A stretch of DNA of 63,011 bases, the filler included, from Octopus bimaculoides (Eukaryota): the NCBI RefSeq assembly GCF_001194135.2. It is 8 parts of 8 records of this genome, joined end to end, with 100 filler letters (N's around TTAATTAATTAA, not from the genome) between each part and the next. Parts side by side here need not be neighbours in the genome. Positions count along the whole stretch, not along the records: positions 1 to 21,991 come from NC_068991.1; 7 more parts are not named here. One strand, given 5' to 3'. Positions 1 through 63,011 of the stretch are shown here, piece after piece. Positions within the stretch are counted from its first letter, which is position 1. The number at the start of each line of letters is the position of its first letter. The notes below the pieces were generated by a model. It did no database searches, had not been told where the DNA came from, and worked only from the letters and a program-made list of their open reading frames with translations. A program made the position numbers and the translations under genes.

Positions 1-60
<60 letters not shown>

Positions 61-221
61 CGCACAAACATATATATAATGGTATAAACAAAATATTCAG
101 TTATTCAGTCACGCACAATCCCTTCGCTTACGTACGAACGACCACCACTACCACCCCCAATCCCGCACTCATACACGTGCAGACTCAAAGTCACACTATC
201 ACACATACACAAACGCACACA

Positions 222-262
<41 letters not shown>
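1..262. repeat. (CA)n microsatellite tracts
   Basis: Pure CA runs at 1-60 and ~225-262. Confidence 0.95.
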
Positions 263-265
<3 letters not shown>

Positions 266-1149
266 TATACGTACATATTCACACGTGCACATTTACACAC
301 AACCATCAAGCGTACTTACACATCGGTACGCACAAAATACTCACACCACCACCACCACCGCCAGTACTACCACCAAAACAACAACAACCACCACCACACT
401 ATTTCCACAACACAATATCAGGCATGCAAAAGATCATCTCAAGTATAGGAAACCTTTACATTTTCACCGGAAGTACTTGTCTTCCACATTTCTTGTAGAT
501 TTCCGGTAAGGACACATTTCGGGAACAATGGCGTCATTAATATTACCGATAGTGGAGACAATCTCTCCGTCTCCGTCTTTCAGTCTGTTTGTCTGACAAC
601 TAGTCTGCCACTCTACGCCTGTCTGTCCGCCTGTCTGCCTGTCTGCCTGCATGTCTGTCTGTCTGCCAGTCTGTCCATCTGGCTCTCTCTCTCTCTTTTT
701 CTCCCTCTTCTCTTCCCTCTTCTTAAACTCATTCACTCATTCTTTTTACTCTCTCTCTCTCCACCTTTCTCTCTTTCTGTCCTCCTCTTTTTCTCTATCT
801 CTACCTCTTTCTCCACACCCACTCCCTCCCTCCCTCACCCATTCACCTTCTCACTCACTCTCCCTCTCGTTTTCTCTTCTTCTCTTTCTTTCTATGTCAC
901 CTGATTCTTCTCTCGTTTTTTTTCTTCCTGTTATTTTTCAGCAAAACATCAGATCCTTGTCATTATTATATTCTAGTTTTAAATTAGAGAGCAGAACAAA
1001 GTTAAAATATATTATTGCTGCTGCTGTTGTTGTTGTTGTTGTTGTTGCTGCTATTTTTGTAGTTATTGTTTGTTGTTATTATTGTGTTGGTTGTTTTTAT
1101 TGTTGTTGGTGTTACTGGTATGATGAAGTTATTCTATACTAGACCAGAG

Positions 1150-1505
1150 AGCAAAAAATTGACCTGGCGGATTGGTTAAGAGGCCGGGCATACGCTTAAT
1201 GTCATTTCTGCCAACTTTGTATTCAGAGTTCAAATTCCACCGAGGTCGACTCTGCCTTGTCCCACAAAATTTTAAAACCTTGTCCCTGTAGCAGAAAGCT
1301 TCTTCTTCTTTTTCTTTTTCTTTATAAGGTGACGAGCTGGCAGAATCGTAAGCACGTTCTGAGTTCAAATTCCGGGGAGGTCGACTTTGCCTTTCATCCT
1401 TTTGGGGTCGATAAATAAAGTACCAGTTGCGTACCGTGGTCGATGCAATCGACTGGCACCCTCTTCCAAAATTCCAGGTCTTGTACCTATAGTAGAAAGG
1501 AGTAT
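1150..1505 (+). mobile_element. Two tandem tRNA-derived SINE copies (family A)
   Basis: B-box-like GAGTTCAAATTCC followed by the conserved GTCGACTTTGCCTTTCATCC...GGGGTCGATAAAATAAGTACC core that recurs many times in the window. Confidence 0.85.
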
Positions 1506-1669
1506 TATTATTTTTAGCAATGCACCCGGCGTTGCCAAGGTATTATGACCTACAGCCATATTGTATTATTTGTTCCTTTTTTATGGGCACGCGACGAGTA
1601 TGAAGAAAACGACTCTTCTTTATAAACATGTCTTTCGACCATTTTCTGATGGACAATGATGCAGTCTCT

Positions 1670-1812
1670 GTCTACCAAATTCAGTCACAAGTCTGTGGTT
1701 GGCCACGGGCTATAGTAGAAAACACCTGCCCAAGGTACCACGCAAAGGGACTGGACGTGGAACCCTGTGGGTGGGAAGCAAACTTCTCAACCACATAGTC
1801 ATTCTTGCACCT
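1670..1812 (-). mobile_element. SINE family B (CORE-like) head fragment
   Basis: Reverse complement contains CCTTGGGCAGGTGT..CTACTATAGCC and matches the full copy at 21074-21523. Confidence 0.8.
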
Positions 1813-2439
1813 AATATGTATGTATGTGTGCTTATATTCGTTGTTAAATGGATATTCTGTCCCACTATGTCTCAAAGACATAGACCTTTCACGCATAGAA
1901 TAATAGATATTAGCAGCAGACGAGAAATGGCTAGTACCGGGAGTGGCACTGCTGTGTCACCTGATTTCGGCGTGTTTTACGCCTCGTCAACAGCAGACAT
2001 CCATTAACTGCATTCTGGTCAAGCCTTCTTTCCACCGATATACAGAGAGACAGTGACTACTTAGTCAACGCTGTCCTTATCAGCCGGTAGTACTGCAGGC
2101 CTGGTCGTATTATTTACTGCGTACCAGTCTGTGTTGCTTAACGTGAATGGATTGTAAGAGCGCCCTGATACCCTAGTAGTTCTACCTCTCATCTCTCGCA
2201 ACAACGTCCAACCCCTTGGACGCAGCTAGAAGAAATGAGGGCTTGTAATATAAGTGCGTTGGTGTACCTGATATTGGCATCTTTCTGTTCATCTTGTAAT
2301 TGCTTAGACCCTAACCCTAACCCTGCTTGAGCTGATCCGTGATCAAAGGTGCTCTGCCTGTTGCCAAGTAGTCCATCAACCAATGTTCTATTTTTTTTTT
2401 ATTTATTTCAGACAGTGAAAAAGACAGGCGCCAAGCTGC

Positions 2440-2645
2440 ATGAGTCACTGACACGCCAGGCAAAAATACTGAGCTGCAATTTGTCCGTCTTCACACTCTG
2501 AGTTCAAATTACGCCGAGGTTGACTTTGTCTTTCATTCTACCCGGGTCGATAAAATAAGTATCACCAATCGAGCACTGGGGTCGATTTAATTGATTTATC
2601 CCCTTCCCCCGAAGTTGCTGGCCTTGTGCCAAAATATGAAGCTGT
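2440..2645 (+). mobile_element. SINE family A
   Basis: CTGAGTTCAAATT..GAGGTTGACTTTG..GGGTCGATAAAATAAGT core. Confidence 0.8.
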
Positions 2646-3519
2646 TATTCAATAATGTGCCAGACTATTTGAGACTATAACGAGAAAGAGAGAAAGAGAG
2701 AGAGTGAGAGAGAGAGATTGGACTGCTATTTCTAGCAGATCAATGCACAGCGTAGCAGCTCCCCTGTCCGCTTATTGTTGTTGTTGTTGTTATTGTTATT
2801 ATCGTTATTGTTTTTATTTTCATTTTTCATGTTTTCGATGTAATTATTGAGCTTGTTCTGACATAGCCGCTTCCTGATGTATTAATACTTTCGCTACTGT
2901 CATTGATGTTGTTGTTGTTGTTGCTACTACCGTTGTTGATGTCAATATTCTTCAAACAAAATGTCACCAAATTATCGATTACATGCACAGATGCACCTAG
3001 CAGATATTCCTCAAACTACAACCGTTGCTACAACTACTACAGCTACTGCCGTATCTGTTGCTATGGCTACCCGGAACACCAACACCTCATTGCTGGCATC
3101 CACCCCTTATACCCGGTTTGTAGACAATTGCTTCAAACGAACCCACAAGAGACAGCTAATCACATTTTCATATTTCATATCCTTACGTACATAACCACAT
3201 ACATTTACAAACACGTGAGTATATATATGTATATATATGTGTAAAGTCACAAAATACGCATCCAAATTGACACGAACGCGAACGTACATACATATGCACC
3301 CGTATACGCGCGCACATGAGCTCTGTTATATCGTCAGTGATAAAGGGGCGGGGGAAATGGGTACGCAGGTGTACGGTATGTCCCTATGTTTCTAGCCGTT
3401 TGGAAGTCTTACAGCATCTAAATCCCATTTCTTTTATTTACCAGTATACCCATCACGAGCATTGAACGTAATGCCAAGTACCAAATCCATTCAGATTCCG
3501 ATATGTTTCTCTGTGCGTG

Positions 3520-3584
3520 TGTATGTATGTATGTATGTATGTATGTATGTATGTATGTATGTATGTATGTATGTATTTAAATAT

Positions 3585-3618
<34 letters not shown>

Positions 3619-4680
3619 TTTATTACAATAAAGAAGTATGTAATGATCATTATTGACGCCTTATATAGATATAGCTGTGCGTGTGTGCGTGCATGTATGT
3701 ATATATGTATGTACGTATGCATATATGCATATATGTATGTGTGCCTGTACGTACGTACGTACGTACGTATGTATGTATGTATGTATGTATGCATGCATGC
3801 GTGTATGTATGTATGTATGTACGTATGCATGTATGTATGCATGTATGTATGTATGTATGTATGTATGTATGCATGTATGTATGTATGCATGTATGCATGT
3901 ATGTNNNNNNNNNNNNNNNNNNNNNNNNNNNNNNNNNNNNNNNNNNNNNNNNNNNNNNNNNNNNNNNNNNNNNNNNNNNNNNNNNNNNNNNNNNNNNNNN
4001 NNNNNNNNNNNNNNNNNNNNNNNNNNNNNNNNNNNNNNNNNNNNNNNNNNNNNNNNNNNNNNNNNNNNNNNNNNNNNNNNNNNNNNNNNNNNNNNNNNNN
4101 NNNNNNNNNNNNNNNNNNNNNNNNNNNNNNNNNNNNNNNNNNNNNNNNNNNNNNNNNNNNNNNNNNNNNNNNNNNNNNNNNNNNNNNNNNNNNNNNNNNN
4201 NNNNNNNNNNNNNNNNNNNNNNNNNNNNNNNNNNNNNNNNNNNNNNNNNNNNNNNNNNNNNNNNNNNNNNNNNNNNNNNNNNNNNNNNNNNNNNNNNNNN
4301 NNNNNNNNNNGTATGCATGTATGTATGTAAGCATGTATGTATGTATGCATGTATGTATGTATGTATGTACGTATGCATGTATGTATGCATGTATGTATGT
4401 ATGTATGTATGTATGCATGTATGCATGTATGTATGTATGTATGTATGCATGTATGCATGTATGTATGTATGTACGTATGCATGTATGTATGCATGTATGT
4501 ATGTATGTATGTATGCATGTATATATGCATGCATGCATGTATGTATGCAAGTACGTATGTATGCATGTATGTATGTATGTATGCATGTATGTATGTAAGC
4601 ATGTATGTATGTATGCATGTATGTATGTATGTATGCATGCATGTATGTATGTATGCATGTGTGTATGTATGCATGTATGT
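3520..4680. repeat. (GTAT/GCAT)n tetranucleotide microsatellite spanning an N gap
   Basis: Directly visible; gap at 3905-4310; explains the MYVC/HTYI ORFs. Confidence 0.95.
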
Positions 4681-5910
4681 ATATCAAATACAATACAACA
4701 GGGATTCTTGAATCATTAGAATTATGTCCGTTTCTAGAGGAAACTGTGACAATTACCAAACAGGAATTGAAACAGCCTCCGTATATGAAGGGGAGATAAT
4801 CTGGAAAAAAATCAACAGTTCTGCTAAGTTTGACATGCCGTGCAAATAAACAAAGTGAGTAGATTGATAGGTGAAAAGAAAACACTGCTCTTCTCTTACA
4901 CCTCCATCGTGAAATGCACCATCAACCCACCACCACNNNNNNNNNNNNNNNNNNNNNNNNNNNNNNNNNNNNNNNNNNNNNNNNNNNNNNNNNNNNNNNN
5001 NNNNNNNNNNNNNNNNNNNNNNNNNNNNNNNNNNNNNNNNNNNNNNNNNNNNNNNNNNNNNNNNNNNNNNNNNNNNNNNNNNNNNNNNNNNNNNNNNNNN
5101 NNNNNNNNNNNNNNNNNNNNNNNNNNNNNNNNNNNNNNNNNNNNNNNNNNNNNNNNNNNNNNNNNNNNNNNNNNNNNNNNNNNNNNNNNNNNNNNNNNNN
5201 NNNNNNNNNNNNNNNNNNNNNNNNNNNNNNNNNNNNNNNNNNNNNNNNNNNNNNNNNNNNNNNNNNNNNNNNNNNNNNNNNNNNNNNNNNNNNNNNNNNN
5301 NNNNNNNNNNNNNNNNNNNNNNNNNNNNNNNNNNNNNNNNNNNNNNNNNNNNNNNNNNNNNNNNNNNNNNNNNNNNNNNNNNNNNNNNNNNNNNNNNNNN
5401 NNNNNNNNNNNNNNNNNNNNNNNNNNNNNNNNNNNNNNNNNNNNNNNNNNNNNNNNNNNNNNNNNNNNNNNNNNNNNNNNNNNNNNNNNNNNNNNNNNNN
5501 NNNNNNNNNNNNNNNNNNNNNNNNNNNNNNNNNNNNNNNNNNNNNNNNNNNNNNNNNNNNNNNNNNNNNNNNNNNNNNNNNNNNNNNNNNNNNNNNNNNN
5601 NNNNNNNNNNNNNNNNNNNNNNNNNNNNNNNNNNNNNNNNNNNNNNNNNNNNNNNNNNNNNNNNNNNNNNNNNNNNNNNNNNNNNNNNNNNNNNNNNNNN
5701 NNNNNNNNNNNNNNNNNNNNNNNNNNNNNNNNNNNNNNNNNNNNNNNNNNNNNNNNNNNNNNNNNNNNNNNNNNNNNNNNNNNNNNNNNNNNNNNNNNNN
5801 NNNNNNNNNNNNNNNNNNNNNNNNNNNNNNNNNNNNNNNNNNNNNNNNNNNNNNNNNNNNNNNNNNNNNNNNNNNNNNNNNNNNNNNNNNNNNNNNNNNN
5901 CACCACCACC

Positions 5911-5959
<49 letters not shown>

Positions 5960-6479
5960 GTAACGACATCTATAACAGCAACAACTCCATAAATTGAGGC
6001 ACCGGTCGTTGACTTTCTTGTACAGTTCGAGTGGATCATTTCAATTATTATGATTTCAAGTTGAACAGATAATTTAAGACGAAAACAAACGAAAAATAAA
6101 CAATTCTTATACGCGAATACATTGAATTAAATATGGCTGTTGTACAACAGGCATCGGCATAAAAGCTTTGTACGATTCAACAACGTGTATATGCGTACAT
6201 ATACACGTACACATATACACATATACACATATATACACGCACACACACACTGTAGTATATTCTCAAGTCGCTGTTGAAATTGCATCTCGATGTAAATATC
6301 AGTTTAGCAGTTTATCTAATGTGGAAGAGAGGGAACAATATTCAAAATGGCGCGTATATTTAGTAAAATATTCTGTTCTGTTCTATAAACATGTAAAAGA
6401 CAGAGACGTAGCTATGGAGGAAATAGACAGGGAGACGAATAATACTAAACCTAAATACGAGTGCCATTAGTTTATTTTA

Positions 6480-6740
6480 TTAGCTGGAAGACACCTCTTG
6501 GCAGGCCTTGAACCAGATGACTCGACGACTCGACGTGATTGGAGAAGATCTACTGAGAACTGATGTGATTGGGGAATATCTCCAGAAATTCGACGTCACC
6601 TCGGAGGGGCTGACATGGGACTGCAAGCAATGGAAAGCATTGGTGGACCTGGTCGGTTCTACGCATGATGATGTCTTTCGGACCACAAAACTGGGAAGAG
6701 CCCAACTCCATCAGGCAAAAGCATGAAGCAAGCAAGCAGG
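6480..6740 (+). mobile_element. Decayed RTE-type LINE 3' end
   Basis: TRRLDVIGEDL...KQWKALV resembles the RTE C-terminal RWxDxIxxDL...RxxWRxxV motif; short GCAA repeats form the tail. Confidence 0.45.
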
Positions 6741-6796
6741 ATATGCAATATGTCTATGTAAGGATCTTTTCCTGGACGAGTACGGCAGCCTATGTA

Positions 6797-6836
6797 TTCG
6801 AGGGGTGCTGAAAGGAACTTTTCAGCACCTCCTCAT
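6797..6836. mobile_element. Minimal mariner-derived MITE (fused TIRs)
   Basis: GAGGGGTGCTGAAA...TTTCAGCACCTCCTC near-perfect palindrome with the same TIR as 45681-45904. Confidence 0.7.
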
Positions 6837-7083
6837 AGAGATAAATATTCTAATCTGGAGCTGTTTCTATTGCATAGTTTCAACTTTCTCAGTCAGGCGG
6901 CATATTCGCAGGTCGGCGGGATTGTTTATTTGCAGATTCTATATACTAAAGACAGGCCGGGACGATTTGGTGCAACTTCATTCACATCTGACATCACTCT
7001 ATTTCTCGCTTCCGGGACGATTTCGTTTCGCCTAGATCTGAAGTATATTATGTTCGTAACAATATACGTCTTTGAAGGATCAC

Positions 7084-7795
7084 ATATGGGGAGCCCTATG
7101 GCACACTTACGAGGGTGGCACATANNNNNNNNNNNNNNNNNNNNNNNNNNNNNNNNNNNNNNNNNNNNNNNNNNNNNNNNNNNNNNNNNNNNNNNNNNNN
7201 NNNNNNNNNNNNNNNNNNNNNNNNNNNNNNNNNNNNNNNNNNNNNNNNNNNNNNNNNNNNNNNNNNNNNNNNNNNNNNNNNNNNNNNNNNNNNNNNNNNN
7301 NNNNNNNNNNNNNNNNNNNNNNNNNNNNNNNNNNNNNNNNNNNNNNNNNNNNNNNNNNNNNNNNNNNNNNNNNNNNNNNNNNNNNNNNNNNNNNNNNNNN
7401 NNNNNNNNNNNNNNNNNNNNNNNNNNNNNNNNNNCTGAAGTATATTATGTTCGTAACAATATACGTCTTTGAAGGATCACATATGGGGAGCCCTATGGCA
7501 CACTTACGAGGGTGGCACATAATTGGCGGCACATCATTGGCGGCACATGAGGAGCCCTATGGCACACATACGAGGGAGGCACATCCTAGGTGGCACATCC
7601 TGGGCGGCACATATAGGGAGCCGTATGGGACACTTAGGAAGGTGGCACATCGTTGGCGACACATATGCGGAGCCCTATGGCACACCCTTGGCCCCTGATC
7701 TTTACCAGTAGCTAGCTACTGACCCTTGACCCTTGGCGGCACATATGGGGAGCCCTATGGCACACTTACGAGGGTGGCACATCCATGGCGGCACG
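7084..7795 (+). repeat. GC-rich hierarchical minisatellite
   Basis: GGAGCCCTATGGCACAC at ~7090, 7487, 7551, 7617, 7669 and 7749, interspersed with 14-bp nnTTGGCGGCACAT subunits. Confidence 0.9.
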
Positions 7796-7807
7796 GACTC
7801 CCATGCT

Positions 7808-7891
7808 TTCCCTGATGAGAAGGTTACAATTTTAATATCAAAGATCCCTATGGATCACACAGGTTGTAATCCTTTGAAACATATGTAGGAA
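7808..7891 (+). ncRNA. Type I hammerhead ribozyme (Penelope/retrozyme-like, long stem II)
   Basis: Stem I TTCC/GGAA; CTGATGA at 7812-7818; stem II 7819-7875; GAAA at 7876-7879; stem III C-ATAT-G; GUA cleavage triplet ending at 7887; AATAAA follows. Confidence 0.8.
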
Positions 7892-8310
7892 TAAAGTATG
7901 CAATTATAACATGCGTTTTCTCCAATCCTGTGTGTATGTATGAATGAATGTTTGCAATTTTATATACATACACACAGAAACGCATGCACGCACACACACA
8001 CACACAGAGTCACAGTCCACACTCTGACACACGCATTTCTAAAAGGAAAGAAATCGCAAATTTACAACGTTAAAGCCTATTGGATATATACGACGTATGG
8101 AAAAGAAATCANNNNNNNNNNNNNNNNNNNNNNNNNNNNNNNNNNNNNNNNNNNNNNNNNNNNNNNNNNNNNNNNNNNNNNNNNNNNNNNNNNNNNNNNN
8201 NNNNNNNNNNNNNNNNNNNNNNNNNNNNNNNNNNNNNNNNNNNNNNNNNNNNNNNNNNNNNNNNNNNNNNNNNNNNNNNNNNNNNNNNNNNNNNNNNNNN
8301 NNNNNNNNNN

Positions 8311-8600
8311 TGATTATGACAAGGATCATGATGATGATGATGATGATGACGACGACGATGTTGATGATGATGATGATGGTGAAAATGATGGCGATGATGA
8401 CGATGGTGATGATGATGATGAGGATGATGAGGATGATGATGCTTATGATGATGATGATGAGGATTATGACGATGATGATGGACGACGGTTATGATGATGA
8501 TGACGACGATGATGATGATGATGATGATGATGACGATGATGATGATGATGGTGATGGTGGTGGATGACGACGACGACGACAACAACAACAACAACAATAT
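8311..8600. repeat. (GAT)n/(GAC)n/(AAC)n microsatellite
   Basis: Directly visible. Confidence 0.95.
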
Positions 8601-8704
8601 TAATGACAACGGGGAAATAAATAAAAAGATGAAAATTTTTTTTAAATGGCTTCTTTAGTTTTGTAAGAGAGAACGCCATGTTTAGTGCAAGCGGCTGATT
8701 ATCT

Positions 8705-8830
8705 GTATGTGTGTGTGTGTGTGTATGTGTGTGTTTGTGTGTGAGTGAGTTTGCGTGTGTGTGTGTATCTGTGTGTGTGTGTGTATCTGTGTGTGTGTGT
8801 GTGTGTGTGTATTTGTGTGTGTGTGTATGT
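8705..8830. repeat. (GT)n microsatellite
   Basis: Directly visible. Confidence 0.95.
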
Positions 8831-10029
8831 GCTTGTTTGTTTGTTCCTGTGCGTGTTGGAATACGTGTGTTTCTACCTGTTTGTGCCTGTGCGGTGGTCG
8901 GGTCGTTTTTACTGACGTAGCTTTTCATCTAAAAATCTTTGAGAAGCTGTCACTTGCAGGCTGCCATCTTTTGTCTAGAATGGTCAATACCAGAGGCTAA
9001 CATGTCAGATGTCATGTCGACGAGGTTCTTTAAACAATGTACCTTTTTCCTTCTTTATAACATTAACTAAGAAATAAAGCCGAGCTAAAGATACACGCAC
9101 AATTCTTTATAGATGCAGTTATTTCATTCTGAATTTTATTATTATTATTATTATTATCATTATTATTATTATTATTATTATGATTGTTATTATTATTTTG
9201 ACAAGGAGTGTGTGTCAATGCATGTATGTGCTTGTATGGTTAAAGATGTTGGCGGTTGTTTTATTACGAAGATATGTATGCGAAGGTTTATGTAACATAG
9301 AATATAGAATTCTTAATAGAATATCTGTTTAGTTTCGATTCAGTATGCTTATGTATATATATATATATATANNNNNNNNNNNNNNNNNNNNNNNNNNNNN
9401 NNNNNNNNNNNNNNNNNNNNNNNNNNNNNNNNNNNNNNNNNNNNNNNNNNNNNNNNNNNNNNNNNNNNNNNNNNNNNNNNNNNNNNNNNNNNNNNNNNNN
9501 NNNNNNNNNNNNNNNNNNNNNNNNNNNNNNNNNNNNNNNNNNNNNNNNNNNNNNNNNNNNNNNNNNNNNNNNNNNNNNNNNNNNNNNNNNNNNNNNNNNN
9601 NNNNNNNNNNNNNNNNNNNNNNNNNNNNNNNNNNNNNNNNNNNNNNNNNNNNNNNNNNNNNNNNNNNNNNNNNNNNNNNNNNNNNNNNNNNNNNNNNNNN
9701 NNNNNNNNNNNNNNNNNNNNNNNNNNNNNNNNNNNNNNNNNNNNNNNNNNNNNNNNNNNNNNNNNNNNNNNNNNNNNNNNNNNNNNNNNNNNNNNNNNNN
9801 NNNNNNNNNNNNNNNNNNNNNNNNNNNNNNNNNNNNNNNNNNNNNNNNNNNNNNNNNNNNNNNNNNNNNNNNNNNNNNNNNNNNNNNNNNNNNNNNNNNN
9901 NNNNNNNNNNNNNNNNNNNNNNNNNNNNNNNNNNNNNNNNNNNNNNNNNNNNNNNNNNNNNNNNNNNNNNNNNNNNNNNNNNNNNNNNNNNNNNNNNNNN
10001 NNNNNNNATATATATATATATATATATAT

Positions 10030-10190
10030 ATACGACGGATTTCTTCCAGTTCCCGTCTAACAAATCTACTCACAAGACTTTGGTTGGCCCGAGGCTAGAG
10101 TAGAAGATACTTGGTCATGGTGCCACGCATGGGGACTGAACCCGGAACCATGTGGTTGGTAAGCAAGCTTATTACTACATATATAGTTTT
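10030..10190 (-). mobile_element. SINE family B head
   Basis: Matches the family B consensus; abuts (TA)n and a gap. Confidence 0.85.
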
Positions 10191-10309
10191 ACGTTGGTTT
10201 TTTTCAGTGAAGTAATTTATATCACATACACACACACACACGCACACACGCGTATACGCACACACACGTATACGCACACACACGTATACGCACACACACG
10301 TATACGCAC

Positions 10310-10650
10310 ACTTCATTTTTTTCTTGTTTTAGTCATTAGCGTGCGGTCATGCTGGGGCACCGCCGTGAACGACTTAATCGAAATCATATCTGATCGTTTT
10401 GGCAAACCGGCATGTTACAGGGACGTAAGCAAGCCAACAGCGGACGTAAGCAAGAACACAGACACACAAACATGAACATACATACACAACAGGATTCTGC
10501 ACGGTTTCCGTCAACCAAAGTCACTCACAAGGCATTGGTCAGCTCAACTTTATTGCAGTAATACTTGCCTAATGTATCAAACAGTGGGACTGAACCCACA
10601 ACCATCTGCTCACAAAGCGACCGTCTTAACCGCGCAGCGATGACTGCTCC
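10310..10650 (-). mobile_element. Diverged near-full SINE family B
   Basis: Both tail and head are recognisable. Confidence 0.7.
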
Positions 10651-10989
10651 CATAACATACAAATACACACGGTGAGGCTTGTCTAGTTTCATATTCATTG
10701 ATGGGAGAAAGACAAAAGATAATTTCATTGCTACATCATTAATTATTTCAGTGGATTAATGATCTTAGTCGGTTTTGATTGTTGATTACAAATCATGTTG
10801 AAAGATGGATGTTTATGCAAAACCAATCTACCTCGTAAATGCTAATATTTTGCAATCCTTTGGAGCAGTGTCGCTCATAGGGGATCGCCAGTGAGAATTG
10901 AAAAGTGAGAGCTTAAGTCGCCATATTTAGTAAACATTGTTCAGTACGTATCATCCATGTCTGGGTAGTGGTGGTGGTGGTGGTGGAGA

Positions 10990-11350
10990 AAGGTGTCGGG
11001 AAATATTCCATTGAATATCTGGCCTACGGTTTTATTCCATCACAGGGAATATTACGTATTCAATGTACCGTATGTGTATTGACGACAGTGTCAAATGACC
11101 TCATGCATCAATGTAAATCATGCTCACCTTTTAGAAACGAATCCCAAAGCAAGCAAAGACAGATCATTGAAGTGAATTCCGAACGAGGCAAACATTCAAC
11201 CAAATATTTAGTAATGCAACATCTGAAGTAGAAAATAGTTTACTTGCTTCCTATTATATATCCAAGACTATAGCAAAAATTGCCCAACCACATAATATAA
11301 TAATGGAAACACTTTAATTTTACCCGCGGTGTCTGTTGTGATTTTGATTG
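10990..11350 (+). mobile_element. hAT (Buster/Charlie-like) transposase remnant, N-terminal part
   Basis: KYSIEYLAYGFIPS...QCTVC, then in another frame LLASYYISKTIAKIAQPHNIIMETL-ILPAV, resembling the ZBED5/Buster ASYxxSxxIAKxxKPHTIxExLIxPA motif; frameshifted. Confidence 0.75.
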
Positions 11351-11372
11351 TCGTAAATCTGAGTGCACGCTG

Positions 11373-11612
11373 TATTGCGTCGAATCAAAAGTGTTGTAAT
11401 ATGTTGGTGACTTATTTGCTTTATTCGTCAAATTACAACAAAAGCAGCCGTGCATTCAAAATAGAGGCCATCATGTTGCACCGTCTGAAGCTACCTTTCT
11501 GCTTGTTCTTTGATCCCACGCTGATACCAGTTCTTCTTGTCCTTTGAGGCTATGAACTCCTTCGCTGAAACTCCTTCTACCTCTTCTTGGTTGATGAAGC
11601 ATCGCGAGCGCA
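11373..11612 (-). mobile_element. Mariner transposon 3' end (C-terminus plus TIR)
   Basis: EEVEGVSAKEFIASKDKKNWYQRGIKEQAER*LQTVQHDGLYFE; TIR-like TATTGCGTCGAATCAAAAGT at 11373. Confidence 0.8.
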
Positions 11613-11830
11613 GGAAGTGAGCCGTGGATCGGGCGAAATGCTTAGCGGTATTTCGTCTGCCATTACGTTCTGAGTTCAAATTCCGCCGAGGTCGACTTTG
11701 CCTTTCATCCTTTCGGGGGTCGATTAAATAAGTATTAGTTACGCACTGGGGTCGATATAATTGACTTAATCCGTTTGTCTGTCTTTGTTTGTCCCCCTCT
11801 ATGTTTAGCCCCTTGTGGGCAATAAAGAAA
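11612..11830 (+). mobile_element. SINE family A, long-tail subfamily
   Basis: Core plus the tail TTTGTCTGTCTTTGTTTGTCCCC..GCCCCTTGTGGGCAATAAAG, nearly identical to 32933-33163. Confidence 0.9.
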
Positions 11831-11869
11831 CTAAAAACGAAACATATATATCGAATTCAAGTTTTGTCA

Positions 11870-12045
11870 CAAGGCCAGCAATTTCAACGGAAGGGATTGT
11901 CGAATGCATCAATCTCAGTGCTCAACTGGTATTTATTTTCTCGACGACAAAATGATAAAAGGCGAACTCCACCTCGGCGGAATTTGAACTAAGAAAGTAA
12001 AGACGGACGAAATGCCGCTAACGGTTCTGCCAAATTGCCGTCTTC
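11870..12045 (-). mobile_element. SINE family A
   Basis: Reverse-complement core (GAATTTGAACT, CTGGTATTTATTTT). Confidence 0.75.
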
Positions 12046-12166
12046 AGAGAGGTCCTCTATCAAACTCCGAATATGCTGCACTTGCTAATCAAAGCTGTAG
12101 CAGTTACCTTTGCGAGAAGGAAGATTACACTTCTTTCCTTATAAATTCTAATATTTCGTCATTTTA

Positions 12167-12605
12167 AAGGCGGCGAACTGGCAGAATCGTTAGCACTCCG
12201 GGCAAAATGCTTGACGGCATTTTGTTCATCTTTACGTTCTGAGTTCAAATCCCACCAGCATCAACTTTACATTTCATCCTTTCGGGTTGGATAAAATATG
12301 TACCAGTTGATCACTAGAGTCCATGTAATCGACTTAATCCCTACCCTGAAATAACTGGCCTTGTGCTAAAAACTGAAACTAATATTTCATCATTTTAAGG
12401 TAACGAAATTTTAGAATCGTTAGCACGCCGAACGAAATGCTTAGCGGTATTTCGCCCGTTTTAGGGCTTTATGCTTAATAAAGAAATCGGTATTTCGTCC
12501 GTCTATATTTCCTGAGTTCAAATTCCGCTGAGGTCGACTTTACCTTTCGTCTTTTCGGAGTCAATAAAATAAGTACCATTCGAGCACATTGGGGTCGATG
12601 TAAAG
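12167..12605 (+). mobile_element. Two tandem SINE family A copies
   Basis: Two cores; a 20-bp direct repeat (12148-12167 and 12379-12398) flanks the first copy. Confidence 0.85.
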
Positions 12606-12614
12606 ACCAACTTC

Positions 12615-13124
12615 TTTCAGGACGGTTGTCGACCTCTCGAACGAATGAAAACATCATGAAAATTAGATGAAATGATCTTGGGAGACCGTCATCACACAAT
12701 TGACCATATGACTGGTGTGTCCTGGTCCTGCTGCTAACGAATTTTGAGCGTCGAATTGCAAATGTAAAGAGTTGCAGTAAAATTTGTGCCTCGCTTGCTC
12801 ACGGAAGATCAAAAGTAGTCACGGCTGAATGCGTGTTGTGAACTCAAAGAACAGTTGGAAGTTGATGCGGACCTTCTTGCGGACCTGATGACGAAAGCTG
12901 GCGCTACAGAATATATAGATGTGGAAGAGGCGAAGAAAAGAGAAACCACGGAGGCATTAGAAGGCATAAAATCGTAATAGTTCCAGCACTGCTTCGAGCA
13001 ATGGAAGACGCGTCTGGACCGAGGCATTGCATCAAATGGAGAATAATTGGAAAGCGATCAAAATGTAAAACTAAGTGAATAAAATAATATTGCAAAATTC
13101 CGGTTTCTTTTGGGTACTCTTTCC
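12615..13124 (+). mobile_element. Internally deleted mariner remnant
   Basis: SGRLSTSRTNENI...RVAVKFVPRLLTEDQK joined to FQHCFEQWKTRLDRGIASNGE; TIR-like AAAATTCCGGTTTCTTTTGGGTAC. Confidence 0.85.
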
Positions 13125-13756
13125 TATATATAATAAGCGGTTGCGTTTCTTGTTTCTATGGCATAGCAGGACATATTTAGCAAACAAGAGCTTTTTCGCT
13201 CGGTTTTGAATAAGACGGTACGCTATAGAAAGCGGTTCTTCCTGCAGATATCTAACAATATCACTGTGTATCGTCTGGCTTTGAACAAGGCGATATACTG
13301 TAAATAGAGGCTCTTCAGGAAGTTTGTTAACAATGGAGTTTGTCTGTTTATCATTATGTACTGTTTATTTCGCAGTCTTTCCCCAAATATAACAAACTGA
13401 AGTAGTAAGCATGTTTTTGAAAGCGCACAAAAGCACAAGCTAAAAGCCAGTAGATGCAGAATTGAAGAGCTAACAATAACACAAAAATGTCTATCTCATA
13501 ATTATTTCATTTCTCGCAATGTGAAACCAGACTAGTAAAAAATGGAGAATTTTGTTTTAAGACCTAAAGTAGAAAGACACACACGCGCCATTACCTTTGT
13601 GCATCACTATGTATGTATGTATGTATGCATGTACGTATGTATGCATGTATGAATGTATTTATGTATGTACGTGTGTGTATAAATGTATGTATGCATTTAT
13701 GTATGTATGTATGTGTGTATGAATACAAGTATTATTTATGTATGTATGTCATTATT

Positions 13757-14003
13757 CGGTTGAGGGAATTTGGATACGAAGTCGTTCCCCACCCAATTTA
13801 TTCCTCAGACCTTTCTCCTACTGACTACTACTTTTTTCAAGCACCTTGATGCTTTCCTGTGAGAGAAGGAGTTAAAAAAAAAAATCAAACTGATGGCTTA
13901 AAGTGCATTCAAAGGGTTCATGAGCTCCAGAACTCCTGATTTTTACGTAACCGGAATAAACAAACTTGTAACAGGTTGGCAAAATTGCATTGATTGTAAT
14001 GCT
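13757..14003 (+). mobile_element. Mariner (Hsmar1/cecropia-like) transposase C-terminal remnant
   Basis: LREFGYEVVPHPIYSSDLSPTDYYFF...SRTPDFYVTGINKLVTGWQNCIDCN, containing the YSPDL motif and third catalytic D. Confidence 0.9.
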
Positions 14004-14655
14004 ACGAAGCCCAGTATACCCATCATGACTACCCGTCTGATAAGGGTACACCAGGCACATACATCACAACCATATGTGCGTGACATGGTGATCTCATATC
14101 AATATAAACAGCGCATGACCTCGCAGGTGGGGCTCAGTTAGAATTTTCTTCAGGTCGAGTAGCCCATCCCGCTCAAAAAGTCCCTGAATAAGGTTTGTTT
14201 AAGGATGTTGAGCAAAACACCCATGTTTCCAATGGTGAATTATTCAAACCCCAAAGAATTCCTCTCAACACATGGCTATNNNNNNNNNNNNNNNNNNNNN
14301 NNNNNNNNNNNNNNNNNNNNNNNNNNNNNNNNNNNNNNNNNNNNNNNNNNNNNNNNNNNNNNNNNNNNNNNNNNNNNNNNNNNNNNNNNNNNNNNNNNNN
14401 NNNNNNNNNNNNNNNNNNNNNNNNNNNNNNNNNNNNNNNNNNNNNNNNNNNNNNNNNNNNNNNNNNNNNNNNNNNNNNNNNNNNNNNNNNNNNNNNNNNN
14501 NNNNNNNNNNNNNNNNNNNNNNNNNNNNNNNNNNNNNNNNNNNNNNNNNNNCTGTAGCCCATCTTTTATACCAAGACAAAACAATGTACATGATAACACT
14601 TCCAATCAATTAAGATCAGAAGCCATGAGAGCCACTGCCTGGTACTGCATCCGGG

Positions 14656-14657
<2 letters not shown>
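14003..14657 (-). mobile_element. Family C non-coding retroelement (AAT-flanked), spans a gap
   Basis: Matches 17517-17808 and 20956-21991; 5' end abuts (ATT)n at 14658-14725. Confidence 0.85.
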
Positions 14658-14716
<59 letters not shown>

Positions 14717-16298
14717 CATTATTATTTGTGTTGTTTTTGTTTCTTTAATTGTTTCGTTCTTGTATTTGTGTTTGATGTGATGTCCTGAATTAATTCTTTT
14801 TTGTATTTTGTTTGTTTCTGTTTTTTTCGCAGCAGGTGTTGGTGTTGTTTTGTTGTTGTGTATAATTATTGTTGTTACGTTGTTGTTTTATATTTCTATG
14901 CAGTGGTATTGAGGAGGAGCGAGGCTGGATGGATGTCGGTTGGAGGAAAGAAGGAAAGAAAAGCATAAAAGATCTCTAGACCCTAAGGCGACCCCTGTGT
15001 TTAATTTGTTAACAGACTTCTGAAATAATTTGCTTCTATTGTTTATGTGTCATTGCGGAAAGGTGCTAACATAGGGGAGGAAAGAAGGAAAGAAAAAAGA
15101 AAGAGAATGAGAATGAGATTCAATGGGAAAGAGTAGAAAAATATATGGATGTGAGAAAAACAGGAAGAAATAGATAGAACGAGAAAGAAAGATAGAAAGA
15201 CAGACAGAATGAAAGAAAGGAAGAGAAAAGATGTAAAAAAAATTATAAACGAAGGAAGGAAATGAAGAAACAAACAAAAAAAAACAACGCTTTTGTAGGA
15301 CATAATGAAAGAATTAGAAGAAGAAAATAATAAGAAAGACCTACTGAGACAAAAAAAAAATGGAAAGAAATATGTTAAACAAGAGGCAAAAAAAACAACA
15401 AATATTGACTTGAAATTTAAGCACCATTTTGTGTTAGTGAAAAGACCAGAAACTGTAAGAAAGAAATTAATGGAGACGCTAAAGCTTTTAGACCTGAATT
15501 AGCGGATGTTCTTCACAATTAGAGTCTTTTAATGATGAAGGAAACAGATTTTGGTACTTCTTCAGAATTACATATAATTTCTGAAATTTTATTTTATTTT
15601 ATTTTATTTTATTTNNNNNNNNNNNNNNNNNNNNNNNNNNNNNNNNNNNNNNNNNNNNNNNNNNNNNNNNNNNNNNNNNNNNNNNNNNNNNNNNNNNNNN
15701 NNNNNNNNNNNNNNNNNNNNNNNNNNNNNNNNNNNNNNNNNNNNNNNNNNNNNNNNNNNNNNNNNNNNNNNNNNNNNNNNNNNNNNNNNNNNNNNNNNNN
15801 NNNNNNNNNNNNNNNNNNNNNNNNNNNNNNNNNNNNNNNNNNNNNNNNNNNNNNNNNNNNNNNNNNNNNNNNNNNNNNNNNNNNNNNNNNNNNNNNNNNN
15901 NNNNNNNNNNNNNNNNNNNNNNNNNNNNNNNNNNNNNNNNNNNNNNNNNNNNNNNNNNNNNNNNNNNNNNNNNNNNNNNNNNNNNNNNNNNNNNNNNNNN
16001 NNNNNNNNNNNNNNNNNNNNNNNNNNNNNNNNNNNNNNNNNNNNNNNNNNNNNNNNNNNNNNNNNNNNNNNNNNNNNNNNNNNNNNNNNNNNNNNNNNNN
16101 NNNNNNNNNNNNNNNNNNNNNNNNNNNNNNNNNNNNNNNNNNNNNNNNNNNNNNNNNNNNNNNNNNNNNNNNNNNNNNNNNNNNNNNNNNNNNNNNNNNN
16201 NNNNNNNNNNNNNNNNNNNNNNNNNNNNNNNNNNNNNNNNNNNNNNNNNNNNNNNNNNNNNNNNNNNNNNNNNNNNNNNNNNNNNNNNNNNNNNNNNN

Positions 16299-16334
<36 letters not shown>

Positions 16335-16453
16335 TTATATACTAATACACACACACACTCATGCATATAAACATATATATATACACGTGAGAAAAGGTAC
16401 AAATAGTCCTCGTCATCATCGTAATTATAATCATCATCATCATTATCGTCACC

Positions 16454-16485
<32 letters not shown>

Positions 16486-16839
16486 CATCATCATTATCGT
16501 CGTCGTCATCGTCGTCGTCTACATCACTGGCTGCTGTATCAGTACTACCAGCCTTAGGAACAAGAGACCTGGCCCCTTTTCCTTCAGATTCCTTACTTCT
16601 TTTCACACCTTGCGTCATCCTATCCCTCTCTATTAATTGTTAATTCCCTGAGGGGTTCGTTATAACACGTCCCTTAATTCTCCCTAATTATCCTTTATAC
16701 TTCTACCGGATATTGGAATTTTAAAGTTTCAAAATATTTCCTACAGGGTTTCTATTTTACGAATTTTATTATATCATGGGGCCGAGTGGGAGGAGGTTTG
16801 GGAGCGTGAAGGATTTGATTTGCTTTTTTCTTAACGTCT

Positions 16840-17405
16840 TTTAAGCCAACGTCATCATCATCATCAGCCTCCTCTTCATCATCATCATAATCATCCTCAC
16901 CATCATCATCACAGTCATCACCGTCACCGACGTCGTCGTCGTCATCATCGTCATCACCATCATCATTATCATCACTGTCTTCATTACCTTCTTCCTCTTC
17001 CTCCTCCTCCTCCTCCTCCTCCATATCCTTCTCAGCATCATTATCGTCACCATGTTCTCTGTAATTTCAATTGTAATCAACCCCACCGTCAAAGTCATAG
17101 TCATCATGGACGTCATCGGCGCCATCGTCATCTTCCTCTTCTTCTTCTTCCACTCCCCCCTCCTCCTCCTCCTCCTCCTCCATATCCTTCTCAGCATCAT
17201 TATCGTCACCATGTTCTCTGTAATTTCAATTGTAATCAACCCCACCGTCAAAGTCATAGTCATCATGGACGTCATNNNNNNNNNNCCTCCTCCTCCTCCC
17301 CTCCTCATCATTGTCATTCTCGTCGTCTTCGCCATCACCCGCATTGTTGTCTTCTTCTTCTTCTTCTTCTTCTTCTTCTTCTTCTTCTTCTTCTTCTTCT
17401 TCTTC

Positions 17406-17451
<46 letters not shown>

Positions 17452-17470
17452 ACATCCTCCTCATCATCAT
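16840..17470. repeat. Mixed CAT/CTC/CTT trinucleotide low-complexity block with a ~156-bp tandem duplication
   Basis: ~17010-17120 is repeated at ~17165-17275. Confidence 0.9.
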
Positions 17471-17516
17471 CAAATTGCTGGCCTTGTGCTTTTAGTAGAA
17501 AGAATTATTAATATTG

Positions 17517-17808
17517 TTGAGTGAGAGAGCAGTGCATGCCATCAAAGTGACACTGGGGTAAAATATACGAAGCTCAATATACCCATCAAGACTACCCGTT
17601 TGATAAGGGTACACCAGGCACATGCATAACAACCATACCATATGTGCGCATAACATTGCAGGTGGGGACCCAGTTAGAATTTTCTTCAGGTCGAGTAGCC
17701 CATCCCGCTCAAACGGTGTTTGAAAAAGGGTTGTTTAAGGATGTTGGATGAAACCCCCCTGTTTCCAGTGGTGAATTATTCAAATCCCAAAGAATTCATC
17801 TCAACACA
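17517..17808 (-). mobile_element. Family C element, 5'-truncated
   Basis: TTGAGTGAGAGAGCAGTGCATGCCATCAAAG end with degenerate ATT tail. Confidence 0.85.
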
Positions 17809-17884
17809 CTTACTTTACATAGCGCATTGTGAAACAGAATTTAGACATTTAATAGAAATCTATGTTCCAGTAAATTACCATTGC

Positions 17885-18135
17885 AAAGAGATAATGCGTT
17901 TGAATCAAGCATCCCGCCTTTTATTTTTTCTTCTTAACTAGCAGACTAATTAGTGAAAACTAATATAATCTAATACTAATTATGACTAATGGTGACACAA
18001 TATATTAAAACTTCCTAATTGACTAATAGTATGTTCGCCACAAACAACACTTGATGTTGTCTCGTAACTTGTTTGTGGATGACGTCATTGTTTCGTCACG
18101 TGATGCCAAAACTGAACACAGTTTTAGTAAGTACT
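17885..18135 (+). promoter_or_regulatory. ACTAAY-array / CRE / E-box / GTAAGT module, copy 1
   Basis: 5 ACTAAT, TTCGCCACAA, TGACGTCA, GTCACGTGAT, GTAAGT at 18127; function is inferred only. Confidence 0.4.
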
Positions 18136-18408
18136 TATTAAATCTTGAAATCTCTTGGTGGTGCATAGTCAGAATCGTTAGAAATTCGGTCAAAAAGCCA
18201 GGTGGTATTATCTACTGTTCTTTAGAGCCCCAGATCAAAATTCTAGTCTTGTGTTAATATTGTACAGAATTGAAGGCACAGAATTTTGGCACAAGGCCAG
18301 CAATTTCGAGGTTGGCTGGAGGTCGATAGCATCGATCCCCCGTGTTTTAGGGAATCGACACGCAGCAATGTCAATAATGATTGCAGGACTCGGCTATAGC
18401 GGTGATAT

Positions 18409-18473
<65 letters not shown>

Positions 18474-18490
18474 TTAGTAGGGGTGGCTCT

Positions 18491-18522
<32 letters not shown>

Positions 18523-18813
18523 GNNNNNNNNNNNNNNNNNNNNNNNNNNNNNNNNNNNNNNNNNNNNNNNNNNNNNNNNNNNNNNNNNNNNNNNNNNNNN
18601 NNNNNNNNNNNNNNNNNNNNNNNNNNNNNNNNNNNNNNNNNNNNNNNNNNNNNNNNNNNNNNNNNNNNNNNNNNNNNNNNNNNNNNNNNNNNNNNNNNNN
18701 NNNNNNNNNNNNNNNNGTGCATAGATGAGGAGGACTGCAAAAACAAGAAGAAGAAGAAGAAGAAGAAGAAGAACAACAACAACAACAACAACAAGAACAA
18801 CAACAGCAACAGC

Positions 18814-18867
<54 letters not shown>

Positions 18868-18876
18868 AATAATGTT

Positions 18877-19615
18877 GCACAGCTCAAGAACAAGCGTTAA
18901 GGACCAAATATGTGAAGTGCAAAATAGACAACACTACCGACAGCAGAATGTGTGGTGAGAGGGGTGAAACGGTATGGCAATTCGTTAGCAAGTGCCCGAA
19001 ATTGGCACAACGTGAAAATAAAAGACGCCATGACAATGTGGCAAGAATGATCCATTGGGATCTCTGTGGAAATTATGGCCTACAAAGAGCAAAGACGTGG
19101 TATTAGCAAACCCCAGAAAGAATCACTGAGAATGAGATTTGCAAAATCGTGTGGGATGCACTGGTCCAGTGTGATCACCTGACCAGACATCGGAAACCGG
19201 ACATTGTTGTGGTGTGTAAAAGAGGAATAACATGCATGATAATCGACATAGAATTGACCCGGTGAGAACAGGATCATTGTGAAAGAAGAAGGAAAACTAA
19301 ACAACTATAGCGATTCGAAGTGGGAAAGATGAAGATTGTGATCAATGAAGAGAGTAGACATGATACCAACAATAATTGACACACTTGGAAGCATCAGCAC
19401 TCAACTACCAGCATGGCCGAGAAAGATTGGTGCAAGTGTGAAGGTAGAACACCTACAAATATCAGCACTGCTTGGAGCTGCAGGAATTCTTCGTAGGGTT
19501 CTAGAAGCATCACCAGTAAACAAGTGTCACCTTAGTATGCTGGCTGTGGACAGCTGACACTTTCCATCATATGCAACAAAATAAGCTGTGAGTTTTCATC
19601 GAAAATAATAATAAT

Positions 19616-19682
<67 letters not shown>

Positions 19683-19688
19683 TAATAA
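18877..19688 (+). mobile_element. R4/Dong-like non-LTR retrotransposon 3' part (Zn knuckle, RLE endonuclease, 3' UTR, (AAT)n tail)
   Basis: AQEQALRT..RMCGERGETVWQFVSKCP..RRHDNVA..RHRKPDIVVV..ALLGAAGILRRVL; stops and frameshifts. Confidence 0.9.
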
Positions 19689-20324
19689 TGACAGCACCAT
19701 AGCACATCTCCAGCATTAGAAGCTGTGCAAAGACAATAAAATATTAATTATTAATATTTGAAATCTTTCCAGAAGGGCAGCTTGGGAGAGGTGGGGGATG
19801 AGTCGATTACAACGACCCCCGTGTTCAACTGGTACTTGTTTNNNNNNNNNNNNNNNNNNNNNNNNNNNNNNNNNNNNNNNNNNNNNNNNNNNNNNNNNNN
19901 NNNNNNNNNNNNNNNNNNNNNNNNNNNNNNNNNNNNNNNNNNNNNNNNNNNNNNNNNNNNNNNNNNNNNNNNNNNNNNNNNNNNNNNNNNNNNNNNNNNN
20001 NNNNNNNNNNNNNNNNNNNNNNNNNNNNNNNNNNNNNNNNNNNNNNNNNNNNNNNNNNNNNNNNNNNNNNNNNNNNNNNNNNNNNNNNNNNNNNNNNNNN
20101 NNNNNNNNNNNNNNNNNNNNNNNNNNNNNNNNNNNNNNNNNNNNNNNNNNNNNNNNNNNNNNNNNNNNNNNNNNNNATATATATATACATATATGCTTAT
20201 GTATATATATTATGTATGTGTGTGAGTGTAGCAAGCATAAAAAAAGCAAGGAAACCCTTTAAATATGAGATTTATACGTATATACCTATGATGTTATTTG
20301 TCAATAACATCATGGTTATCCCTC

Positions 20325-20585
20325 GAAGGTAATGCTGAGTTAGAATGAAAACGCCGCCTGTTCTTTAATTAAAAAACTAACTAGCAGTCTGTCTCACTAA
20401 CTAATACAAATTAATGCTGTATATGACTAACACTGACTAATTATACTAAACATTCTAGCTGACTAACTGTCTGTCTATTTCGCCACAGACTTCACACATA
20501 CAAAGTTTTTCTTGTAACTTGAGTCGATGACGTCATTGCTGTGTCACGTGATGCATAAACTCGGTACAGAATGTATTAGTAAGTA
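20325..20585 (+). promoter_or_regulatory. ACTAAY-array / CRE / E-box / GTAAGT module, copy 2
   Basis: 7 ACTAA, TTTCGCCACAG (AG at 20487-20488), TGACGTCA, GTCACGTGAT, GTAAGT at 20579. Confidence 0.4.
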
Positions 20586-20955
20586 TTTCACACTCGTGGT
20601 TTATCACGCCATAAAATAGGTATTCCCAAGGGGTCATTTGATGTGTTTGATCCCCCGTCAACTGCATAATATTGCACACGGTCAATTTTTAGATGCATCC
20701 GGGTTACAGGTTCCAATAACTAATGGATTTTTGACCTTGTACGGCTTGGTCAGCTCTTGAATTTTTTTTGCCTTGTTTCCTTAAATTATCGAATTTTTAC
20801 TTACACACGTAGGATTATCCGTGTAACACGTAATTATTGAATGTGACATTAAAATCTTTAAATAATTCATGTTAGATATTGTTTTAGTTCCTCTGTATAT
20901 TGAGTAAGTGCGCCCCAGTGGAAATAATGATATCAATAATACTAGTAATAATAAT

Positions 20956-21308
20956 ATGCAGTACTAGACAGTGGCTCTCATGGCTTCTGATCTTAACTGA
21001 TAGGAAGTGTTATCATGTTCATTGTTTTGTCTTGGTATAAAAGATGGGTTACAGCAAATATTCTGCTCAATACTCTTTTACTTGTTTCAGTCATTTGACT
21101 GCTGCCATATAGGAGCACCGCCTTTAGTCGAAGAAATCGACCCCAGGACTTATTCTTTGTAAGCCTAGTACTTTTTCTATCGGTCTCTTTTGCCGAACCG
21201 CTAAGTGACGTGGCCGTAAACACAACAGCATCAGTTGTCAAGCGATGTTGGGGGACAAACACAGACACACAAACATATACACACATGCATATACATACAT
21301 ACATACAT

Positions 21309-21357
<49 letters not shown>

Positions 21358-21953
21358 TACGCCGGGCCTCTTTCAGCTTCCGTCTACCAAATCCACTCAC
21401 AAGGATTTGGTCGGCCCGAGGTTATAGTAGAAGACACTAGCCCAAAGTGCCACGCAGTGGGACTGAACCCGGAACCATGTGGTTCGTCAGCAAGCTACTT
21501 ACCACGCAGCCACTCCTGCGCCTACAGATTTGCTGGTCAGTTGCTTGACCTTAACCAGTTGAGCATGTCCCTTGGTGGCTGGCGATATGTGCATCTCTGA
21601 TCACGAGCAGAAGTAGTGGGGGAGCATCATAGCCATGTGCGTTGAAGAATTCTTTAGGGTTTGGATAACTCACCTTTGGAAACATGGGTGTTTTTTACAA
21701 CATTTTTAAACCACCCTTATTCAAGGACCTTTTCAGCGGGATAGGCTACTCAACCTGAAGAAAATTCTGACTGGGCCCCCACCTGCGTGGTCATGCGCTG
21801 TTTATCTTGATATGAGATCACCATGTCGCGCACATATGGTTGTGATGCATGTGCCTGGTGTACCCTTATCAGACGAGTAGTCATGATGGGTATACTGGAC
21901 TTCGTATATTTTACCCCAGTGTCACTTTGATGGCATGCTCTTTCCTCTCACTC

Positions 21954-21991
<38 letters not shown>
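20956..21991 (+). mobile_element. Near-full family C element interrupted by a family B SINE
   Basis: Left part 20956-21073, right part 21524-21954, then (AAT)n; AAT repeats also precede the 5' end. Confidence 0.9.
21074..21523 (-). mobile_element. Full-length SINE family B with internal (CA)/(TA)n
   Basis: tRNA-like head, CORE-like TTTGGGCTAGTGTCTTCTACTAT, internal microsatellite and tail. Confidence 0.92.
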
Positions 21992-22035
21992 NNNNNNNNN
22001 NNNNNNNNNNNNNNNNNNNNNNNNNNNNNNNNNNN

Positions 22036-22047
22036 TTAATTAATTAA
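22036..22047. other. Synthetic scaffold linker TTAATTAATTAA
   Basis: 44 N + 12-mer + 44 N = 100 bp. Confidence 0.95.
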
Positions 22048-23030
22048 NNNNNNNNNNNNNNNNNNNNNNNNNNNNNNNNNNNNNNNNNNNNTATATATAT
22101 ATATATATATATATATGGGTGTGTGTATATATCTATATGTGTATGCATGTATCTCTATATCTATGTGTAAGAGATTTCCTTTTCCATATCCACTTACATT
22201 AATAACATTACACTGAGATACGATTTAAGTATATAAATCTAGGTTCCATTATACGGAAAATAACGTTGACAATGCCATTAAAAGTCGAACGAAGATCCTA
22301 TTTTAATGTAATATATCTTTATTGAACTGTACCCGATATTACCATGATTTATTTAGCTTGACATGTGAGAGCCAAGAACCTGAACACTGGTGTGGTTACT
22401 TTGTTCTACGTGTTGTTTTTGCTTTTTAAACCCTGGACATCCTTTACAGATTTGAGCTGTTGTAAATGGAATTACAACCGGGTCCTAATTTTCATATATA
22501 TATATGAGTGTGTGCGTGTGTGTTTGTGTGTGTGCGTGTGTGCGTGTGTGTGTGGGTATGTATGTATGCATGTATAGCTATATGTATACATTGATATATA
22601 TTGATATTTATATATATATATATATATATATNNNNNNNNNNNNNNNNNNNNNNNNNNNNNNNNNNNNNNNNNNNNNNNNNNNNNNNNNNNNNNNNNNNNN
22701 NNNNNNNNNNNNNNNNNNNNNNNNNNNNNNNNNNNNNNNNNNNNNNNNNNNNNNNNNNNNNNNNNNNNNNNNNNNNNNNNNNNNNNNNNNNNNNNNNNNN
22801 NNNNNNNNNNNNNNNNNNNNNNNNNNNNNNNNNNNNNNNNNNNNNNNNNNNNNNNNNNNNNNNNNNNNNNNNNNNNNNNNNNNNNNNNNNNNNNNNNNNN
22901 NNNNNNNNNNNNNNNNNNNNNNNNNNNNNNNNNNNNNNNNNNNNNNNNNNNNNNNNNNNNNNNNNNNNNNNNNNNNNNNNNNNNNNNNNNNNNNNNNNNN
23001 NNNNNNNNNNCAAAACATCTTGTACTTATG

Positions 23031-23340
23031 TGTTGGCACTCCGTCGCTTACGATGTCGAGGGTTCCAGTTGATCCGATCAACGGAACAGCCTGCTCGTGA
23101 AATTAACGTGCAAGTGGCTGAGCACTCCACAAACACGTGTACCCTTAACGTAGTTCTCGGGGATAATCAGCGTGACACAGTGTGACAAGGCTGACCCTTT
23201 GAATTACAGGCACAACAGAAACACGAAGAGAAAGTTGTGGCGGAAGAATACAGCAGGGTTCGCCACCATCCCCTGCCAGAGACTCGTTGAACTTTAGGTG
23301 TTTTCGCTCAATAAACACTCACAACGCCCGGTCTGGGGAT
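23031..23340 (-). mobile_element. SINE family D body (head missing)
   Basis: Reverse complement matches 26599-26911; a diverged partial copy lies at ~23534-23660. Confidence 0.8.
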
Positions 23341-23841
23341 TTTGTACCATTAGATTTTGTGTTCAAATGATATAGAAACATGAATTAACAAATTAGCCTG
23401 TTTTGATCCTGATAACTATTCTTCAATTTTTAAGTTGTTCTCATTCAGTTTGTTACTCGGGTTTGCACAGTTTAATTTATTCGTCAGTGGATTACATATA
23501 TGATTGTCGTGTGAGTACATTTTTTCTGCATCTACGTCGGCTACGACGATGAGTGTTCTAGTTGATCCCATCAGCGGAGCAGCCTGCTTGTGAAGTTAAC
23601 GTGCGCGTGCTTGAGCACGCCACAGAAACGAATACCCTTAACACACTTTTCAGTGGAATTTGGCGCGAAAATTAGTAGTACATATACTACTAATTATTGC
23701 CAGCTGAGTGGATCGGATCAAGGGGGAAAAAAATTATCTTGCGCAAGGATACAATGCGAAAACGGCAAAAATCAAACTCACGGCCATACGACTGTGAGCC
23801 GAATTTGTATATATATATATATATATATATANNNNNNNNNN

Positions 23842-23872
<31 letters not shown>

Positions 23873-24639
23873 ATATCGATAGAGAGATAGATAGATAGAT
23901 AGATATGAAACTTAGTGAAGGGTTGCACACTAATTAAAAGAACAATTTAGTCTAAAAGAACAGAAAGACTATAAGTTGTCTACCAAGTATACATTTACGT
24001 GAATACTTCCTATAGAAAAATGGCGTGTCAGAATCTATAAACCGGCTGACAAAATAACGCTGTGTTTCGTTGAGTTGACACTTGCTGTTAGTCTCTTAGA
24101 AAGAACTACTAAATGTAGTCCTGAAATCAGACAATATAGGAATTGTTAGAAACCTTCTATACCTAACTGCATACCATCTCCAGTAATTTTATTTCTATAA
24201 CAATAAATGCAATATGTAATTTTTACCGAAGCAAATAATAAACATGAATTTCCTTGCATTTTTCTTCTTTTTCTCTTTTTGTCTTATTCTAAATTTTCTA
24301 AGTTTCTCGAAATTTCTCCGAGGCAAATTACTTTCTGAATATCTATTTAAAAGTGAAATAATGGCTTCTGATTGTCCTACAAAGTCAGCTATTTTTAAGA
24401 GAAGCATGTTAGTCGATACCAGCATTTCCATAATTCACATATACCTTATTTTATCCACACCGAACAATTTGAAATGTAGCTGATAGCAGGGAGATGTGAA
24501 CACAGTTTAAATGAAATTATAAACAACTTTTGTGATAAAACTAACTCAAAAATTTAGCAACTACGTTATCTAGTAAATTCTTCCATCGTGAATAGAGCAG
24601 AATATGACTTCAGAAAAACTGGCTATTATTTCAAGCAGC

Positions 24640-24860
24640 TAAGGCAATGAGCTGGCAGAATCGTTATCACACCGGACCAAATGTTAACTGGCATTTCGTC
24701 CGTCTTAATGTTCTGATTTCCAATTCCGCTGAAGTCAACTTTACCTTTCATCCTTACGGGGGTCGATAAAGTCAGTACCAATAGAGTATTAAGATGGATG
24801 TAATCGAGTTAACCCCTCCACTGAAATTGCTGTCCTTCAGTCAAAATTTGAAACTAATAC
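24640..24860 (+). mobile_element. SINE family A
   Basis: AAGGCAATGAGCTGGCAGAATCG head plus core. Confidence 0.85.
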
Positions 24861-25833
24861 TTCCAATAGCTTGAATGTCCTCGCAACAAAACCATTACAT
24901 CTTATAAAGTCTCTCTCCATCGAGACATCTACTCACTGAAGAATTTCAAAACAGAGAAATCATTTGAAATTATTGTCAGGTGTTTTGGATGAGCAATATA
25001 CTTGAATTTAGTGAGCATTGTCTTTCACTAATATTTTATTATATTGAATTTGACGCAGGTAAAGGAAAGTGAGAAGGATATTAAGTAAAGTGATATATCA
25101 GGGGTTCTAAGGACATGTAATTCACACCCATTTTATCATCTCATAACTGTTTACTGATTTAGGCGCAATGCCAGCAATTTTAGAGGGATAGATTTACACG
25201 AGGGCAGAAAGGCATAGTTGACATCGTATTAATATGAACTCAGAACGTAAGGACGTTTTTTTCTGCTGCTCCAGCAACGCTGCGACACCAATGAATTTCA
25301 TTATTTAACAATGACACAGATGTCTGAGAAAAACATTCTAATACATAACCTTACAAACTATATTTTTTCGATAATTTTCTGAAAGGTGAGGAGTAGGAGT
25401 GATTCTTCTCGACAGGATCTTGCATGATTTACGTATACTCAATATTATTTTTTAGAAGGCAATGACAGCCAATCTCTGGTGAAGTTAACCTACGTAAGAT
25501 ACAATCCTTCGCTACATGATCCCGAAGAAAACATTTTAGTATCACGCCAACCGTCTCTATTTTCTGTTCGCCTGTTATCGAAGACAGACACGAAATAAAT
25601 TGTAATCTTCGGAACCAAACATGTTTACGTAATGCTGTAGGCTCTTTCTTAACTTTCAATGTAAAATCTATTTTAAAATTATGAATAGAAAATGAAAATA
25701 TATTAGTTATTATTTTAGGAGATATGATCAGTTCTAGTGAATTTAGGCGACGGAAACTGAGTGGAAGCCCGTCGTATACATATACATAANNNNNNNNNNT
25801 ATATATATACAAATAAACACACAAACACGTACA

Positions 25834-26547
25834 CAGGGAGGGGTAGAGAGGATGGACGTTTTTGATATGGCTATTACGCAGCCCTAGAGGGAAGGACATA
25901 TGTCTGACAGGCACCATTCGGTCTGTGAGGTCTTAGCATCTTTCTTTTATTTTCAGGTGAAATCATGACGCCCTGGGCGGGAGAGCATCGCGTGTTTGCC
26001 AACGACAGTTACGTGAAGAATAACGAGTCTATCACACCAGGTCAGCGTGAGGTTCAGCGGTACTTCAATGTTCATCGAAATCAGGCTGTTTCCACACGTC
26101 ACACAATTTTACGTTGGATGACTGCATTTCATACACGAGGTACACTAATTAATGGGATACCATTGGGGGCACCACAAACGGTATCGACCCCGGGAAATTT
26201 GGAACGTATCAGACAAGCTTTGAAAATGAGTCCAAATCGATAATCGATCGGTAAGGCGTATTTAGCATGAAGAACTGCATTTCCACCTGTACAAATTTGT
26301 CATTGGGCAACAGTTGAGACAATGAGACTGTGCAAAGAGTAATGCTGGAGAGAGTGGAGGCCAACGTCCAAGAACGCCTTCAGAAATGAATCAATGAAAC
26401 GGACACCACATGATGGATGTTGTTTATCACACTGGAATTTGGCAAATGCTAAATCAATACGAACACGTTGATATCAATATCATTTGTTTGCAGCTAAAAT
26501 TTATGATTTTGGAAATTTTTCAAACATGTCCTCTCTGCTCCACCCTG
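25834..26547 (+). mobile_element. Non-autonomous Tc1/mariner element (DUF4817-type HTH), internally deleted
   Basis: Imperfect TIRs CAGGGAGGGGTAGAGAGGA / TCCTCTCTGCTCCACCCTG followed by TA; ORF MTPWAGEHRVF..TILRW..TPGNLERIRQAL joined to the C-terminal GHHMMDVVY. Confidence 0.85.
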
Positions 26548-26598
26548 TATATATATAAATATATATGTATGTATATAAATGTGTATGTATATGAGTAA

Positions 26599-26911
26599 AG
26601 GCGCATGGCTTAGTGGTTAGGGTATTCAGCTCATGATTTTAAGGTCAATGTCCAGCGACAATTAGTGTCCTTGAGCAAGACACTTTATTTCACGTTGCTC
26701 AGTCTACTCAGCTAGCAAAAAATGATTATTACCTGTATGTTAAGATGAGCCGACCTTGTCAGATTCTGGGTCACACTGAATTTCCCTATCTACTACGTTA
26801 ATGTTATGCGTTGTTTTCGAGTACTGAGCCACTTGCACGTTAATTTCACGAGCAGGCTGTTTCGTTGATTGGACCAACTGGAACCCCCCGTCGTCGTAAT
26901 CGACGGAGTAC
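26599..26911 (+). mobile_element. tRNA-derived SINE family D
   Basis: A-box TGGCTTAGTGG and CORE-like CCTTGAGCAAGACACTT. Confidence 0.85.
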
Positions 26912-27620
26912 TATTTATATGCATATGTGTATAGTTACGTGTGTATATGCGTGTCTTTGGGTCTACATTTGTTCCTCTCAAACAACAAGTGTTTATTTGT
27001 TTTTATTTCTCATAATTAAGCGGTTCGGAGAATCTGGTAACACACGCAAACTAACTACTGAGTTCTATTTGCTTGCCTATGAAAACTTGAAGCCTGTGCC
27101 CCGGCAAAGCTGTACCCTAATGAATGAAACATATAACAGGCGTAAGTTAGCATTGATGTTTGTCAACTAAATTGAAATTATGACACTTAACAAGAGGGGT
27201 GTTTCGGATCACAAGTACTAGCAAAGAAGACAAATAATAAACATTGTTTGCAAGATCCATGTGTAGGAGGACATATAATGAATTCATACTACTTTGGAGT
27301 CGTGGATTAATAGAGTCCGTAATGAGGGGAATATGTAGGCGAGCAGGGGATATTTTTGTGGGATTTTCATTCTTAAGGCTATGTTGAAGATTTTTTGGAT
27401 TTAAAAGATTTAAAGCTATTTAGTATAAACATGATGTCTATTTGGTTAAGAGATGACTGGCAGGTAGATTCTCAAATCCTTCTATAGAGTAGAAGATTTT
27501 CTTTGTCGTGCATATAGGATTTATTACAGATAATAATAATACTTTGTTATATAGGTACAATACGAATATACATTACTGCGTAACCACATACATACGTTGA
27601 CTGCTTTAGAGTGTACGTAT

Positions 27621-27654
<34 letters not shown>

Positions 27655-27732
27655 TTATATCTTTATATATATATATATATATATATATNNNNNNNNNNNN
27701 NNNNNNNNNNNNNNNNNNNNNNNNNNNNNNNN

Positions 27733-27744
27733 TTAATTAATTAA
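27733..27744. other. Synthetic scaffold linker
   Basis: 44N-TTAATTAATTAA-44N. Confidence 0.95.
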
Positions 27745-28029
27745 NNNNNNNNNNNNNNNNNNNNNNNNNNNNNNNNNNNNNNNNNNNNGTGAACTTTTTA
27801 ACCATCTGTTTTTCTCCTCTTCTGACTAAACCCTCTCCGTCCTTCCACCAAAAATCACTTATAGAAGTTCCAATGGAATGTTCTTCACCAATAAACCATC
27901 ACCTGAACCACTACCATCACTAACCCACCTTGCTCCATACCCACCCCACTGAGATCCATAACTATGCCTTTCTACCTCTACCTTTCTCTCTTCTCCCCTC
28001 TTTCGCTCACCCTTCCCCTCTCTCTTTCA

Positions 28030-28069
<40 letters not shown>

Positions 28070-28542
28070 TTTTTTTCTCATCTTGACTACAGCCCAGTAA
28101 ACAAATCAATAAAGATAGGAAGAACAGCAGGCAGGTAGGAAGGAAGGAATAGAGAGATGAAGATGAGAAGTGGGTGTACAACTTTCCTCAATCTCCCAAC
28201 AGCACCATCAAACCAGCCGACCAGCTGGCCAGCCGTACATTGGTACTTAAGAAGTCGTTGCTGATGTAAAAAGTGTCAGGTTTCAGTCTGTTCATTCTAA
28301 TTATGAAGATATAAGGTACTTTAAATGCTGGATATTAATATTATAATCTCTGTGATGTGTATTTTTAAGACATGAAGCAATTTATTTACAGTGATATCAT
28401 TTAAATAGACAGGAATATAGATACACCTCTTGTACAAAAGCTGTTGCTTACCACACATACACACACACACACACACACATACACACATACATAGACATGC
28501 AGACATATATGCATGTATCACACATATATAGGCACACGCACA

Positions 28543-28880
28543 TCATCATCATCATAGTTTAACGTCCGCTTTCCATGCTAGCATGGGTTGGATGATTTGA
28601 CTGGGGACTGGCGAACCAGATGGCTACACCACGCTCCAATCTGATTTGGCAGAGTCTCTACAGCCGGATGCCCTTACTAACGCCAACCACTCCGAGAGTG
28701 TAGTGGATGCTTTTACGTGCCACCGGCACAAAGGCCAGTCAGGAGGTACTGGCAGCGGCTACGCTCAAAATGGTGTATTTTACGTGCCACCTGCACAAGA
28801 GCCAGTCCAGCGACACTGGCAATGATCTCTCTTGAATGTCTTTTCACATGTCATCGGCACAAGTGCCAGGAAGGCAGCAC
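28543..28880 (-). mobile_element. SINE family E with RTE-like 3' end and (GAT)n tail
   Basis: Reverse complement ends CCAACCCATGCTAGCATGGAAAGCGGACGTTAAAC(TAT)GATGATG; second copy at 36790-37055. Confidence 0.8.
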
Positions 28881-29095
28881 GTGTGTGTATGTATCTATAT
28901 ATATTGATGTATATGTTATATGAATATATACACATATAGAAAAATTACCCCTCTTTTGTCGTGAATGCCTGTGAGATTGCATCTAGAAAGTTCCCCTCCA
29001 AGACACTATATATATATAGTGCACTGTTCCATTATTGGTGGGATCAACAAAAAAAGCACTCCATCCAGTGAAAGTTAAATATCATTTAATATATA

Positions 29096-29301
29096 CAGTA
29101 ATCCCTCGACTATCGCGGGTGTTATGTTTCAAAACCTTCCACAGAAATGATTAAAATCTAAAAAGATATAAATACCTGTCGGCCGCAGAAACCCGAGATA
29201 TATTGAGGAATCCGCGATATAAATTTACATATATTAGCCAGAAAAATCCACGATGTACTGAGTACATGATAGATGAGCCATGTTATGGTGAGGGATTACT
29301 G
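29096..29301. mobile_element. pogo/Tigger-type MITE
   Basis: TIRs CAGTAATCCCTC / GAGGGATTACTG with TA on both sides. Confidence 0.9.
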
Positions 29302-29529
29302 TACAGGATTTAAGCCTTGTATATATGTGGTGGTGGTGGTGGTGGTGGTACAAACAGGATAAATAGTACTCAATACATGGGCATATACTAATATTTTTGA
29401 TTGGCAAAATTTACAAGTAACTCAAGGGCTAAGAGTTTCATGTATGGCATTTATCAAACTATAAGCACCATGCATGAAATTGTTGGCTCTTGAGCTGCTT
29501 CTGTCAATTAGCAATTATAAAATAATTAG

Positions 29530-29995
29530 AAAGCATCTTGCTGGCAGGTTTGTTAGCATGCTGAACAAAAGACTTAATGACATTTCTTTGGTTTTTACAT
29601 TCCGAGTTCAATTCCTGTTGAGGTCAACTTTGCCTTTCATCCTTTTGGGGGTCGATTAAATAACTACCAGCCAAGTACTGGGAGCAATGTAATTTACTAG
29701 CCCCCTCCCCTCAAATTTCAAGCCTGTGCTTACAGCAGAAAGGATGATTATTATTATTTTTTTTTTTTTCTTTCTTTTTAAGGCAGTGAACTGGCAGAAT
29801 CATTAGCATGTCAGAGAAAATGCTTTGGCATTTCGTCTGTCTTCACATTCTGAGTTCAAATTCTGCTGAGGTTGACTTTGCCATTTGTCCTTTCAGGGTC
29901 GATAAAATAAATACCAATTGAATACTGGGTCAATATAATCAGCTAGTGTCCTCCCCCATAATTTCAGGCCTTGTGCTTATAGTAGAAAAGATTAT
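29530..29995 (+). mobile_element. Two tandem SINE family A copies
   Basis: Two cores separated by an ATT/T-rich tail. Confidence 0.85.
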
Positions 29996-30059
29996 CATGT
30001 ATTGAAACAAAATAGATGATTCATTTTCTTGTTACTTTAATGGATGGATTTAGAAGTGA

Positions 30060-30064
30060 ATGTG

Positions 30065-30100
<36 letters not shown>

Positions 30101-30241
30101 GAGACATATAGACTGACAGACAGACAAACAGACAGATACACAAACAAACAGAGAGACATATAAATTGATAGACAGGCAGCTAGAGAAATTGATAGATAGA
30201 TAGACAGACAGATAGATAGATAAATGGATAGACAGACAGAC

Positions 30242-30288
<47 letters not shown>

Positions 30289-30322
30289 CAGATAGACAGA
30301 TAGACAGATGGATGGATGGATG

Positions 30323-30364
<42 letters not shown>

Positions 30365-30483
30365 AAGACATACAGACAGGTAGACAGACAGACAGATAGA
30401 TAAACAGACAGACAGATCGAGAAATTGATAGATAGACAGACAGATAGATAGATGGATAGATGATAAATAGATAAATAGATAGA

Positions 30484-30515
<32 letters not shown>

Positions 30516-30635
30516 AAGACATACAGACAGATAGACAGACAGGTAGACAGACAGATAGATAAATAGACAGACAGACAGATAGACAGATCGAGAAATTGAT
30601 AGACAGACAGACAGATAGATAAAGAGAGAAAGAGA
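30060..30635. repeat. (AGAC)/(AGAT)n microsatellite
   Basis: Directly visible. Confidence 0.95.
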
Positions 30636-31591
30636 AAGGTATCGGTTACACATTATTAACTGCTAATCATAAATGGAAAAAAAACAAACAACAATACTAT
30701 CAAAACAAGAAGGAAATCTCCTAAAATTAATTCTTTCCTTTAGAGACATTTTTTGCCTATACTTTTACTTTCATTACTTTTCATATTTGATTCCGTACCA
30801 ATAGGATGTTGTCTAGATTACTTAATTTGATAAATGGTTGAGTTCCCTTCACTTATTCATAGACATATGGGTTTAGGTGTGGGTCTGTCTGTATGCATTT
30901 GTGTGTATGTGTTTTACTTGTATATATGTATGTATGGAGGTATGTGTGTATACAGGTATATATACATATATATAAACATGTTATGTGTGTGTGTGGATGT
31001 ATATGTATATGTGTGTTCCCTTACTGCTTGACAAACAGTGCTGGTTTGTTTACATTCCTATTAGAATAAGTATGTGACTTAAAATATGTGGTGCTATCAA
31101 CTAACCTTATGAGGCAGTGCTCAAGCATGGCCACAGTGCAATGGTTGAAGCAAACAAGAGCGTAAAAGCATATACATACACGTATATACAGCCATACACA
31201 TATACAACAATACATGCACGCTTACATGTGTGTGTGTGTGTGTGTGAGTGTGTGGTGAATTGGCACAGTCATTAGAGGGCTGTGTAAAATGCCTCATGGC
31301 ATTTATTCTGACTCTGTGCTCTGAGTTCAAATCTTAGTGAGGTCAACTTTGTCTTTCATCTGTTTTGTGTTGTTGATTGGCAGAACAGTTTGCTGAATGC
31401 TGGATGTCTTGTCTGCAATATCTGTTCTGGCTCTTTACATTCTAACAGCAACAAATTGTTTTAATTCCATGATTGATTTCTTCTTAACTAGCTTCTGTTG
31501 TTCCTGCTAGTGGTGCTATAATTCGATAATTTCATAAATAAATATTGACAACAACAAAGGAGGTATTTAATAATAGTAATAAATATAAACA

Positions 31592-31631
<40 letters not shown>

Positions 31632-32159
31632 NNNNNNNNNNNNNNNNNNNNNNNNNNNNNNNNNNNNNNNNNNNNNNNNNNNNNNNNNNNNNNNNNNNNN
31701 NNNNNNNNNNNNNNNNNNNNNNNNNNNNNNNNNNNNNNNNNNNNNNNNNNNNNNNNNNNNNNNNNNNNNNNNNNNNNNNNNNNNNNNNNNNNNNNNNNNN
31801 NNNNNNNNNNNNNNNNNNNNNNNNNNNNNNNNNNNNNNNNNNNNNNNNNNNNNNNNNNNNNNNNNNNNNNNNNNNNNNNNNNNNNNNNNNNNNNNNNNNN
31901 NNNNNNNNNNNNNNNNNNNNNNNNNNNNNNNNNNNNNNNNNNNNNNNNNNNNNNNNNNNNNNNNNNNNNNNNNNNNNNNNNNNNNNNNNNNNNNNNNNNN
32001 NNNNNNNNNNNNNNNNNNNNNNNNNNNNNNNNNNNNNNNNNNNNNNNNNNNNNNNNNNNNNNNNNNNNNNNNNNNNNNNNNNNNNNNNNNNNNNNNNNNN
32101 NNNNNNNNNNNNNNNNNNNNNNNNNNNNNNNNNNNNNNNNNNNNNNNNNNNNNNNNNNN

Positions 32160-32245
32160 ACCTTCAGTTTTTCTAAGCCCTGTAAAAAAACTCGGAAGGT
32201 TGGGCCTCCAACCAGGCCTTAAAACCAAGAACTTTTCAGCACCCC

Positions 32246-32246
<1 letters not shown>
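32160..32246. mobile_element. Partial mariner-derived MITE
   Basis: Matches 45800-45900, including the TIR GAACTTTTCAGCACCCC. Confidence 0.8.
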
Positions 32247-32286
<40 letters not shown>

Positions 32287-32559
32287 TGTAGATGCTTTTT
32301 ATATTTTTATATAAAGACAAAAAGTAGAGAAGTATAAACACACATACACACTCACACATGCTATATATTGAACAAATGGAATAAAATGCACTGAAATTCT
32401 TATGATAAAATATTTATTTCTTTTATGTTATGCACCGGTTTTCACCTTTTTAAAACATATTCATGATTTTGTAATTAATAATATTATTATAATTTAATGA
32501 TTTCATAACTAGCTGTTGTTAGTGATGTTGTAATTCTATAAATATATGTTGATAGTAAA

Positions 32560-34040
32560 AATCAAACTGAAACAGATATGTATTGTGAACCTACAAACTC
32601 GAAAGCAATATCTATGCTTTACCTCATCTCAGCTGTAACACTAGAATGAATATTTTTAATAATTGAATGAAAAGGAAAGGCACATATGTGATAGACAACT
32701 TCAAAAACTTAAAGATATACTCATGAATAGACATCGTTTACCATTTTTAACCAATGATGGGATACAATGAGACGAAACAGTTCATGTTCAGATACTAAGG
32801 CAAGTAAAAACAAAATAAAAGAATTGAATTGAAACAGCTGTCATGTTTCACACACAATCCCAATGTTTCAATGCTGAAAAAGGATGCCAGGATGAACTGG
32901 ATTCTAACAAACAGGCATGGCTGTGTGGTAAGGTGGCGAGCTGGCAGAAACGTTAGCACGCTGAGCGAAATGCTTTGCGGTATTTTGCCTGATGTTACGT
33001 TCTGAGTTCAAATTCCGCCAAGGTCAACTTTACCTTTCATCCTTTCGGGGGTCGATAAATTAAGTACCAGTTACGCACTGGGGTCGATGCAATCGACTTA
33101 ATTCCTTTGTCTGTCTTTGTTTGTCCCCTCTATGTTTAGCCCCTTGTGGGCAATAAAGAAATAAGAAGCCTGCTTCCCAACCACATGGTTCCTGGGTAAG
33201 TGTCTTTTGCTATAACCTCGGGCCAACCAAAGCCTTGTGAGTGGATTTAGTAGATGGAAACTGAAAGAAGCCTGTCGTATGTATGTATATATATGTGTGT
33301 GTGTGTGTGTATGTATGTGTATGTGTCTTTGTGTCTATATTTGTTCTCCCACCACTACTTGACAACTGGTGTTGGTGTGTTTACATCTCTGTAACTTAGT
33401 TGTTCAGCAAAAGAGATTGATAGAATAAATAGTAGAATTTTAAAAAATATAGTTATTGGGGTCAATTTGTTCAATTATAACCATTCAAGGCAGTGCCCCA
33501 GCATGGCCACAATCAAATGACTGAAACAAGTAAATGATAAAAGATAAAAGATACATATAAAAAGCTAAACATAATCACAATCATTAAGCAAAGTATAAAG
33601 AGAAGCTAAATTATATCTAACAACAGGAAACCAATGATCAAAAAGTGTTGGGTATCCAACGCCAGGATTTGTCTCTACTTGTTTGAGGTTCAGGATTCCA
33701 TTTAAACAAGGGCAATGCTTCAAAAATTAAGAATAATTTTAAGTGATGTCTGGAAACTTAATGCATGTAATAATTTGTTCAGGATGTGGAGGAAATTACA
33801 TAGGACAAACAGGAATGACCTGAAGAAAACAGATGACATTGCATAGCTAGCAAATTCAATTTCCCAGTTGCAAATATCTCTCAGTAAACATATAAATACA
33901 TGTATTGAGAAGCATTGACCAAATTTTAACATTTTTCTCTTTGTATTAATATAGTGATAGAATATCAGAACAACAAAGTTAAAAACTAATGATCACATTT
34001 ATTGAAAAATACAGACCACACTTAAATACACACTGTTAAC
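32560..34040 (+). mobile_element. Decayed Penelope-like element (RT C-terminal part and GIY-YIG), interrupted by SINEs
   Basis: TETDMYCEPTNSK..QKLKDIL..LRQVK..THNPN at 32560-32900; ICSGCGGNYIGQTG..FIEKYRPHLN at 33770-34030. Confidence 0.8.
32908..33545 (+). mobile_element. SINE family B containing a family A SINE (32933-33163)
   Basis: Head GGCTGTGTGGTAAG is split and resumes as TAAGAAGCCTGCTTCC after the insert. Confidence 0.88.
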
Positions 34041-34397
34041 TAATTTTGATTACAGTACCATTTAGCTGATAAACTTTAATTTTAATTACATTTGTTAATA
34101 TTATTAATTGAAGAAAATGAATATTCCACTTACTACCTCGCCTATAACCATTAATAATCATTTACAGCTTCTCTTGTAACTGTCAATATGCATTTATAAA
34201 ATTATAAAAACATCACTAACAGCAGTTAAGTATTAAAAGATGAAATTATTACAACATTAATTACAAAATCATGAAGCTGGGAGATTATATAAACATTACA
34301 CCTCATTTATAAGGATTTTTCATAAAGACTTTAGTATATCTTTTTCTATTTGCAGTGTAATTTACCACAAGGAGAATTTTTTTGATTTTTTCCACTC

Positions 34398-34438
<41 letters not shown>

Positions 34439-35304
34439 GGTGGGTGGAAAGTAACTAGGCATTAGAAACTGCTTATAGAATTTTTAGNNNNNNNNNNNNN
34501 NNNNNNNNNNNNNNNNNNNNNNNNNNNNNNNNNNNNNNNNNNNNNNNNNNNNNNNNNNNNNNNNNNNNNNNNNNNNNNNNNNNNNNNNNNNNNNNNNNNN
34601 NNNNNNNNNNNNNNNNNNNNNNNNNNNNNNNNNNNNNNNNNNNNNNNNNNNNNNNNNNNNNNNNNNNNNNNNNNNNNNNNNNNNNNNNNNNNNNNNNNNN
34701 NNNNNNNNNNNNNNNNNNNNNNNNNNNNNNNNNNNNNNNNNNNNNNNNNNNNNNNNNNNNNNNNNNNNNNNNNNNNNNNNNNNNNNNNNNNNNNNNNNNN
34801 NNNNNNNNNNNNNNNNNNNNNNNNNNNNNNNNNNNNNNNNNNNNNNNNNNNNNNNNNNNNNNNNNNNNNNNNNNNNNNNNNNNNNNNNNNNNNNNNNNNN
34901 NNNNNNNNNNNNNNNNNNNNNNNNNNNNNNNNNNNNNNNNNNNNNNNNNNNNNNNNNNNNNNNNNNNNNNNNNNNNNNNNNNNNNNNNNNNNNNNNNNNN
35001 NNNNNNNNNNNNNNNNNNNNNNNNNNNNNNNNNAAAATATATTATAAAATTATATATACATAAAAAAAAAATCTATACACATACAAACCACCATACACAC
35101 ACATATATGCATACATACATATATACATATATATACATGTACATATACATAAACAAACACACATATATACATACATACACACATATATGCATATATACAT
35201 ATATATACATATATACATATATATACATATATACACACACATACAAAACATCACACACACACACATACACACATATATACATATATACACATATACATAC
35301 ATAA

Positions 35305-35341
<37 letters not shown>

Positions 35342-35344
<3 letters not shown>

Positions 35345-35825
35345 GGTGGGTGGAAAGTAACTAGGCATTAGAAACTGCTTATAGAATTTTTAGCATCACC
35401 GAAGTCATGATGAAAACAATTTTTAAACAGACAACTCTAATGGGGATTCCTTATTTTCTTATTGTCTTATTTCTTATTTTCCAGATGGCCGGTCGTTTGA
35501 CTGTTCAGGAGCCAGTTAAGATAGCAGCATGCTATGAAGTGTGGAATTCCATTGTTTTGGTTCAGAGATGGTGGCATGCATGGAAAGGTAAGCATGCAAC
35601 ACTACGTCCGGAGACAATAGAAAGTTGTCATGCAAAGGTGATGACCACGGGCTCTGTGAACGATGCAAGAAGAAGTGGCCATCCAACCACATTCTGATCA
35701 GCGGAGAATGTGGCAACAGTGCAGGAAATGTTTAATCACAGCCTTTAAGAATCAACATGTCAAGCAGTGGACTAGCAAGACACAATACGTATGGTGTTGC
35801 ATAAAGAGTTGAATTTTCATCCACT
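35342..35825 (+). mobile_element. Tc1/mariner (DUF4817-type) 5' fragment
   Basis: TA-CAGGGTGGGTGGAAAGT end within (TA)n; MAGRLTVQEPVKIAACYE..TGSVNDARRSGHP..ENVATVQEMF; first ~50 bp duplicated at 34436-34487. Confidence 0.82.
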
Positions 35826-36789
35826 GTGTGAGGTTTTGTCTTGTACATCTCCTCTTTTGTGTAACCCTACGGGTAAATATCACATGCAATGAGATCTGGA
35901 CTTCTTGGAGTTTTGGACTTCTGGTTTTAGCTCCTGCATGTAATTAAATGCTGGCTGGTTTGTTGGTTGGTTTCTTCTGTCACACTTTACATTAAGTATA
36001 GAGAAGGGGAGAGATACAGAAAGAGTTGATATAAGAGGTATAGCATGAGTCTCATAACTTTCTGAAAAATCTAGTTTTTAATGAAATTTTGCAGAAAGAG
36101 GTGATTATGCTGATATATTTAGAAAAATAACTTATATTTATTGCAAATATGCAAATGAGAAATTGTTATTTGATTTTATTTTAAGGAAATATTTTTCTTA
36201 TGAAAGTTAGTATTTATTTCATAATTTTGCTTCAGCACCAAGAAGTTTGATAAAAGTTCAATTATGATTATTACTGTATGTATGCCATATTTCCTGATAT
36301 TACCCTGGGTGGCAATTGTGTACTTTCAGAGTTACCTGTCACATGACAGGTTAACACTCGTGTGTGTGTGTATGTGTGCGTGTGTTGTGTATTCACCTTT
36401 TTGCCATTGGCAAAGCTCCCTGCTACTCAAGGAATCTATTATAAGACAAACTTGTTTTTCTTGTAGATAACTCAACTATCTGGTTTCAGTGACTTAATTG
36501 AGCCGGTGTGTCATAATAAATGAAGTCATAACAAATATTTCATTTCTGTCTCCCACCACCCTTCTTCTCCTTCATAGTCGTCTTGTATCTCTTTCTCTTT
36601 TCATCTTTCATATTTCGTGGAGGGGGGTGGAGGATTCTTATCTCATTTACTTTTTGTTTTTGTTTTTCAGCTCTCTTCTATCACTACCCCACCACCACCA
36701 CCACCACCTCTAGATTTCATTTGTTTTCTCTTACTTTCTCTCTTTTATTTTCCCAACAACATTTTCCCCTCTTTCTTTTGCATATATAT

Positions 36790-37055
36790 ATCATCATCAT
36801 TTAACATCCATTGTCCATGCTGGCATGGGTCGGACGGTTTGACTGGGCTGGCACACTGGAAGGCTGCACCAGACTCCAGTCTGATTTAGCATGGTTTTCT
36901 ATGGCTGGATGCCCTTCCTAATGCCAACCACTCCAAGAGTGTAATGGGTGCTTTGACATGCCACCGGCACGGGTGCCATTTGTGTGCCACCAGGGTGAGT
37001 TTATGTGCCACCGGCACAGGTGCCAATTTGCATGACACCAGTATCTGCCATGACT
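36790..37055 (-). mobile_element. SINE family E
   Basis: Matches 28543-28880; repeated TGCCACCGGCAC. Confidence 0.8.
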
Positions 37056-37359
37056 GCAATTATGTTTTAACTTTATAGAGATCTTTGCCCAACTAATTAC
37101 TTCTAAACGTTTGATTTTGATTTCTTTGTAAACTCTGTTTGTATTTTGATTTCAGTTTCCACTTCAATGGTGCCAACATTCACCATCCTCATTTAACAAC
37201 CACTTTTCCATGCTTTTATGGACCAGACAGAATTTGTTAAGGTAGTTTTCTGCAAGCAGATGCCCGTCCTGTTGCCAACCCTCACCTGTTTCTAAACAAG
37301 GAACAACCTCACTTGTTTGATGGTGATACTCATTTACAACCATCATATCATATTTAGAC

Positions 37360-37560
37360 ATGGGGACACACAAACGTATATACACACATATATATATCAA
37401 GGGCTTCTTTCAGTTGCCATCTATGAAATCCACTCACAAGGTTTTGTGTCCATTTAAGGCTATAGTAGAGAACACTTGTCCAAGGTGCTGTACAGCAGAA
37501 CTGAACCCAAGACCACATGGTTGGAAGCAAGCTTCTCAACCACACAACCATGTCTACTCT
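37360..37560 (-). mobile_element. SINE family B head
   Basis: Family consensus match. Confidence 0.85.
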
Positions 37561-37764
37561 TAATAATAGTCAGCTGAAAATTTATTTCAAATTTTAGCAG
37601 CCAATTCTTTGACTTCTTTCCTCACTTCATTTACTCTTTGATGTTTCTATTCCTCACCATAAATAGCCAACTCATAAAAGCAGATTCTACAAACACAGTG
37701 GTAGAATTGATCTTATTCTTGGCATTATTTCTTGGATAATGCCACACTTCTGATTTTGCCACAG

Positions 37765-37861
37765 AAGTTAATCTTCCTGCATGAAGCAGATATCTGTTGG
37801 AAGTGTTTGGAAGATATTAGATATGAAATGGAAAAACATTTTGAACTATTAACAGAGTTCG
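37765..37861 (+). CDS. Candidate internal coding exon of an unidentified gene
   Basis: CTGATTTTGCCACAG acceptor and G|GTGAGG donor; 97 nt with only one open frame (KLIFLHEADICWKCLEDIRYEMEKHFELLTEF); not a repeat seen elsewhere in the window. Confidence 0.5.
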
Positions 37862-39194
37862 GTGAGGGTTATTCATGCTATAAATATATATATTTATATA
37901 TATTTACATATATATATATATATATANNNNNNNNNNNNNNNNNNNNNNNNNNNNNNNNNNNNNNNNNNNNNNNNNNNNNNNNNNNNNNNNNNNNNNNNNN
38001 NNNNNNNNNNNNNNNNNNNNNNNNNNNNNNNNNNNNNNNNNNNNNNNNNNNNNNNNNNNNNNNNNNNNNNNNNNNNNNNNNNNNNNNNNNNNNNNNNNNN
38101 NNNNNNNNNNNNNNNNNNNNNNNNNNNNNNNNNNNNNNNNNNNNNNNNNNNNNNNNNNNNNNNNNNNNNNNNNNNNNNNNNNNNNNNNNNNNNNNNNNNN
38201 NNNNNNNNNNNNNNNNNNNNNNNNNNNNNNNNNNNNNNNNNNNNNNNNNNNNNNNNNNNNNNNNNNNNNNNNNNNNNNNNNNNNNNNNNNNNNNNNNNNN
38301 NNNNNNNNNNNNNNNNNNNNNNNNNNNNNNNNNNNNNNNNNNNNNNNNNNNNNNNNNNNNNNNNNNNNNNNNNNNNNNNNNNNNNNNNNNNNNNNNNNNN
38401 NNNNNNNNNNNNNNNNNNNNNNNNNNNNNNNNNNNNNNNNNNNNNNNNNNNNNNNNNNNNNNNNNNNNNNNNNNNNNNNNNNNNNNNNNNNNNNNNNNNN
38501 NNNNNNNNNNNNNNNNNNNNNNNNNNNNNNNNNNNNNNNNNNNNNNNNNNNNNNNNNNNNNNNNNNNNNNNNNNNNNNNNNNNNNNNNNNNNNNNNNNNN
38601 NNNNNNNNNNNNNNNNNNNNNNNNNNNNNNNNNNNNNNNNNNNNNNNNNNNNNNNNNNNNNNNNNNNNNNNNNNNNNNNNNNNNNNNNNNNNNNNNNNNN
38701 NNNNNNNNNNNNNNNNNNNNNNNNNNNNNNNNNNNNNNNNNNNNNNNNNNNNNNNNNNNNNNNNNNNNTATATATATATATATATGGGTGTGTATATGTA
38801 CATACACACACACACGAAATTATGAAATGCAATTTTTCTGAGTACAGACTGTTTCATGCATTTTCAAAAATTGCGCAATGCACTCATTGGGCCTTTCTGG
38901 GGCTCATAAAGAAAAAAAAAATCTTTAGTCCTTTGTACAAGGAAGTGGTGACCCCCTGCTCTCCATAGTAATTATTAGATGATGCAGGAAACAGTTTGAA
39001 TCCAATTAGAATTGTAATTTAACAGATGATTATATTACATAATTAAACTCAATCAATCTGCTTTAGGGTGTTCTCGTTCTTTGTAGATATATCATGCTCA
39101 TAACTGTTATCACATATACGCATATACATATATGTGTGTCTGTATACGCATACATAGGTATATGCATATATATACATATGCATGTGTGTGTATG

Positions 39195-39246
<52 letters not shown>

Positions 39247-39844
39247 CATACGTACACACATACATGTATATAGACATACATATTTATACATACATACGTA
39301 CACACATACATGTATATAGACATACATATTTATATACATACATACACACACAGACATATATATATATAGGTGTGTGTGTGTACACCATCAATGAAGAGAT
39401 GCTAACAGACAGGGCAAAAGACACACACAAACAAACAAAGGAATCTAGTTTTTATTCTCATTAATCTCTGCAGACATCATCATCATCATCATCAGTTGTA
39501 CTACCACCAACACCTCATCACCATCCCCTTGATAACAATCGCTCCCACTCCACCACCACCACCACCACACTCTTTCCAAAACATCTCCACTATCACAAAC
39601 AGCAACCACACCTTGGGTACTTCTACAAGATCGCTTGACTCGCTAAAAACAGCAGCCTAAAACCTCCCTCAAATCATGCTCTGCCTTCATAAGAATAGGA
39701 TAATGCAGTCTCCCTGGATACATTGTACTTAAAAACTGACTGGAAGGTCATGGTTGGGATTCCTGTGATTATATGGCTGCTCAATCAGGATTGGCCCGGG
39801 GTTAAATAGTTACAGCTATAACTGCTACCTCTGCTATCAGTACC

Positions 39845-39873
39845 AACATCATAACTACCAACCTTGCCACCAT

Positions 39874-39906
<33 letters not shown>

Positions 39907-40024
39907 CACTACCACAACCACCACCACCACCACCACTACTACTACTACCACCACTACCACAACCACCACCACCACCACTACCACCACCACTACCTCTACT
40001 ACTACTACTACTAGTACTACCACC

Positions 40025-40068
<44 letters not shown>

Positions 40069-40260
40069 CACTACTACCACTACCAACAACAACATCACCA
40101 CAATTCTGCTAGTGTCAACACTGTAGTAACAAATTGTACCACCACCACCACCACCATAAAAACTACCACTTCTGCTACTACTACTATTTCCAACACAACT
40201 ACCACTCCCACTACTATCCCTACTACCACCTATACTGCTACTATCCCCACCACCATTCGC
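39845..40260. repeat. (ACT)/(ACC)n trinucleotide block
   Basis: Directly visible. Confidence 0.95.
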
Positions 40261-40602
40261 CACCAAAAAAACACCCTCCCCTCTTCTTTGCTAATGTTTC
40301 AAACCTTAGCACATCAGATAAACAATTTCCTTATCTACCACAGACACACACTCACACCTCCTCCCCCCTCGTTTCCCAACATCTCATCTCTTTTTCAAAC
40401 TCTTCTTCCTCGCTTTCTAGCTTGTCCTCTTCCTCATATCTCATCTCTCACGTTCTCCCTTCCTCCATCTGCCTAACTATCTTTCTACATGTCTATCTAT
40501 TTACTCCCTCCCCCCTCTCTCTCTCTATATATATGTGTGTGTCTGTATGTATATATATATATCAGGTAGAGAGAGATGCCTAGTGTTATCTATATACCTA
40601 TA

Positions 40603-40643
<41 letters not shown>

Positions 40644-40820
40644 ACACACATACATACATATATTACCTATCTAACTGTCTGTCTTTTACCTACGTATCTA
40701 TCTATTTACCTATACATCTATCTATCTATTGATCTATCTAACTGCCAAATTATCCATCCATCCATCCATCCATCCATCCATCCATCCATCTATCTATTTG
40801 TCTGTCTGTCTGCCAGTCTG

Positions 40821-40887
<67 letters not shown>

Positions 40888-41072
40888 CTTCTCACGGACG
40901 TGCTGTCACATCAGTTGCGAAGGTAAACGTTTATTTGACCTTTTATTGTCCACATTTTGTTGGAATTTTTTAATAATTTTGTTGCGAAGCACCTAGGCTT
41001 CATTTGTGTGTATTTTCAAGGGCAGGAANNNNNNNNNNNNNNNNNNNNNNNNNNNNNNNNNNNNNNNNNNNN

Positions 41073-41084
41073 TTAATTAATTAA
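41073..41084. other. Synthetic scaffold linker
   Basis: TTAATTAATTAA inside a 100-bp N block. Confidence 0.95.
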
Positions 41085-41710
41085 NNNNNNNNNNNNNNNN
41101 NNNNNNNNNNNNNNNNNNNNNNNNNNNNAAGAAGAAGAAGAAGAAGAAGAAGAAGAAGAAGAAGAAGAAGAAGAAGAAGAAGAAGAAGAAGAAGGGTAGA
41201 GGAGGAAAAGCGAAAGACTAGGAGAGATGGCGGGGGAAAGAAGGGAATAGTTGAGTGTGGTGGAGGCTGTTTGATTATTTATTTCTTATTCGCTTTATAA
41301 ACCCGACAGAGAAGGAGTGATGCCAAGAGAATGTACGCCAAGTGAGGAGATGTAATAGAGAGAGATACCAAGAGCGATGCGAAGGGAAAGGTACAGATAG
41401 GTACAAGCTCGGTGTAGCAATAATGGCTGCAATACAAATGGCCGCATAACATGTCGAAACATAAACCCACAACACACGACTTGTGTTTCTGTTGTTATTT
41501 TTCCTTAACAACATTATCAAAATATCGAATTATCATCATCTAAACCGAGCGTTCTTCTTTTTATTGTAAAAGGGGAAACAAACCGCCCGCCATTAGAATT
41601 CCTCTTTCGCTTCGGATTTGTCATCCGGGGCATTTGTCGTCGACGGGAAGCCATGTTATTTAGAGGCAAACACGATTATATTTAATAAGAGGTCGCTGTG
41701 ATTTATCTTA

Positions 41711-42829
41711 TATTAATGAATCTCTTTTTGCTTCGCCAAGAGATGGCGTTGTTTGCTTAACTTTCTTCCATGGCCGACATTAGGCGTTCGCTTGTTCGCT
41801 GTTAAGTTTGCGCAGTACGTTAGCCATTTTTCATTTATAAAACTGAATATCTTTGCTCTAGCTTGGAACGTTCACTTTAATTGATCAAGATATGATAGAT
41901 TTCGCTCTCTGCTACATCTTTCCTTCAATTTTTTTGTCTTTTTTTCTGATATTTTCTTTCTTTTTTTTTGTTTCCCTTTTCTCCATTCTTCTTTTCATTG
42001 TTTTTATCTGTTTCGTCCTAATGTTTTCACTTTTTCATGTTTGCTTTCTTTCTTCCTTTCTTTCTCTTCAATTTTGTCCTTTTCTTCCAATATTTAGACT
42101 GAACACACAGCTATATCATTTTTCTANNNNNNNNNNNNNNNNNNNNNNNNNNNNNNNNNNNNNNNNNNNNNNNNNNNNNNNNNNNNNNNNNNNNNNNNNN
42201 NNNNNNNNNNNNNNNNNNNNNNNNNNNNNNNNNNNNNNNNNNNNNNNNNNNNNNNNNNNNNNNNNNNNNNNNNNNNNNNNNNNNNNNNNNNNNNNNNNNN
42301 NNNNNNNNNNNNNNNNNNNNNNNNNNNNNNNNNNNNNNNNNNNNNNNNNNNNNNNNNNNNNNNNNNNNNNNNNNNNNNNNNNNNNNNNNNNNNNNNNNNN
42401 NNNNNNNNNNNNNNNNNNNNNNNNNNNNNNNNNNNNNNNNNNNNNNNNNNNNNNNNNNNNNNNNNNNNNNNNNNNNNNNNNNNNNNNNNNNNNNNNNNNN
42501 NNNNNNNNNNNNNNNNNNNNNNNNNNNNNNNNNNNNNNNNNNNNNNNNNNNNNNNNNNNNNNNNNNNNNNNNNNNNNNNNNNNNNNNNNNNNNNNNNNNN
42601 NNNNNNNNNNNNNNNNNNNNNNNNNNNNNNNNNNNNNNNNNNNNNNNNNNNNNNNNNNNNNNNNNNNNNNNNNNNNNNNNNNNNNNNNNNNNNNNNNNNN
42701 NNNNNNNNNNNNNNNNNNNNNTATATATATATTAATACGTATGTCTGTCAATACTAATGTTATTTGAGCTCGGTCGTTTTATCTATCTGTGCATATTTAT
42801 AAAAGTATATGTGTGAAACAATAGATAGC

Positions 42830-42898
<69 letters not shown>

Positions 42899-43551
42899 TA
42901 AGGTAAACCCACTGACTGACAAAGCTAAATGGAGGAAGTCTCTCTACGATGACACTATTTCCTTTCATAGATGTCGCCAGGCCGTAGCCGTGTGGTCATG
43001 CAGAGCACATTGCCTCTTCGGTCCGGTTCCAATGGTGGCGCACCATCAAAATGGAAACATTGACCTGCTCTCAATATCTTCATGTAACCAGTAATAAGCA
43101 ACAACAACAGGAACCGAAGTAAGGGATTCTATGTAGCTGTTCAGCTTCCTAGGAATTGACGCTAGATCTCCTTCAGCTATACTGGTTTAAGGAATGAACC
43201 TATTCTATAATGTGGTCCTAGAAATCTCTGAGAATTGACGGTATTCTTATGTCAAGAATGATTTTTACCATACGAATGCCTATGGTAGACATGGCGTTAA
43301 AAACAACAGCAGCTAAAATAATAACAGCGACAACAAAATGAAGAGATGTAGCAGAGAGCGAAATCTATCATATTTTGATCAATTAAAGAAATATTCCAAG
43401 CCAATCCAAAGATATTCATTGTTGTAAATGAAAAATGGCTAATGTACTACGCAAACTTAACAGCGAGTAAGCGAACGCCTAATGTCGTCCATGGAAGAAA
43501 GTTAAGCAAACAACGCCATCTCTTGGCGAAGCAAAAAGACATTCATTAATA
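41711..43551. repeat. Inverted repeat pair with ~208-bp arms (41711-41919 and 43344-43551)
   Basis: Manual alignment gives roughly 90% identity. Confidence 0.9.
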
Positions 43552-44150
43552 NNNNNNNNNNTTTGCCTTATCGGTTAAATCCCTTCCTTCATTAATATTG
43601 TATTTTAATTCCACTACTAAGTTATATTTAAATTTTGGATGGTTGCAATTTGAATGTTACCTAATTTATTTTATTTTATAATTTATAATTTATCTTGATT
43701 ACATATCCTTAAATCATGTCTCAAAACTATTTTAAACTTAAGAATAGATATAATTATTTGATAGGGTTAATCACCATGGAATGAATTATGTAGATCAAAA
43801 ATATTATTTTGCTAGATTTACCTCTCTTTGACCATTAATTTGTATTTGTAGTTCTGTCAAGATCTATAATAGGTAATTTTTCTTTCTTCGTCTTATTTTA
43901 TTTTATTTTATTTTCAAACCTCTAACGGTTTTTTTTATATTTGATGAAACAGCATTGTAAGCATGTCGTCACTTAATATCCTGGATTAACAACTCTACTT
44001 GGTTCCTCTACTATATAACGGTTTTCTTAACCGATATTGCAAGCAGTTTCAATATGTTCTTGTCGTAACAACCTGATTAGAACTTTTTTTATACACATGT
44101 AATTTAAGTACAAGTAATAATGTTGTCTGTTGTGAATTAATGTAACTTGG

Positions 44151-44227
44151 CCCTGAAGAGATGGAAGGCCCTAATTTCTTATCTCAGACAAGAGTGAGTC
44201 GGGATCTTGCATCGAAATGCACATAGG
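44151..44227 (+). ncRNA. Hammerhead-like motif with long stem II (partly decayed)
   Basis: CC-CTGAAGA-GATG...CATC-GAAA-T(GCAC)A-TA-GG, then AATAAA; stem I only 2 bp. Confidence 0.55.
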
Positions 44228-44655
44228 ATAATAAACAAGTTTTATGGATCGGTTTGTTTTTTGCTTTTATGGACCCCACCCACGAAAGGACAAAATGCAA
44301 AGTAGTTCTTGGTAGAAATTGAACTTAGAATACAGAGAGTCGGAATGAATACTGCGCGGCATCTCGCTTGACCCTTTATCAGTTCTACCAATCCGCTGTN
44401 NNNNNNNNNNNNNNNNNNNNNNNNNNNNNNNNNNNNNNNNNNNNNNNNNNNNNNNNNNNNNNNNNNNNNNNNNNNNNNNNNNNNNNNNNNNNNNNNNNNN
44501 NNNNNNNNNNNNNNNNNNNNNNNNNNNNNNNNNNNNNNNNNNNNNNNNNNNNNNNNGGGTTGAGTGTTATTTTCTATCGATCCCGAAAGGAAATGGTATG
44601 CACACACTATAAACAGGTACAAGCTTCTATTTTCTTTATGGCACAAAAGGCATCG

Positions 44656-44695
44656 ATCTCTGATGAGACGTTATACAACTTGAAACAAATCAGAT
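44656..44695 (+). ncRNA. Minimal hammerhead-like motif
   Basis: ATCT-CTGATGA-stem II-GAAA-CAAA-TC-AGAT; stem III is 1 bp and stem II is bulged. Confidence 0.35.
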
Positions 44696-45680
44696 TAATT
44701 TATTTTTCCGGACACGGTCACTAAAATCAGTGGCTGTAACTACTTCATCGAGTTTTCACATTGTTAAATTGCTTTGCTATTCATCCATCTATCCAACCAC
44801 CCATCTTCGCTGCTTAATATGCTCGGCAGGGCGCGGGGGATGGGTGAATTGTGAGGGTAGAGGCCCCAGGCACCTCCTCCATAGGGTCCTATCAAAAGCG
44901 ACAGTCATTAGATTTTCTGGCTGGATTCCTAAGTGTGACCAAATGAGACTACGGATCTGATCCATCTCGTTCTTGGTCTGACTTTAGACATATCTTTAGG
45001 TCTACCTTTCCGCTTCCTGTCAATTGCCTCAATTTGAAACATCTATTTTGCTATTCTTTCGTGCAACACTCTTAATTACAAGTCCGTAGAATCGGAGATG
45101 TGGCTTCTCAATGCAGAGAAGTAGCCGCTCGACCTGAGGTTCTAGCGAAATAGAAAATTACATCTTGATCAACTGTATGAACTGTTTCAAACCAATCAAG
45201 TAAGGTTGACCTTGCGTTTTGAATTATACTCAAAACAGAAAACTTACGGTGTAATCAATGTTTATTAATTAGTTTGCGCTGCCAGTGTTTGTAATGTTAT
45301 GCAAATCAGGGAAACCAATTTAGTTCTGTATGAGCGCTTAATAAAACTTGAGTGTACTCAGGTCGTACATGCTTACACACACATACATACACACACACAT
45401 ACATACACACACACATACATACACACACACATATACACATACATACTCTTTAACAAGTTTCTGTCATTTGAATGCGACCATGCTGGAGCACCACCTTTAG
45501 TCGAAGAGATCGAGCCCAGGACTTATTCTTTGTAAGCCTAGTACTTATTCTATCGGCTTCTTTTGCTGAACCGCTAATAATGTAACAATATTGTTTAACC
45601 GTTGTGTGTGCTTTTCACAGCAAGGAGAAAATATTTTACTTTAGTTTTTGACTAAAAGGTTTGCCTTGCATTTCTACACG

Positions 45681-45904
45681 TACGTGGGAAATGCTGAGAA
45701 AGTCTCTGGCTCTGGATAAAAGAAAATACAGGAGGCTCAGTTAATTATGATTTTATTCAACATCTTCCCCCTCTTAGATTCACACACTTATTGCAGTGGT
45801 CCTTCAGTTTATCTAAGCCCTGTAAAAGAACTCAGAAGGTTAGGCCTCCAACCAGGCCTTTTGTGGTATCCTTAAAGCCAGGAACTTTTCAGCACCCCTT
45901 CCTA
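45681..45904. mobile_element. Mariner-derived MITE
   Basis: Imperfect TIRs with TA ends; internal minus-strand remnant of the transposase C-terminus. Confidence 0.8.
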
Positions 45905-46093
45905 TAATTAAATATATCAATGCAAATACCTTCTGTTGATCTTTTACTTGTTTCAGTCATTAGAGCGCGGCCATGCTGGAATACCGCAAAAAAGAATTTT
46001 TAGTTGAATGAATCGACCCCAGTATGTATTTTTTAAAAGGTTGGTACTTNNNNNNNNNNNNNNNNNNNNNNNNNNNNNNNNNNNNNNNNNNNN

Positions 46094-46105
46094 TTAATTA
46101 ATTAA
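46094..46105. other. Synthetic scaffold linker
   Basis: TTAATTAATTAA inside an N block. Confidence 0.95.
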
Positions 46106-46497
46106 NNNNNNNNNNNNNNNNNNNNNNNNNNNNNNNNNNNNNNNNNNNNAATCGTTGGAATGCCGATTAAAATTCTTTTGCAGTATTTGTTCTTGTGCAT
46201 TCATTACGTTCTGATTTCAGATTACGCCACTTTTAACTTTGTCTTTTCTCCTTTCAGGACCAATTAAAATAAAGTACCAGTCAAGGGGTCGAGTATATAA
46301 ACGAAACCCCTCTGCTCAAAAAGACTGGCCTTGTTCTTAAATCGGAAACCGTTATTATTATTATGTTGTCTTCTTTTTATTCTTTCTTCAAATTTTCTTC
46401 CATTTCTTGCCGAGTGTTTTCCGTACACCTAGGGCAGAGAAACTCGTTGTATGCATTCCCAGTTTACACACGCAAATTCAGAGGTAAAATATGTATT

Positions 46498-46507
<10 letters not shown>

Positions 46508-46550
<43 letters not shown>

Positions 46551-47177
46551 CATTATATGTTTGATTCTTGTTTTGTATTTGTACAAGTTGACTGCAAGTC
46601 TCACCCAGAGACCTCAAGAGATAACAAGTTAGAAGTTCAAGTTAGAAGTTCAAGTTAGAAGTTCATGTTATGCCTAGGGTACCATATATTTGGTTTTGTA
46701 CATAGTGTTGATCTTGAGAATGTTTAAGAAAACAAGAAAATTATGTTTGTTTTAAAATTTGAGATTACATAGACAGTATTTTACGTAGGATATGGGCAGT
46801 TCCCACGAGCACTATCTTTTGAATTTCTGTCATTTTCGGATTTCCTGGTATCTGAGCTAGGTAGTAATCAGCCCCTTTTGTTATCATTCCTATCTTGAGG
46901 TTCCACATTTGCTATCATTCCTATCTTGAGGTTCCACATTTTGCCAATTTCGAGTTCAAGATCTTAATACTTGTTCAGTTTTTGGTAGGTCACATTTCTG
47001 TTGATTGGGACAGTCATATCATTGTGGAGGCACGATTTTTGTCTGAAGTCCTTCAATATAATATCTGGCTTATTCGCATCTAACTTTCTGTCAGTTTCAG
47101 TGGTGAAGTTCCGGAGGAGTGAGATGTGATCATTTCCAAGCACTGGAGATGGTTCGTGTTCCCACCAGTTTTTATCA
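46508..47177 (-). mobile_element. R4/Dong-like LINE 3' end (second subfamily) with (AAT)n tail
   Basis: WWEHEP..DANKPDIILKD..DMTVP..YKDLELEI..IQKIVLVGTAHILRKIL; part duplicated at 48158-48328. Confidence 0.88.
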
Positions 47178-48726
47178 TATATATATATATATATATGTAT
47201 ATATATGTGTGTATGTATGTATGTATGTATGTATGTATGTATGTATGTGTATATACTTTATTAAAAGCCACAAAAATATCACAAAAACTGTTAGTCAGAG
47301 TTTCACATTATCGTTCGTCCACCTTGTTTCGCGTTTATGTGCTTACTCTGGTGTGTGTATGTTTGTGTATATATANNNNNNNNNNNNNNNNNNNNNNNNN
47401 NNNNNNNNNNNNNNNNNNNNNNNNNNNNNNNNNNNNNNNNNNNNNNNNNNNNNNNNNNNNNNNNNNNNNNNNNNNNNNNNNNNNNNNNNNNNNNNNNNNN
47501 NNNNNNNNNNNNNNNNNNNNNNNNNNNNNNNNNNNNNNNNNNNNNNNNNNNNNNNNNNNNNNNNNNNNNNNNNNNNNNNNNNNNNNNNNNNNNNNNNNNN
47601 NNNNNNNNNNNNNNNNNNNNNNNNNNNNNNNNNNNNNNNNNNNNNNNNNNNNNNNNNNNNNNNNNNNNNNNNNNNNNNNNNNNNNNNNNNNNNNNNNNNN
47701 NNNNNNNNNNNNNNNNNNNNNNNNNNNNNNNNNNNNNNNNNNNNNNNNNNNNNNNNNNNNNNNNNNNNNNNNNNNNNNNNNNNNNNNNNNNNNNNNNNNN
47801 NNNNNNNNNNNNNNNNNNNNNNNNNNNNNNNNNNNNNNNNNNNNNNNNNNNNNNNNNNNNNNNNNNNNNNNNNNNNNNNNNNNNNNNNNNNNNNNNNNNN
47901 NNNNNNNNNNNNNNNNNNNNNNNNNNNNNNNNNNNNNNNNNNNNNNNNNNNNNNNNNNNNNNNNNNNNNNNNNNNNNNNNNNNNNNNNNNNNNNNNNNNN
48001 NNNNNNNNNNNNNNNNNNNNNNNNNNNNNNNNNNNNNNNNNNNNNNNNNNNNNNNNNNNNNNNNNNNNNNNNNNNNNNNNNNNNNNNNNNNNNNNNNNNN
48101 NNNNNNNNNNNNNNNNNNNNNNNNNNNNNNNNNNNNNNNNNNNNNNNNNNNNNNNNTGGGACAGTCATATCATTGTGGAGGCACGATTTTTGTCTGAAGT
48201 CCTTCAATATAATATCTGGCTTATTCGCATCTAACTTTCTGTCAGTTTCAGTGGTGAAGTTCCGGAGGAGTGAGATGTGATCATTTCCAAGCACTGGAGA
48301 TGGTTCGTGTTCCCACCAGTTTTTATCATATATATATATATATATATGTATATATATGTACATATATATAGTCCAATGCTTTAATTCTCCTATATCGTTT
48401 GAAGTTTGATTCCCGATAGTTATTATAACCAAGCCAGTTCTAAGATGTTCAGTTTTATGACTATGTACATTTTTTGGAGTTGGTTTCCTGTAAATTGATT
48501 GTTTCATAATGTGGCTTCTCACTACTTAGCAATCACGCCTCACACCTCTTTTATTCGGCTTCACATTTCGAGCCTCGTTCTCACTCGTTCGGAGATTTGT
48601 TCGCAGTTTGTTTATTTCTGTATTTTTTTTTTTAGGTATGTGTGTGTATAGATACACATGCATATATGCATTTTTTATATGTAGATATGTATGCATATAT
48701 GCATGTATGCATATGTATATATGTAT

Positions 48727-48774
<48 letters not shown>

Positions 48775-48924
48775 GTTCACGCAGACACACACACATACAT
48801 TTATATACAAGCGTATACACACATATACATACGTACATACATACATACATAAATACATACACATATTTTCTTTATTTTTTTCGGTTTAAAATAGCTCGCT
48901 AACTTTATGAGGACATAAGATAAA

Positions 48925-48964
<40 letters not shown>

Positions 48965-49479
48965 ACACACACACATTCACGGACATATGACGCATGTGCA
49001 CACACACTGACACACTCACACATTCACACATACCTACACACATACACACACACTGCAGTTCCATTTATGTTGTATTTTCTGATCTTTGTTGTTGCTGTTG
49101 TTGTTGTTGTTGTTTTTGGTTCCTTTCTTTTGATATCTGAACACTTTTACCAAACATTTGCTTTAACACTGATTGCCTTCAGTTCCACCAATGTTACAAC
49201 CCACAACTGATCGCAGAAACAACTAACACAGCTTCGTTTTACTTCCTCCTCCTCCTGCTTTCATTTTTTAATATTTTTTACTGACATTATACGTATTCTT
49301 TTCTGGTTTCATCACAAAATGGAATCGAAATCATTAGAAATCCTTTCCAATTACACGGGAAATCCTAAACCATTCCACACTTCAACGAAGACATTATTAG
49401 TTTGGATAGTATTATTATTTAATGTGTAATTCTTGTTTTATTTTTTTATTTCATCTAAGAGAAATGGACTTGGTTGATT

Positions 49480-49915
49480 GCCAGGTGATGGTGGATTGTA
49501 TTGGACAAATTTATGGGTCGTATTAATGTTACGTCCCCTTTAAAACTGACGTTAACTTTGCGCTCACTCTTCCAGGGTTCGATAAAGTAACATTCTAGCA
49601 CGAGGCGAGGTGAATGGGTGAATTAATCCCATGTATTTTACCTCTTCTCCAAACGTGCAACCTTGTGTTTAGGTCGGAAATCATTATTATTGATGCTACG
49701 CAAGGTGGTGTATTATCACAACCCTAAAAGTGAAGTAAAAATGCTTTTCCGCTATTACGCATGGCTATTTATGCTCCGAGTTCGAACCCCACTGACGTTA
49801 ACTTTACTTTTCATCTATCCGGGGTGGATACATAAGGCAGCAGTCATGTACTGGTGTCGATGTAATCGACTGGCTTCTCCCTTCTAAATTTTAGGCCTTG
49901 TCCCTAATTTAGAAA
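49480..49915 (+). mobile_element. Two tandem diverged SINE family A copies
   Basis: Recognisable cores. Confidence 0.65.
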
Positions 49916-50504
49916 TATTTATATAATACGCTCACAAGCCTGTAAGAACTATTATTAAAATTCTTGATGGATCTGCTCCAGCATGACCCCAGTCCTTGGG
50001 CAGAAAACGTAAACGAATGAAAAACAAAAGAGATCTAAATTAATCAATTTTGAAAAAATAAATACCCTGGGGCATAGCCTTATACATATTAGTCTAGTCG
50101 ATCGGTGGTCTCCCCCTGGGCAGATCTTCTGCATGTGACCCTTCTCCAGCACACGTTAAACGACCTGGGAGGGCCTTACTCTCCTGTGCTGCCCTTAATT
50201 AAATTAGTGGAACTTCAGCTACCATGACAAGACATATGATAAATACTGGAGTGGTTTTCCCGTTATCTTCTCTAAGCAGGTGGGATTTGAACTCACAAAG
50301 TAAAGAGCCGGAAGATATATCGTAAGGCACCTCTGTTGACGCGTCAATGATTTTACCACCCTCCCACCCGCAGAGCAACGTGGAATGAAATGTTTTTGCT
50401 CAAGAATAGAACGCGCCGTCCGGTTCGCTAATCGAACCCACAATCTAGCGATCGGTATATGCATAAGATTATGTATGCATATCCGTATCTACGTGTATAT
50501 ATTC

Positions 50505-51985
50505 TTTTAATCTTTTATTCTTTTACTTGTTTCAGTCGTTTTAGTCGAAGAAATCGATCCCAGGACTTAATTCTTTGAAAGCTTAGCACTTATTCTATCG
50601 GTTTTTTTTTTTTTGCCGAACCGCTATATTACGGGAACGGAACACACAAACATTGGTTGCCAAGCGATGGTAGGGGAACAAACAGACGCACAGACANNNN
50701 NNNNNNNNNNNNNNNNNNNNNNNNNNNNNNNNNNNNNNNNNNNNNNNNNNNNNNNNNNNNNNNNNNNNNNNNNNNNNNNNNNNNNNNNNNNNNNNNNNNN
50801 NNNNNNNNNNNNNNNNNNNNNNNNNNNNNNNNNNNNNNNNNNNNNNNNNNNNNNNNNNNNNNNNNNNNNNNNNNNNNNNNNNNNNNNNNNNNNNNNNNNN
50901 NNNNNNNNNNNNNNNNNNNNNNNNNNNNNNNNNNNNNNNNNNNNNNNNNNNNNNNNNNNNNNNNNNNNNNNNNNNNNNNNNNNNNNNNNNNNNNNNNNNN
51001 NNNNNNNNNNNNNNNNNNNNNNNNNNNNNNNNNNNNNNNNNNNNNNNNNNNNNNNNNNNNNNNNNNNNNNNNNNNNNNNNNNNNNNNNNNNNNNNNNNNN
51101 NNNNNNNNNNNNNNNNNNNNNNNNNNNNNNNNNNNNNNNNNNNNNNNNNNNNNNNNNNNNNNNNNNNNNNNNNNNNNNNNNNNNNNNNNNNNNNNNNNNN
51201 NNNNNNNNNNNNNNNNNNNNNNNNNNNNNNNNNNNNNNNNNNNNNNNNNNNNNNNNNNNNNNNNNNNNNNNNNNNNNNNNNNNNNNNNNNNNNNNNNNNN
51301 NNNNNNNNNNNNNNNNNNNNNNNNNNNNNNNNNNNNNNNNNNNNNNNNNNNNNNNNNNNNNNNNNNNNNNNNNNNNNNNNNNNNNNNNNNNNNNNNNNNN
51401 NNNNNNNNNNNNNNNNNNNNNNNNNNNNNNNNNNNNNNNNNNNNNNNNNNNNNNNNNNNNNNNNNNNNNNNNNNNNNNNNNNNNNNNNNNNNNNNNNNNN
51501 NNNNNNNNNNNNNNNNNNNNNNNNNNNNNNNNNNNNNNNNNNNNNNNNNNNNNNNNNNNNNNNNNNNNNNNNNNNNNNNNNNNNNNNNNNNNNNNNNNNN
51601 NNNNNNNNNNNNNNNNNNNNNNNNNNNNNNNNNNACTTTTATTCCTTTACTTGTCTCAGTCATTTGACAGCAGCCATACTGTGGCACCGTCTTGAAGGGT
51701 ATTAGTTGAAGAAATCGACTCCATGACTTATTATTTGTGAGCCTAGTACCTATTCTATCGGTATCCTTTGCTGAACCGCTAAGTTACGGGGACATAAACA
51801 CACACACACACATATATATATATACATATACGACGGGCTTCTTTCAGTTTCCGTCCACCAAATCTATTCAGAAGGCTCTGGTCGGCCCGAGGTTATAGTA
51901 GAAGACACTTGCCCAAAGTGTTATGCAGTGAGATTGAACCCGGAGCCATGTGGTTGGGAAGCAAGCTTCTTACCACACAACCATG
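50505..51985 (-). mobile_element. SINE family B tail, gap, then a full copy (51635-51985)
   Basis: Family consensus match. Confidence 0.85.
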
Positions 51986-52004
51986 TGTGTATGTATATAT
52001 GTAA

Positions 52005-52038
<34 letters not shown>

Positions 52039-52387
52039 ATTCGTGTGCATGCATGTATATATTGCATATTATATTAATTATATTGTTTCCGATCCTGTCT
52101 GTCAGTAAATGAATGCATCAGCAAATACAATGTTCTTTACTATAAACATCCAATAAACTCACTCAAGATGTAATACATTTGGTCGAGGAGATACTCGAGT
52201 CAATGCGCATGTCTAACAGAAAAAAAAACCGACGCGTACATACTAGCATTCTCGCAAACACATACACACACTTACTCATAAATTAATGTCTGCTTATGAA
52301 AATGTCTGTATAGATGTATGTATATGTTTGTTTATATATATATATATGTATATATATGTATATATACATGTATGCGCATGTGTTTGT

Positions 52388-52428
<41 letters not shown>

Positions 52429-52595
52429 TGTGCATATATTAGAGGGATCAAGAGCGATTTATTAAGAACGCTTCCCCATAATCATTGTTCTAGGCTTGCA
52501 AGCGCGTAAACAAGCATTCACGCGCACGCGCATACAATCATGTAAGTTATATATACTTCAGATGATTTCAAATCTGCATAATTAGAGAGAAAGTC

Positions 52596-52644
<49 letters not shown>

Positions 52645-53185
52645 TGTGTGTTTGTGTATGTGTGTGTATGTATATATATANNNNNNNNNNNNNNNNNNNN
52701 NNNNNNNNNNNNNNNNNNNNNNNNNNNNNNNNNNNNNNNNNNNNNNNNNNNNNNNNNNNNNNNNNNNNNNNNNNNNNNNNNNNNNNNNNNNNNNNNNNNN
52801 NNNNNNNNNNNNNNNNNNNNNNNNNNNNNNNNNNNNNNNNNNNNNNNNNNNNNNNNNNNNNNNNNNNNNNNNNNNNNNNNNNNNNNNNNNNNNNNNNNNN
52901 NNNNNNNNNNNNNNNNNNNNNNNNNNNNNNNNNNNNNNNNNNNNNNNNNNNNNNNNNNNNNNNNNNNNNNNNNNNNNNNNNNNNNNNNNNNNNNNNNNNN
53001 NNNNNNNNNNNNNNNNNNNNNNNNNNNNNNNNNNNNNNNNNNNNNNNNNNNNNNNNNNNNNNNNNNNNNNNNNNNNNNNNNNNNNNNNNNNNNNNNNNNN
53101 NNNNNNNNNNNNNNNNNNNNNNNNNNNNNNNNNNNNNNNNNNNNNNNNNNNNNNNNNNNNNNNNNNNNNNNNNNNNNNNNNNNNN

Positions 53186-53241
<56 letters not shown>

Positions 53242-53856
53242 GGACATGTACATATACATACATGCATATATATACATTTACATAGATGCATATATATACA
53301 TATATGCATGTACATGTACATGCAATTGTAAGTGTATATCTGATTATTTTGGCGTATGTTTGTGTGTTTTTTATAGAACATCTAGAATAACACACATCAG
53401 ACACTCCATCACCTCGAAACAAAGATATAGTGAAGTAAAGCAAATAATCCATGTTTATTTGACGATAAAAATACTGTAATCTAGTATAATTCTATGGTAT
53501 TATTTCTCAATCGGTTGCCAAGTACATTCGCTACAAAGAATATGGTAAGTCTTTTACACAATCCCCAACCTCATCGGATCTGGAGATGTCTTGTTTAATT
53601 GTTACAGAACGTTATCATGTTTATGTGGCCGTAGTAAATGCTGGTATGGCTGTGAGGGTGTATATATGTATATATATATTGTGTATACATGGTGGGTGTA
53701 TATGTGTAAGTATGAGAGCGCGTGTATGTAAGAAGAGCTGTTTCTTTTACTCTGCGTTTCTCTCTCTCTTTCCGTCTCCCACTCTCTCCGTCTCCGTCTC
53801 TCTCCGTCTCTCTCCGTCTCTCTCCGTCTCTCTCTCTCTGTTTCTGTCTGTCTGTA

Positions 53857-53930
<74 letters not shown>

Positions 53931-54029
53931 CCCAGATACAATATTTATGTATGTATGTCTATATCTACATCTATATATATATATANNNNNNNNNNNNNNN
54001 NNNNNNNNNNNNNNNNNNNNNNNNNNNNN

Positions 54030-54041
54030 TTAATTAATTAA
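54030..54041. other. Synthetic scaffold linker
   Basis: TTAATTAATTAA inside an N block. Confidence 0.95.
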
Positions 54042-54394
54042 NNNNNNNNNNNNNNNNNNNNNNNNNNNNNNNNNNNNNNNNNNNNCCGATAGAATAAGTA
54101 CTAGGCTTCCAAAGAATAAGTCCTGGGGTCGATTTCTTCGACTAAAGGCGGTGCTCCAGCATGGCCGCAGTCAAAAGACTGAAACAAGTAAAAGAGTAAA
54201 TACAAATCTTTAGTTATACATCTTTAGAGGTGAGAATAACGAGCTGTCGAGTATAAGACCGAAAGATGTAGGGACAGCTTTAAACATACGTCCATGCTCA
54301 ATCGCTGGCCAGCGTGAAAGAGAATGAATTGAGCGGGAGACGCTTGCTTGTTTAATTTTACGCATGCGTAAGACTACGCATGCGCAGGCGTTAC

Positions 54395-54953
54395 TACATG
54401 CTCAATGGTCAGCAGATGTGGGACAAACTTGGCAGAGACACACCGCATGTTCAATCCAGACGTTATAATTGCTTAAACGGACCCATACAACAGACCAACA
54501 GCATCAGCAATTGTCCTTCAACGATCTTATGCACAAGCTGATAAATTTTCTCCACATTTCCGAGGTTGACCTTCGTGGCAAGTCTTCCAATCGCTCATCT
54601 TCTGCGTTTGTAGCGCCCGTGTCACTCGAAATATTGCGTACGACCCATTGCCTCGTCACCGTGAGGTTGCTGAAGCATGTTCAAATGTCTCTGTAGCAGA
54701 CTTCCCAAGACTGAATCAAAATTTCACGTTGCCTGTTTGTTTCAACTTCCTGTCCATAACAAAATAGCAGATTACAGCAAACACGTGATCACAAAAACAC
54801 GAATTTCATGACTTGCGAAGTAAACACAGTGATGTCACTCGGCATACTGCCTCGTGAAAGTCACTGCTAGCTCTCACTGCGCACGCAACGGTGTGCTGAC
54901 ATCTGTTGGCGCGCTACAGAACTAGTCCTGGAACTTTTTGATACCACCTCATA
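54395..54953 (-). mobile_element. Mariner 5' part (TIR plus N-terminal transposase)
   Basis: TIR TATGAGGTGGTATCAAAAAGTTCC; VKF*FSLGKSATETF..STSENVEKI..SAKFVPHLLT. Confidence 0.85.
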
Positions 54954-55309
54954 TATATATATATATAGACACACACACATATGTATATATGTATGTATGT
55001 ATGTGGGGTGGAGCACGTCTCCGTTTTTCTCCCCTCGCCTAGACGACCGATATTGTTTTATTTATATACCTGTAAATTACATGTTCGGCAAGAAAATACG
55101 TTAGAATAAAGTGCCAGACTAAAAAAAAAGTGCTGTGTTCGGTTTGACCGACTTAAACCCTTAAAAGTGGTGCTGCAGCATAGCCGCAGTCAAACGATTG
55201 AAACAAGTAGGAGAATAAAGAATATGGTAAATATAGAGCTAAATTTATTATGCTAATACCTTCGGGAAAGGCATCAATGTGTATTCTGAAACAGTATTCA
55301 TCACCTATA

Positions 55310-55570
55310 AATAAATAAGTTTGACTATAGTCAATTCAAACATGAACACGCAAGAAAAAACACGAAAAAAAACACGAAAAAGCAACAACGCGAGGGCGTG
55401 GAATAAGTACAGTGTTATTGGACGCTCAGGAAAGGAAAGAAAAGAACGAGGATTTCACGTTCGAGCGGAGCTCTTCATCAGAAATATAGGAAAAGTCCAA
55501 AGAAAGGAAGACCGAGAAAGAAAATCGCCAACGATACACACGCGGTCACATATTGGTATTCAGTGTTAGA
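55310..55570 (-). mobile_element. Penelope-associated repeat fragment with a degenerate hammerhead (55452-55485)
   Basis: Reverse complement ATTT-CTGATGA-A-GAGC(TCC)GCTC-GAA-CGTG-AAAT; one core A is missing. Confidence 0.55.
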
Positions 55571-55779
55571 TTAACCTAGTAAAATGAGTGATAAATGCTA
55601 CAGTCCAACGCTAATTGCTTGCAAGTTATTGATTCTGATACAATATTCCTGCATTTACTTTATTACGATTGTACTGAGTGTTTAAGGTCGATCAAATATT
55701 TAAATAACCAGAATATTTTCAAGATCAATATTCTTTATACGACCATCCATCTATCCTGTTTCTCCACCAATTATTCCTA

Positions 55780-56150
55780 GGCTGGTCGTGGGAATAGAGT
55801 CGTCAGACACCTCCTCCATAAAGTTCAATCAAAAGCAACCGTAGTTACACTTTCCTATTGAATTCCTAAGCGTGGCTAACTGAGACTCTGGATATTATCC
55901 AACCGTCTCGTTCTTGCTCTACGCTTAGCTCTCTTGCCGGTTGGCTTGGCTTGAATAATCCGTCCTGTGATTCTTTCCTAAGACATTCTAATCAAATGTC
56001 CATAGTGACGGAGCAATGCAGAAAAGTAGTTGTTCCACCTGGAGAGACTCTCGTATATCCGAGCTACGCATCTTGTTGAGTAACGTTACATTAGTAATCC
56101 TTTGGATGAACCCCGTTTCGGCTGCTCGCATTCATGATTGTACTCTTTTG
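55780..56150 (-). mobile_element. RTE-clade (Rex3/Expander-like) LINE C-terminal remnant
   Basis: RSSDIRESLQVEQLL..GHLIRMS*ERI..KPTGKRAKRRARTR..RLGI..LFPRP. Confidence 0.85.
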
Positions 56151-56379
56151 GTTATTACATAACATTCGTGACTATAGATGACGATAGTTAAGAAAAACAG
56201 AATTGAACTTAATGAGTTTTACTTTTTTTATTAACCTCTCTTCTTCAGTACACTTTAAAATTAAGTAAACCGCAAATATCAAATTGAATGGCAATGATAA
56301 ACGGAAGGTTTACTATACTTTTTTCTATTTCCCTATTTCGAAGCACATTTCACTACACAATAACTGAGTTTAATTATTG

Positions 56380-56543
56380 TTTTTCTCATAAGTGGTCTCT
56401 AATTAAGACTTAAAACCCGCAGTTTTGATGGAAGGGGGTTGGTTTGTATCATCGATCCAAATATTTGACTGATACTTTATTCTGTCAACTCCCGAAGAGA
56501 TGATGGATAAAGTTGACTTCGGGCCCCATTCGAACTCAGAACA
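56380..56543 (-). mobile_element. SINE family A
   Basis: Reverse-complement core. Confidence 0.7.
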
Positions 56544-57017
56544 TAAAGAAGATAGAAGAGACGGGCTATAAGTACTTGGGGGTATTGGAAATGGATAAAT
56601 TGACGAAGAAAGAAATGACAGAAAAATTTAATGTGGCGGACTTGCGCAGACTGAGACTGATCCTTAAGTCGAAGTTAAACGGACGGAATAAGAGTGAAGC
56701 TATCAACACCTGGGCGGTTTCACTCCTTAGATATGGAGCAGGGGTAATCGCATGAACAGTAGATGAACTAAACAGCTTAGACAGAAAGACAAGGAAGTTG
56801 CTAACTAGATATGGGTCACACCACCCAAAAAGTGACACAGACAGACTGTATGTACCAAGAAAAAGAGGGGGAACAGGACTTATTGGATGCAAACACAGCA
56901 TTAGAGCAGAAGAAAACAACATAGCATGGTATGTAAAAAATGCCACAGAACCGCTATTATTAGAAGTAAAAAGGTCAGGCTTGTGTAGGATGAAAGATTG
57001 CAAAGATAAAGCACTAT
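56544..57017 (+). mobile_element. R4/Dong-like RT C-terminal/thumb remnant
   Basis: GYKYLGVLE..KLNGRNK..AINTWAVSLLRYGAG..HHPKSDTDRLYVPRKRGGTGL; one stop. Confidence 0.9.
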
Positions 57018-57061
57018 NNNNNNNNNNNNNNNNNNNNNNNNNNNNNNNNNNNNNNNNNNNN

Positions 57062-57073
57062 TTAATTAATTAA
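57062..57073. other. Synthetic scaffold linker
   Basis: TTAATTAATTAA inside an N block. Confidence 0.95.
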
Positions 57074-57839
57074 NNNNNNNNNNNNNNNNNNNNNNNNNNN
57101 NNNNNNNNNNNNNNNNNATTATATTTGTTCTGTTTTTTGTTTTTGTTTTGCATTTTTCTTTCTGCCACCACAAATCCATTCACCTCATTAATCAACACCA
57201 TTAAATCAACCGTTATTAACTACATCCTTACATTTCTCTAAACAACCAACTGAATTTCCAGGATTATATGCATTTAGGCTAAGTCTTTACAAATAGCCTC
57301 CTTCCACAACTTCTACCAACTCTTTACTAATGTGCTCCACCCACTTCTGTCTTATTTTCTAAGAATATATCTATATAAACACAACGCTTAATAGAATCAC
57401 CAATAACTGTTTTTATCTCCTATTCTTTACTCGTTTCATTCATGGGACTGCGGCCACGCTGGGGCACCACCTTGGAGGGTTTAGTCCAGTGGCTTTTAAC
57501 CTCTTTTCATAGCGCCCCACGTTTATGTAGTTAAGTCTATCGCCCACCTAAGTGTCGAGTGTATATCGCGATTAAACTGACTTAACAGGGATGATGATTC
57601 ATAAATTTTACTCTAAACATGGATTGTATAAGTTTTCAACAGTGAAATGATAAAAAATAAAGAAAGACATAAGTTGTGAATTTACTTCATACATTGCAGG
57701 TCAATGACTTCCCAGTCCCTGATGCGATCTCATTTTATTTTATTAACCATCATTAGGTTTATCATGTATAATACGATTATATTATATATCATGTATAATA
57801 TAATTACTACTATAAGTAAAATTTAGTATTCCTTTAGCC

Positions 57840-58135
57840 ATTTACTTGTTTCAGTCATTTGACTAGAGCCATGCTGGAGCACCACCTTAAAGGGTTTTAG
57901 TCGAAGAAATCGATCTCAGTACTTATGTTTGTCCACCCACCATTGCTTGACAGCTGGTGTTGGTATGTTTACGTCCCCGTAACTTAGCAGTTCACCAAAA
58001 GGAGCCGATAGAATAAGTACTAGGCTTACAAAGAAAGATAAGTCCTGGGGTCGATGTCTTCAAAGCAGTGCACCAGCATGGCTGCAGTCAAATGACTGAA
58101 ACAAGTAAAAGATAAAGATATATATATATATATAC

Positions 58136-58188
<53 letters not shown>

Positions 58189-58239
58189 NNNNNNNNNNNN
58201 NNNNNNNNNNNNNNNNNNNNNNNNNNNNNNNNNNNNNNN

Positions 58240-58271
<32 letters not shown>

Positions 58272-58420
58272 ACGGGTTTCTTTCAGTTTCTGTGTACCAT
58301 ACCCACTCACAAAGCTTTGGTCAGCCTGATGCTATAGTAGAAGACACTTGCCCAAGATGCCACGCAGTGAGATTGAACCTGGAACCATGCTGTTAAGAAG
58401 CAAGCTACTTATCACACAAC
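57840..58420. mobile_element. Cluster of SINE family B tails and head in both orientations
   Basis: Minus tail ~57840-57930, plus tail ~57930-58115, minus head ~58268-58420. Confidence 0.8.
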
Positions 58421-58544
58421 CATCCATCCATCCATACATACATACATACATACATGGCTGTGTATGTGTAGGATGCAAATAATATTACGAATGATGACGT
58501 AAGACAGTAGGTGCATACAATTAGCGCTCAAGTTGACTTGCTAC

Positions 58545-58900
58545 CGAAAACAGCAACTAACGCCGGGCAAAATGCTTAGTAGCATATAGTTCGTCTGCAC
58601 GTTTTGAGTTCAAATTCTGGCGTGGTCGGCTTTGCTTTTCATCCTTTCGAGTTCGATAAATTAAGTACCAGTGAAACACTGAGGTCGATGTAATCGACTT
58701 GTCTTCTCCTCAAAAATTTCAGGCATTGTGCCTACAGTAGAAAGGATTATTTTTAAAGCAGCGAGCTGGTAGAATCGTTAGAACGTCTGACAAAATTCTT
58801 AGAAACATTTCTTCTGAGCCTTTACGTTTGGGGTTCAAATTACCCCGAGGTCAACTCTGTGTTTCAACTCTTTGGATACACTGGGGTCGATATAAGCAGA
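58545..58900 (+). mobile_element. Two tandem SINE family A copies
   Basis: Two cores. Confidence 0.8.
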
Positions 58901-59099
58901 TAATCACCCCACTTGAGCCAAAATTTCACACGATTATTGTTGTTATTACTGTTGTTATTGCTGCTATTTTCTGTTGTTTCACAGAATCGGTGTTCTCTCC
59001 GGTTTAATCGTGCTTCCATTCAAACCAAAAACCGTGGTCTAGGATAAAGAACCTTGTGTACTTTTATATAAATGTTAGTTATTTTTTCTGCTCTGTAAA

Positions 59100-59345
59100 T
59101 GTGTTTTTACTTCATATTGAATACGTTCCACATAATTCTTGTTCCCAGTAAACATGTTTTCTGCATTGTACCCACTCCCATCAAGTTTTACAAGTTTTGT
59201 TCTCAAATTCATTGCCACAGTTCCCAAGTCTTCCATGATAATAACATGATCCTGTTAACTTGTCTCTTCTTACCCTTGAGAATTTCATACAAGTCGGTAT
59301 TATATTCCACTTTTCTTTTTCCTTTCTCTTGCGCTAGTATCCAAT
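59100..59345 (-). mobile_element. Highly decayed R4/Dong-like C-terminus
   Basis: DLGTVAMNL..MQKTCLLGTRI resembles the LGT..QKxxLLGTAxILR motif. Confidence 0.6.
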
Positions 59346-59759
59346 GGGCAGGTATTCTAATAACAGTTGGTCCAAATTTTTGTCCATGGCCAACAATTTT
59401 AGGTTAGGGGGACAGTCGATTACATTGGCCCCATTGCTCAGCTGATACTTATTTTCTCAACCTCGAAAGGATGAAAGACGAAGTCAAGAACTCCTTAACG
59501 ACATGTTGTTTATTCTTGGGACCCATTATTTGCTTGAAATAAAGAAGAATAGGGTTAAGAGAACAGAGAAAAAGAGCTACTACAGAGTTACCACAGATGA
59601 AAAGTTCCTTTAGCAACATGTGCAGTTTGAACGACCGATATCTACTATTTAAAAAGCTAGGACAACATACACATTCATAAATATTTGCACACACACACAC
59701 ATTGTTTGTTTTTGATTTTGTCGACTACACAGTATAGTAGGGTCAGTTGGGGACCGTCT

Positions 59760-60501
59760 GTGAGAAAAACAGCACCATGCCAGAAATTTAGAAACGACAT
59801 GCTAAACTGCTGAGCATTCGCGCCGGAAGCTCCAATACGAACATTTCAGAGTGTTTGGGTGTCAATCTGAGGACACGTATCGAGGATGATAAAAATCATC
59901 CAGTCAACATCATGGCGTTTGGAGTGATCACTAGTGATGGTGACATTACGCCTCCATTAGTCTTCCCACACGACCTCAGACTCAACACAGGGGCCTACAT
60001 CAAGTGCCTGGAGGAGGTAGTGTTGCCTTAGATAAAGAGGGTGGCTGTTGGAAGACCCTATGTCTGGCAACAGGACTCTGCACCATGCTACACAATCAAG
60101 AGAACCCATTCATTACTGTCAGACAATTTCTGCGACCACATCACCCCTAACATCTGACCACCTAACTCCTCAGACTGAAACCCCCTTGATTATTATATGT
60201 GGGGTACAGTTGAGCGAAGGACCAACAAAACTCCTAGTAACACCAAAGATGAACTAAAGACAAGGATTATGGCAGCATTCACCAACGTAAACAAGGAGAC
60301 GGTCCAGAAGAGTTGCAGGAGATTCCGAAGTCGTCTGGAGGCCGTGGTTGAAGTCAGTGGCGATTTTATGGAATAAATTTACTCTTTAGTATTTCAAGAT
60401 ATTTTCATATAATTTTGGTAAATATATCTGTTAAAATGAGATGTCAGTGTTATTTTCATTTTTGCGTATTCACCGATAACTTATTTACCGAACTCTGCAT
60501 A
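59760..60501 (+). mobile_element. maT (DD37D) transposon remnant, internally deleted
   Basis: HPVNIMAFGVITSDGD..WQQDSAP-(37 aa)-DYY..RSRLEAVVEVSGDFME; TIR-like end followed by TA. Confidence 0.9.
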
Positions 60502-60504
60502 TTC

Positions 60505-60850
60505 ATGCTCAGGCGAGGCTATGTAGTAAGACGTTTGCTTCCAACCGCTTGTTTCTGGTTTCAGTCTCACCGTGTGCCATCTTGGGCAAGTGTTCTTTGG
60601 TATAGCCCCGGGCCGACCAAAGTCTTGTGCGTGGATTTGTTGAACGGAAACCGAAAGATGCCCATCATAAATGTATGTATGTATGTATGTATGAATGCAT
60701 GCATGTATGTATGTATGTATGTATGTATGCATGCATGTATGTATGTATGTATGTATGTATGTATGTATGCCTGCATGTATGTATGTATGTATGTATGTAT
60801 GCATGTATGTATGTATGTATGTATGTATGTATGTATGTATGTATGTGAGA
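60505..60850 (+). mobile_element. SINE family B head running into (GTAT)n
   Basis: CTTGGGCAAGTGT core followed by the microsatellite. Confidence 0.85.
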
Positions 60851-61083
60851 AAGAAAAAGTGGCAGACAAAGATTCTGTGACAAAAACAGGCGGACTAACA
60901 GACAGACAGCTATATATGTAACCTTTACCAGTCGTCTCTTTTAGATACCCCATATTATCTGCGTTCTGTCGATCACCTTGACCTAACAGCTACTCGTATT
61001 TCACGTCTTTCATGCAAAACTACAACACGTGCGCTGACACATATACATATAGACATGCATGTATGTCAACAGCTTGTATAAAT

Positions 61084-61171
<88 letters not shown>

Positions 61172-61543
61172 TGGAAGTAAACTTGAAACTGACATCTGGG
61201 TAGATTTGCTGACAATATACTGTTGACTGCATATAAAAAGTTATAGAAACACAGACATGCTCGTACAAACTCACAAACAAACACACGCAAACACACAGTA
61301 ATACACACACACACACACACACACACATACTAATATACACGCATACAAACACACGCACCTGCGCACACATAAGCATACATATACTCGGACACCCGCATTC
61401 ACAAAAACACATAACTTTATAACGAAGTAATCATTTCGTAACATGCAAATATGTGTATACATATCGATATGTATATATACACACGCACAACCATACTCAN
61501 NNNNNNNNNNNNNNNNNNNNNNNNNNNNNNNNNNNNNNNNNNN

Positions 61544-61555
61544 TTAATTAATTAA
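61544..61555. other. Synthetic scaffold linker
   Basis: TTAATTAATTAA inside an N block. Confidence 0.95.
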
Positions 61556-61599
61556 NNNNNNNNNNNNNNNNNNNNNNNNNNNNNNNNNNNNNNNNNNNN

Positions 61600-61830
61600 T
61601 GTGTATGTTTGTGTCTGTGTTTGTCGCCCCCAACACCATCGTTTGACAACCGATGTGGTGTGTTTACGTCTCCGTAACTTAGCTGTTAGGCAAAAGCAAC
61701 CGATAGAATGAGTACTAGGCGTACAAAGAATAAATCCTGGGGTCGATTTCTTCGACTAAAAAAAAAACACCCTTTAAGGCGGTGCTCCAGCATGGGCGCA
61801 GTCAGGTGATAGAAACAAGTAAAAGAATAT
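61600..61830 (+). mobile_element. SINE family B tail
   Basis: Family consensus match. Confidence 0.85.
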
Positions 61831-62334
61831 TACACACACACACACACATACTTACATACATACACACAGAAGCATACACACACATATATCGATTGATCTA
61901 TCAACCCATTTACACGTACGGTCACATATATACATACACGTATCCATATCAGGTTTTGAATTTAGCTTACTTTAAATCCCATGGCATATCATCCTTATAG
62001 CCGATACCTCGATTTTTGCACATGGCAGCGATCAAATATAGTTTTAAATTATTTTTCTTATCCTCAACGGAGCTGAATTCATCCATGTTTACAAACTGGG
62101 TCGTTCACACCTATCTGTACTTCTCGGCCTTTCTGCGTCGCTTTCTGTGTCGCTTTAGTTTCGTTTCAATCTGAAACAAGTGTTTTGCTTATAAACAGGG
62201 TTACAGTTTTAGTCGTTGTCGCTGCTGCTTAATCTGTTACATTATCATTGTGACAATGGACGTGCTCTCTATATATGTCTATAATTCATAAGTGGTTTAC
62301 ACTATGTTGACATTACACACACACACACACACAC

Positions 62335-62397
<63 letters not shown>

Positions 62398-62764
62398 CAC
62401 ACATATATACATACATATATACATACATATATACATACATATATACATACATATATACATATATATATACATACATACATATAGGTCCCTCTCTCTGTCT
62501 CTGTCTCTCTCTCTTAATATATACATATACATCTATACATATACATATATACATTAACATCTATAAATATACATCTATATATATACATCTATATCTATAC
62601 ATATATATATATACATACATAAATGTATACACACACACATACACACACACACACACACATATATNNNNNNNNNNNNNNNNNNNNNNNNNNNNNNNNNNNN
62701 NNNNNNNNNNNNNNNNNNNNNNNNNNNNNNNNNNNNNNNNNNNNNNNNNNNNNNNNNNNNNNNN

Positions 62765-62985
62765 TCTGGGAATCGAAACCGCGATCCTCCGACCGCGAGT
62801 GCGCTGCCCTAACCACTGGACCATTGCGCCTCCCAGTTTTCGCAAACCAAATTCATTCACAGAGCATTTGTCGGCCTCGGGGTATAATAGAAAACAATTG
62901 CCTAAGGTGCTGTACAGTGGGACTGAACCCGAAAGCTACGTGGCTGCAAAGCGAACTTCTTAACCACACAGCCAAACTTGCGTCT
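62765..62985 (-). mobile_element. tRNA-like SINE D head (62765-62830) and SINE B head (62830-62985)
   Basis: Reverse complement GGAGGCGCAATGGTCCAGTGGTTAGG..GTTTCGATTCCCAGA (A and B boxes) with no pairing anticodon stem. Confidence 0.8.
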
Positions 62986-63011
62986 GTATGGCTGCAAAAA
63001 AAAAAAAAAAA

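What the first reader, a model, noticed from the sequence alone, without database searches (positions are those of the whole stretch)
17885..20585. Two diverged paralogous modules: ACTAAY array, 3' splice-like site, CRE, E-box, GTAAGT
The modules at 17885-18135 and 20325-20585 are same-strand and ~2.45 kb apart. Spacers have diverged but motif order is kept: TAATGC..GAAT..CCGCCT, TAACTAGCAG, 5-7 ACTAA(Y) in ~100 bp, TTCGCCACA(G/A), GTAACTTG, GATGACGTCATTG, GTCACGTGATGC, TTA|GTAAGTA. ACUAAY is the branch-point/SF1 and QKI-STAR binding consensus, TGACGTCA is the CREB site and TCACGTGA is a bHLH-ZIP E-box. In copy 2 the AG..GT interval is exactly 90 nt (20489-20578) with stops in all frames. Possible readings are tandem alternative promoters/first exons, a STAR-regulated poison exon, or an unknown TE end.
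Basis: partly seen in the sequence, partly recalled or inferred. Interest (0 to 1): 0.7.

Follow-up and report, generated by a model that had tools for sequence, protein, structure and literature searches.

The report
Old duplicated non-coding regulatory-like module
Two decayed copies of a 255-bp non-coding octopus DNA segment keep the same pair of transcription-factor sites, which suggests a duplicated gene switch or transposon remnant; the evidence for a specially regulated exon is weak.

Summary
Positions 17885-18136 and 20325-20588 are homologous on the same strand: 66-67% identity, blastn E 6e-24, and no third copy in the piece.

- The two gaps lie in the spacer, so the modules sit on different contigs. 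Their spacing and orientation are scaffold-level inferences.
- The spacer is almost entirely SINE fragments, a truncated LINE tail, microsatellites and N. The copies may once have been adjacent.
- The non-random content is a perfect CRE palindrome 4 bp from a USF-type E-box, intact in both copies, plus an ACTAA array.
- The array is decaying: only 3 of 9 unit positions are shared. It reads equally well as AP-1-type TGACTAA sites and TAAT cores.
- Splice evidence is weak. The donor is unexceptional (4.7 of 12.9 bits), and the acceptor AG exists only in copy 2.
- No RNA family, tRNA or stable fold was found.

The best reading is a local duplication about 50 My old of a cis-regulatory-type module, with partial constraint on the CRE and E-box. 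A decayed interspersed repeat or LTR pair is not excluded, because no cephalopod genome could be searched. Interest is low.

The parts
17885..18136 (+). Module copy 1 (about 252 bp)
   Evidence: blastn against copy 2, E 6e-24. nhmmer E 3.8e-73. Flanks are not homologous.
20325..20588 (+). Module copy 2 (about 264 bp)
17945..18027 (+). ACTAAT array of copy 1: 5 ACTAA units, 2 of them TGACTAAT, plus TAATTA cores
   Evidence: TRF finds only a weak period-10 signal.
20376..20467 (+). ACTAA(Y) array of copy 2: 7 ACTAA units, 3 of them TGACTAAY
   Evidence: No TRF array.
18078..18090 (.). CRE, copy 1: GATGACGTCATTG, with the 10-bp palindrome ATGACGTCAT
   Evidence: TGACGTCA occurs only twice in the piece, against 0.38 expected.
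18095..18106 (.). USF/MiT-type E-box, copy 1: GTCACGTGATGC, 4 bp after the CRE
   Evidence: TCACGTGA occurs only twice, against 0.28 expected. It matches the USF consensus TCACGTGR (PMC1779564).
20526..20538 (.). CRE, copy 2, identical 13-mer
20543..20554 (.). E-box, copy 2, identical 12-mer with the same 4-bp spacing
18123..18133 (+). Conserved right-edge island TTAGTAAGTA, copy 1 (donor-like TTA|GTAAGTA)
   Evidence: The PWM score is 4.66 of 12.88 bits, which is unexceptional.
20575..20585 (+). Conserved right-edge island TTAGTAAGTA, copy 2
20460..20488 (+). Acceptor-like site in copy 2 only: CTGACTAAC, a pyrimidine-rich tract, then CACAG. Copy 1 has CACAA at 18038-18042.
20489..20578 (+). 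90-nt AG..GT interval of copy 2, with stops in all frames. It contains the CRE and the E-box.
18157..18337 (+). SINE family A fragments inserted 20 nt after copy 1. The SINE 5' head starts at about 18157.
18880..19690 (+). 5'-truncated LINE 3' end (degenerate ORF) with a (TAA)n tail, inside the spacer
   Evidence: translation. E 4.5e-57 to RT-associated C-terminal proteins, some carrying PF13966.
19737..19841 (-). SINE family A fragment, cut by gap 2

Best explanation
An ancient local, probably tandem, duplication produced two copies of a roughly 255-bp non-coding segment in an octopus genome. Later SINE, LINE and microsatellite insertions pushed the copies about 2.4 kb apart.

The segment is a cis-regulatory-type module that works at the DNA level. 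A decaying array of AP-1-type TGACTAA sites and TAAT cores (the 'ACTAAY' array) is followed by a perfect CRE palindrome (ATGACGTCAT). A USF/MiT-type E-box (GTCACGTGAT) lies 4 bp further on. bZIP (CREB/ATF, AP-1) and bHLH-ZIP factors would bind these sites and drive or enhance transcription from a nearby start. That start is possibly at or just beyond the conserved right edge, TTAGTAAGTA.

Shown here:
- the homology and the existence of only two copies in the piece;
- sharp ends of the unit;
- a spacer filled with transposons and simple repeats;
- non-chance occurrence of the two palindromes, both intact, with identity clumped into islands.

Inferred:
- that the copies arose by local duplication rather than transposition;
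- that they were once adjacent;
- that the CRE and E-box are under constraint;
- that they act as a promoter or enhancer.

The ancestral segment may itself have come from a transposon.
For: 1. Homology is unambiguous and confined to two same-strand copies. Both ends are sharp, with flanks not alignable (P 0.4-0.8).
2. Of the 2190-bp spacer, 528 bp are N and about 1420 bp are SINE fragments, a LINE 3' end with a (TAA)n tail, or microsatellites. Only about 240 bp are unassigned.
3. TGACGTCA and TCACGTGA are expected 0.38 and 0.28 times per piece. A pair within 20 bp has a chance of about 2e-4 per 18 kb, so the ancestral segment carried a real site pair.
4. Pairwise identity at aligned bases is 73%, giving a JC distance of 0.34. 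Yet both 8-mers, and the full 13-mer and 12-mer around them, are intact in both copies. Under uniform decay that is about 0.73^16, or 0.006. Identity is clumped overall: P 0.0006 by shuffle and 0.002-0.06 by simulation.
5. The motif identities are documented. TGACTAA is an AP-1 site (PMC6562732). TCACGTGR is the USF consensus, and both it and the CRE TGACGTCA peak near start sites in human promoters (PMC1779564).
6. Two copies within 2.5 kb, with none in the other roughly 17.5 kb, fits local duplication better than independent insertions of a dispersed family.
7. A six-frame translation of both modules hit nothing among 5.8 billion proteins. A SINE-derived ORF from the same window did hit Octopus bimaculoides models. 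This is weak evidence against a high-copy family.
8. The RNA-level readings lack support.
Against: - There are no expression, accessibility or cross-species data, and no cephalopod genome was searchable. Copy number is therefore unknown.
- Octopus genomes are 43-66% repeats, including many unknown families (PMC13282606). A 255-bp unit with sharp ends in TE-rich DNA is what a repeat looks like.
- The clumping statistic is only moderately significant, and the longest runs alone are not (P 0.33).
- Outside the islands the copies have decayed as much as the oldest SINE copies nearby.
- There is no CpG or GC enrichment, no TATA box, and no gene in the piece that the module could serve.
- Spacing and orientation rest on scaffolding across two gaps.
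Confidence: 0.48

Rival explanations
1. The modules are two neutrally decaying copies of an uncharacterised interspersed repeat. Candidates are the LTR pair of a degraded TRIM-like or LTR element, two solo LTRs, or another short non-autonomous element. The element's own promoter would explain the bZIP sites and the E-box. The conserved islands would be survivors by chance.
For: - The unit is a discrete 255-265 bp with sharp ends, present as direct repeats about 2.2 kb apart.
- LTR U3 regions typically pack AP-1, CRE and E-box sites.
- The neighbourhood is saturated with SINE, LINE and composite repeats.
- Octopus genomes are 43-66% repeats, with many unknown families.
- The longest exact runs are within neutral expectation (P 0.33 and 0.18).
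- ACTAA units are lost independently in the two copies.
Against: - There are no TG..CA termini at the homology ends.
- Copy 1 is not followed by a primer-binding site. What follows is 20 nt and then the 5' head of a SINE.
- There is no polypurine tract before copy 2.
- The interior holds no gag or pol remnant, only an unrelated LINE tail.
- There are no pol III boxes, tRNA-like head or tail and no terminal inverted repeats.
- There is no third copy in 18 kb and no trace among octopus protein models, unlike the SINE control.
- Survival of both palindromes has a probability of about 0.006 under uniform decay.
Confidence: 0.28
2. The modules are alternative non-coding exons: first exons with their own promoters, or a 90-nt poison or cassette exon. 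Their splicing would be controlled by STAR/SF1 proteins binding the ACUAAY array upstream of the acceptor.
For: - Copy 2 has a textbook acceptor: CTGACTAAC lies 22 nt before AG, with a pyrimidine-rich tract and no intervening AG. GTAAGTAT follows exactly 90 nt downstream.
- The intron side of the donor, GTAAGTA, is conserved in both copies at the edge of homology.
- 11 of the 14 ACTAAY hexamers on the + strand of the piece lie in the modules, all in one orientation.
- ACUAAY is the QKI response element (PMC9786888).
Against: - The acceptor AG is missing in copy 1 (CACAA).
- The donor's exon side (TTA) is poor. It scores 4.66 of 12.88 bits, and about 170 GT sites in the piece score as well or better.
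- The 'exon' is no better conserved than the 'intron', apart from two DNA palindromes that make more sense as protein-binding DNA.
- Only 3 of 9 ACTAA positions are shared.
- A first exon starting after the E-box would be only 23-27 nt.
- No flanking exons or gene are in the piece, and no transcript data are available.
Confidence: 0.12
3. The modules are duplicated genes for a structured non-coding RNA, or hammerhead-bearing repeats of a Penelope-like element.
For: None beyond the duplication itself. Penelope-like elements are common in octopus and have direct repeats about 2-3 kb apart.
Against: - Rfam finds no match in either module even at E up to 1.
- Fold z-scores are -1.4, +1.2, -1.6 and +0.1 on the two strands of the two copies.
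- There is no tRNA.
Confidence: 0.02

Closest known systems
Promoter-proximal CRE plus USF-type E-box composites, bound by CREB/ATF and USF or MiT/TFE-family factors
   Same: A perfect TGACGTCA and a TCACGTGR lie a few bp apart. Both motif classes peak just upstream of start sites in human promoters (PMC1779564). AP-1-type TGACTAA sites lie upstream (PMC6562732).
   Different: No start site, gene or expression evidence exists here. The organism is a cephalopod, where the positional preferences of these motifs are unknown. The module is present as two decayed copies in transposon-rich DNA.
Arrays of alternative first exons, each with its own promoter (own knowledge: BDNF 5' exons, clustered protocadherin variable exons)
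   Same: Repeated same-strand units carry promoter-type motifs and are followed by a GTAAGT donor-like site.
   Different: There are only two units. The putative exon would be tiny or non-existent. No common acceptor exon is seen, and the donor is statistically unexceptional.
LTR pairs of small non-autonomous LTR elements (TRIM) and solo LTRs
   Same: Direct repeats of about 250 bp with clustered transcription-factor sites bracket a short interior that later insertions inflated.
   Different: TG..CA ends, a primer-binding site, a polypurine tract, a target-site duplication and gag/pol remnants are all absent or undetectable.
QKI/STAR response elements and the SF1 branch-point motif (ACUAAY)
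   Same: The hexamer is dense and strand-specific, and in copy 2 one unit sits at branch-point distance from an AG.
   Different: The units are not positionally conserved. Five are part of TGACTAAY. Transcription is unproven, and the acceptor is missing in copy 1.
Tandem promoter monomers of mouse L1 5' ends (own knowledge)
   Same: Repeated promoter-like units of about 200-260 bp.
   Different: The units are not contiguous with each other or with a LINE 5' end. The LINE piece between them is an unrelated 3' fragment.

Membership tests
LTR retrotransposon / TRIM (LTR pair) | Two direct terminal repeats on one strand | tested here: met
   Same-strand copies. Orientation across two assembly gaps is scaffold-level only.
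LTR retrotransposon / TRIM (LTR pair) | 5'-TG...CA-3' termini at the repeat ends | tested here: not met
   Homology starts around (G/A)TAATGC and ends at GTAAGTA(C/T)TT. No shared TG or CA lies at the boundaries.
LTR retrotransposon / TRIM (LTR pair) | A primer-binding site directly after the 5' repeat and a polypurine tract directly before the 3' repeat | tested here: not met
   Copy 1 is followed by 20 nt and then the TGGTGG... head of a family A SINE, homologous to other copies in the window. Only GAAGG precedes copy 2.
LTR retrotransposon / TRIM (LTR pair) | Target-site duplication flanking the whole element | tested here: inconclusive
   The boundaries are uncertain by a few bp, and 27% divergence would erase a 4-6 bp duplication.
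LTR retrotransposon / TRIM (LTR pair) | gag/pol remnants in the interior (autonomous elements only) | tested here: not met
   The interior holds SINE fragments, microsatellites and a non-LTR LINE tail.
SINE | A tRNA-, 5S- or 7SL-like head with pol III boxes, and a simple-repeat or A-rich tail | tested here: not met
   ARAGORN finds none. Rfam finds nothing in the modules at E up to 1. No tail lies at either end.
Cassette or poison exon | An acceptor AG with a branch point and pyrimidine tract, plus a donor GT, kept in both paralogues | tested here: not met
   Present in copy 2. Copy 1 has CACAA instead of CACAG, and the only nearby AG lies 2-3 nt after a TGACTAAT.
Cassette or poison exon | Spliced transcripts that include the interval | not testable with these tools
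   No cephalopod transcript or genome data could be reached.
Promoter with first exon | A mapped transcription start, and a donor spliced to a downstream exon | not testable with these tools
   No CAGE or RNA-seq data. Only 1.4 kb lies downstream of copy 2 in the piece, and all of it is repeats.
Promoter with first exon | A cluster of promoter-proximal factor sites beyond chance | tested here: met
   The CRE and the USF-type E-box are expected 0.38 and 0.28 times per piece but lie 4 bp apart (8 bp between the TGACGTCA and TCACGTGA cores) in both copies.
QKI/STAR response element | An ACUAAY core with a nearby UAAY half-site in RNA | tested here: inconclusive
   The sequence pattern is abundant. 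Whether it is ever RNA, or is bound, cannot be tested here.
Known RNA families (Rfam 15), including the hammerheads of Penelope-like elements | A covariance-model match | tested here: not met
   Nothing in 17885-18136 or 20325-20588 at E up to 1.

The most novel reading that the evidence does not exclude
The two modules are anciently duplicated alternative non-coding exons of a cephalopod gene, possibly a neural one. Each would have its own activity-type promoter (AP-1, CRE, E-box). An upstream ACUAAY array would recruit SF1 or a Quaking-like STAR protein to gate inclusion of the exon. That would be a paired transcription and splicing switch kept for tens of millions of years.
Probability: 0.07. 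Interest if true: 0.5.

Novelty: new member of a known kind. Interest (0 to 1): 0.2.

Why it matters
If the CRE and E-box pair is truly constrained in both copies, this is a small and easily testable example of a duplicated cis-regulatory module in an octopus genome. Almost no promoters or enhancers have been dissected there. It would also give a concrete site for asking whether CREB/USF-type logic works near cephalopod start sites.

If it proves to be a repeat family, it only adds one entry to an already very large repeat catalogue. Neither outcome changes current understanding.

Tried and rejected
- **Exact look-up of ORFs.** Ten ORFs spanning the modules and their neighbours were looked up in the 15-billion-protein collection, in the hope of fetching gap-free contigs of the same locus. 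None is on record.
- **Pattern scans.** GATGACGTCATTGN{2,8}GTCACGTGATGC gave 0 hits in JGI metagenomes, IMG/VR and GTDB genomes.
- **Control for those scans.** A 23-mer from the window's commonest SINE also gave 0 hits in the metagenomes. Those nulls are therefore uninformative, because the collections hold no DNA of this organism.
- **Sampling the genome through the LINE fragment.** The best protein hits are only 48% identical and come from other organisms. Their loci L001-L003 share no DNA with the window.
- **Module translations.** A six-frame translation of both modules scored nothing at E up to 10 against 5.8 billion proteins. The SINE control did hit Octopus bimaculoides entries.
- **RNA checks.** Rfam at E up to 1, ARAGORN and RNA folding on both strands gave nothing.
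- **Minisatellite test.** TRF found only a weak period-10 signal in copy 1.
- **Pfam on degenerate TE fragments.** No hits.
- **Extension of homology.** Homology does not extend into either flank, nor into unassigned spacer pieces.
- **Rejected readings.**
  - CpG island (o/e 0.86-1.06 against 0.80 for the piece).
  - Spliced-leader RNA gene, because the 'exon' is not conserved and there is no Sm site.
  - Helitron or MITE end, because there is no CTRR end, hairpin or terminal inverted repeat.
  - One large element bounded by the inverted repeats at 17504-17809 and 21637-21968. Those are copies of an unrelated composite repeat that is also present at 14003-14690.
Full report
**What is there.** The piece is AT-rich, gap-ridden eukaryotic DNA. 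It has ten N runs within the piece; an eleventh, at 21992-22035, is the artificial linker. It is packed with microsatellites, SINE copies and transposon remnants. An ORF read across one of its SINE-like repeats matches 'uncharacterized proteins' of Octopus bimaculoides at 67-88% identity.

Positions 17885-18136 and 20325-20588 are homologous on the same strand. blastn gives 67.3% identity over 269 columns, E 6e-24. A global alignment gives 181 matches in 274 columns. A profile built from the two copies finds only those two places on either strand (E 4e-73 and 1e-79, next best 5.6). The 90-nt AG..GT interval of copy 2, with stops in all frames, is also correct.

**Gaps.** Both assembly gaps inside the finding (18524-18716 and 19842-20176) lie in the spacer, not in the modules. 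Gap 1 is bordered by (GTT)n on the left and unique sequence followed by (GAA)n(CAA)n on the right. Gap 2 is bordered by a SINE fragment cut mid-element and by (TA)n. No reading frame is involved, so frame continuity does not matter. What matters is that the two modules sit on different contigs, so '2.45 kb apart, same strand' is a scaffold-level statement. At 66% identity the copies cannot be an allelic or assembly duplicate.

**Boundaries and spacer.** Homology stops sharply at both ends. The 60-75 bp upstream flanks, the downstream flanks and the unassigned spacer pieces do not align better than shuffles (P 0.4-0.8), with one marginal AT-rich match at P 0.01. The family A SINE copy begins with its 5' head 20 nt after copy 1.

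The rest of the 2190-bp spacer consists of:
- further SINE fragments;
- (GAT)n, (GTT)n, (GAA)n, (CAA)n and (TA)n tracts;
- a 5'-truncated LINE 3' end at 18880-19590 with a (TAA)n tail, whose degenerate ORF hits RT-associated C-terminal proteins at E 4.5e-57, some with PF13966;
- 528 N.

Only about 240 bp are unaccounted for. The two copies could therefore have been adjacent before these insertions.

**Age.** At aligned bases p = 0.273, giving a JC distance of 0.34. I used the clock from the O. vulgaris repeat study, where JC 0.2 from consensus corresponds to about 56 My (PMC13282606). At 0.17 per lineage this gives about 48 My. That is older than the O. vulgaris/O. bimaculoides split of 13-33 My quoted in the same paper. 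Both copies should therefore have orthologues in other Octopus species, which is a clean test.

**What is non-random.**
1. *ACTAA density.* There are 5 and 7 ACTAA per 100 bp against 0.16 expected, and no other window reaches 3. Of the 14 ACTAAY on the + strand, 11 are in the modules, as are all 5 TGACTAAY.
2. *The site pair.* TGACGTCA and TCACGTGA are expected 0.38 and 0.28 times in the whole piece. Each occurs only in the modules. The conserved 13-mer GATGACGTCATTG and 12-mer GTCACGTGATGC that contain them lie 4 bp apart in both copies. By my arithmetic, the chance of such a pair within 20 bp is about 2e-4 per 18 kb.
3. *Clumped identity.* Exact runs are 13, 12, 10, 10, 9, 9, 8 and 8. The longest runs alone are ordinary (P 0.33; top two P 0.18). 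The 79 nt held in runs of 8 or more are exceeded in 0.06% of column shuffles. They are exceeded in 0.2-6% of simulated neutral histories with indels, re-aligned and conditioned on the same identity. Under uniform decay, survival of both 8-mers in both copies has a probability of about 0.73^16, or 0.006.

The evidence for site-specific constraint is real but moderate.

**What is not special.**
- The donor-like TTA|GTAAGTA is perfect on the intron side but poor on the exon side. A rough 9-position matrix, using human-like frequencies from my own knowledge, gives 4.66 of 12.88 bits. About 170 GT sites in the piece score as well or better.
- The acceptor in copy 2 is textbook: CTGACTAAC lies 22 nt before AG with a pyrimidine-rich tract. 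Copy 1 has CACAA there and no usable AG.
- Only 3 of the 9 ACTAA positions are shared. Two are private to copy 1 and four to copy 2. That is what independent loss from a richer ancestral array predicts.
- TRF sees at most a faint 10-bp period.
- Neither strand of either copy folds better than shuffles (z -1.4, +1.2, -1.6, +0.1).
- Rfam at E up to 1 and ARAGORN find nothing in the modules.
- There is no CpG or GC enrichment.

**Reading the array.** The same letters contain TGACTAA, a documented AP-1 site (PMC6562732), five times. They also contain TAATTA or CTAAT homeodomain-type cores. The array sits directly upstream of two DNA palindromes that are classical bZIP and bHLH-ZIP sites. TCACGTGR is the USF consensus, and both it and the CRE peak near start sites in human promoters (PMC1779564). 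A DNA-level reading therefore explains the whole module with one idea. The RNA-level reading needs an exon that one copy cannot make.

**Best explanation (confidence about 0.5).** This is an old local, probably tandem, duplication of a cis-regulatory-type segment. The copies were later separated by transposon and microsatellite insertions, and the CRE and E-box pair has been kept by selection in both. Proximity, same orientation, absence of a third copy in 18 kb, and absence of any LTR, SINE or MITE hallmark favour local duplication over transposition. If the module is a promoter, the expected start lies roughly 30-60 bp past the CRE. That is at or just beyond the conserved right-edge island, which would then mark the start region rather than a splice donor. 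This last point is inference only.

**Main rival (about 0.28).** The modules are two neutrally decaying copies of an uncharacterised repeat or LTR pair. Sharp ends, the repeat-rich setting and the 43-66% repeat content of octopus genomes keep this alive. The missing TG..CA ends, primer-binding site, polypurine tract and gag/pol remnants, together with the survival of both palindromes, count against it.

**Other rivals.** The exon/STAR reading gets about 0.12. A structured RNA gets about 0.02.

**Limits.** The decisive test is copy number and conservation in cephalopod genomes, and it could not be run.
- Pattern scans of JGI metagenomes, IMG/VR and GTDB genomes found nothing.
- A control 23-mer from the window's commonest SINE also found nothing, so those nulls carry no weight.
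- Exact-ORF look-ups failed.
- LINE homologues came from unrelated organisms.
- The one informative contrast is weak. Translated modules hit nothing among 5.8 billion proteins, whereas the SINE control hit Octopus bimaculoides models.

**Verdict.** The feature is real and was accurately described. It is most likely a duplicated regulatory-type module, or otherwise a repeat relic. The exotic elements of the interpretation (STAR-regulated poison exon, paired first exons) are weakly supported. It is a new member of a known kind and of low interest unless cross-species or transcript data show otherwise.

Noticed in passing
window 7038-7124 and 7435-7521: Two 87-bp stretches that are 100% identical lie on either side of gap 7125-7434. 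These redundant gap flanks are almost certainly an assembly artefact, so the gap may be spurious or negative in length.
   Followed up: no
window 14003-14690 (+), 20923-21968 (-), 17504-17809 (+): A composite repeat of about 1 kb is present twice in opposite orientation at 87-89% identity. A truncated third copy ends 75 bp upstream of module 1. The two modules therefore lie between inverted copies that are 78% identical. Because the repeat also occurs elsewhere without a module, the arrangement looks coincidental.
   Followed up: partly
window 18880-19690 (+): A 5'-truncated LINE 3' end with frameshifts and stops. Its C-terminal domain has a CCHC-like motif and a PD..D/ExK-like motif, and it ends in (TAA)n. 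The best protein hits are 48% identical (E 4.5e-57), some with PF13966. From memory it resembles Dong/R4-type elements, which are abundant in O. vulgaris. The family assignment was not tested.
   Followed up: partly
window 1353-1497, 2426-2656, 11630-11775, 11856-12021 (-), 12168-12400, 12488-12603, 18157-18337, 19737-19841 (-): At least eight copies or fragments of one SINE-like family, 65-84% identical to one another. A second family lies at 1662-1813, 10008-10181, 10476-10650 and 21335-21524.
   Followed up: partly
window 16852-17275 and 7478-7794: A tandem repeat with a period of about 159 bp (78% identity) is embedded in acidic-codon-like trinucleotide tracts. A second tandem repeat has a period of about 130-180 bp. 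The long D/E-rich ORFs in 16300-17500 are products of these simple repeats and are not genes.
   Followed up: no
window 3500-4700, 6175-6260, 10165-10345, 13570-13750, 21200-21385: There are dozens of sub-threshold Rfam matches (mir-297, mir-466, mir-1277, sno_ZL1 and others). All are far below their gathering scores and all lie in (TG)n/(TA)n/(CA)n low-complexity DNA. They are false positives.
   Followed up: yes
window about 12600-13100 (+) and 13830-14000 (+): Translations look like degenerate mariner/Tc1-type transposase remnants, for example a ...PHPIYSSDLSPTDYYFF... stretch. Pfam gave no hit at E up to 0.01, so this is unverified.
   Followed up: partly
window 20326-20334: The left edge of copy 2 reads GAAG|GTAATG. 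It shows how easily donor-like sites arise here.
   Followed up: no
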